Positions 1-63,891 are shown, numbered from the whole stretch's first letter. The stretch: DNA of 63,891 nucleotides, filler included, from Collodictyon triciliatum (GCA_043381765.1; 12 parts of 11 records of this genome joined end to end with filler, not necessarily neighbours in it), one strand, 5' to 3'. Made by a program: numbers and translations. The notes: a model not told the origin generated them from the letters alone.

Positions 1-12382: not shown

Positions 12383-15300
12383 AATCAATATGTCTACCCG
12401 ATTCCTTCGACATTCATTCCAGTTGTTGACATTTCGAACTGACGAAACTCTTTCGCCCCTTAAAAGAGACAAGCAAGAACATCAGACGCCTCTCGATTTA
12501 ATCAAAATGATGAACAAATTCCCCGCACAACATACATCGTAATATTATAATTTAAATAGTTTTGACCATTTATCTTCTATTCATACGACTGTTATTTGAA
12601 ACGAATGCTAATAAGCAGCATCTTACCAGGAAACCCCAAATAAACTCTCTGGTCTCTTGAAAAGTTGCCAAAATACAGAGAAACGGATGAATCAGCTCAA
12701 ATTTATAATCCATGAGAATCTCCCTCAGGAAAAAGTATGTTCTTACAAAACATCATTTTTCCTCTTTAATGCTTGTTTTGGAACTTCAAATCTCAATCTA
12801 TAGCAAAAAAAAAAAAAATTATAATTATTATAGTAATAGTAATACTTAATAGTGGAATTTTGAAGCAGATGAAAAGGGTCTAATTTTGAAACGTTTTTTT
12901 CCACATTCAAATCTGATAGCTGAGTTCTATTCGTCAGTACATCTTCTGGCTGCACAGTCTATTAAATCAGGCAATATCAAGAACAAGTGATGCAGAGGTG
13001 ATAGATTTAGTTGAGGCTCCATTATCACTTTGTGGTAGAACGTGAGTTTCCAAAACTTATTTGCATACTTATTGATACGTGAACAATAATGAAAAATATT
13101 TAGTTCCATAATGTTACTTCGCTATTTAGAAACGCTGAATAGTATATTAACTAATATCTGCATCTAGGTCATCTTTTTTTGCTAGGAGATTGGATGATAG
13201 TAATCTAGTTCTAGCATCCACACCAGTTACAACTATGTTTGAGATCGACGAAGCGAGCAAATTTCCAGCCACATTCCAATCCTTTATTATTCATACCTTT
13301 ACTGTTCATTTTTATGAATGCGTTCGGCTTAAATTTCTGCCATTTATTCTTGAACAAAGGTTTATTTATCATCGATCAAATTAGAATCTGTCTCTTTTCT
13401 TCCTTCGAAAGCCATATTAACAATTAGCGCTAATTAGAGTGGGACAATCTCTTTTCAAAAATTGGGTCGACCGTTCAAGTAGGGTAGATAATGGATTGAA
13501 CTTGGACAACACGCCTGATTGTAATTTTTTGATTTTAAGTGAAGAAATTACCATACAACAAAATGAAATTTTATCCGGCTTTTTTTTCTTTGACCAATCA
13601 CAATAATGTATTTGTCTTTATGAATAAACCTCACCCCTTAATTATTTTTATTTTTTTTTTGCAGTGGTATTTTCATCATCAGTCTCAGGATATATCAAAT
13701 CAGTAAACTCGTTCCACAACCGAAACCTCGTACATTGCATGTACAGAATGTTACGAGCGGATTTACCAACTGACCCATCGAATGCTTCGATGGTAGAGGA
13801 ATCGTGTATCCACAAAGTCCACGAGGTGAAATAAAAATAAAAATGTAAATAAGTATGGTGCATAAACTTAGAAATGTCATTCACCTGCACTAAATTGCCT
13901 TATTCTTTAATGACCCCCTTTATTATTCTAGTTGGACGCCACCGAGCTTTTGACAGCTGTAGCAAAATATTGCCAAGGGTTTCAATTTATTTTTGTTTTT
14001 GAATCACTTTTTAACAATGAACCTGCTGTATTCGTAATTTCATATTATAAAATAAACATCATTACCAGGGAAAACGGACCATCGCTTCGACTCAACTTAC
14101 GCCAGAGATTTCTTTCAATGATGACGAAATACTTTGGCTGGATTCCCAACACAAAGTATGCTCCCTTTTCCTCAAATATTTTATTTATATACTATGTCAT
14201 TATCTGCTAAATCCCTCTTTTATTCTAATATTCGTTCAGTGCCATTTGGTTGTTTTAATTTTATGATCTAATTATGTATTTATTTTTTTATAAAAATACT
14301 ATACCAGCCTCCTTTTTTTCTGTGGAAAGACGAGCGCAGTACACGAACCATCTCAACAAGGGACATCGCCATTACCTTTCAATCAGTATGTCATGGAAGA
14401 GCTTATATTAATTAACAACGAGTTCTCTCCAGATACAAAAAAATCAGAAACTTCACAGTATCCTCTCTTTGTGAAGCTCTACTTTGAATTTCACCTTCAG
14501 GTAAGCAACATCGCAACCAAAAAACTTGATATTTTAATTTTCTACAATATTTCATAATTTGGTGTATCATCTGTATTAGGGTGAATCATCGGATATTATC
14601 AGAGTCAGTCTTTACCCTCGTGCAGGTATCAACTCGTAAAATTATCCAATCAAACTGGAAATATTAAATACAAAAATGAAAAATAATAACGATATTCTCT
14701 AAAAGAATAAAATGTAATCGCATCTACATCTGTAGATGGAGACTTTGCCTTGGACCATCCTATGAATTTCCAAAAGGCCTTTCTGAAACTTAAAACATAT
14801 ACGCTTCCGATACTCAAACCAACATTTTACTCGGCCATAACCCCTTCTCCGTCAGACGTTGTCAACGAAATGCCAGAGTTTTACGTGAATCTCGTCTCCG
14901 AAATCAAGACAAATTTAGAGACACTTATTTATCAAGAAACTGTCGATAAAATGAGGTGGGCGCCATTAACGACAGAAAATCTTGACCTCATTATTCGGTT
15001 CATCCGGCACCTCCCTGACAACATAACTACTAAAGAAAATATTGCTCTTGAGTATGTATATCAAAATGAAACATCAGCCGAATTTTTAAACCAGTTTTCC
15101 CAACAAACACACGAATTATTGGGATCCAGAGACAATACCTTTTTCCTCTATCCAGATCATAATAAGCCTCGCCCATACTGGTTTTTATGTGTTTTCAATA
15201 CAAATTCTATCGATATTTATGGACAAAAATGGACTATTGGAGACGAGTCTATGTTTTCTGTTCCCATAATCCCATACGAAGAAGCCCTTACGAGAATTAA

Positions 15301-16834
15301 GGATATCATAAGCTCCTCGAATCAAAAGGCAAACCAAATTCGTTTACTCCATCACTTGTATGACGAACTACATGCAAACTCATATCTCATAGCTGAAGCC
15401 GAATCCAATCCAATCGATCATATGTCGTCAAACCAACAATTTAAACATGGACAGTTTGCATGTCCCCTTATTCATGTCATAAAACTAAATTTATATAATC
15501 GGCTGCAATTTAAAATCGCGCTTCAAACACTCAAAGAGAATGCCTCCCTTTTGACAATTTCAAATTTGCCGACCACATTTGTATTTCGGTATGTATACTC
15601 GTATAGTTTTTATATATTTATTTATTATTTATTATTTTTTATTTATGTATCTATCTATTTATATAGAGAGGCTTCTGGTACTATTGTTTATATGAGCTTT
15701 GTAGAGGGAACTGCCGCTAATCAAACAAGGTATTTTATTTTGTGATTTGCTCGAATCACCCAGTAAAGTGAATGTCATTTTGGATTATTAATACTGATTT
15801 ATTCATTCATTGATTTATTGCATCGTCATTTTCAAAAAAAAAAAAAAAAAAACACATATATAGCGGAGTTCTTTCCTTGAATATATACGGCGTCCACAAA
15901 CTGGACCAAGAAACTCTCAATGACCTTCATCGAATGTTGGAATCTAAACTCGATGCCACTGCGATGCTCCTTTTGTCCACCCTTGTATCAAAAAATCGTC
16001 AGATTAAATTCATGCGCACAGACATGGATTTTCTGAAACCGCCAGGGACATCCCCAGTCTTATCCACTTGTTTTCGTCTTCCTCGAATTGTAGAAGGTAA
16101 TACATGAGAATACTAGATTTTACCTCTTTATCCGCCCTTTATGATTGGGCCATTGTGCTCATATGCAAAAATTAGTCATAACAATAAATGAAGAGACTAT
16201 GTAGGCGAGTATTTTCCTGTTGTACTTTGGAATTTAAGTTTCATGATTTCTATGTTTTCTTCATGTCGTTTGTTCTTTAACATGTCACTAATTTTTTTTT
16301 TATTTTTTTTTTTTGTTATTTCCAAACAAAAGACATCGGCTTATTCATGACTTTTGTGAAGCAAAATCTTCTAAAGCAGTTGCTGCCGTTGTCTTATTCA
16401 GAAACTGGTGAGTCGTATGCCAGTGAAACGGATTCTCCTATCAGTCGCGCAGATACCGGAGATACGCCAATTAAGGTTTGATTAAATTCATATTATGTAT
16501 GAAAATATAATTTAAGTTACACATAACCTATATTGAATACATTTTGGTAAATTATTTTTGTAATAATCCTACAAATCCTAACAGAATTCAAATAGTGATG
16601 TTATGCAAGCCGTCGGGTTAGTTATTCAACGGTTTTGCATTATGGTTGATATGCTGCAAAATTTTATGTACATAAAAAATATTACTACCTTAATCTACGT
16701 TTATATTAGATCATTTGACTCTGGTGGTCTAGGAGAAAACAGAGAGATGGTCGCTTTTCGGCTTAAGGAGTTTGTCTACTTGTATAATTGTGTACCAAAC
16801 TCTAAGGTGCCATCTCCATTCTTTTCTGTTGTTG
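11636..16834 (+). CDS. SZT2: SZT2 (KICSTOR complex scaffold) homolog, internal fragment
   Basis: Motifs IVTEVWMEPQNG; GQFACPLIHVIKLNLYNRL..IALQTLKENASLLTISNLPTTFVFR/EASGTIVYMSFVE; and IYGVHKLDQETLNDLHRMLESKLDATAMLLLSTLVSKN..KFMRTDMDFLKPPGTS match conserved SZT2 blocks as recalled. Confidence 0.75.
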
Positions 16835-16921
16835 GTAAGTTTGTTTCTCTTTTCAATATTTGAATCTATCTTTTAAAGAAATATGAAAGGTTCTGTTTCC
16901 AATTATATGTACTCCAAGTTA

Positions 16922-17022
<101 letters not shown>

Positions 17023-17168
17023 NNNNNNNNNNNNNNNNNNNNNNNNNNNNNNNNNNNNNNNNNNNNTTAATTAATTAANNNNNNNNNNNNNNNNNNNNNN
17101 NNNNNNNNNNNNNNNNNNNNNNTTTTCTCTCTTTTTTTTTCTCTCTTTTTTTCTCTCTTTTTTTTCTC

Positions 17169-17257
<89 letters not shown>

Positions 17258-17326
17258 ATTCTTTTCATGCACATACATGTTGTCATGAAAACAAACAAGA
17301 ATCACACGGGTGTAAACGCAACCCAG

Positions 17327-18304
17327 GCGCGCTGCCTGCTGATGCTGAACCAAGCGGACCACGCGATGCGGCTGCTGCTGGAAGGCATGAGCCTTGTGCA
17401 GAAGCACCGCGTGAGCGACCCGGCCATCCGGCTCGAGAGTCTGGGGCTCGTCTCTCTGGCGCGCCTGCGCCGCGGCTTCTCCTACGCCCAAGTCGCACTG
17501 GAGACAACAGAAACGATGCTGACCGAAGCGCCGTTCGACCAGCCGCATCACCAGCCGTATCTCTTTGCCGCCTTTGCCTCGGCTGCCGAAGTCCTATATC
17601 TGTGTCTGCACTGCAGCAGCCAGAATCACGGGCCCATCACGCGCATCACATCGGCATCCTTCTCGTCCTCAAACACACAGCTTAGTCTCGAGTCTGATGC
17701 GGGGGATGGGATTCTGCAGAGCATGTGCGTGCAGATGGATGGGACAGTATCACCATCATCATCATCATTACTACAACCATCAGAACCATTACAACCATTA
17801 TCACTTGGGCTCTCGCTCAAAGAGACGATTGGCAAGAAGGCGTCTGGAAAGCCGCTGCTTGAAGACCATGTCTGTCGCATGCTGGCCTCTGAGCGCAAGC
17901 GTCTGGAGAGGCTCTTTCGCCAGGCCTGTGATTTGATGAACAAGTATGCGCAGGCCTTTCCCATCGGGCAGCCGAGGGCGACGCTGTGGCTGGGAATGCT
18001 GGAGCTCCACATGGGCAATGCGAAGCAGGCGCTCAGGACGTGGAGCCGATGCGCAAGAGAGGCAGATATTGCAGGCCTGGGCTGGGAATGCGCTCAGGCG
18101 CTGCTGCTGGTCGCTCGGCACTCGGCCGATGTGGACGAGAAGGCTGCGGCGCTGACAAAGGCCCGGGCGGTTTTCCTGCAGCGTGGCTGGCGCTGGAGTC
18201 TGACTCGGCCCGGTGGTGGTGGAGAGAGTGATGGTGGGAGTGATGGTGATGATGATGATGATGATGGCTGGAGGGTGGGTTTGGTGAACTGTGATGATGA
18301 CTGA
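17327..18304 (+). CDS. C-terminal exon of a soluble adenylyl/guanylyl cyclase-type (ADCY10/SgcA-like, cyclase-STAND-TPR) protein
   Basis: KYAQAFPIGQPRATLWLGMLELHMGNAKQALRTWSRCAREADIAGLGWECAQA matches the helical tail of these cyclases. CAG acceptor ends at 17326; GC-rich exon. Catalytic domains are not in the contig. Confidence 0.55.
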   Translation, partial: ARCLLMLNQADHAMRLLLEGMSLVQKHRVSDPAIRLESLGLVSLARLRRGFSYAQVALETTETMLTEAPFDQPHHQPYLFAAFASAAEVLYLCLHCSSQNHGPITRITSASFSSSNTQLSLESDAGDGILQSMCVQMDGTVSPSSSSLLQPSEPLQPLSLGLSLKETIGKKASGKPLLEDHVCRMLASERKRLERLFRQACDLMNKYAQAFPIGQPRATLWLGMLELHMGNAKQALRTWSRCAREADIAGLGWECAQALLLVARHSADVDEKAAALTKARAVFLQRGWRWSLTRPGGGGESDGGSDGDDDDDDGWRVGLVNCDDD

Positions 18305-19132
18305 TGCCCACGACGATGGGACATATTTCCATCGATTCCATGCTCTCTATTTTTCTCTATTCTTTTCCATTTCTCTCTATTTTTCTCTATTTTTCTCTCT
18401 ATTTTTTTTTTAATCTTGGTTTGTAGTATAAGGCTCAATCGGAAAAGGGAGCTAATGAGATGGAACTTGAAATAAAATTTTCTAGTTTGATGAATTATGG
18501 TCTATTTCGAATAATCGCGTATATTTTTACACATTTTTTATTGTAATTTTTATTTGAAAAGTTCAGAAGTAATAATATTTTTGGGAGAAATAATGAAGCT
18601 TCAAGACAAACTAACTCCATGTGGATTTTTGTGATTCGAAGGAAGGTGTTCTATTTCATTTATTTATTTATTTCTAATGATCATCACTCTTTTATCTCTC
18701 TTTTCGTGATTTTGTTTCCCTGCAGACGGACAAAAGGCAAACCGTTTGATTCTCTTATTGCAAAAGATGACTGATATTTGCTTTGTAGACAATCCCGTTG
18801 CGTGAGGTTGCGTAGAAGTGGCTTCCTCTTGCCTGACAGGAGTAAACAGGGTCTCTGATATATGTGTGTAAATTAAAGAAAAAAATGACAATAGGCATTG
18901 CATATAAAAACTAGAACCATCTGTTTTGAGTAAGCGAAAATTATGCAATTTGAAATGGTTATGTATATGCAATATTTAATAATTGAAAAAAATCGTAAAT
19001 AGACTTTGGGAAATAAATATGTTGTTCTCAGCAGGAATCATGAACGTGGCACGCATAAGATTTTCGGTTTTGCTCTTTACTTAAAATTTAGCAAAGAACA
19101 TGTGTTCCCGTGCAATGTACAAGGAAGAAAAA

Positions 19133-22100
19133 TTACAGTGGCGGTCCTGCGACTTCGACTTTGCTTCCTATCAAATCATTCTTCCACAGGATACAATGGC
19201 CATCGCCTTCATATAGAGAGAAAGAAGGGAAGTATGAGCAATATGCTGTTGTAAATTTACTAGATTGTCGATATTTCTCGGCAAATACAGAAAAAAACAT
19301 CATTAGCAGCGAACTGACCATGTTTAGATATCGGGGTTGTTTTGTGATAAGAAATGGAAAAAAACCATAGCCAGTCCAGTAGGATAATTCATCAGTTTGC
19401 TTGACAATTGCAATCGAATTAATTGGAAACCCTCGTTTGGTGGAGGAAAGGATTGGTTCTCTGTTAATTGATAGAAAAAAGTATAATAACTGAGCAGCTT
19501 GAAATGCATTAATAAATTTGAATTAATGTTTTTATTCGATCGTGATTGTTGCGGTATTTTTGTATGGGATGATTGCAGCAAAGTAAAACAAATACCCCTC
19601 CGAGCGGATATCCCACTAGGCCATGTATTGAATTGAACAAATAATTTTTTTAAAAAAAAATGATGATTGAGCCATTATTATATGATAAAATTCAGTGCAC
19701 GTTATATATCAGAAAATCTAAGAACGCACGTTACCATTTTGGAAATCAAAATACCTGTGAGAGGATTCCATCTGAAGACCCACTCATGATTGTATTCTCA
19801 CCAACTTTGATAATGGATGTAGCGTAGCCATCAGGTAACTGGCATGACCAAACCTATTCGAGTTTATGGCGAATAAGAGAAAGGAAGAAAGGGAATTATA
19901 AAAGGGTTAAACTAGATGGGCATATATAAATAAACAGGACATATTTTTATGACTAAATAAAACAAACTTCCGCAGTGGAGCGCAGATCAAATGCACTAAG
20001 CATAAAATGCATGGAAAAAATTAGGCTTCTTGTGAAGTCAAATATCCTAGAACATTTGAAGACAAATAGAAAGGGAGGAACATATATTTGAATGTATTTT
20101 CAAGAAAAAACGGATTGATGGCTACCTAATAGAACCATTTTCGAATGAACCGATGGCTATGCATCCATCTGTCATAAACTCTCGTGGGTCTATGTATGAT
20201 ATACATATATATGAAGAGGGTGCATATCAAAATTAAAAGACAAAACGAATAAAATGGTTGAATAAGTAAAACAGCCTTTTATGTACAAGTGATTAATTGA
20301 CGGTGTAATGTCTTTATGTTTGATTCGCTGATGAATCGTGTTGTACGGCACTCAAGCACAAATGAAAATGGCGTTACCTTCTTGAGCTTTTCGTCCGGAT
20401 TTCAGAAGTTCCTGCGGTGAATTTTCAAAAACGATGCAGTCCACAGCAGCTTTTTTTTAAAAAAAAAATATGTACATGACCAAATGCATGTAGAGATTTT
20501 ATTAGAACAGGCAGAATTATGTTCCACGTCAATGGTGTATGATTCAAATGGTATCGCTTTTTCCTCAAAGATTTCCCACCAGAATGATGAGTAGGCTTGT
20601 AAGTCTTTATGACAGACGATGAAGGAACATCCCACAGCTTTACTGTACCATCTCTTGAACAAGCTATAAATTATTCCGCGTATGTATATTATTAAGAATG
20701 TAATCGTTCGGATTTAGAAAGGAAAAAAATGGTTCAGAATGAGAGTTCCAAATATCATCGACACGAAAATGAATAGGATAAAACAGCTACAGATGAGGTT
20801 CCTGCCACGGCCGACGAAATCACAACCAAGTACACCTTTTATTATGGCAATTTAAGAAAAGTTATATGTCTCATAAAAATAAATATAGCAAGGGAGTATT
20901 ATTCTCAAATAAAAAAAAGGTAAGGTGAGTCCTTTGAACGAATGTAAAATTAATTACCTCCAGCGTGACCTGCAAGGGTAGCTGCGCAATAACCTTGCGT
21001 TGCGGACCATATTTTTAATCTCATATCTGTATTAGCATAAGATAGAAAGTGTTTCATATAATGAATAAATGAGATTGCATCCTTAGAAATGAGATAGAAT
21101 ACGTCAGAGTGATTGATCGATGCGGTGGATAAATCTCCGATATTAACATTGTTGTCTTTATCATTCAAAATTTTCATGTTAGAAAAAAAACAACTTAATA
21201 TCGAAAACATCACCTGACGAGCCGCTCAAGATAACTTCACCACTTGGAAAAAATTTACATGTATTTATGTCTAATACATGACCATCAAGGTCGAACTGAA
21301 ATATAGAAGTAATTACTCATTTGCAAGCGTATCTTTCATTAATGATTTACATAAACCGATATTGAATAACTTTGTGGAATATAGTATGTGGGCTCACAAT
21401 TATCTTTCCAGTTGTTGTTGACCAAACAACAATCTTATTTTGTGTACCACCAGTGGCAGCAAGGTCACCCTGACGGTTGATATCTGTTTTACAAACCTGA
21501 TGTGTGGCATATGGTCAGTTTTTTTAAAATGTTTATATATCCCTTTGATCTAGATAAGGGAGAAAGCACTCAAGTAACCTTGCTGAGCACAATAAATGCG
21601 TCAGTAAAACAAAAAAGAAAGAAAAGAGGTACATCGCAATGACGTAGCCAATTTTGGTTGATAATCAAAAAAAAAAAGGTCAAAAGGATATAGAGATATT
21701 TTCATACAAACTAGTGATAAAGAATTTCTACAAACCCCGTTGGTGTTCAATATTTTGTACTCTCTATTAAATTGGGAAAAGATGGCATATTTGTTTGCTT
21801 CTTTGCAGAGGACTCTGAGTTTAGGTGGGGACTGATTTATGTTTCACATTTAGATGGATTTTAATCTTCATAACAAACAGAATTCATTGTTTATTTAGTA
21901 ATTGGTATTTCACGGACGATAGTTTTATTGTGAAATCCTGATAAGCTAAGCAACCTGTTTTCAATTACAGGTGATTGTATTGGAATTATCGTGTAAAAAG
22001 AACAAACAGATTCAAACTCGATGACTTGAAAATCTTCGGTCTCTGAAACGATTGTTTGGCCTTGTGCCTTCATGGACCCCACAAATGTAGCTTCTGCAAC

Positions 22101-22360
22101 GTGCGATATACAAAGGAGGAATACATATTCATCTTTAAAAAGTGAATTGATGAAGGCAAATGAATAGGAAAACTTTAAGAATACCTACCAAAGGGAGAAA
22201 GTAATAAAGGAAGACAGAGAGTAAACATCAAAACAAAAAGAATGATTCTTTAACATAGAAATATGGTATTTGACTTACCATCGGTTTGGAAGGATATCCA
22301 GAAAGACTCTGCCCCAACCTTGAAAACCTCGAGCCAGTCGCTCTGGATTCGAAACGACAT
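19133..22360 (-). CDS. PAAF1: Proteasomal ATPase-associated factor 1 (Rpn14-like WD40 protein)
   Basis: Starts MSFRIQSDW; exons DLDGHVLDINTCKFFPSGEVILSGSS/DMRLKIWSATQGYCAATLAGHAG, CSRDGTVKLWD, DPREFMTDG and GDGHCILW match PAAF1. 3' end approximate. Confidence 0.88.
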
Positions 22361-23124
22361 TTGTGTGGCTTTTTCTGGAGTGTTTTGAGTTGTCCATCAG
22401 ATAAATGTAAAATAAGAGAATAGCAGCACAAATCCAGCTCCGTGTCAACCTTTGTGGAACTCCTTTTTTTTGTTTTTTTGGTTTTTTTGTTTTTTTGTTT
22501 TTTTGTTTTTTTGTTTTTTTGTTTTTTTGTTTTTTTGTTTTTTTGTTTTTTTTGTTTTTTTGTTTTTTGTTTTTTTGTTTTTTGTTTTTTTGTTTTTTTT
22601 GTTTTTTTGTTTTTTTGTTTTTTTGTTTTTTTGTTTTTNNNNNNNNNNNNNNNNNNNNNNNNNNNNNNNNNNNNNNNNNNNNTTAATTAATTAANNNNNN
22701 NNNNNNNNNNNNNNNNNNNNNNNNNNNNNNNNNNNNNNAAAGGAAAGAAAAAAAAGGAAAGAAAAAAAAAGGAAAGAAAAAAAAGGAAAGAAAAAAAAGG
22801 AAAGAAAAAAAAGGAAAGAAAAAAAAGGAAAGAAAAAAAAGGAAAGAAAAAAAAAAAAGGAAAAAAGGGCGGAAAAATGGAAGTATAAGAATCTTTCAGA
22901 GGCATAAGATTAATCAAAAGCAAAACCGTTCGTAGCCCAGTACGCATTTCACTCACCATCAAAAATCCTTCACAAACAGCGTGGAACAGAGAACCAATTG
23001 AACAAAGAGGTTCATAAAGAGGTTCATAAAGAAAGAAAGAAACAAGATATATGAAAGTATGTCAGGTGGAGCCCAAAGTTGTGGTTGGGTGTGTCCAAGA
23101 ACGCCTTTAGGCCATGAGATGAAT

Positions 23125-26100
23125 TCACCGAAGGGACTGGTGAAGGTATATCACAAGTGCCGTGATGTCGTCACGATAGCCTCCTTCCTCAACCGCCCGT
23201 CTACATTTAACATTTATTTGGGTATGCTCGTTTTATTTGTTCCTTTTTGCAAATGTTCAATGGGGGTTTTTATACATAAGCAGAAGATCTATAAAGTTAT
23301 GCGATGTACACGTTTGCATCATGTAGTTTGGATGATATTCCGATAGAAAACGAGATGCCCATCGCGATTGGGTTATGAATGAAAGGAATGTATCCCTGCG
23401 ATAATTCTATAGAACGCACCTGTCCCATTCTTGTTTGGCATCAAACACAAGTTGCCTGCACGAACTTTCGGGTGTGTTCATGCTTCCAACTGCATTGGCA
23501 ACCTTTTCGAGTGATTACCATTTGAGTGAAAGAGAACAGAAAAATCGTGATGTGAGTTTCGTCTAATATACGATTGCTACGTGTATAAACCCCTTACGTG
23601 CTGGCTGCTCAGAAACTCCCACACACCGTCACTGGCTAGCACTATGAATCGGTCTCTTTCTCTGTCTAGCGTGAATTCTGTTATGACTGGGTCGCTGATG
23701 ACACCGCAAGCTTTTCCTATCGAATCGCCAATGGAGCGGGCCATGGCCAAGCCAGGATATCCTTCTCCTGCAATAAAAACCTGTCCGCGTGTAAGCATGG
23801 TTTCTTATTCTCTGAATCAAGCATATCATTTTTATGAGGCTTTGAACTTATCTACATTCATACTTGAGGCTAAAGAGATGCAGTCCAATCAATATATATA
23901 TTGGTCTCTGTTACATAAATAAGAGTATATGTGTCACAAACTCGATAGGGCCCGTCAGGATTTCCGTTCTCATCATAGAAACAATCCACTTGTCCCCCAG
24001 ATTCCACGATACGCTTCATTTCTTCTGGTTGGTTTGGCTTTTGGTCGATAGATAACTCCAAAGCCTAACATGGATTATAACATTACAGAAAATACGCTTA
24101 TTTGGGTAAGCTTAACTTTCCACAGAAAAAAAGTACAATTATTTAGTCTAGTCAGCGAAAATCAACTTATCACTCCATGTTTTCAGAATGTAACAAAACA
24201 GCATGACTGTATTCAGAAATATGTAAAATAAAATAATAATTGAGACGGAATATATAAAACGACAGAGGTTATAAAAAAAAAAAAGGAAAGAAAACAATAA
24301 CTGCCTGTAAATTTTGTATTATAACAACCTCAAAAACTTTTTGTCGATCGGCTGTTGTTCCTGTAGCCAACGCGCGCCCCATAATTGCTCGCGAGTCTCC
24401 AACATTGGCAACAAACAAACGATATCCCATCTGAATAGATAAAATATGGATTATATACCAGCAGAAACCATTGGCAAGAACGAAAGAAAAAGATCGAAAT
24501 AAAGTGGAAAATTGTACTAACTTGAATAATAACAATTGCCGTTGTGCCACTCAATTCCACATCAAACTCTGCTTGCGTTACTGCGTTGTTTGTACTTAAG
24601 AATCCCCTATTTATCACAGGTTGTTGTTTTTCAAGAGGGGGGGGTTTTTTTTAATACCGAATAGGGATTATATGATGTGACTGGCTTTTTTAAAAATTTT
24701 AAATGTCCAATGACTTGCAATATAGGTGAAAAAAATAAGATAAAGAAAAAAGAGTAAGGAGACAAAGAAGTCTTTATGAGAAGGAGAACAAGCACTGCTT
24801 TCACCTGTGTATAGCAGACACTGGGTCTCTAGAAAACAATTCGATATCCTTGAATATGTCTTGAGGAAGTCGGTCCCGAACCATTTTGGACACGTCGTGC
24901 CCATGAGAACCGTGTCCATCAAAAACACCGTAGAAAGATACCTTCTGCCCTTGGACCATCACTTCATAAACCGAGTAGTTATCCTATACCCAAACAATTA
25001 ATTATTGGTATAATCCAGCGTATGCTATATGTTCAATCGACGGGATTATGTCGCACCTGATTCTGTTTGAATGGGTCGCTCGGTGACTTCCCCACCTCTG
25101 AATAGACGAAGTAGTATGTCGGCAGTGCGTTCATATCCTAAGAAGTGTACTCCCATAAGTGAGAGATTACAAAATTTCATACAGTAGTCAATCTGTCATC
25201 TAAATTTAGATTTCAAACTTTGAGGAATAAAAGTACTCAATATTAAATATTCAAAGAAAGATTATTTTTGTAATAAAAAATGATACCTTTGTAGACGAGT
25301 CATGTATACTCATTCTATTGAAATAAATTATAAATAATAATCGTTCACATTATGAATGGACCATGAATAATAATGCACCTTCGCCGCAGACTTCGCTTGC
25401 CTGCTTCACGACCCACGTTCAAGGATGGTACCAGGCGCGACAAATTCTTGACTCGGTCTGAGAGAACCTATGATAAAAACACATAGATGTAGAATACTTT
25501 CATGTCTTACTCATGTCTATACAAAGAAAGTAGGGGGAAATATGTTGGATGGCCTTTAAATCTAAAAAAAGGACAGAGTATCAAACCATAGATAGAAATT
25601 TGTGCAAGCGGGCACCGAAGCCGGGGCGTGTCTGAATCAACTTCATCAAAAACGGTCCTTCCAGACAACAAATCATCGACTGTTCGTCCTTTAAAACAAT
25701 AGTAAAATTTATGGTATCAAAACTGATTTGTAGTCGACTTTAATACAGAATTCTAAAAGAAAGGTTCACAAACTGCAGATACAACAGAAGCACTTGCTGC
25801 ACCGCCTTGCAGAAAAGACATTTCACCAAACATGTCACCTTCTTGCATCACACGCAATATAACGATGTCTGATGGGTCTCCTATTTGCACCTCCAAGCGA
25901 CCTTGAAGAACCTGCCGAAGGGAACACATAATAATTTCAGAATTGCGAAATGGTTCGAGTTACTTAATCCTCTTCCTTTCCATTTTTTTTGTTGTAATTT
26001 TCTTTTTCTTTTCATTTTTAAATGGGTATCAATTATGGCTTTGATTTGATATTGGGGTAGTCGAAGAAAATTCGGTTTTAACCTGATAGAGATTTTCGTA

Positions 26101-28050
26101 CTGATTTCCTTCTTTTAGGATAGCAGCTTCTTTGCGATGGCATGAAACTTTTGAACCACGCAACATAACTATTACATCACGCACTGTCAAAGGAGCAGAT
26201 GTATGCCCATCAATAATCCCGAGTGGAGGCGGGTTTCCACGGCAAGCACTGTGTAAATTATTATTGTGTTTTTACTTGTTTAGATGTTACACTATTTTCA
26301 GTCTTTGTTTCATGCTTCATGCTTCATGCTTCATTCTCAGTTTCTCAGTTTCTCAGTTTCTCAGTTTCTCAGTTTCTCAGTTTCTCAGTTTCTCAGTTTC
26401 TCAGTTTCTCAGTTTCTCAGTTTCTCAGTTTCTCACATTCTCACATTCTCACATTCTCACATTCTCACATTCTCACATTCTCACATTCTCACATTCTCAC
26501 ATTCTCACATTCTCACATTTTCTTCATTTGGTGCTGTAACATTTTAGTATCGTTGAACAAGGTCGAGATTAAACTTACTTTGTCCGCTCTGCAAGGAGTT
26601 TGAAGCAATCACGAATTTCTCTGGACGACAGGCGAAACTGTAGGTAAAACTTTTCTCTCCACCTCAATTCTACAAGCTGGTCTTTTTCCTGCATAAATAC
26701 GGAAAAGAGTTCTTGGTGGCTGTTGTTTTTGAAAAATAAATGGCATTAACACCTCTCCCCCTCCCCGAAAAAAAATTAAGAGGATTTCGTAACAATCGTG
26801 TGTTGTTCCACAATTTATAACACAACAGTATATGTGATGAATGTAAAGAGAATTACCAGCAATGTCAATCTTGACAGCTCACTCATGTGTATAATGCGAG
26901 ACAGAACAATTCCAAAGACCACAACACGGTAACAAACGTAGTTTTTCGTGATGTATATTCGCCCAGTCATCGGGATGGACTGAATGACAACTGCAGGCCA
27001 ACTGGAAAGTAACGTTTCATCGCTACAATTAAGTTCGATATTAGTAATACATCACTTAAAAAGGTATTAGATGCAAATGATGCATAAAAATACAATGGGC
27101 TTAAAATAACAATTTATCGCGAATATTAGGAGCGAATGGCCAAATATAAAATGTCAATTACATAGGCAGCTTAAGTTTGGAAAAATCCTCCTCTTTTCCT
27201 TCGAGTTGTGATATAACAGCAACGTCAGGCAAAGGGCCCTCGTATGGTTCAGAGGGCTCCTCATCATCGTCCCAATTGCTTTGTAAGGTTGGTAGAGGCT
27301 TTGAAAAAAATGATTTAAAGAAGGCAATTCATTTAGGCCTTAGGCACATAATTTTATTCAATATTTCCCCTGTAAATATAAAAAAATATTTGTGTTTGGC
27401 ATGTGTTATTTGTATTGGGGCAAAAAGATGGTTATGGTTAGTCTTGCTGCATAGATTTAAAAATATGAAACCGATGAAATCAGGTTATGTATGGAACCTG
27501 GCTATAGTACGACCGCTCGGCTACTAATAATTCAAGCTGCCTTGTCAACATGTCGACGCGGTCTCTCAATTCTTCGGGCGTGTTCTTTGATATTCTACCT
27601 CAGTTGATATACAATGAAAATAAAACAGAAACAAAAAAAAAAAAAAAAAGGAGGTGATTAAAAATGATTCCACAGAGCCACCAATTCAGTAACCCAGGAA
27701 TGTGACAGGTTTCAATTATGCATTTTCTTAGAGTTATATGATAATCATTTCAGTGAGGAAAAGGGATGGTTTTGAGGGGAACAGAAGAAAGGCAGGATGG
27801 TGACAAAAAAGTTTGGGCCAAACTGCGGCAGCGGAGCTCCTTCTATGCGATGATCGGAAGGGATGGAGTTTTGATTTTGAAGCGGGCTTGAAGCAGAGCC
27901 CAAAGGCTGACTCGGAGCCTCCACAACAACAGAAGCCTTCGCCATTTCGGAAGTCCCCTGCGCAGTTGCACCTGTTCCGACACTGGTGGTTTGCTTGCTG
28001 ATCGGCTGGTTTGAGGAGGAACCGGCGCCCATTGGAAGACCTTGCAGAGT
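23125..28050 (-). CDS. GRAM + cyclic-nucleotide-binding + PP2C (PPM) phosphatase fusion; 5' end probably outside the contig
   Basis: In-phase exons: GRAM (KLPIDETLLSSWPAVVIQSIPMTGRIYITKNYVCY), cNMP (ILKEGNQYENLYQ/VLQGRLEV..EGDMFGEMSFLQGGAASASVVS) and PP2C (NQ/DNY, GVFDGHG, SGTTA, ANVGDSRA, DQKP, LAMARSIGD, LASDGVWE, RDDIT). Stop TGA at 23125-23127. Confidence 0.88.
26336..26520. repeat. Intronic 8-bp microsatellite switching from (TTTCTCAG)n to (ATTCTCAC)n
   Basis: Directly visible. Confidence 0.95.
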
Positions 28051-28539
28051 CACAACAAGTGATATGAACGGTTGGTTGGTCTTGCCCTTGAAGTTTTCTT
28101 TGTTTCTTTTTTCTTTTCTTTTTCTTTTTTCTTTGTTTCTAAGTTTCTTTTTTCTTTTTCTTTTTCTTTTTCTTTTTCTTTTTCTTTTTCTTTTTCTTTT
28201 TCTTTTCTTTTTCTTTTTCTTTTTCTTTTTCTTTTTCTTTTTCTTTNNNNNNNNNNNNNNNNNNNNNNNNNNNNNNNNNNNNNNNNNNNNTTAATTAATT
28301 AANNNNNNNNNNNNNNNNNNNNNNNNNNNNNNNNNNNNNNNNNNNNAAAAAAAGAAAAAAAAGAAAAAAAGAAAAAAAGAAAAAAAGAAAAAAAGAAAAA
28401 AAGAAAAAAAAGAAAAAAAAGAAAAAAAAGAAAAAAAGAAAAAAAAGAAAAAAAGAAAAAAAGAAAAAAAGAAAAATCATATATGATACAAATACAAACC
28501 ATCCCACCCAGTGATATATAAAATCCTTGATTTATGGCG

Positions 28540-29676
28540 TCATAATCCCGTATCATAATCCCGTGGCATAATCCTGTTGTATGCTCCCGTGGCAAAATCC
28601 CGTATCATAATCCTGTGGCATAATCCCGTATCATAATCCCGTATCATAATCCCATATCATAATCCCGTGTCATAACCCCGTGTCATAATCCCGTGTATAA
28701 TCCCGTATTGTCATAATCCCGTGGCATAATCCTGTATCATAATCCCGTGTCATAATCCTGTATCATAATCCAGTATCATAATCCAGTATCATAATCCCGT
28801 GGCATAATCCCGTATCATAATCTTGTGTCATAATCCCGTGCCATAATCCGTATCATAATACCGTGTCATAATCCCGTGTCATAATCCCGTATCATAATCT
28901 TGTGTCATAATCCCGTGCCATAATCCGTATCATAATCCCGTGTCATAATCTTGTGTCATAATCCCGTGCCATAATCCGTATCATAATACCGTGTCATAAT
29001 CCCGTGTCATAATCCCGTATCATATCTCGTAGTGGCATAATCCCGTGTCATAATCCCGTAGCATAACCCCGCATCATAATCCCATGGCAAATCTCGTAGT
29101 GGCATAATCCCGTGTCATAATCCCGTGGCATAATCCAGTGGCATAATCCCGTGGTATAATCCCGTGTCATAATCCCGTGTCATAATCCCGTGGCATAATC
29201 CCGTGGCATAATCCCATGCATAATCCCGTGGCATAATCCCGTGGCATAATCCCGTGTATAATCCCATGGCATAATCCCGTGGCATAATCCCATGCATAAT
29301 CCCGTGTCATAATCCTGTGGCATAATCCCGTGGCATAATCCCGTATCATAATCCCGTGGCATAATCCCGTGACATAATCCCGTAGTGGCATAATCCCGTG
29401 ACATAATCCTGTAGTGTCATAATCCTGTGGCATTATCCCGTGTCATAATCCCGTGTCATAATCCCGTGGCATAATCCCGTGTCATAATCCCGTGTCATAA
29501 TCCCGTGGCATAATCCCGTGGCATAATCCCGTGGCATAATCCCATGCATAATCCCGTGGCATAATCCCGTATCATAATCCCGTGGCATAATCCCGTGTCA
29601 TAATCCCGTGGCATAATCCCGTGGCATAATCCCGCAGTATAATCCTGTGCATAATCCCGTAGTATAATCCCGTAGC
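28540..29676. repeat. 13-bp minisatellite (CATAATCCCGTGG / CATAATCCCGTGT / CATAATCCCGTAT), about 85 units
   Basis: Directly visible degenerate tandem array of about 1.1 kb. Confidence 0.95.
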
Positions 29677-30152
29677 ATGTCTCATCAGGAGCTGTTACAT
29701 GAATACATTTATAAAAAAAAACTTCAGTACATCTTAAACTCCATTTACTTTTTTTTTTTTGATTATTTCACCTTTCACTTTTCTATTTCGTTATTTTCTC
29801 TTTTTGATTTTTGATTTCCCTTCACGCAACTCATTTTGCCTCTTGAGTTTTGCAAGAGCCCTTTTTCTCTCCCTCGCTTCTTTCCCCGTTTATCGTACTC
29901 CTCATTTAACGGCCTCTTTTTTCTACATATTTTTATTTTATTTTAATTTAATTTTGGGAATCAGCATCGTCGTCACTCATTCTACTTCAGACGATCGAAA
30001 TACTCTTGCTTATGTTTTGATGGAATGAATGTTAAAAAAACAAAAACAAATAAAAAAAATGCTCTTGTTACCTTAAACTAATGCTCTTTGACGAAATGAA
30101 ATGTGTAAAAGGTAAATTATCATTATGGCTCAACCTATGAACCACCGAAAGA

Positions 30153-30692
30153 CGACTTTTCTCACAACGCGCATTCTCTTTTTTGTCGGGCGAAGATCGA
30201 AGATCGACTTTTCTCATAACCCGCATTCTTATTTTGTCGGGCGAAGATCGACTTTTCTTACAACGCGCATTCTTATTTTTGTCGGGCGGAGATCGTAGAT
30301 CGACTATTCTCACAACCCGCATTCTCATTTTTTTCGGGCGGAGATCGTAGATCGACTTTTCTTACAACCCGCATTCTCTTTTTTTCGGGCGAAGATCGAA
30401 GATCAACTTTCCTCACAACCCGCATTCTCATTTTTTCGGGCGAAGATCGGAGATCGACTTTTCTCACAACGCGCATTCTCATTTTTTTCGGGCGGAGATC
30501 GACTTTTCTTACAACCCGCATTCTCATTTTTTTCGGACGAAGATCGAAGATCGACTTTTCTCACAACCCGCATTCTTATTTTTTTCGGGCAGAGATCGAA
30601 GATCGACTTTTCTCACAACGCGCATTCTCATTCTTTCGGGCGAAGATCGAAGATCGACTTTTCTCACAACCCGCATTCTCATTTTTTCGGGT
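30153..30692. repeat. ~51-bp minisatellite (GACTTTTCTCACAACCCGCATTCTCATTTTTTCGGGCGAAGATCGAAGATC), about 11 units
   Basis: Head-to-tail units with no spacers; some units lack one GAAGATC sub-repeat. Confidence 0.93.
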
Positions 30693-31830
30693 GAGATGCT
30701 CTGTATGCTTTGTATGCCTTGTATGCTTTGTGTGCTCACTGAATGTTTTGTATGGTATTATGAAGCTTAAAATAGTAAGTGGACATTTTTTTGTACCACC
30801 CAAGCGTAAATTTTTTTGGCACATTATTCACACAACTCACGTTTTACGTTTCACAATTCACGTTTCACGTTTCGCGTTTTACAATTTACATCTCGTAACG
30901 GAAAGTCCAAATTTATTGTATAGATCTATTCATATTTTTATCATATATTATACTTATTATTGAATTAATCGCACAAATAATGATATTTAATTATATAATA
31001 ATTATATTCCAGATGTGAGTTAGTTGAATATTTTGGATATATTCATTGAATTCTCAATTCTGTGTATTATGACAAAAGAAGTAAATCGCCAAAACTTTCA
31101 ATTCAGTGAAAATAAACTAATGAGATGAAAAGTTCATGTGGTCAATTCCAAATTCGGATGAAGGATTTCTGTCACGAATTTCGAATCATTCAAAGAAAAT
31201 TACCCAAAAAATTACGCCACACTAAGGCCAATATAGGCAATCTGTCAACTTGGCAATTATAGCGATTTTATGTAAGTCGCCCGCTATCTATACTATTTTC
31301 CTAGCGCATAAGAGAAGCCAACAATTTTTTCAACTGATCTGCAACATTTTCGGGTCTGTGCAAAGGTGTTTCTGTGTCGCATTTGTAATTCAAACATTCA
31401 ATGGCGGTGCACCATAAGTAAAATCATTATCAAGTTAGTAGTTATTGATATCTTAATTAAAATATAGTAACATTATTGATAAAAATATCTATAATAATTA
31501 AATATGATCTTATAAATTTATTATCCACTTTTGTATAATTGACGCCAACATAACGACTTCCTATTCCGTGAAAACGGATTTCGGTTACACGCACCACAGG
31601 TTTGCGGAGGCATCAGCTTTTTTCCTGCATCACAACCAATCAACAAAACCAGCAAACGGCTACTTTTTTCTTTTTCTCAAGCAGACGAAAGAGCGGAGCA
31701 GATATTTTTTTTGTTTTCCTTTATTCAATTGCGGGTGCGATAGGGATGTGTGGGGATTGGGACAGAAATCAACAAAGGGTCAAGCGAATGCTACAAAACC
31801 CATGAAATGAATGGGGGAGTGGGGCGGTGG

Positions 31831-33573
31831 TTAGGTGCGCTTGGCCTCCTCGATGAGATTGAGTGCGGCGCGGATGTGGAGGGATTTCAGCTCGGGGACA
31901 AACTCCTTCAAGTCTGCCTCTGTCATCAGGACGAACTCAGCGCCGCCGAAGCCATTGTCTTGGCAAGCCTGTACCAGCTTTGGATTGGCCTTCCTAGTTT
32001 TCAGGTAGGCCCCAAGCTCCTCAGCGTCCATATCCCTGACGGAGCCCATCCTCGGAGTGGTCGGGACAGCAGCGGGATTGGAGATGATGCCCTTGAGCTC
32101 GACCTCGACCTGCTGGGTATTGATGCGAGTTTCGTAGTCTCTTTCCCAGCACTTGCGGATCAGAGCTGCGAGGTTAGAAGGACAGGTTGGTGGGAGAGGA
32201 AGCGTTTTGCCGTTGGTCACACAGGCGCCAACCTGGCCGTCCGTCATGCCCTCATACGGATACCCACCACTCGCCATGGACCAGAGCACCACGCCGTACG
32301 AGTAGACGTCGCTGGGCAGCCCCATGCTCTTGCCGATGTCGAAGGCCTCGGGCGGAGACCAGTTCTTGGAGCCGCCGAACTTGCTGACCGAGTTGACCGA
32401 GACGCCGCTCTTTGCAAGGCCGAAGTCGGTCAGCTTGGCGACGCCGTTCACAAGCAGGACGTTCTCGGTCTTGAGGTCGCGGTGCTGGATGGGCCTTGGC
32501 CGCGTGTGCAGGTAGACGAGGCCCTGGATGATGTGCAGCCCGTACTTGAGGGTCAGGTCGATGCTGAGTGCCCCTTGCTTCTTGACCAGTGAGCAGAGCT
32601 CTCCGCCGTCTGCAAACTCCATCACGAGGAGGAGGTCCCTGCCGCGGAAGCCGAAGTCGTAGAGCGTCAGGATGTTTGGGTGCTGCAGCTCGAGCATCAT
32701 GTTGCCTTCCTTCTCCGGGTCGGATCCGTCGGTGGCGGTGAGGGAAGCGTCGCTGATCTTCTTGACCGCGTAGAAAACTGCCTTCAGCTGCACCTTGAAG
32801 ACCAGCCCGAAGCCGCCCTTGCCCAGGACGTTTTCTCGCTTCTCAAAGTCCATTGTCAGGAGGTCAGCGTAGTTGCCGCGGGCTAGGCGGCCGGTTGGGG
32901 CGGCGTAGATGCCCGACTGGATGTTGGGACTGGCTGCAACCTGTGTAAGTGGAGGGAGTGGGTGTCAGTCTGTTAGCTTCTCTAGCTTCAGCTGCGGTAT
33001 CGACCTAGGTTATGTTAGTTGTGTCCTGTGTTGTGTAAGTGGGGGTTGGGGGTGGATGTGTGCTTACGGGGTCGTAGAGCTGCAGAGCGCGGATGTGTTT
33101 GTTGTGACCATATTCTGTGTTATTCCAGCAGGGGAGATTTGAGATGCCACGCGGGGCTCTCTTTATGTTTATTTTTCCACCGTACTCAATGAAGAGTTTT
33201 TTCAGATTTGTGAGTGCTGTGATCTGTGGTGGAAGCTCCTCCATCTGTGTGTATCGTTGTCAGTCATTTTCTTTTAAACATAATAGTAATATAACATATG
33301 AATAAAACATACCGGATTTACATGAACTTGAAGTTCTATGAGACCAGTCAAACACGATATTTGTGCAGGTAGCGATGACAGCTTATTGCCACCAAGATAC
33401 AATTCTTTCAGACCAGTCAACAGAAAAACACCAGGTGGCACAGATGACAGATTCTCGCCACAGAGACTCAGAAATGTGGATCTTTTTAGAGTGGCAATAT
33501 CAGGATGCCCAGAGAGTTTCCGGACTTCTTCCAAAAGCGCATCCACTTGGGCAGGTGTGAGACAGTCGGACAT
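31831..33573 (-). CDS. LRR + tyrosine-kinase-like (TKL) kinase + SAM domain protein; exons 33573-33313, 33244-33068 and 32940-31831
   Basis: LRRs (LTGLKELYLGGNKLSSLPAQISCLTGLIELQVHVNP/MEELPPQITALTNL); kinase motifs GKGGFG, AVK, HRDLKTEN, DFG, WSPPE, SDVYSYGVVLW; SAM-like tail VRDMDAEELGAYLK..QDNGFGGAEFVLMTEADLKE. Phase-0 GT-AG joins. Confidence 0.88.
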
Positions 33574-33968
33574 CTGGACAGATTCTGGCTGTGTATATGG
33601 GTAGACTGGCTGGGTGTCAATACAATACACATCATTTATTTGTTTTATGAGTGGACTTAGCAATCACACAGGACAGAATCACTCGAGTCAGGACGGTAGG
33701 GTTGTGCACTCGGAGATCAGAAAGTACTTTGAATAAAAAAAGAGGAGCAAGGATTTCGACAAGACGAGATTAAATATCCCGCAAAGGCCGGCGAATTTTT
33801 CCAAGAAGACGACTTGTGCAGAACTTGTGTGCTTGTGCTTCCTTGGAAATTCACCGGTTCGGGGTTGGNNNNNNNNNNNNNNNNNNNNNNNNNNNNNNNN
33901 NNNNNNNNNNNNTTAATTAATTAANNNNNNNNNNNNNNNNNNNNNNNNNNNNNNNNNNNNNNNNNNNN

Positions 33969-34330
33969 CATTCCACGCTGCCAGAATCCTTTCGGATGGG
34001 TAAGCATATCTGTCCACCATCTCATCGTGAGCGATGTCCATGCAATACCAGGCGTTATGAGTCCCAGCCCTCCCTCTGTATGTGGCCTAGACAGCGTCTT
34101 GATTTTATATATTTGATTATTCGTAGTGATGAAGTTGCGGCAGATGTCTTCCAGCTCCTTAGGGCCTCTTGAGATTCCACGGTGCCTTGCATGCCGCAGG
34201 CGCTGATTTGGAGGAAGAGAGGTTGAAGTGCCGCAACCAAGCTGTGGTGACTTTCTCCGCCCTCGCCAAACTTCCATATTAGGATTATTCTTTGAAAGTT
34301 TGGGTTGTCAACTTTGATCAAGAACGAACT
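33969..34330 (-). mobile_element. Degenerate non-LTR (LINE, L1/Tx1-like) retrotransposon ORF2 fragment
   Basis: LEDICRNFITT..YKIKTLSRPHTEGGLGLITP, the post-RT P..EGGLG motif, homologous to 50000-50112. Confidence 0.75.
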
Positions 34331-34715
34331 GATTCATCATCGGCACAAACTCCAACGAGAATCGTTGCAACGTCAACATGCAGCGCCATCACTGGGCAAC
34401 AAGCACTTGATCACCTTCTGAATGCAACACGCACAACTAAACTAATCAATTGCACTCACAATTTACGTGTCCATGGCGGCCTTTAGCGACAACACGTTGA
34501 GATGGTAATACCTTGACTTTAACAGATGGCCACTCCTTTTTTTTATTCTGATTTATTATAATGCCACGAATTATTACGTTTTTTCCTATTGTTCCCTCAC
34601 ATTGTAAGTATTATTATTAATAATTTGATGACTTTTTTTTTATTACCTCTGCGGCCCTCCGTAAAAAATAGAAGATGGAAGCCCAAAAGTCTGTGGAAAA
34701 ATTTTTTCTTTCTAG

Positions 34716-35822
34716 ATGGTCATATGGGCAGCCGTCTGCTAAATCGACTTTAAACTACTTAGACTTCCACCTGCTCACTCGATCCCGCACTGGACGAACT
34801 CTGGAACAAGTTCCGTCTTAGCAATAGTCCCTTGTCCTGCTTGATCCGTGAGTCACTACTTTTATCATCTATGGACAGCTGCTTTACGAACATTTCACCT
34901 TTCAGATTTTTATTTCTGCGAGAGATGGCTCCTATTTCTTCTTTTCTTTCGCTTTTTGGACATCCAGGTTTACCACGTGTGTAATTTATATTAAAGACAA
35001 CTTTGCTCGTTTCAGTGAAATGCGACAAGAGCACCTTTACTGTGATTCTCGACGAGAAACTGGACAACACGACTTTTGAGGACATTGCAGACCGACTCCC
35101 TGAGTCTGCCCCACGGTTTGCTCCTGCTATTACACTATATGTTTTAATTCATGCATTAGTAGATACCTTGGTAGATTATATGGGGTTATAGCAATTGTAT
35201 CCATTTTTTCCACTTTCTCTCTGCTTTTCTTGATAATTGGTGTGTATTATGGGAAAAATATCTCACATGAAAAATATGCAGATATCTGCTCATCAGGTAG
35301 CTTAGCTGCAGTTCACTATCACACACGCTTTCGGAAAACTATATCTCTTAAATTGCGGTTATATACATCACCTACATCAATCATATGCACTAGCCTTTTT
35401 TTTTTGTATCGCTATGTTGTCTCTAAATCCATGCTATCCAGCTACAAGCTTGTACATGAAGACGGCCGTGTCTCGTACCCACTGATCATGATTTACTACA
35501 ATCCGGACAATGTCAACGCAGCCATTCGCATGATGTACGCATCCAGCAAGACTCAAATAGTCAATCGTTACAACGTGATGAAGGTCGAATTTTCCCCTTT
35601 TGTTGAGTTATTACCAGTATTTGACAAGAATATTTTAATCAAAATTATCTATTCATTCACATAATACTGGCATAGCCGACATTCACACCACAACATGTTG
35701 AAAAGTAACAGCTTATTCACAAAGTATCTCCATTTCGGCAACTTTAGTCCTTTGACCTGGTGGACTCGGAGGCCTTCAGCGAGGCCTGGCTCATCGCCCA
35801 AATCAAGGCTGGAAAGCGCTAA
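34716..35822 (+). CDS. GMF: Glia maturation factor (ADF-H domain); exons 34716-18, 34763-847, 35016-115, 35282-296, 35442-583, 35748-822
   Basis: Spliced product M/TSTCSLDPALDELWNKFRL...IADRLPESAPR/YLLIS/YKLVHEDGRVSYPLIMIYYNP...MMYASSK...*, a classic GMF sequence. Confidence 0.92.
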
Positions 35823-37217
35823 TGACCCTAATGAGCCATTTCTTTCTTTTCGTTGGACTCGCGCTCAGGACATCATCGCTCTGAGTATCCCGACTCAACG
35901 CTGCTCTGATATATTCTCTGCCGCCCGCGTCATGAATAAATTATCGAACGCAAAAGGAGGATGCAAAGCTGGAATCAATGTTTTAATCAACCCGTGCTGA
36001 ACACGTCGTCGCTGCTCACAAACCTTGCCCCCCTTCAAACCTCGCCTGCTGGGCGACAATATGATTTTTTTCTTTTCTTTTTTTTTTTTCAAGTTCTTTT
36101 ATTCCCACTGGATCATTCCATTCATTCTTTCGGTGTTCACATGTCACGCGGGGATGAGCTGATGCTATGCAGCCATGAGATGTTTATTGCAAAGCAAGTA
36201 GAGAGGAGGTCTGGAATTCTGGCTGCGGCTGCAAAGCGAACAGGCAACCTTAGGGCACCCCTCAGATTTTTGGCGGCATAACCTACATGTATCCCAGCCT
36301 TTATAATTGCAACATTTATCATTCTAGAGGTTACAATAGCCCAAATTTGTATCTAATGTGGATGAAATAATATAAATTCCATATAAAGGTAAATAACTTT
36401 AATCAACTTCTGGAATATTTTGTTTATTGTTCCAATTTTTTAAGACGCACGGATACCACAATGACGTGTGCCACATTTTCTTCAGCTTGTTGTTTAAAGA
36501 GCAGCCCGTCCGTCATCAGTTGTTCTTCCTCAAAACCATATTACACCTGACAAAACAAGGCCGCCGTAACCAAAAAGTTGTTGATGCTGCCGAGCAATCG
36601 GCCAGCGGATGAATACACACCTAACTCCACGGCGGCAGACCAAACCCCAGTCGATTGTGTCCTGATCACTATGTGTCCCAGTCGAGGCTCCGCTCACTCG
36701 TGAGTGCAGAGATAAGACATTTGGGGAGCATCAGCGCGCAAACGACACAACGTGACGGCATGAAGAAAGACAAGTTAGAAGCACAAGAGAAACCAAGTCC
36801 TCAAAACCCCGCAGACCCTGATGAGCCATTCGTGGAAGAAGAGAACAATCGGACGCCGCAGTGGCAGCTGTGGTTGTGACAGGCGAGAATGCAGGCGAAA
36901 GGGAAATCCCGAATTCCCGGAGGGGGCGGTGCGTGTGGTCACAAAATATACACACACGAAGCAGCGTGTTTGATGGCGCATTCCTCGAGGCTTTTGATCG
37001 GCTCCCCTCAAACGAAAAGGCTGCCTCACGGGCTCCCCTGCTTGTAACCTTGGCAATAGGCTGTAAACACATCAAGTAATTAGCTGTGGAGAAAAAGAAA
37101 AGAAAAGAAAAAAAAGAGGGACACGAGAGCGAGCGCATTTGCATGATAACCATTTCACTCTTCTCTATGTTCTGTCATCATTTTTTTTTTAATTTGCCAC
37201 GATTTATTTGGCCACAG

Positions 37218-38890
37218 GGATACTTTCTTGAGTCGGGCAGTGATGTACGAGGGTGTTGGCTCCTTGCCTGTTGTCGTTGGAGGAAGCTTTGCATTCTGGA
37301 CTCTTCTTTACTTCTCGGGGTCGTTTCTATTTGGTCTCATTCCGGCCACCCGATCGTCAGTTTTTCTTTTTTCTTCAAAACCGCTCTTATGCTTTTTTTC
37401 TTATAGAAACTTAACTTGTCCCTCCTCAAAGTACTATGCATATATTTAATCAAGGGGAAAAAGAGAGAAAGAAAAGACACATTTTTGTTAAGCTTTCTTT
37501 GTCTTCTTCTTTTCCTTTTTTCATTGTTCGCCTGACCTTTATATTCGTTGTGAAACGGAACAATAGACGCTATGCCAAGCTTTCGCCCAAGGACAAAGTC
37601 GACATGTGCGTGCGCCTTACTTCGACCCCTCACGCCATTGTTGTCTCTTTAGGGGTTATCTACTCCCTTGTAACAGACAAAGTAATGGGGGTTTCGATCA
37701 TATATCTCATTTACCCCATAATGAAGGGCCGAGGGTCGTTTCTTTCTTTGTCTCCAAGTGCACGGTACTGAATACCTTTCTCCTTTTTTATTTTATTTTT
37801 ATGAACGGATATTTAGGAGTTATGGGATGATTACATATGGAGCGCTTCAGGGAATGCTGCATTCTTTATTGCTGTTTCGGTTGGATACTTTGCGTGGGAT
37901 ACCGCAATTTGTATCCTCCACTTCAAGGACCACGTAATCTTTATGCCCAATCGGATGTTTCAATACGAACCAGTATGATTGGGCGACCTTGTGATGGCGT
38001 GATACAAATGATCTAGACTCTGAAATACTGATTTAATGGATTGGATTTGTAGGGTATTGGGTTCTTGCTGCACGGCATCGGATGTCTATTCGCCTATGGA
38101 TTTGCATTTGCGCTCGATGTTAGTTTACACATAGGAAATCCAATAATTGAAGCTAATGAGTTGCTGTATTGCCTTCATTATTTCTTTTCTTTTTCTTCTG
38201 TCCCAACCAAATCTCCTCTCAAGATAATTTCTGCAGCGGCCATTCATGCGTTTCTATGGTTGTTACTTTTTATTGTGGGAGCTGAGCACACCCTTTCTCA
38301 ACCTGAAGTTCTTCATTGAGGCATTTGGGAGCAAGGTGATAGAAAATGGTTTAGCCAACCCATGTCCTCTTATTTTACTTCAATTTCTGATTACTTGGTT
38401 GCATGCTGGCAGAAATTCTCTTTCTAAAACGCCCATTATTTTGTCATCTCTTCTTTTTATTCTTCTTCTTATGTAAAGGATTCCACCCTTTACCTGGTCA
38501 ACAACATGGTCTTTGCAATAACATTCTTTCTTGTCCGCATTTTGATTGGATTATACACTTCCGCTGAGTTTTGGATCACATTCCCGTACGACCCCAAGGT
38601 CCCACCTTTGATGATTATCTATTATCTAAGTGGTAAGATATTGGATTCTATGATAGCAAATTTTATAGAATATTCGCTGTATGTTGCAAAGAAAGTGACA
38701 TTTGATATATTGCAAGAGCAAAATTAACGTGGACATTTCTATCCTCCGTTATCTTTTTACTTATCACTTTTTCTTCTTAAATGTAAAAGCAAACTTCGTG
38801 CTGAACGCTCTGAACGTATTTTGGTTCACAAAGATTGTTCGTGGTGTCATGAGAACGTTTTCAAAGAAGCCCAGCAACAAAAGCCAGTAA
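37218..38890 (+). CDS. TLC-domain (TMEM56/TLCD4-like) membrane protein; first exon uncertain
   Basis: Exons VRLTSTPHAIVV, SVGYFAWD, GFLLHG, RPF..YG..FLLWELSTPFLN, FFLVRIL and NFVLNALNVFWFTKIV match TLC motifs. Confidence 0.85.
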
Positions 38891-39139
38891 TAAAAACAAA
38901 ACCTAACGTTTGTTTGTACCTTTGTTTCTTTGTGTGCGTGAGACGATTTTCCCAAAGGTTGATATATGTTCAGACCTCACAATGTGAATAAATGTGGTGA
39001 TCACACTAAGAGAGTCAGACTTTAGAGAAGCAATAAAAAAAAAACACAATGAATAAGAAAAAGTCTCCTTTGCTGAGATACAGGCACACTGAGAGACGAA
39101 GGACACATACCCCAGAAAATAAAGATATTACTATGGATT

Positions 39140-39382
39140 CTGCACGTTCTCTACTACTCAGACCCTGTGAGAAGAGACGTGTGGGAAAGAAGCTGAGAAA
39201 GAGATTCAACCTCGCCTTATATCTCTCATGCAAACACAAGACCCAGGTTACAGGCCAAGCCGCAGGGTGCAATTCCTGATTACTGACTAATTCCCCGCCA
39301 CTCGGCCACCAAGTAGTGTCCATGCAAACAATGGCTGTTTAACCAAAGCCAACATCTCCACCATCCTGTACAAAATTGAAAG

Positions 39383-39471
<89 letters not shown>
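39140..39471 (+). mobile_element. 5'-truncated LINE 3' end with a (TAA)n tail
   Basis: About 250 bp highly similar to 50309-50555, ending CAAAATTGAAAGG-AAT(AAT)n. Confidence 0.8.
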
Positions 39472-39701
39472 NNNNNNNNNNNNNNNNNNNNNNNNNNNNN
39501 NNNNNNNNNNNNNNNTTAATTAATTAANNNNNNNNNNNNNNNNNNNNNNNNNNNNNNNNNNNNNNNNNNNNAAGAAAAGAAAAGAAAAGAAAAGAAAAGA
39601 AAAGAAAAGAAAAGAAAAGAAAAGAAAAGAAAAGAAAAGAAAAGAAAAGAAAAGAAAAGAAAAGAAAAGACGAGAATAAAGCGAGATCGATTTGAGACAG
39701 A

Positions 39702-39902
39702 CCTTGAGGAGGCCTCCCTGAGCTTCTGCAGCTGCACCGGCCGGGAAGGCGGATCCGCCAGAGCAGAGCGACCCGTGACGACCGGCAAATGCAGCGGCAT
39801 ACTTCCCTGCAGCTCCTGCGACACCCAAAACGCGGCCCCTGCAAAGCCCACGCCGACGCCGACAAGCAGCCTTCTGCGCCACGACATTCTTCGATGCAAC
39901 AA
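39702..39902 (-). CDS. First exon of a mitochondrial FAD-dependent glycerol-3-phosphate dehydrogenase-like protein (truncated)
   Basis: Arg-rich presequence and TM (MSWRRRLLVGVGVGFAGAAFWV), then PPSRPVQLQKLRE resembling the GPD2 'PSR..QL..L' motif. Ends at a GT donor before the contig break. Confidence 0.5.
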
Positions 39903-40240
39903 CTGCCCCGCACACGAGTCAGAAGCCTTTCTTTTCCTCTGCTTTTCTTCTTCCTCTTCTCTGTCCTCTCAAACTCTTAGCTCACGCTTCTCTTCGCCCT
40001 CGACATTCCAATGACACACTATCCCACGACCTTCATTTCCATATATCAGTTCTATTTATTCGTTGCAGAGTGTTCATTCGATCCAAAGCCAGCAAAACTA
40101 AACCTGCGCCATTATCCCAGAGAGAGAAAAGGAAAGTGGATGAAAACAGAGCAAAAGGCTGTATCGCACGAGATTCAAGGAACCGGCCATGCAAAAGTGA
40201 TTGAGTGGTTTGGGAAAAGAAGAGGAGAGGAAAGCAGCCG

Positions 40241-43200
40241 TCAGACAAGGCCGACAACCATCACAGAGATATTATCTGTGCTGCCCATCTGATATGCTGC
40301 ATCGCGCACGCGACTCGCAGCGCCAGCCAGAGAAGGGTCGTGTTCCCACTCGTCGAGAACGCAGTCGATAACTTGCTGGTTGCTCAGCACGTCAAAAACG
40401 CCGTCGCATGCAAGAACAACAAACAGGTCGCTGCCTGTGTCGAACTCAAAGACGCTGATGTGTGGCGCCGCTGTCATCATCGGACGCTGTCTGCTGTCCC
40501 CAAAGGAACGCGTCACTGCGTTGGGTGCGTTGTGTCAGAAAGTGAGGACGAGATGGGAAGAAAAAAAAAAGGCAGGGAAAAAAAAAACCGTCATAAAATA
40601 AGAGTCACCCGCAATCTGACCATTCATTCGCCCGGATTCAGATACAAACCCGCCTGCCTGTCGCACACGCTCCTCCTCTTCGCGAAGAAATGGTTTATGG
40701 TCGACCTAGGAAACGGTAAAGGGGATGCAAGGTCATGTGGTGTACGCATACGTGTAACCCTTATGCAGATTATTGTATGTTGCATAAACAGCAAAGTCTG
40801 AAACAAACAGATAGCTGAATTGCGGTTTTGTTGCGGCATATGAGGATTCTGCTGTCTCCACAGTTTGCTGCATATATGCTGTTGGTAATAAATAGACAAA
40901 TTATTCATGTATTTTCATTATTATATATAAAAATGCGAGTTGGGTGTTTCATCCCAAACTTAGAATACTTTGCATGAAATAGTTAATATCACCTGTGACG
41001 TGATTTTTTTTATATGTTGTGATTTGTTAAAGTGATTAATAAAAATAAATAATAATAAATTGAAATATATATTGATATCATATATAATAAATCGAAATAT
41101 ATTGCACGATATGTGATGCTTCAATATTACCGATTTTTGCGAATGTAGGCAACCGCAGCAGTTGCACCGAGAGTATCTCCGTGTTTTTTTGTCTGCTCCA
41201 AAAGTGTGTCATTTGTCTACAGAACAAAACAGAGCTTAATATCGATAAAGGAGAGCCATTATATACATATGTACGCATGTATTCACATAATTTAAAATGA
41301 AAAATAAGATGAGTGAAAAAAACAAAGAGAAAGAAGAACTGAGAACGAAAGTGGTAAGCATGCAAATTTGTTTTGTAACAATAATTATAGCTAAAGACCT
41401 TCTCAAATGTTGACTCGATGACCTTGGTCACAATTTCAATCTCTTTGGCCTTATCGATATTCAAATCGTCCTCCTCTTGCAGCACAGGTGCGCCGTTTTC
41501 ACCTAATGCCAGATGCCCCACATTCAGGTTTCTTCGCCCAGAGAGGCCGCGCAGTTCACGTGGTTCGGCAGCTGACGAGCGAGTAGCAACCGTATCTGCG
41601 GTTTGACCTTCTTCAGTCAGCGATTCTACGGGTGGACGAAATCCTTCGCGATAAGAATTGGGTTTTGTGGGTGCGAGATGCGATGGCACAGTAGACTTGA
41701 CGGTGAAAGGTTTGAACGCCTCAGTCAGGGCGTTTTCCAGGTCTTCAGCAAGATACATCGTAAGGTAATCAGCCGCTTTCTAAAAAGTGGTAAAAGGAAT
41801 TCTTCTTAGTTGGCTATGAAACCAAAGAAAGTCACTGAGGATGCGGGCTAAGATTGGTTTTGTATATCAAGGCCAACTACATATTCATTTCTTGAAACAA
41901 ACGAAGCAGAGCAATTATGAGGACATTATGTAATTTTCTTCTTTTTTTTTTTAAAAAAAAAATACGTATATGATATACTTTTCCATTTCCTTCAACTCCG
42001 TGCCCATCAAACACTGCAAATAAATCTTCATCTGGAAAGTTGGCGTGTATAGTTAGCTTCCAAATAATTGCTTGAACAACCGAGACGATAAAGTAAGTTT
42101 AGCTATAATTTAATGAATGCAGAGTAATTCCCATGTTAAAATAAAATACTTTGTCTGTTTCTAAAGCTTCCACGGAGACATGTAGCGTCCTCCATGAAGG
42201 GACGTCGTCCAGTCATTTCAGAGTGTGATACACTGATTCATACCGAGGTTGAGATAATGATAAGCAGATTTCAATATAAACGTCTTTTTTTTTTATTTTT
42301 TTAGAAAGGACATAATAATCCACAGAAATAGAGTACCGGAATCGCTTGCTTTGCTTAACTGCAGCACCTCTAAAACAGTTGGACCTTCTTCTCCCAGTAT
42401 TCGCATCTGTTATCGAGTTTCATAGGTTACGTATGAGTTCAAATAAGGCAATCTTTCATGCGGGACAACGAACTGCAACGTATCAAAACAATAAAAGTCT
42501 TTGGAAGATAAAAGAAGAAAAGGAACCGTCTTTTGGAGTCATGTTGCTGATGTAGGAGGTGAGTAAATTCCGATGCACAATATGTTAATATTTCGAGGAA
42601 GTTAAATGGCAGCTCAGTCAAAAAAAAAAAAAAAGAAAAGAAATAAAGTAGCAAGGCACGTTTTGTCAGGTTGTATTTCATTATTATATATAAACGGGAA
42701 TAAATTATCGATTAATAAAAACAAACCCAGCATTTGTAGAGAGTACGTCGTTTCCAGATATATCTTTCACTTCGCAGTTGAATTCATTCAAGTTGTGCGG
42801 GATTGACCTCATGGAGTTGTTGTTTATATACTATAAAAGAGAAATGTTTTTGGCGATTTCATGTTCCAATCGCGTTGTCTTAATCAGCATTTGGATGAGG
42901 AATGTATATATAAAATAAGATTTTGCGGTCATATGTAAACTATACTAAAACTAAAATAATAATAATAGAAATAAGAAAAGCAAATGAAGAGAGAGGAAAG
43001 GAGAACTGTACCAGCCATTTCAAAGAAGTGAGGTCGCGCAGATCGAAAGAAATATTCCATATGCGATTTCCTAATGAGCAAGATAAGAATATGTTGAATT
43101 TTGATGTAGAGGACATGAGATAAAAGAAAAAAAAAGTCAAGCCAGTTTACTTTAGATATTTATTCTTTTTTTTTTTTGGTCATATAGATCAGTTCCGAAC

Positions 43201-44571
43201 ATTTTTTCTGATACGTAACGTGCAATTTCATGGCTATGATAATCATTATTTAATCAATTAATCAATAATTTTTTGAATGGAGAACAAACCAGATAGAAAT
43301 AAGTATTTGAGCTCGACCAATCGAGGGAAATCCTGTGGCAAAGCACTGATTCTATTGTAAGCCAAGCCTAGTGTGTGGATCTTTGTAAACTGCAGCACAG
43401 ATTCGGGAAACGAATCGAGCTTATTAAAAGAGAGATACAGCTCATCCAAGACGGAATGGAGAGGCATCTGAGCCTCTGTCTGCTCGAGAAAATGGGACAG
43501 CATATTGAACGAGATATTGAGGGAGCGGAGCATCTGCAGCGAGTACATGGATGCAGGCAAGGCAGAGAGGGCATTTCTGGACAAGATGAGTTTGCTCAGC
43601 CGAGAGAGATTGGAGACGCCATCTGGGAGCGTGTGGATGTGATTATTCGATGCATCGAGGGATTCGAGCGCAGCGAGGGCAGCGAACGTATCTGGAATCT
43701 GGGAGATGGAATTATTGGCGAGAAGGAGCTCTCTCAGGGCCACCAGATGAGAAATGGAGTCCGGGACGGCAGAGAGGGCATTCCCGGAGACGTCGAGCAA
43801 GGAGAGCCTCGAGAGCTGCGACGGGAAGGGCGGGACAGCAGACAGGCGATTGTGGGAGAGGTTGAGGGACTCGAGGGTCAGCAGCCCGGGCCACTCTGGG
43901 TCGGCGTCTGCAAGGGAGTCAGGGCCATGGAAGGCAAAGACATGGAGCTGATTGTGGGACAAATCCAGGAGGGCGATGGCCGGGGCGATGGCAAAGAGCG
44001 GCAGGTCGAAGTGGGAGAGAAGATTCCGCGCCATGCGCACGACACGCAGATGGGGCATCGAGACGCCGTCCAGGGCGGCAGAGGGGACGTCCAGACGTGC
44101 GATGAGGTTGAAGTCTGCGACGAGCGTCTCAAGCAGCGGCAGCGCGGCAAAGAGGCCGGGCGGCAGGCACGTGAGGCGGTTGTTGAAGAGGCTGAGGAGC
44201 TGGAGCGGGAGGGAAGGATCTGGGGCACCGATTAGGCAGGTGAGATCGAGGGCGGAGAGGCGGTTGCCGCGCAGATCGAGGGCGTGGAGATGGTGCAGGC
44301 CCAGCAGCTGCGGCGGGAGCGCTGCGAAGGCGTTGAAGGAGAGGTCGAGGGAGCGCAGGCGGCGCCATTTGGAGCGGAAGGCGTCCGGCAGGTGTGCGAG
44401 GCCGTTGTGCGCGAGGGTCAGGGCCAGCACGTGTTTGGCGTGCAGGTGCTCCGGCAGCCGCTGCAGGCTGTGGTGCGACAGGTCCAGCGCGGTGCTGTGG
44501 CTGCGCAGGCACTGTGCCACCGCGTCCCGGGCGGCCGGCGGCAGCGACGACAGCGAGGCTTGGTTGCCCAT
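40241..44571 (-). CDS. LRR + PP2C phosphatase (PHLPP/Cyr1-like LRR-PP2C architecture) with an N-myristoylation motif
   Basis: Starts MGNQAS; many LxLxxNxL repeats in exon 1; PP2C exons SEMTGRRPFMED, FAVFDGHG, GATAAVAYI, ANCGDSR, DHKP..EEERVRQAGGFV, VTRSFGD, LACDGVFDV, GSTDNISV. Confidence 0.9.
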
Positions 44572-45174
44572 CTGCGCTGGTTGGGGCGATGGGGGCGATT
44601 GGGGGTGGGGGGTTGGGCTTCGGAGAGGTGGGGGTGGTGGGTGAAAAAGGGGCTTTTTTATTTGGTTTTTTGGTTTGTTTTCTTTTTTTTTTCATTTTTC
44701 ATTTTGTTTTGTTTCCTTCGTTTTGCTTCTGTTTGTTTATGCTTTTGCTTCTGTTGTATTTTTGTTTCTTATTGCGTTTTTTTTTTGTTTTTTGTTTTTT
44801 TTTGATTGTGTGATGCCCAGCTATGAAAAAATGTCGTTGGTGGTTGTGTTTGTGCTTGGGTTGATCCGCTTTTTCAAGGCAAAATCTTTTCAGTAAAGTG
44901 TCTTGTTTTGGTAAAATTTTTTATTGGAATATTGTATTTCGTTCGACTTCTATCACCATATATGGAATTTAAATTTTTTTATTCTAAAAGTCTTAGCTGT
45001 TGAGCCCGTCTCAACAATCTTTCATTCAACCATCAGGCAAGTAGTTCCAAAGTAGGTGGGGATGTGTGGGAGNNNNNNNNNNNNNNNNNNNNNNNNNNNN
45101 NNNNNNNNNNNNNNNNTTAATTAATTAANNNNNNNNNNNNNNNNNNNNNNNNNNNNNNNNNNNNNNNNNNNNTT

Positions 45175-45870
45175 GCAACGACTCAAAACAGATACGTGGC
45201 AAGCAGTGCCAGGGTCGCACTTGAAAGTATTCAAATCCCCTACGCCGTGCACAATGTCACATCCGCCAACAATGAATTGTCTTTTCTTTGCCAGGTTGGA
45301 GCTGGCAGCCCCGTTTCATACAATATATCACTTGAAACTGGACTATTAACAATCAATGAAATAGTCAGTGACATAAGAACAAAGATGAATGCAGCAACCG
45401 CATCCCAGTCAGCCCAAGCAACAGTCACAGTTTCATTTTTAACCGGCAAGCAGAAAATAGCTATCAAGGGCGACGGTGCTAGTATATCATATCAACTGTT
45501 TGTGAATTCTTCAACGTGCCGGGAGCTAATTGGATTGACGGCCAATCTCTCGTTCAATACCTCATTTGTTGAGCTGCAGAACATAGTGAATATCCGTCTG
45601 TTTGATTACGTGTATCTGGTCAGCCCGAATGTTCAGAGTTCCAGTTTTGCCAGCAATATCGGCGGCAATGGCATCATCGTAAAAATACCGCTGAGTGTCG
45701 GGTCAAGGCACTCGAGTTACTATGAGGTAAATGACAATATCCTGGAAAATCTGATGGACTGCTCGTATATTCCTTTTAGCTGGAATTTCCGATTGGTCGA
45801 CATACTGGGGCGGACAATTAATCAAATTCAGGACTACATCTTTACGTTGCGGATAATTCCAGATTTTTAG
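45175..45870 (+). CDS. Putative minor capsid protein (penton, single jelly-roll) of PLV/virophage type; 5'-truncated
   Basis: VALESIQIPYAVHNVTSANNELSF..ISLETGLLTINEI..ELIGL..NIVNIRLFDYVYLVSPNV..IIVKIPLSV..Y..FRLVDILGRTI..DYIFTLRI follows the PLV mCP pattern as recalled. Confidence 0.68.
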   Translation, partial: ATTQNRYVASSARVALESIQIPYAVHNVTSANNELSFLCQVGAGSPVSYNISLETGLLTINEIVSDIRTKMNAATASQSAQATVTVSFLTGKQKIAIKGDGASISYQLFVNSSTCRELIGLTANLSFNTSFVELQNIVNIRLFDYVYLVSPNVQSSSFASNIGGNGIIVKIPLSVGSRHSSYYEVNDNILENLMDCSYIPFSWNFRLVDILGRTINQIQDYIFTLRIIPDF

Positions 45871-45884
45871 CTCTTGCCTAGAAT

Positions 45885-47649
45885 ATGGGTTTTTTCATAA
45901 CAGAAGAAAAAGAACTTCCGGAATATTTCAATCAAGGCGCAAACAAAGTATTAAAAGTAGATTCAAGCGGGGTTTATTTACAGTCGTTACAAGAGACGAA
46001 GACACCGGCCGAGCTTCTTAGTCAAATTGGAAATAGTGGACGGTTCCTAAGCACTAATGGCACGGTACCTGCTTAAATACCTATATCACAACTTCCAGGG
46101 CAAACTGCAGGAAATAATGGACAATTTCTTACATCTGATGGCTCCAGTTCTTCGTGGGTGAGTATTTCCCAGGTTCCAAGTCAAGTTGGTAATAATGGCA
46201 GATTTCTGACGAGTAACGGCTCCGCCGCCAGCTGGATAAATATTTCTCAGTTACCATCAACAACAGGAAACGACAATCGAGTGCTTGCTGTCGCTTCAGG
46301 AGGTACTGCTACTTGGACCAGTAATTTAACGGTAAGCAGTTCACTAGTCGTGGTGTCTCATCTTCAAGTAGGTACAGGCGTAGGAGCAAGTCAAGGCGTT
46401 TTTGCATCGGGAGGAACAAATAGTGGACTTAAATTTGCTTCAGGGTCAAATCCGAAAATACTATGTAATGGCACAACTGTTGTAGATTTTTCAAATGCTA
46501 GTTCAGACCCTATTTGTTCAATGGAAGAAGCTCTTCTTATAAAAAAAAATCTGTAAGACAGCCTGTAAATACCATAGCCAGTTCCCAATAATAGCAGCTG
46601 CCTTCCCTAACATAACTCGATTAAGTTTAACATCAGCAGCAAGTGATATAACTATAATATTGGGACAACGTGCCGATGGTACACGGTACATAATTATTCC
46701 GTATAAAACAGCACCTATGGTTCGTAAAGCTTTTTTAACGTCAGGTAGTGATTCTATAAGTCTTCAGATAATGCACAATCAAACCCCCGCAACAATAACT
46801 TTTCCAGCAACTTACGAAATGTTTGAAGGGGCTGTTTATCACTGCATTTTTGCAGCTCCTGATACATGGTATGTTTGGGCTACCGGACTACCAACAACTA
46901 CAAATATTCCTAACCCATTTACAATAGGCAGTGATTTATATTTTAGTGGTTCAGCGGCAAGAATTAACGGTTTTAATTCAGGTGTTAATTCAATTGTATC
47001 TACGGTTATTGGTGGTAATTCTAAATTTTCGGTAGCTAATGCTATTAATACTAATATGAATATTTTACAATGTGATGATCAACTCAGACTACAAAACGCC
47101 AAGGATATTCAATTCGGAATAAGTACGTATGGTGCAAATGCAATTAAAGGCACTTATACCGGAGTTAATTCAGAAATTTTATTTACAATTGGAGGCTTGC
47201 AACATGTTCAGTTTAAAAGAAATCAAGTAAACTTTTTGTTCGATGTATTTTTTGGGCGATGTCGCATTTATGATTTTACTTTATTTAGTACCGCTGGTTC
47301 GGAGTATCAAATTAGTACAAACACGCACCCTGTTATATTTTTCAGCCCAGCTGCGGCACACAGTAGCACCTGTACAATCACTTTTCCAACGTGCACTACT
47401 TTACCGGCGGGCTGGTAGGTACGTATTATATTCCTTAATATCAATGATACCTATATTAATAATAAAGGCCGTTTAAGATTTATGACACAAACAATTAATC
47501 TGTTTCGCACTGGAGTATCGTCCTGGACAGCAGGTGATTATAACGAGCTAGTAAATGGGACAGTTGTTGATGTAATTAATTACCGTCGCACAGTCACAGC
47601 AGACAGTCGCTGGTATGTGTGTGGTGAGTCAATAAACAATTTTTTTTAA
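45885..47649 (+). pseudogene. Fibre/tail-fibre-like gene of about 590 codons, interrupted by TAA (46074), a frameshift in an A9 run (~46541-46549) and TAG (47416)
   Basis: Four ~23-aa repeats (ISQLPSQxGNNGRFLTSNGxxxSW), then beta-rich G/S/T/N segments and TLPAGW*VRI. The frame continues past each lesion to TAA at 47647-47649. Confidence 0.7.
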
Positions 47650-47666
47650 AAAAAAATAATTGTTTA
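47633..47666. terminator. AT-rich palindrome/hairpin between the converging viral genes
   Basis: TAAACAATT-T6-A9-T-AATTGTTTA: a 9-bp perfect arm extended by T/A pairing, overlapping the fibre stop codon. Confidence 0.45.
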
Positions 47667-47688
47667 AAAAATAGCCTGTGAAAGATTT

Positions 47689-49700
47689 TTAATAGGTGTG
47701 CCGAATCCTCGGTCCTGCACAAAAGTTGAAAGGAAGAATAAAAAAAAAAAAAAAATAGGTGTGCCGAATATTCGCTCTGTAATTGGCCTGTAAGATTTGC
47801 GGCCAAATGCACCAGAGCTTAAAATATTGGGCGTCCCTTGCCGAGCCAAATGCACGTTTCTGGCCCCCGCCGTGGACGACGTAATTGAGCCCCTCGTGTC
47901 TGATGGAATATGCTGATTGGACAGGAATAATAATAGTACCGAGGTCAGAATTGAGGACTCTGCCCAGGTTTCGCTGGGGTAGAAAAGCGACATTTCTTAG
48001 TTTCTGGTCCGTGGGGTCTCCGTATTGTGGAGTGTATTTTAGAGGCCAATAACCTGCAGCCCGAGCTTGTTTTAGTTGGGCGTCTAAATCATTTCTAGTG
48101 TCTTCATCAATAGTATTATAATAAAATAAAGCAAGTTCTTTAGCTGCCTCGGGTTCTATGGACAAATCTACCCATTGAATACCTAATTCATTCATTTCAG
48201 TTTCAAATGTTTGTATGTCGTTTAATTCAGAACCGAAGACATTTATTGGCAGTCCAGTATTTAATCGGCCGTTTCGATTTCTCAAAGATATTTGTTTGGA
48301 GACTTCTTTGGCAAACTTGGTTTGATTTCCGAAATTGCGTTCAATTACTGGGCGCATAAAATTGTTGTTGAATATAGGATTGAAGTTGAAGCCTCCAAAG
48401 CCACCGCCTCCAAAGCCGCCAGGTGGTCCAGGTGGGCCTGGTTGTGGGGGGGGGGGGGCCTCCGCCAAGGCTTGGAGCTCTTCGAGGTACCCGCACTGGG
48501 GTACCCATACCAACATTTCCCGTTCCAAGGCTTACACCTCGTCGCGCGGGCCGTGGGCTATCAATTGGATTAAACATTGTATTGGGATTCATATTATTAC
48601 CACCGAAAATATTTTGACCAATAACATTTGTTGCAGCCTGGAAAATATTAGCACCCACATTAAAAACGTTGCCTGCGAGTGCCCTGACTGCAGCCATTCG
48701 ACCAGGAATGACGGGGGAGGAGCAATTTGTTGAACTGGACTTTGAGCAGGCACCATCGCACGTGGTGGGGACCCAGTAGGACTATCAGGTAATATCATAA
48801 TATTTGGATTGGGCTGTGACTCGGCTGGCAATGCTGGAAATTCTTGAAATTGCCAGAGACCTAGTGCTATTGGACTTGGAATTCCTTGAGATAAAGCCCT
48901 AGGTGTACTAACACGTCTTCTTGTTAGAGAACTTGGTTGAGAAATAGGTTGAGAACGGATAATTGATTGTGAAGGCGTTCTTGGCGTATCATCTGCAGGG
49001 TCATTAGTTGGAATTGTAGGGTACGCCGCATTATAATAAAACGTGGCTGTATCAGCAATTTGGTCTCGTTGATATTTTAATTGCTGAGCAAGATTTTGTA
49101 AATTTTCAATTGTTTGCTCTTGTTCTATTACAATAGGATTTTCTAAATTTAATAATGCATTTAAATTATCGACTTGGTTTCTTAATTCTTGTATTTCAAA
49201 ATTTTGTGTTTCAGGTGCTTGTAATAAAAGTTGCAAATTATAAACGTGGGTTTCCAATTCGTCTATCTTACGTGTTTTTTTTTCTTCAAACATTAATTTT
49301 CTTTTATTATTAAATTCCAGCTGATATTTAATAAGATTTTCTCTTCGTCTTTCTAATTCTTGAGTGTTTAAACTGCTTCTTCTTGAATTAGGTGTTCCTG
49401 GAGGTGGTTTTGGTGTTCTCGGAGTCCTTGTTGTCTTTGATAATTGAGATAATTGAGATAATTGAATGGATTCTGTATTAAATCCTACTGAATAATTTGC
49501 AGGTTTATTCCATTCAATGCATTTCGCTGTTCTTCTATTCTAGCCTGCTCATTACCCATTTGCACACCAAGTTCTTCAAGCTTTTTTTATACATTTCCTT
49601 TTCTTGTAAGAGTCCTGCTGCTAGGTCAGACGCAATATAAACAGTATTCTGTAGCTCAGAAATATACTCATTTTGTTCACCCAATGCAATATTTAATGTA
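47689..49700 (-). pseudogene. Large viral ORFan (coiled coil, Pro/Gly-rich linker, globular C-terminus) split by homopolymer frameshifts
   Basis: ORFs 48589-49293, 48341-48697 and 47689-48528 join at the C5 run (~48715) and the long G run (~48450). The frame extends upstream of 49293; intronless. Confidence 0.55.
47707..47753 (+). mobile_element. 47-bp LINE 3'-end stub with poly(A), flanked by the 16-bp TSD AATAGGTGTGCCGAAT (47691-47706 and 47754-47769)
   Basis: TCCTGCACAAAAGTTGAAAGGAAGAAT-An matches the LINE 3' termini near 39364 and 50531; perfect direct repeat. Confidence 0.88.
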
Positions 49701-49714
49701 TCAATTTGGTCATA

Positions 49715-50112
49715 TGAACAGACGGTATCCTATTCGGCCTACAGGATGGTGGAATCCTACCAGAAAACATCGACTAGAAATACCCAAACCACGCACTCAG
49801 ATATCTGGGTATAATGTTTGGGAGCGGCTGCACAGAAAAGTGGGACAAGCTGGTCAACAATATCAATTCCATAATCGCCTCTTGGAAAAGATTCCATCTT
49901 TCAGACATCGGAAAAGCGAGGCTATGGAACCAACTCATGCTATCGACCCTCATCCACAACATGAAGGGCTCTCACCTGCCACAAAAGCATCTAGACACAC
50001 TGGAGAGCATATGCCGCACCTTCATCACAACAAAGAGACAGCAATACAAAATCAAAACACTGATTAAGCCACCCACAGAGGGAGGCGTTGGACTCATCAC
50101 ACCCAAAACCGC
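49715..50112 (+). mobile_element. 5'-truncated LINE ORF2 (RT C-terminal/thumb region) abutting or inserted in the viral ORFan
   Basis: TDGILFG..LPENID*KYPNHALRYLGIMFG..WDKLVNNINSIIASWKRFHLSDIGKARLWNQLMLS..PPTEGGVG: the YLG and W...LS..GK motifs of L1/Tx1-type RTs. Confidence 0.82.
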
Positions 50113-50212
50113 NNNNNNNNNNNNNNNNNNNNNNNNNNNNNNNNNNNNNNNNNNNNTTAATTAATTAANNNNNNNNNNNNNNNNNNNNNNNNNNNNNNNN
50201 NNNNNNNNNNNN

Positions 50213-50560
50213 CACGCAAAGCAAGACTCAACAACCAGCCACCCATTCCTGATAACAGGCTGGATGACATCATACAAATCTCTTTCCTCAACAGCTTTCT
50301 TCGCCACCTGCACGTTCTCTACTACTCAGACCCTGTGAGAAGAGACATGCGAAAAGAAGCTGAGAAGGACATTAAACCTCGCCTTGTGTCTCTCATGCAA
50401 GCACAAGACCCAGGCTACAGGCCAAAGCGCAGGATGCAATTGCTGATTACCGACTACTTCTCCGCCACCTGCCACCAAGTAGCGTTCATGCAAACGACGG
50501 GTTAGCGAACCAAAGCCAACATCTCCACCATCTTGCACAAAATTGAAAGGAATAATTAAA
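50213..50560 (+). mobile_element. LINE ORF2 C-terminus and 3' UTR
   Basis: Open frame RKARLNNQPP...QTTG* followed by the same 3' end as the 39140 copy. Confidence 0.78.
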
Positions 50561-51224
50561 AATTGATTCTCACTTCATCCAGCGTGGCGCATATTATATA
50601 AGGGATTGCTTGTCAAAGAGACAGAAGATGCAAGAAAACGCGAGGTTGTTTGTCCTCGAATTAGACAACCTAATATAGAAAAAAAGACAAGGAAACGCAG
50701 AACAGACAACCGCATAAGAAATCTCGAAACTTCCACATAAAGGATAACCGAAACCGTTGCGGTTGATCATTTTAATGCGATGATCAAAAACATATTTGAA
50801 CTTGAATCGTGTACTTTCCCGTCAGTAGCAATCACGATGGAACACCAACAAAGATCGAAAGACTCAAATATCTCACATCTGCGAAATCCTTACGTACGCA
50901 AACCACTGTTTCCAAAAGCTGAGAGATTACATCACAACTGCTATTAAGTGCTGCTCAACTTTAAACTGTGTTGAACTATAGAGCGAGTCACTCGACTCGT
51001 TGTTTTCCCAAAGTAAATGGGGTCGAAACTTCACAAGCACCGGACCAAAAACTGAGTCTTTTCTTTTCTTTTTTCTTCTTACAGTTCTTAGCGAGCCTCA
51101 AAGACTATCTTTGCGCAGTCACCGATCTACGATAGAATATATCCCCAGTGACAAACGCGAACCATCCGCAGAGCCAGAAAATCATCGCCAGCAAGTTTGA
51201 ACAAAACAAAAAAAAGGGGGAACA

Positions 51225-52935
51225 ATGACAAGCCGATACGCAACACAGCTTACAATTCCAAAGGACTTTCCGGCCATTGTGAAGGAATTCACTCGCGAAG
51301 TTCTTCGCCACCAACCTGAAGACATCTATGAATTCGGTGCCAAGTACTTTGCTGGGGAGATCGCTCCACCTTCCTCAAAGACAACAGCAAGTTAGTCTTC
51401 ATGAAGTACTCATATCCAACACTTTTTTTATATCTTTATTCACGCGGGTTGGAATTGTTAACTCATGCTTCAACCTTTTCTTTTTCTATTTTGAAGTGAT
51501 TTTCAAGAGGTTCACACCATTGACTACAATGCTGAAGTTTATAAAAATGGGCCTTGCGTGATATTCTTATAGGCTCGTCCGCAGCTCGATCGAAAGCAAG
51601 CGACCCTCGCGTGCCTTTCTCTCGGAAGCAGATTGATGCACTTCGCCACAAGACTCGCTGTAAGTATCGATGATAATCTAATGAAAAGGGCAGAGGAATC
51701 CCTTTAATATTGGCAAAGAATTATTGGTGGTGGGAAAGTGATTGATGGGATTTGAGATATTCTTCATGGAGATATGTATGATATGATATTCACTCGTAAT
51801 GGGGTCGCTTGTTACGTTTTTGCAGTTGATGAGTTTGAATTGAGCGACGTGGTGGATCAATTCCGTGATGTTGCCGTTGATGGGACAGTGGATCGTGACG
51901 GTTTCTACAAAGTCCTGCGTCCGATAGCCGATGCCAACTTCAACCTGTTCGAGGGAATCTACAGGGTAATTCAACCTATTCTCCTATTAACCCGATGCAT
52001 AGAATATGTGGCGCGTGTCTTGCCACATTGAAATTAACCTTACACAATCATGTTCTTATCTTCGTGTACCTTCATGGTAGTTCTTTGATCGAAATGGGGA
52101 CGGAATATTGAACATGGATGAGTTTGTGGTTGGCATGAGTATATTGTTCCGTGGGACCCCTGAAGAAAAACTGAAGTGTATGCATTGCTTTCTCTGAAAG
52201 GAACAATGAAACAAATACGATCTATGAGAGTTATAATCTAGCTTTATCTCGGTGTGCAAATGATTTATTCTTGACGAGCGTAATATACTTGCGAATATAG
52301 TGAGTTTCCAGACTTTCGACTCTAATGGCAACGGCTCTATCTCTCGAGCAGAGTTGAAACGTGCGTTGAAGTTCCAGCTTTCTTGGGGCATGCAACTCAT
52401 CATGATGCTAATCAGCTCGCTGAGCGAGGAAGAGTTTCGGTCCATCATGGTTAGTGGTTGCTTTCATTCTGGTTTCGATTTTCTATCCTTTAGGCATTTT
52501 ATTCTTAACCCACAATTACTCGTTTAAGACTTTATGCATCATTCGTATCTAGCTCTATCAGACAGAACGTATTATACCTGTCGAATGCGCTACTAATGAA
52601 AAAGAACATAAAAGGGTTCCAGCAAATCTGAGTACAATGCGTCTGTCCGAACTCTCTCTGACGGGGACGCAGCTGCGGAACATTGGACACAGGACATCTT
52701 CACCAGATACGACAAAGACCGCAACCAAAGTATTACATTTGAAGAATTCAAGGCTTGGGCGACAGAGGTATGTGAAATACCACCTTTACTTGCTTCTTTC
52801 CATTTTCTGAGTGATAAATTGTTTTCTTATTCGTCTCTCTCCATGAAGGACCCAACAATTGGCGATATTTTGCTTGGTTTGGATGTAAGTGCGGTTATCC
52901 CTGGTGGAGCACAGAAGAGACGCAGCGACCGATAA
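51225..52935 (+). CDS. RIIa dimerization/docking domain + NCS/frequenin-type EF-hand protein, 7 exons
   Basis: IPKDFPAIVKEFTREVLRHQPEDIYEFGAKYF (RIIa); FDRNGDGILNMDEFVVGMSILFRGTPEEKLK/LSFQTFDSNGNGSISRAE and IFTRYDKDRNQSITFEEF (EF-hands). Confidence 0.88.
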
Positions 52936-53369
52936 ATAAATGATGGCTGTCCTGATTTCATCTGTCGCTTATGTGTTGACTTGTCCTGGAGTGTTTCTTT
53001 CAGTCTAGAGGAAGTCAAAGTTCCTGATTACATATTTTAACCAATATAATTCCAAACACGCACGAACACATAATATGTGTCTCTTTGGGGGGAAAGTAGT
53101 GGTACTTGCAGATGATGCTCTAGGATTGCGATTAGTGAGGCAGTAAGTCTTTAGAGTTAGTATTCATCGTGTGAATACATCAACAGTTTTATTCTTTTGT
53201 TTGGCTATGTATCATGTGCTATCGAAACAAAACGTGCTAGTTAAGAGGGGGAACCCAACCCAGCAATATAGAGTCCTTCAAGCATCAATCACCGAAAACG
53301 TGGCCTCCTCCATTATATAGATATGTAAATCTTGTGTGTGTGTTATGCTGCGACGCCGCTTATTCCGAT

Positions 53370-55524
53370 TCAGAACTTTCCTTCAGACCGAAGGAAAGCA
53401 ATCGTCTCTGCAATGCCGACGTCGATGCTAACTTCGTCATTGTAGCCCAGTTCGGTGCGGGCTTTTGTGGAATCCACCACGAATCGATGAGACATCAGAT
53501 CGGCGGACTCTGGAGTAAGGTCAGGCTCGGCATAGGTGAACCTGCGAGTCATGGGATGGTTATTGCGGTGAAACTCGCCTCGATTGATGCAATGGACATG
53601 ATTTGCATTTCTGCCTCCATTGTTGGAAAGCTCAGGTTTAATCATCAGGGATGAAAGCACTGAAGCATATAGAATCACAGTACTTGTGAGATGAAAGAAA
53701 TGCGGTGGGTTGAACTCTCACCAGGAGATGAAGCTTTTGATGGAGCCGACCGTGCGCAACAAGAAGTCTGAAAGGATTCGGGGCTCAAAGTCCTGGTTAT
53801 CAGCCTTTGCGATTTTGCGGACAAAGTCTGCCATAGTGACATAAGGGCCTGGTAGATTCAGCGGCTGTTGGTCAGTAAAAAAAAAAAATGGTACCACGAG
53901 GTTGTAAAAGTATGAATAAAAAAAATAATCTGTTATAAACAAAGGGATTGACAAGGAGCAATTGCATATTCCCAATTAGAAAGTAGAGAGAGACAGGACG
54001 ATGGCATTGAGTAAATCAGAGCATGGTGATTGCGCCCTCATCCACTGCTGCCTGAATGTATCCTTCTTCTGGCGTTGTGAATTACCTCCAAGCAAGTAGT
54101 TTTCTCCGCACCTACCCTTGTCTACTGCTTCAATGTGAGCGCGGGCCACTTCTCCTCCATTACAAAAGCTTCCTGCTCCGCTCCCAATCCCGGGCAAGAC
54201 TCTCTCGTGGACTTTCATGAACAATTTTGCCCACGATTGAGAGTCATAGTTTCCTACGAAATATACAAATGTATATCAGTATATAAAGCATTATGCGGGA
54301 AGAAAACTAACGCCATTGAGAAAAAAAAAAAACAAGAGGGATTCTCTAGAATTGAAATCAAAATGCAACACGCGAAACCGAATGAAAGTCCATACGCACC
54401 AACAATATGACTTGGATTGAGAATCACGGCCCAAAGTCCATTGCGAACGCCTTTCAGAACTTCCTCCTCAGAAAGATGCTTCGTTCGGTGGTAGTTGACC
54501 CAGTAGAGATATCCTTGCTTCGGGTCTGTTTCCACAATGGGCTTCGAGTCGGACGGTGTAGCATAAGCTATTGAAATGAAAGAAACCAATATTAACAATA
54601 TTTTTTATGGATAAGATATAGGCCATTNNNNNNNNNNNNNNNNNNNNNNNNNNNNNNNNNNNNNNNNNNNNNNNNNNNNNNNNNNNNNNNNNNNNNNNNN
54701 NNNNNNNNNNNNNNNNNNNNNNNNNNNNNNNNNNNNNNNNNNNNNNNNNNNNNNNNNNNNNNNNNNNNNNNNNNNNNNNNNNNNNNNNNNNNNNNNNNNN
54801 NNNNNNNNNNNNNNNNNNNNNNNNNNNNNNNNNNNNNNNNNNNNNNNNNNNNNNNNNNNNNNNNNNNNNNNNNNNNNNNNNNNNNNNNNNNNNNNNNNNN
54901 NNNNNNNNNNNNNNNNNNNNNNNNNNNNNNNNNNNNNNNNNNNNNNNNNNNNNNNNNNNNNNNNNNNNNNNNNNNNNNNNNNNNNNNNNNNNNNNNNNNN
55001 NNNNNNNNNNNNNNNNNNNNNNNNNNNNNNNNNNNNNNNNNNNNNNNNNNNNNNNNNNNNNNNNNNNNNNNNNNNNNNNNNNNNNNNATAGTATTACATT
55101 ACTTTCGACGTAATGGGAAAAAAAGCAAAAGAACAAGAGCAAACAAACAATAGAACATGAACATAGAAAAACAGGAGAAGAGAACAGAAATGGATTTCCT
55201 GACTCTGGCAGACACACGAGCCCTACTCACTTGCTGCTCATTGCCGCCCCACCATAGATTTGTGTCGGCAGCGACATTGAAGACCACATCGACCTGCTCA
55301 GGAATCGTGGCACGAAGAGAGTCTATGTCGGTCACATCCCCGACGGCGTGGCTCAATGACCCCGGATGTCCTGCCCGAGCCATCTTGTCGAGATGCTTCG
55401 TATTCGAGGTTTTTCGGTGGAAGGCAATCACATTCCACCCGCGCTTGAGAAGCTGCTCGACAAGATTCATCCCCAGAAAGCCGGTCGACCCAGTCACGAA
55501 CCCAGTTCTTGTTTCTGTGGACAT
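53370..55524 (-). CDS. NAD-dependent epimerase/dehydratase (extended SDR, HpnA/dihydroflavonol reductase-like); spans the assembly gap 54628-55087
   Basis: FVTGSTGFLG, GDVTD, VFNVAA, NYHRTK (YxxxK), VILNPSHIVG, VARAHIEA..KGRCGENYLLG, STKARTELGY. Confidence 0.88.
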
Positions 55525-55808
55525 ATTCTTCTATGCCTTGCGCCTTTGTCTTTCTGTATATTTGTTTTGTTTTGTTTTGTTTTGTTTTGTTTTGTTTTGT
55601 TTTGTTTTGTTTTGTTTTGTTTTGTTTTGTTTTGTTTTGTTTTGTTTTGTTTTGTTTTGTTATGTTATGTTATGTTATGTTATGTTATGTTATGTTATGT
55701 TATGTTATNNNNNNNNNNNNNNNNNNNNNNNNNNNNNNNNNNNNNNNNNNNNTTAATTAATTAANNNNNNNNNNNNNNNNNNNNNNNNNNNNNNNNNNNN
55801 NNNNNNNN

Positions 55809-55908
55809 ATATAATCTATACCAATATAATCTATACCAATATAATCTATACCAATATAATCTATACCAATATAATCTATACCAATATAATCTATACCAAT
55901 ATAATCTC
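55809..55908. repeat. 15-bp tandem repeat (ATATAATCTATACCA)n at the contig start
   Basis: Directly visible. Confidence 0.92.
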
Positions 55909-56010
55909 ATATAAATTATTTCTGATGCCGTTTGGCTTTTGCCATTCCCCAAATCATGATCAACGAAGCAAAAACACACGCATCACAGCCAAAGCGCAAG
56001 CATACGAGCA

Positions 56011-57122
56011 ATGTCTCTACAGTCCCGAGCGCGAGTCCAGCCACAGCCGCAGCCGCCTCTTTTACCCCTGCACAAAACCCGCGACTCGGTCAGCCGCGAT
56101 CGATCACAAACGCACAAGGATCATGGCGTGCCGCAGCCACCAAAGCCGAGGGACTCCAACAAAGACACACTTCTCACCGAGATCGATCAGTTGTGGGCAC
56201 ATCCAGTTGCAGAGTCTGCGCGGCTGAGCGAAACAGCTCGCCGAGAAAACATGCGCGTGGCACAGGCATTGCGTGCTTTGGACTCTGCTTCTCAATCCCA
56301 GTCTGCACGGGCGACCATCGAAGCCTGCGAGGAGCGGTCACGCATACACGAACAGCAGTTTGATTCGCTGTGCAACGAAATCGATGAGATGCTTGGTGAG
56401 TCTGCTTCTCGCTTTAGTTTTGTGCAGCCTGCTCCTTTCTTTGAATGCTTGTCTGCTATGTATGCGTGTTTTGTGTGGAAAAGAATCAGACTTGTGAAGA
56501 TTTATTGAAGAAAGGACTCACATTCTAAATTCAGGGCAGCACTATGGAATGTCGCAGCCTTCATTGCCGCAGTTGCAGACAGCTCCACTGCCTTCAACAA
56601 ACCTCCCACTCAAGAAAAGTTTGTTTTTACTTTTGTTTTATAATGGAAAGTATTTCGGACTATTTCTTTGGTAATAGCATGTTCTTGTAAAGTTTGGGTT
56701 CTGTATAGATGCTGTATGCCCATAATTCATTTTTACATGAATTGAAATCATGGTTTAATTGGTGTTGGCTTCTATTATGAATGAATGAATGACAATTTTG
56801 TGAAAATAATAAACACAAATATGTATTTCATAGTTGTTTCCGCCTCACCTGCAGTACCACCTTCCACAAAGCATTTTTCGGCTAGGTCACCTGTAAATGA
56901 AGGGATGTATTCTGTTTATGGTGGCAATTCGACCTCAAACCTTAGGCCATCCTCACAAACAATATACGACAAGATTCAAAAATACAGAGCGAATCCTGAT
57001 GAAAGGAAACAATTGAAGGAGCGAGTAGGTACGAACACCAAAACACATTTGGTTTTTTTTTCATAAACCTTACAAATTTAACATAGAATATTGGTTTTTT
57101 CTCCGCTTATCATATGTCGTGC

Positions 57123-57186
<64 letters not shown>

Positions 57187-57951
57187 GTTATTGTTATCGC
57201 AATTAATAGGGTAACAGTCTTAAGTGAAGTTATCCTCGTGTATCAAATTTTCTTGCCATTCTTAATTATTTGTATGTAATAGATCGCTATGTTGAGGAAA
57301 GAAAAGAAAAGGAAAGGCGCCAGACGAAATTCAAGAATTTTCGTGAATTTAACAAATACTCCATATTTTATATGAACCCCGCTATCCATGAGACTGAAAT
57401 AAAAGCTCGAGTATGTTATCATTCATTTTAAAATTACAAATCAGTGACAGATACATATTGTTTCTTATTCATAGAAAGAATAGACAGAAGAAGTTGTTAA
57501 GTATTTGATAAATTGGAAATAAGGTGCCGCACCTTCAGGTATTACATACTTAGACATCCACATATTTTACTTTGAAGGCCCAAGAAAGGGACGAACACGC
57601 CCAAAGAGTGGCCGAATCCCGGAAGGACATAGAAGTGGCAGCTTTTCGTAGAAAGATGACCAAAATTGATGTTGGTTTTAGCTATACTACATATGCATCC
57701 CTCCTGATTGTCAACGAAATTATTGCCAAATAAATCACTTTTTTTTTCAATCGTCATAGTTGAAAAACGCAAATGCAGACCCCTCAAGCAAGAGAATACC
57801 CACTCCTCCAATCACACCACGTATAAAGTCATCAACCCATAGGGATACCATCTCATCAAGTAGTAATCATAGTATCTCAACCCTAAGCAGCCAGCCAAAC
57901 CCCATCAGCCGTTCGCGAAGCACTCCAGCTTCAGCGCGGTCACACTCGTGA
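56011..57951 (+). CDS. Hypothetical multi-exon protein with coiled-coil segments
   Basis: Long first exon ending at a GTGAGT donor (56396), then further exons with GT-AG boundaries; no recognisable domain. Confidence 0.5.
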
Positions 57952-58547
57952 ACCGTGCTCCCTAATTTCAAAATATTTGTACAGGATAAGATGAAATTGA
58001 AACTCCAACATCGCAATATTCCCCTATAAATTCCAATAAAAAATTTTTTATAATGCACTCACGCGCTTATGCATACCTCATCCGATTAAGAACCGAAATC
58101 CTGTACTTTCTGGATAATTTTTGAGATAATCCCGACCCATTTTTGCTACTGTCAGGCTTTTCTTTTGTTACCATAATGCAGCCTCCAAGCTCATGTCCAC
58201 TACATTTTATTTGGTGGTATTATGAGCTGTGCACACATCTGCACTTAACATCATCTTGGGCGCCGTAGGGGTTTCCAGCTCGCTCTTTTGTTTGGTTGGC
58301 GGCGCGGTTATCCAGATGTGACATGAAAAAGTAGCATAAATTCCAGTAATAGTATCCAAATCTGGGATTTAATTTGTTCGGATTTTTTTGTAATCAGTTT
58401 GGGTTGCAGGCCTTTTGATTCGGTGGGGAGGGTTGGATTCGCCCAGCAGCCGCAACAGTTTCGCCACCGCGCGAGTGCTCACACAATAGATTACCCAGCG
58501 ATGTTGGAAAGAAACCAAAGCTAGCATCAAACTCCCACTTATGCAGG

Positions 58548-61212
58548 ATGAAGCTGGACGCAAACAAGTCTTTGGCTTTATCAGACAGACGGGAGGGCTA
58601 CCTCCGAGTCCTGGTTCTGCTTCTGATTTGTTCGGCTGGTGTTGGATCATTTTTCTGGTTTGTGAGCTTTAGCTAAGTTTGACGTTGAGCTTAGGAATAA
58701 GTCGCCATGTTGTAGAGTTTTTCCCCTTTATTCGTTTCCAAGCGCCACGTTGTAGAGTTTGGTATTTTCACTGATGAGAAAAAAACTCTTTTTTTCTATG
58801 TATGTATGTATGTATGTATGTATGTATGTATGTATGTATGTATGTATGTATGTATGTATGTATGTATGTATGTATGTATGTATGTATGTATCTTTTGGGG
58901 CGGACAACTAGCTTTGATATCCCAGTGGCTCTTGGTGTCGATATTCTTGATGTAAGAAATTTTGTAATATTTTCAAGATCGTCGAATATAACAATAAAAA
59001 AAGTTTCAAAAATAATAGTATTTTTAATTGCCGATTATTGATTTTTTTTATTCTCATCTCTTTTTTTTTTCTTGCAGCAAGCATATGATTATTATCCCCG
59101 AGAATGATACAACTAAGTAAAAAAAATAATAATTGTGTTTACAATAGGACATCTCCATCGACCGCTTCGAATACGGTGCTTTCTATAGCATTTACTTTCT
59201 GCCAAACGTGTTGATGGTTTTTTACGGGTCAAAAGTTTGTAATTTATTATGTAAATAATTCATATACCGATCGTTGAATCGAATAAAGGGGGGAAACATT
59301 CATTGGTCATGACTAAGTAAAACAGCCACATTTATCACATGCTTCACTATCTCATTCATCATAGATTCTGAATGCCATTGGAATTCGCTGGTGTTCAATT
59401 ATATACACAACTTTTGTACTTTTTGGTCAGCTTTTAATATCTGTTGGATATAGAGGGAAATCATACTTTACTTTGGTGATCGGTCGGTTGGCTTTCGGGT
59501 ATACCAAATGCAATTTTTTTTATTCCTTTTAAATCAAATAGATCTGCTATTTATTCGCCTTTTATATGTCTACATATCACCAATCAGATATGCAACATTT
59601 TAATACTACAGAGGCCCCCTTTTTAGCTGTTTTTTTAAAATTATTTGCAATAAATGAATAAAAGTAGATAAGTTAAAAATGAAAAACAGATTTGGAGGAG
59701 AAACGCTCGCTGTGATACAAAATGCTGCTGTTACAAGATGGTTTGGAGGTGAACGACAGAGCCAATCTTATTCCATCGTCTTGACTGTTTCTCGAATGGT
59801 AAACTATACTTTAAGAAACATTTTGTTTGGTATCACAAACTTCTTTCGAGAATTACAGTCAGATTCTATTTAAGCGATTTAATGTTAAGGGAAGCATTCT
59901 CTGTTTCGCATTTATTCCTTCAATAACTGAAAAGTATGGAGCTGAAACTTCGTTATGGATAGGTTACATTTGAGTCAATCATGTTTCATTATATATTTAC
60001 TCACTGCCCAATTAAAAATTATTTCACTCCACTCAAATACTTCCTTCCCTTGAATCGAATAAAGGAAAAAAAAATATTACACATAACTCGATTTGACAGA
60101 ACTACGCTGTCTCTTATGGAATTATTTATGCCTTTTATATATTACCAAAAAATAGGGAATTATGTGTGTTTCAGTTCGTTCATAGCATCTGCACTCTATT
60201 ATGTAATCGATTATCACTACAATCCTCAAGAAAGCATACAGGTTGTCGAGAAAATAAATGAAAGAAACTAGGAGCCTTTCAAATTGTCTCCCTTTTATTT
60301 TATTTTTTTATTCCTCCTTTCAATTTGCGTAGCAATTTTATGTATAAATTTTGAATGAGGTTCTCTTTTATACCTGTAAATATTTGATTTTTGTATCTAA
60401 ATTAGTCATTTTAATCATTATTATACTCTACTTTTAGGAAATAAATTTCTCTGATAATATCGACATGGAAACTCTGCGCAGATTGTCGCCAACATATTGG
60501 TGGGCAATATCAGGTTTTTTCCCCTTTATTTGATTCAAAGAATATCAGGTTCTTTTTGATTGCGCTTCGTCATATATGCCTTTCTTTCCCTTTTTGTTTC
60601 AAATATATAAAGTTACCTGTTAAGCTTGGTAATTCATTACATTATTAATCATATAAGCTTACCTGAATACCTGTCCCGAAGTTACAATTAGTATCTTTTT
60701 AAAACGAAACAATTAATTTAAAATGGAAAAGTTGGAATGTCCTTCTATATTTCGGTCTTTTGCTTTGTTCCATTTTCAGTGTAATTATCCAAGAAATCAA
60801 TATCAATAAATTTAAAACAGCCTGTAGTCTTATTTGGCCATACATCTTTGTTATGTTTTTCTCCATCCAGAAGCTATTACTGATTACCTCCATGAATAGG
60901 ATTTACCTGCAGGAGGAAAGAAATATGGCACTATTCGAGTCAGGGCTTGAAACGATGATAATTTTCCTAGTTCCCTTGATATTCGGGTTAGCATTGATAC
61001 ATTTAACGCTATCATACGTAAAAAGAAAAAGGTTTCCATTTTGAAATGTGACATAAATTTATTAAATATACGATAATCATCAGCAAAAAACCAGAATAAT
61101 GAATAGCCACCGCCCAATTTCTTTTATTTGATGATTTTTTGTAAAATTTTACGTCATGTATAGACCGTTCCTAAAGAACTTTGTCAACCGATTTGGAAAA
61201 AGAGGATATCTG
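58548..61212 (+). CDS. MFSD1: MFSD1-like lysosomal MFS transporter, 3'-truncated by the contig end
   Basis: LRVLVLLLICS, SFDIPVALG, FYSIYFLPNVL, IGIRWCSIIY..FGQLL..IGRLAFG/FGGETLAVIQNAAVTRWFGG..VSRM/GS match MFSD1 as recalled. Confidence 0.75.
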
Positions 61213-61426
61213 CGTCTGCTTAATTTTAATTTCTTTTTTTTTTCGGTTATTTGTTTGTTTCTATTTTGTTTTGTTTTGTTTTGTTTTGTTTTGTTTTGTT
61301 TNNNNNNNNNNNNNNNNNNNNNNNNNNNNNNNNNNNNNNNNNNNNTTAATTAATTAANNNNNNNNNNNNNNNNNNNNNNNNNNNNNNNNNNNNNNNNNNN
61401 NAAAAAGGAAGAGAGAGGGGAGGTTT

Positions 61427-61459
<33 letters not shown>

Positions 61460-61564
61460 CAGGAGATGGGGGGGGGGGGGGGGGGAAAAACTGTTTTGTC
61501 TCTTTCGTTATGCGAGAAAGAGGAAAAGGATGCGTGGAATTCAAATGGTTGATGCCTGCACTAG

Positions 61565-62716
61565 GTCCGGCACCACAGTCCGCCGTCACTTCCTGGAGGG
61601 GCGCGGCATTAATAGCAGCTATGCTATTTACCAGAATGCTACTGGTCGGGCAGAGAACCTGGTCAAGGCTCTGGGAATCGGGGTTGGAAGTGCACATCTT
61701 TATGAGACCACCTTGTAAGATTGCCCACATTATGCCCCATACAACCGCTTTGCTCTATGAAGGTAATATTCACTTGGTTCATCTATATCTCATCACTTCT
61801 CCCACTTGACTGTATAGTGAGAAGGAGGTCTACAGTGACCTCTATGGTGAGCGTGGCGTTCTGATGGGGGCTATCTATGGAATAGTATAATCCGTTTCCT
61901 TCAATGACATGGCTTTAACCAAATCCCTAATGCGATATGTAGTATGTGTTGAGTAATCTATCTGCATTATTTTGCTTTCATAAACTCAGTGGCTTGCTCA
62001 ATACCGCGTTCTCCGCGAGAAGGGCCACTCTCCGGCTGAGGCCTTCAATGAGACCGTGGAAGAGGTATTCACGAATATGAGTCAGCGAACGACCAAAGTT
62101 TACAAACACATGAACCTTGGATACACATAGCAATTCTAACCATTGCTTCTCATGTGACTAATGAACTGCCCTTTTCTTCACAACCTCAGGCCACTCAAAG
62201 CCTTTACCCCCTGATTGGTGAGAGGGGTATGGACTGGATGTATGCCAATTGCTCCACCACTGCTCAACGCGGCGCCCTGGACTGGTACAAGATCTTCTAC
62301 GAAGCCAACAAGCCAGTTTTCGAGAATCTCTACCATAGTGTGGCCACCGGAGCCGAAACGAAGCGGGTAAGTGGTTTTTCTTTCATATTGTTTTGTTCTT
62401 GCTTCAGGACCGTGTACCAGTTGGTCCTTTTGAAATACCTGTGAGGGTTAATACCAACGCTGCATAGACCTTGGATGTCAACAGCCGTCCTGATTACCGT
62501 GAACAGCTGGAGAAGGAACTTAAGGAGATCCGCGAGTCTGAGATGTGGAAGGCTGGCGAAGCTGTCAGGTCGCTCCGCCCTGAGAGACAGACCGTGAGTT
62601 TGCATGGATCTTTGCCATGATGCTTACAATAAGAATATCGCAACAAGAGGGAAAAAACACCCCTCCATTTACATTTAATCGTATGCACCTGTTTTTCTAT
62701 TCAGAACAAGAACTAG
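61565..62716 (+). CDS. ILV5: Ketol-acid reductoisomerase (fungal/mitochondrial ILV5 type), 3' part
   Basis: SGTTVRRHFLEGRGINSSYA..YETTF/EKEVYSDLYGERGVLMG..GHSPAEAFNETVEE/ATQSLYPLIG..GMDWMYANCSTTAQRGALDW..VRSLRPE. Confidence 0.95.
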
Positions 62717-62965
62717 ACCAATCCGGCACTGAGGGAGTCAAGGAACTTCATCAAACAAAATCTATAGTGTCTGATTTCTTGCTGGAGATGAAAAGCTCCG
62801 TGGTCTGACCTATCCATCAGCTAGCCCGGAGATTCCCTACTAGTTTTTCTTAATACCTCGTCTTGAACGTGGTCATAACTGTCAGAATAAAGAAGCACCG
62901 CAGAAAAAATACAACCTGTGAAGATGCGCATGCGTCCCTTGAGTCCCTCTTGCTAGCGGCAGAAT

Positions 62966-63891
62966 TTGCCCTGTACAGCTACACAGGGACTGTCCTTCCA
63001 TCCTCTCTACATGGCTAGGCTTCCGACCTCTTCTGTTGAAAACTGCAACCTTCCCACACGTGGCTCAAACCCTGCAAGTCTGTCTGAGCGGACAGTATTT
63101 TTGCACGGGGTCGGGCAAGTCGTTTATAACAAGAACAAGGCCCGCAGACTCACAGATGCGGTCGCCTCCTTCTTGAAAGCAAACAAACTTTGGAAAGAGT
63201 CCGTTCCATTGCGCTTACCGGACAGCGAAGGCCTTTGCCTGATCGCCCTCTGCACTGCAGAAAACGCCCGAAAGCTTCTGGAGCTGAAGCAGGCAAGTTT
63301 GAGCGATATTATGAGCATCTTCAGCAGAAGTAAACCAACAGACCTCGGCGATGCTCTACCAACTACCGCTGGACGTGTGGCCGCCACTTATTCGTGAGGA
63401 GCTGAAGCCGTTCAGACCGACCCACGTGGACATCGAAAAGGACAAAGGCTTCTTCACAGACACGGCCGTGATGAAGCTTCTTTGTCACAAGAACCAGCTC
63501 CCTGCAAAGTTTACGGTCATGGCAAAAAAGTGTCCAAAGCGCATCCTCAAAGAGCGTCCGCCAGCCACTAATAACGAACGACAAGTAAAAGCCCCGCAAG
63601 AGAATGCACCTGCCAAGCAGACAAGCAGCAACGGGGTCAAGGAAGCCAAGGCCAGGAAACAACAGAGTCCATAAGACTCACAGCAGATATGCGCATACAG
63701 CGACAGCGACCATGGCATGGAAGGAAATCTCGGTTCTTCAAAAATCTCGCACTCGAGCCATCCACCGCCAACACCGTACAAGCCCGCACATCGCAAGACC
63801 CAAGAGCAGTGCATCTCTAAACCCCGAAAGAAATCCCCCCTTAAACTACCCATTCAGACTGACGTGAATAGGATTAATATACGAGGCATCA
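62966..63891 (+). mobile_element. 5' part of a LINE: degenerate ORF1 running into the APE endonuclease start (NIRGI)
   Basis: Intronless. RRM-like LYQLPLDVWPPLIREELKPF, degenerate knuckle ICAYSDSDHG, then INIRGI at the window end. One frameshift (~63350) and one in-frame TAA (63672). Confidence 0.6.

Follow-up and report, generated by a model that had tools for sequence, protein, structure and literature searches.

A probable Polinton-like virus fragment with LINE-like insertions in the genome assembly of Collodictyon triciliatum

The unplaced contig at positions 45173-50112 of the window (the whole stretch of joined Collodictyon triciliatum DNA that we analysed, 63,891 nucleotides long, filler included; GCA_043381765.1) very probably represents part of the genome of a Polinton-like virus (PLV) that resides in eukaryotic nuclear DNA. 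It is an additional member of an already well-known class, the endogenous viral fossils. Its viral gene content is limited to a penton gene, a broken fibre gene and half of a coiled-coil gene (Table 1); the capsid protein, A32 ATPase and rve integrase found in its relatives are absent from the contig.

Results

The viral block is a single isolated contig

Eleven identical 100-nt spacers (N44 + TTAATTAATTAA + N44) split the window into pieces of about 5.5 kb. Since the window consists of such joined contigs, the viral block, a single isolated contig of 4,940 bp, stands alone and its 'neighbours' are unlinked DNA; both contig ends (45173 and 50112) are assembly breaks. The initial annotation had set an intronless, gene-dense block ending at 49700 against host genes split by introns. 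The first part of this description did not hold up, because unlinked contigs were being compared and several other window contigs also bear unbroken long ORFs of 344-523 aa, so that 'intronless' is no distinguishing mark of the viral block, and the virus-derived part runs to 49716 instead. The description as gene-dense survives in part. Exactly 14 nt (45871-45884) separate the penton ORF from the next ATG at 45885, and since the plus-strand fibre frame stops at TAA 47647-47649 and the opposing minus-strand gene ends at 47664-47666, with 14 nt between them, the 3' ends do converge; the tidy run of genes is lost, however, as the ORFs proved to be pieces of broken genes. In blastn searches, the region around this convergence (47617-47714) matched the metagenome contigs L004, L006 and L009.

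Table 1. Features of the viral contig and its limits (positions are those of the window).
Feature	Position	Strand	Remarks
Assembly spacer (N44 + TTAATTAATTAA + N44)	45073..45172	.	Contig's left boundary; not biological
Penton (minor capsid protein) gene, 5'-truncated by contig end	45175..45870	+	Intact frame, TAG stop
Fibre/spike gene, broken	45885..47649	+	N-terminal homology, repeats, divergent C-terminal part
In-frame TAA in fibre gene	46074..46076	+	W at this position in neighbouring repeats and in L006
A9 run, fibre frame shift	46541..46549	+	45885 frame stops at 46554-46556; 46543 frame open to 47415
In-frame TAG in fibre gene	47416..47418	+	Downstream frame homologous to relatives' C-termini up to TAA 47647-47649
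A/T-rich palindrome between converging genes	47631..47666	.	Kept in relatives
Large coiled-coil protein gene, C-terminal half	47664..49716	-	Some 680 of roughly 1,350 codons
Target-site duplication, left copy (ATAGGTGTGCCGAAT)	47692..47706	+	15-bp direct repeat
Retroposed insert: host repeat 3' end, 32 nt, then A16	47707..47754	+	Core recurs elsewhere in window
Target-site duplication, right copy	47755..47769	+	15-bp direct repeat
G13 run	48446..48458	.	4 letters fewer in relatives from two runs; alters frame of minus-strand gene
5'-truncated LINE-like retroelement	49717..50112	+	End of reverse-transcriptase domain and region beyond; one in-frame stop; runs off contig
Assembly spacer	50113..50212	.	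Right limit of the contig

The first ORF encodes a single-jelly-roll penton

The penton ORF corresponds to residues 25-254 of a 254-255 aa protein, with the 24 N-terminal residues missing, and is 86-91% identical to full-length relatives. Among 284 candidates we found 11 relatives, of which seven show 76-91% identity and have lengths of 254-257 aa, and the wider family comprises 885 representatives (E<=1e-3). When a family profile of 89 sequences was compared with solved pentons, it matched those of PBCV-1 (P1v1, E=7.6e-19; P1, 3.1e-10) and EhV-201 (2.6e-7). The Pfam domain DUF5901 was matched by 12 of the 89 family members; neither the window penton nor the relative P0001 reaches it. An AlphaFold2 model was built on P0001, which is full-length and 91% identical to the window ORF (pLDDT 90.7, pTM 0.79). 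Foldseek searches of the PDB with this model returned the mavirus penton (2e-10) and the Sputnik penton (5.9e-9), followed by adenovirus penton bases, and PBCV-1 pentons were matched structurally as well. Among the predicted structures in BFVD, the best matches were an entry without a name (TMq 0.80) and, at TMq 0.79, a Tetraselmis viridis virus S1 protein; mavirus ranked lower (TMq 0.60). The best BFVD pentons share only 14-19% sequence identity with the P0001 model.

On the basis of the family profile and of the model of a 91%-identical relative, we conclude that the first ORF is a single-jelly-roll capsid penton. The initial annotation had made the same call and had proposed an AlphaFold and Foldseek check; run on P0001, this check gave jelly-roll penton matches, and the two sequence motifs singled out in that annotation lie within blocks that align to the PBCV-1 pentons. 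Within its close group the window penton carries 3 private changes, compared with 1-4 in six relatives and 14 in the seventh, and its private changes are thus not in excess.

The fibre and coiled-coil genes are broken

The three plus-strand ORFs downstream of the penton (45885-46076, 46158-46556 and 46660-47418) are fragments of one fibre gene. Over the N-terminal 60-77 aa this gene shows 70-72% identity to the L004 and L006 fibres (804-807 aa), and its repeats, three to four copies of G-x-x-G-x-[FV]-L-[TS]-x-x-G...W, match phrog_26190 (E=2.4e-8). The gene is damaged by two nonsense codons, both outside homopolymers, and by one frameshift. Likewise, ORFs 47689-48528 and 48589-49293 are fragments of one minus-strand gene for a large coiled-coil protein, the last 175 aa of which are 49-52% identical to L006; its frame changes at least four times (near 47819, 48452 and 48714, and at 49540-49581).

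Three frame changes of the fragment sit in homopolymers (A9, G13 and, by eye, G5). The A9 run at which the fibre frame changes is a homopolymer, so an assembly error is possible there, and some of the breaks in the viral genes may be of this kind. According to Bellas et al. 2023 (PMC10120064), false-consensus artefacts account for many of the stop codons in short-read contigs of endogenous viral elements (EVEs), and 'decayed' is therefore a less certain description of the contig than 'virus-derived'.

LINE-like retroelements lie within the viral block

The insert core (16-17 nt) recurs at 39370 and 50537, at the 3' end of a repeat on two other contigs of the assembly, giving 3 matches where 0 are expected by chance; at 39390 the same 3' end is followed by an (AAT)n tail. 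A relative contig from run X7 preserves the empty site and passes from 47706 directly to the sequence after 47769. At the right end of the contig, 49718-50110 is 50% identical to residues 135-242 of P0194 (E=5e-26), in which RVT_1 extends across residues 2-167 (E=7.8e-15), and a 75% copy of the retroelement is present on another contig (34051-34154). In 4/4 runs the retroelement piece from 49717 onward was present at about 98% identity and was never fused to viral sequence; the break falls exactly at 49716|49717, the viral and retroelement sides each continue differently, and our copy is truncated at 49717 relative to those in the four runs. The inserted pieces are LINE-like (non-LTR): between them they show a reverse transcriptase, a 3' tail, target-site duplications and 5' truncation. 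As stated in the initial annotation, retroelement insertions are present inside the viral block; those identified here are the 32-nt stub with its A16 tail and the element at 49717. The virus-LINE join at 49716|49717 itself rests solely on the assembly and may be chimeric.

The contiguity of the viral part with host DNA is through repeats only (the stub flanked by target-site duplications and the reverse-transcriptase element), and a unique host flank is absent from the contig. Among the sequencing runs searched, none contained more than 12% of the sampled words, and reads from the source organism were thus not recovered. The contig might instead be a free or episomal PLV that was co-sequenced from the culture or sample, with the retroelement joined to it by misassembly. 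Such an explanation would fit the circulation of intact close relatives in freshwater and other metagenomes, the missing host flank, the occurrence of the 49716|49717 junction in 0/4 runs and, going by passages of PMC10120064, the frequent assembly of EVE-like contigs separately from host DNA. We nevertheless consider it unlikely, because the insertion, 63 nt when one copy of the duplication is counted with the 48 nt, with its poly(A), 15-bp duplications and a repeat 3' end that recurs on two other contigs, is not a structure produced by misassembly and needs target-primed reverse transcription in a nucleus. The empty site in the relative and the two fibre nonsense codons outside homopolymers also speak against a free virus. 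The argument that LINE insertions place the element in a chromosome is thus strengthened by the poly(A), the target-site duplications and the matching sequence on two other contigs, and favours a PLV fragment in nuclear DNA.

Syntenic relatives point to a Polinton-like virus

The metagenome contigs L004 (14.8 kb) and L006 (12.9 kb) share with the window the order penton, fibre and converging coiled-coil gene, at 80-83% DNA identity across the penton. In addition to the penton, an 800-aa fibre and a 1,350-aa coiled-coil protein, these syntenic contigs of 12.9-14.8 kb encode an rve integrase, a DUF5906 helicase, an A32 ATPase and a predicted double-jelly-roll capsid protein. Pfam matches in L004 were to rve (7.5e-12), DUF5906 (1.8e-16) and Pox_A32 (2.4e-9), and in L006 to Pox_A32 (7.4e-9), all above the Pfam cut-offs; the replication gene of the relatives encodes a DUF5906 (SF3-helicase-type) protein of 762-779 aa. 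The last ORF of L004 falls into a protein family with lengths of 515-542 aa, the model of which (modest, pLDDT 60) matched capsid proteins of SGIV, vaccinia (D13), Sputnik, PBCV-1 (Vp54) and mavirus, with double-jelly-roll capsids alone among the matches listed (E 2e-11 to 1e-9). At the sequence level this family gave no match in the PDB or to Pfam Capsid_NCLDV, and one of its 27 members matched DJR-like_dom weakly (E=0.012). Replication and accessory genes are mosaic among the close relatives, and the longest related contig on record measures 16.9 kb.

Because the syntenic relatives bear an integrase, an ATPase and a predicted double-jelly-roll capsid protein, we assign the element to the PLVs, in agreement with the initial annotation. 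Its suggestion that the virus is undescribed is doubtful, as relatives 76-91% identical are present, unnamed, in public metagenomes; in IMG/VR, pattern scans found no close relative of this PLV lineage. Maverick/Polinton elements were also considered as a candidate and set aside: L004 contains rve, but the replication gene encodes the DUF5906 protein and the scanned ORFs gave no PolB match.

The term 'virophage-like' is appropriate at the level of the fold and fails beyond it. Since the penton model agrees best, among solved structures, with the mavirus and Sputnik pentons, and the capsid protein model likewise matches the capsid proteins of both, the element could be taken for a virophage (Maveriviricetes, mavirus/Sputnik type) instead of a PLV. 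This is highly improbable, given that the matches are at fold level only (8-15% identity), that the penton family reaches NCLDV pentons and DUF5901 (12/89) by sequence but not virophage pentons, that Tetraselmis viridis virus S1 ranks ahead of mavirus among predicted structures, and that no maturation protease, PolB or protein-primed polymerase was found in the scanned L004 and L006 ORFs of at least 90 aa (two scans, of 10 and 6 proteins; both contigs are incomplete). Derivation of the fragment from an integrated giant virus (Nucleocytoviricota), the pentons of which belong to the same broad family, is more improbable still. The profile matches to the PBCV-1 and EhV-201 pentons, the DUF5901 matches in the penton family and the Atlas neighbours, mainly labelled Nucleocytoviricota, are compatible with it, but the contigs of the close relatives are compact (12.9-16.9 kb), with integrase, helicase, ATPase, penton, fibre and capsid protein packed together, and comparison with NCLDV capsids in the PDB and with Pfam Capsid_NCLDV gave no sequence match for this capsid protein.

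Discussion

The closest known viruses are the TVS/TsV-type PLVs and other Aquintoviricetes, with the isolates Tetraselmis viridis virus S1 and Tetraselmis striata virus. Like the relatives of the window element, they have small genomes that code for a single-jelly-roll penton, an A32 ATPase and a double-jelly-roll capsid protein (a predicted one in L004), together with an rve integrase and a helicase-based replication gene in place of a protein-primed polymerase. The similarity extends to the penton, the P0001 model being close to the Tetraselmis viridis virus S1 protein (TMq 0.79), and to the mosaicism of genes among close relatives; passages of the preprint that supplies the PLV framework (Bellas & Sommaruga 2026, doi 10.64898/2026.06.19.733378) describe such mosaic replication and accessory genes. 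In contrast, the window lineage is assigned to PLVs broadly and to none of the named groups, and the window copy, being a fragment, lacks the capsid protein, the ATPase and the integrase. With the pentons of virophages (mavirus 6G41/6G42, Sputnik 3J26) and the adenovirus penton base, the window penton shares the fold and the five-fold vertex role (E 2e-10 to 1e-4, probability 1.00 for the P0001 model), but identity is 7-15%, the adenovirus bases have roughly double the length, and the data do not support membership in virophages or adenoviruses. The NCLDV pentons (PBCV-1 P1 and P1v1, EhV-201; DUF5901) are sequence homologues through the family profile, whereas the genome context of the relatives is that of a small integrase-bearing virus.

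The endogenous PLVs and virophages of protists (Bellas et al. 2023, PMC10120064; Hackl et al. 2021, PMC8547959) resemble the window contig in that their viral genes lie on contigs that are short and were assembled separately, show apparent stop codons and frameshifts, and have retrotransposons within or beside the viral insertions. The embedded elements described in passages of PMC10120064 are Ty3/Gypsy, whereas the invader in the window leaves poly(A), duplicates its target site and is truncated at the 5' end (LINE-like).

Taken together, we propose descent from a small dsDNA virus with a genome of at least 15 kb, which would have encoded a major capsid protein of the double-jelly-roll type, a penton with a single jelly roll, an A32-type packaging ATPase, a primase/helicase and an rve integrase. 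Judging from the relatives, it probably integrated by means of this retroviral-type (rve) integrase. The contig keeps only the vertex module, that is the penton, predicted to build the twelve five-fold vertices of the capsid, the fibre/spike, the conserved N-terminal tail of which presumably docks on the penton, and the C-terminal half of the coiled-coil protein. After viral integration, a host non-LTR retrotransposon family probably struck the minus-strand gene twice: one insertion would have left a 3' stub of 48 nt that ends in poly(A) and lies between 15-bp target-site duplications, and the other, a 5'-truncated copy from 49717, would have removed or displaced the N-terminal half of the coiled-coil gene. 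To judge from its sequence, the fragment as assembled cannot form particles; it is a viral fossil, or else one member of a set of integrated viruses whose copy was badly assembled.

Intact relatives of this PLV lineage are present in lake metagenomes, and a single viral gene has received two LINE insertions within 2 kb. There is a small chance that the contig provides the first host link for a freshwater PLV lineage known so far solely from unnamed metagenome contigs, together with a host LINE family that prefers such integrated viruses. In Cafeteria, tyrosine-recombinase (Ngaro) elements are associated with virophages. If true, the LINE preference would be the non-LTR counterpart of this retrotransposon-virophage association, and would inactivate the virus.

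The viral block is a single contig delimited by assembly spacers

Eleven identical 100-nt spacers, about 5.6 kb apart, divide the 63,891-base window (5788-5887, 11406-11505 and so on to 61302-61401). Each consists of N44, TTAATTAATTAA and N44, and the central 12-mer carries a stop in each of the six frames. Spacers of this sort usually serve to string unplaced contigs together into a pseudomolecule. Since the spacers at 45073-45172 and 50113-50212 bracket the viral block, it represents a single 4,940-bp contig (45173-50112), and since spacers separate contigs, the DNA to its left and right in the window is unlinked to it and arguments from 'neighbouring genes' across a spacer are unsafe. For the same reason the contrast drawn in the initial annotation between an intronless block and split host genes is unusable: other contigs of the window, all unlinked, hold uninterrupted ORFs of 344-523 aa. 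On the viral contig there is neither unique host sequence at the flanks nor a terminal inverted repeat, and a capsid protein, an ATPase and an integrase are missing as well; tblastn with the proteins of two related contigs returned no other viral matches elsewhere in the window.

The contigs of the window (about 5.5 kb) are chained roughly by size order. The one to the left of the viral contig, unlinked to it, holds an uninterrupted gene for a 437-aa leucine-rich-repeat protein (43258-44571, minus strand; LRR_8 E=9.6e-43) that is GC-rich (50-55% GC) and preceded by a long T-rich tract; another retroelement-bearing contig, likewise unlinked, also neighbours the viral one in the window. The contig that follows contains a 460-N gap at 54628-55087, a scaffold gap that differs from the 100-nt spacers. 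Many contig ends are rich in microsatellites or homopolymers (39340-39471, near 17123-17300, 22640, 28250 and 55700), for example an (AAT)n tail behind a retroelement 3' end at 39390-39471 and elsewhere T-rich or (TTCTT)-like runs, and the assembly appears to break at repeats.

The first ORF encodes a penton protein

When the window ORFs were scanned directly against Pfam and PHROGs, nothing significant emerged except for the fibre repeats described below, and it took a family profile to recognise the penton. Of 284 candidates drawn from 5.8 billion proteins, 11 were relatives of the window penton, seven at 76-91% identity (254-257 aa) and four at 36-38%, all annotated as unnamed or 'hypothetical'. 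In the alignment the window protein is 24 residues short at its N-terminus, as the contig starts within the gene. A profile search of 1.84 billion representatives then matched 885 proteins at E<=1e-3, of which 37 reached E<=1e-10 and five E<=1e-30. We combined the 12 aligned sequences with 77 of 150 listed representatives, picked by eye as single-stretch, near full-length proteins with fragments and long multi-domain proteins left out, and searched the resulting 89-row alignment against PDB sequences. Five distinct chains were found at E<=10, led by PBCV-1 P1v1 (8h2i_bG, 7.6e-19), PBCV-1 P1 (6ncl_a6, 3.1e-10) and the EhV-201 penton (8rbs_K, 2.6e-7); the remaining two, at E 0.75-0.95, are noise. 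The two motifs recognised in the initial annotation fall within the blocks that align to the PBCV-1 pentons. In Pfam, DUF5901 was matched by 12 of the 89 family members (best 9.1e-9), with no match for either the window penton or its full-length relative P0001.

P0001, which is 91% identical to the truncated window ORF, stood in for it in structure prediction. Its AlphaFold2 model (pLDDT 90.7, pTM 0.79) gave 49 Foldseek matches in the PDB at E<=0.001, led by the penton of mavirus (2e-10, TMq 0.61) and that of Sputnik (5.9e-9), with adenovirus penton bases, PBCV-1 P1v1 (TMq 0.71) and P1 behind them. Among the matches listed, the only non-penton proteins were FliD chains at a probability of 0.47-0.63. 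Against BFVD the same model gave 63 matches at E<=0.001. Here a protein of Tetraselmis viridis virus S1 (TMq 0.79) and an entry without a name (TMq 0.80) scored best, and further matches lay in giant viruses, adomaviruses, adintoviruses, a MELD virus, mavirus and Qinghai Lake virophage. Both the match of the family profile to solved pentons and the structural matches to mavirus, Sputnik and adenovirus pentons thus establish that the first ORF had been correctly identified as a penton.

An IMG/VR pattern scan with the penton alignment retained one distant locus (26% identity) of 34 pattern matches, which is weak evidence of absence. On this 6,136-bp contig the distant penton relative adjoins a P-loop ATPase-like ORF (1553-2311), and an ORF at 4031-5014 resembles, by eye, a ribonucleotide reductase small subunit; the contig may come from a larger virus.

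The contig carries three viral genes

The block had been described as gene-dense, and the spacing on which this description drew was reproduced: 14 bases separate the TAG of the first ORF (45868-45870) from the next ATG at 45885, and the plus-strand genes stop at a TAA (47647-47649) facing the end of the minus-strand gene (47664-47666). There are fewer genes than ORFs, as tblastn with the proteins of two related contigs resolved only three, for the penton, a fibre and a large coiled-coil protein. The first 60-77 aa of the fibre are 70-72% identical to the relatives, and three to four G-x-x-G-x-[FV]-L-[TS]-x-x-G...W units follow this N-terminal part; these repeats are matched by phrog_26190 in PHROGs (E=2.4e-8). 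For the coiled-coil gene, only the last ~175 aa align to the related metagenome contig L006 (49-52% identity).

Between the converging ends of the fibre and coiled-coil genes there is an A/T-rich palindrome (47631-47666), 80-83% conserved in relatives, with counterparts in the metagenome contigs L004 (~9332-9388), L006 (~8393-8475) and L009 (~2566-2639); it may represent a bidirectional transcript-end signal. The conserved part of the coiled-coil protein, judged from L004 and L006, is its last ~120 aa with the motif GLNYVVHGGGQKRAFGS. This C-terminal domain gave weak, implausible matches (FLT3 kinase, E ~0.01) and no Pfam family.

Features of the viral contig and regions compared between related contigs
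Feature	Position	Strand	Detail
Penton	45175-45867	+	Residues 25-254 of 254 (tblastn)
Fibre gene, three pieces	45885-47649	+	tblastn with related contigs' proteins
In-frame TAA, fibre	46074-46076	+	W at the same place in other repeats and in L006
Frame change, fibre	46541-46549	+	In A9 run
In-frame TAG, fibre	47416-47418	+	Homology to relatives' C-termini resumes, up to the natural stop
Large coiled-coil protein gene, several pieces	47664-49716	-	tblastn with related contigs' proteins
Stub (a)	47692-47769		15-bp direct repeat ATAGGTGTGCCGAAT flanking 32 nt and A16
Coiled-coil indel	47819		+2 vs related contigs; window open frame switches at or near here
Coiled-coil indel	48452		-4, G13 run, vs related contigs; window open frame switches at or near here
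Coiled-coil indel	48714		+1 vs related contigs; window open frame switches at or near here
Coiled-coil indel	49581		+1 vs related contigs; window open frame switches at or near here
Element (b)	49717 to contig end	+	One in-frame stop; shares 50% identity with residues 135-242 of P0194, an RVT_1-bearing protein (E=5e-26)
Compared helicase-type regions	L004 2026-4314; L006 1261-3600
Compared coiled-coil regions	L004 9362-13468; L006 8425-12453

Related contigs point to a probable Polinton-like virus

A metagenome scan retained 14 loci from 39 pattern matches, including L004 (14,818 bp) and L006 (12,876 bp), which share 80-83% DNA identity with the window over the penton and the fibre start and again round the converging gene ends. 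Both contigs encode, in order, an integrase, a 187-aa ORF, a helicase-type protein of 762-779 aa, a 240-aa ATPase, a 115-aa ORF, the penton, a fibre of 804-807 aa, a coiled-coil protein of 1,342-1,368 aa on the opposite strand and a 119-aa ORF; L004 alone continues into a tenth gene, of which it encodes the N-terminal 311 aa. On L004, Pfam scans identified rve (7.5e-12), DUF5906 (1.8e-16) and Pox_A32 (2.4e-9), all exceeding the curated cut-offs, and on L006 they likewise identified Pox_A32 (7.4e-9). No protein-primed polymerase or protease was detected among the scanned ORFs of 90 aa or more in L004 and L006, both of them incomplete contigs.

The last protein of L004 had 33 relatives among 996 candidates, mostly of 515-542 aa, and we aligned 27 of them after dropping six shorter or fragmentary ones. 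Neither PDB sequences nor the other sequence-level searches gave a usable match for this family, and in Pfam only DJR-like_dom was hit, weakly, by one of 27 members (E=0.012). A family model of moderate confidence (pLDDT 60.0, pTM 0.53) gave 225 Foldseek matches at E<=0.001, and among the matches listed all were double-jelly-roll capsid proteins, among them those of Singapore grouper iridovirus, vaccinia (D13), Sputnik, PBCV-1 (Vp54) and mavirus (E 2e-11 to 1e-9, TM ~0.4). An IMG/VR pattern scan with the capsid-protein alignment kept none of 238 matches, which is weak evidence of absence. Because of the small genome, the putative double-jelly-roll capsid protein, the penton, the A32 ATPase, the rve integrase and the helicase-type replication gene, with no polymerase or protease detected in these contigs, the virus is probably a Polinton-like virus (PLV) in the sense used in the Bellas & Sommaruga 2026 preprint (doi 10.64898/2026.06.19.733378).

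L004 and L006 have near-identical ATPases and pentons, whereas their helicases share just 29% identity (over 327 aa) and their coiled-coil proteins 26%. This mosaic points to a putative exchange of modules, and the Bellas & Sommaruga preprint describes module exchange of this kind.

The viral copy is probably decayed

The window penton has no internal stops, and its terminal TAG coincides with the end of every relative. Its private substitutions number three; of the seven close relatives, six have 1-4 and one has 14, so that there is no excess and the count is uninformative on relaxed constraint. The fibre gene is interrupted by two in-frame stops and a frame change, and the coiled-coil gene differs from the related-virus contigs by at least four indels, among the rows listed, that are not multiples of three. 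In segment 49581-48715 even the best frame retains four stops; as these fall between 49540 and 49581 in translation, that shift point is approximate only. We considered an alternative genetic code (table 6 ORFs) because the in-frame TAA falls on the W position of the fibre repeat. This was rejected, as the penton TAG lies at the relatives' end point and no code can remove the frame changes.

The homopolymer frame changes are possible sequencing errors, and stop codons in contigs of endogenous viral elements assembled from short reads are often false-consensus artefacts, according to Bellas et al. 2023 (PMC10120064). Given these two caveats and a stop-free penton with no private excess, we regard the viral copy as probably, and not certainly, decayed. 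No sequencing run matched the contig in more than 12% of its words, so that the source reads were not found, and no RNA run was listed.

Two probable retroelement insertions lie within the coiled-coil gene

The insert of stub (a) resembles the 3' terminus of a repeat found on two other contigs (39340-39390 and 50513-50556), the former followed by an (AAT)n tail. Its 16-17 nt core pattern occurs at exactly three places in the window (zero expected from 100 shuffles), and a 24-mer from the stub finds both other copies with one mismatch each. The empty site is represented by a related viral contig from run X7, which passes from 47706 directly to the sequence after 47769.

RVT_1 spans residues 2-167 of P0194 (7.8e-15), so that element (b), matching residues 135-242, covers the last part of a reverse-transcriptase domain together with the region behind it. 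A 75% copy is present on another contig at 34051-34154. We compared Logan contigs from four runs (one freshwater metagenome, one unlabelled and two organism runs), and all four contained 49717-50112 with 6-9 differences over 357-396 nt, at a depth above that of the viral parts. The break lies exactly at 49716|49717: the retroelement contigs arrive from other upstream letters that agree across the four runs, and the viral contigs of runs X1 and X7 continue past 49716 with other letters. The window element is therefore 5'-truncated inside the RT domain and sits in a viral gene, where it removes or displaces the N-terminal half of the coiled-coil gene. Misassembly could explain element (b), but not stub (a). 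Non-LTR elements, which insert by target-primed reverse transcription, characteristically leave a poly(A) tail, target-site duplications that vary and a truncated 5' end, and these marks imply that the viral DNA lay in a nucleus where such an element was active.

Further pieces of the same RT-bearing repeat family are found at three contig ends, 33969-34400 (minus), 39340-39390 (plus) and 50213-50556 (plus), the first being a post-RT region that resembles 49718-50110 and the other two 3' termini. In run X20 a loose end at 49960 matches, by eye, the contig starting at 50213, which suggests that internally deleted copies of the repeat exist.

Implications for the organism and the virus lineage

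Collectively, the reading as an endogenous PLV was essentially right, its first gene being a genuine penton, and we consider it likely that the contig is a fragment of an endogenous Polinton-like virus. It is of a well-described kind and not a new kind of element: in protists, endogenous PLVs and virophages that harbour retrotransposons are known on a large scale, according to earlier reports (PMC10120064; PMC8547959; PMC12220804). For annotation, the contig is to be treated as viral and not as five or six host genes, and the sequences adjoining it in the pseudomolecule are not its genomic context.

Integrated PLVs and virophages account for large portions of the genome in many protists and may defend against giant viruses. 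Each firmly placed endogenous copy assigns a eukaryotic host to a metagenomic virus lineage that otherwise has none. In the present case a fragment provides this tie: it indicates that a lineage still circulating, with its genes intact, in freshwater samples once infected this organism or a recent ancestor, and that host retroelements cut into the viral fragment after infection. The interest is modest and twofold, in that an unnamed, still-circulating freshwater virus lineage is linked to a eukaryotic host and two LINE-type insertions lie within one viral gene.
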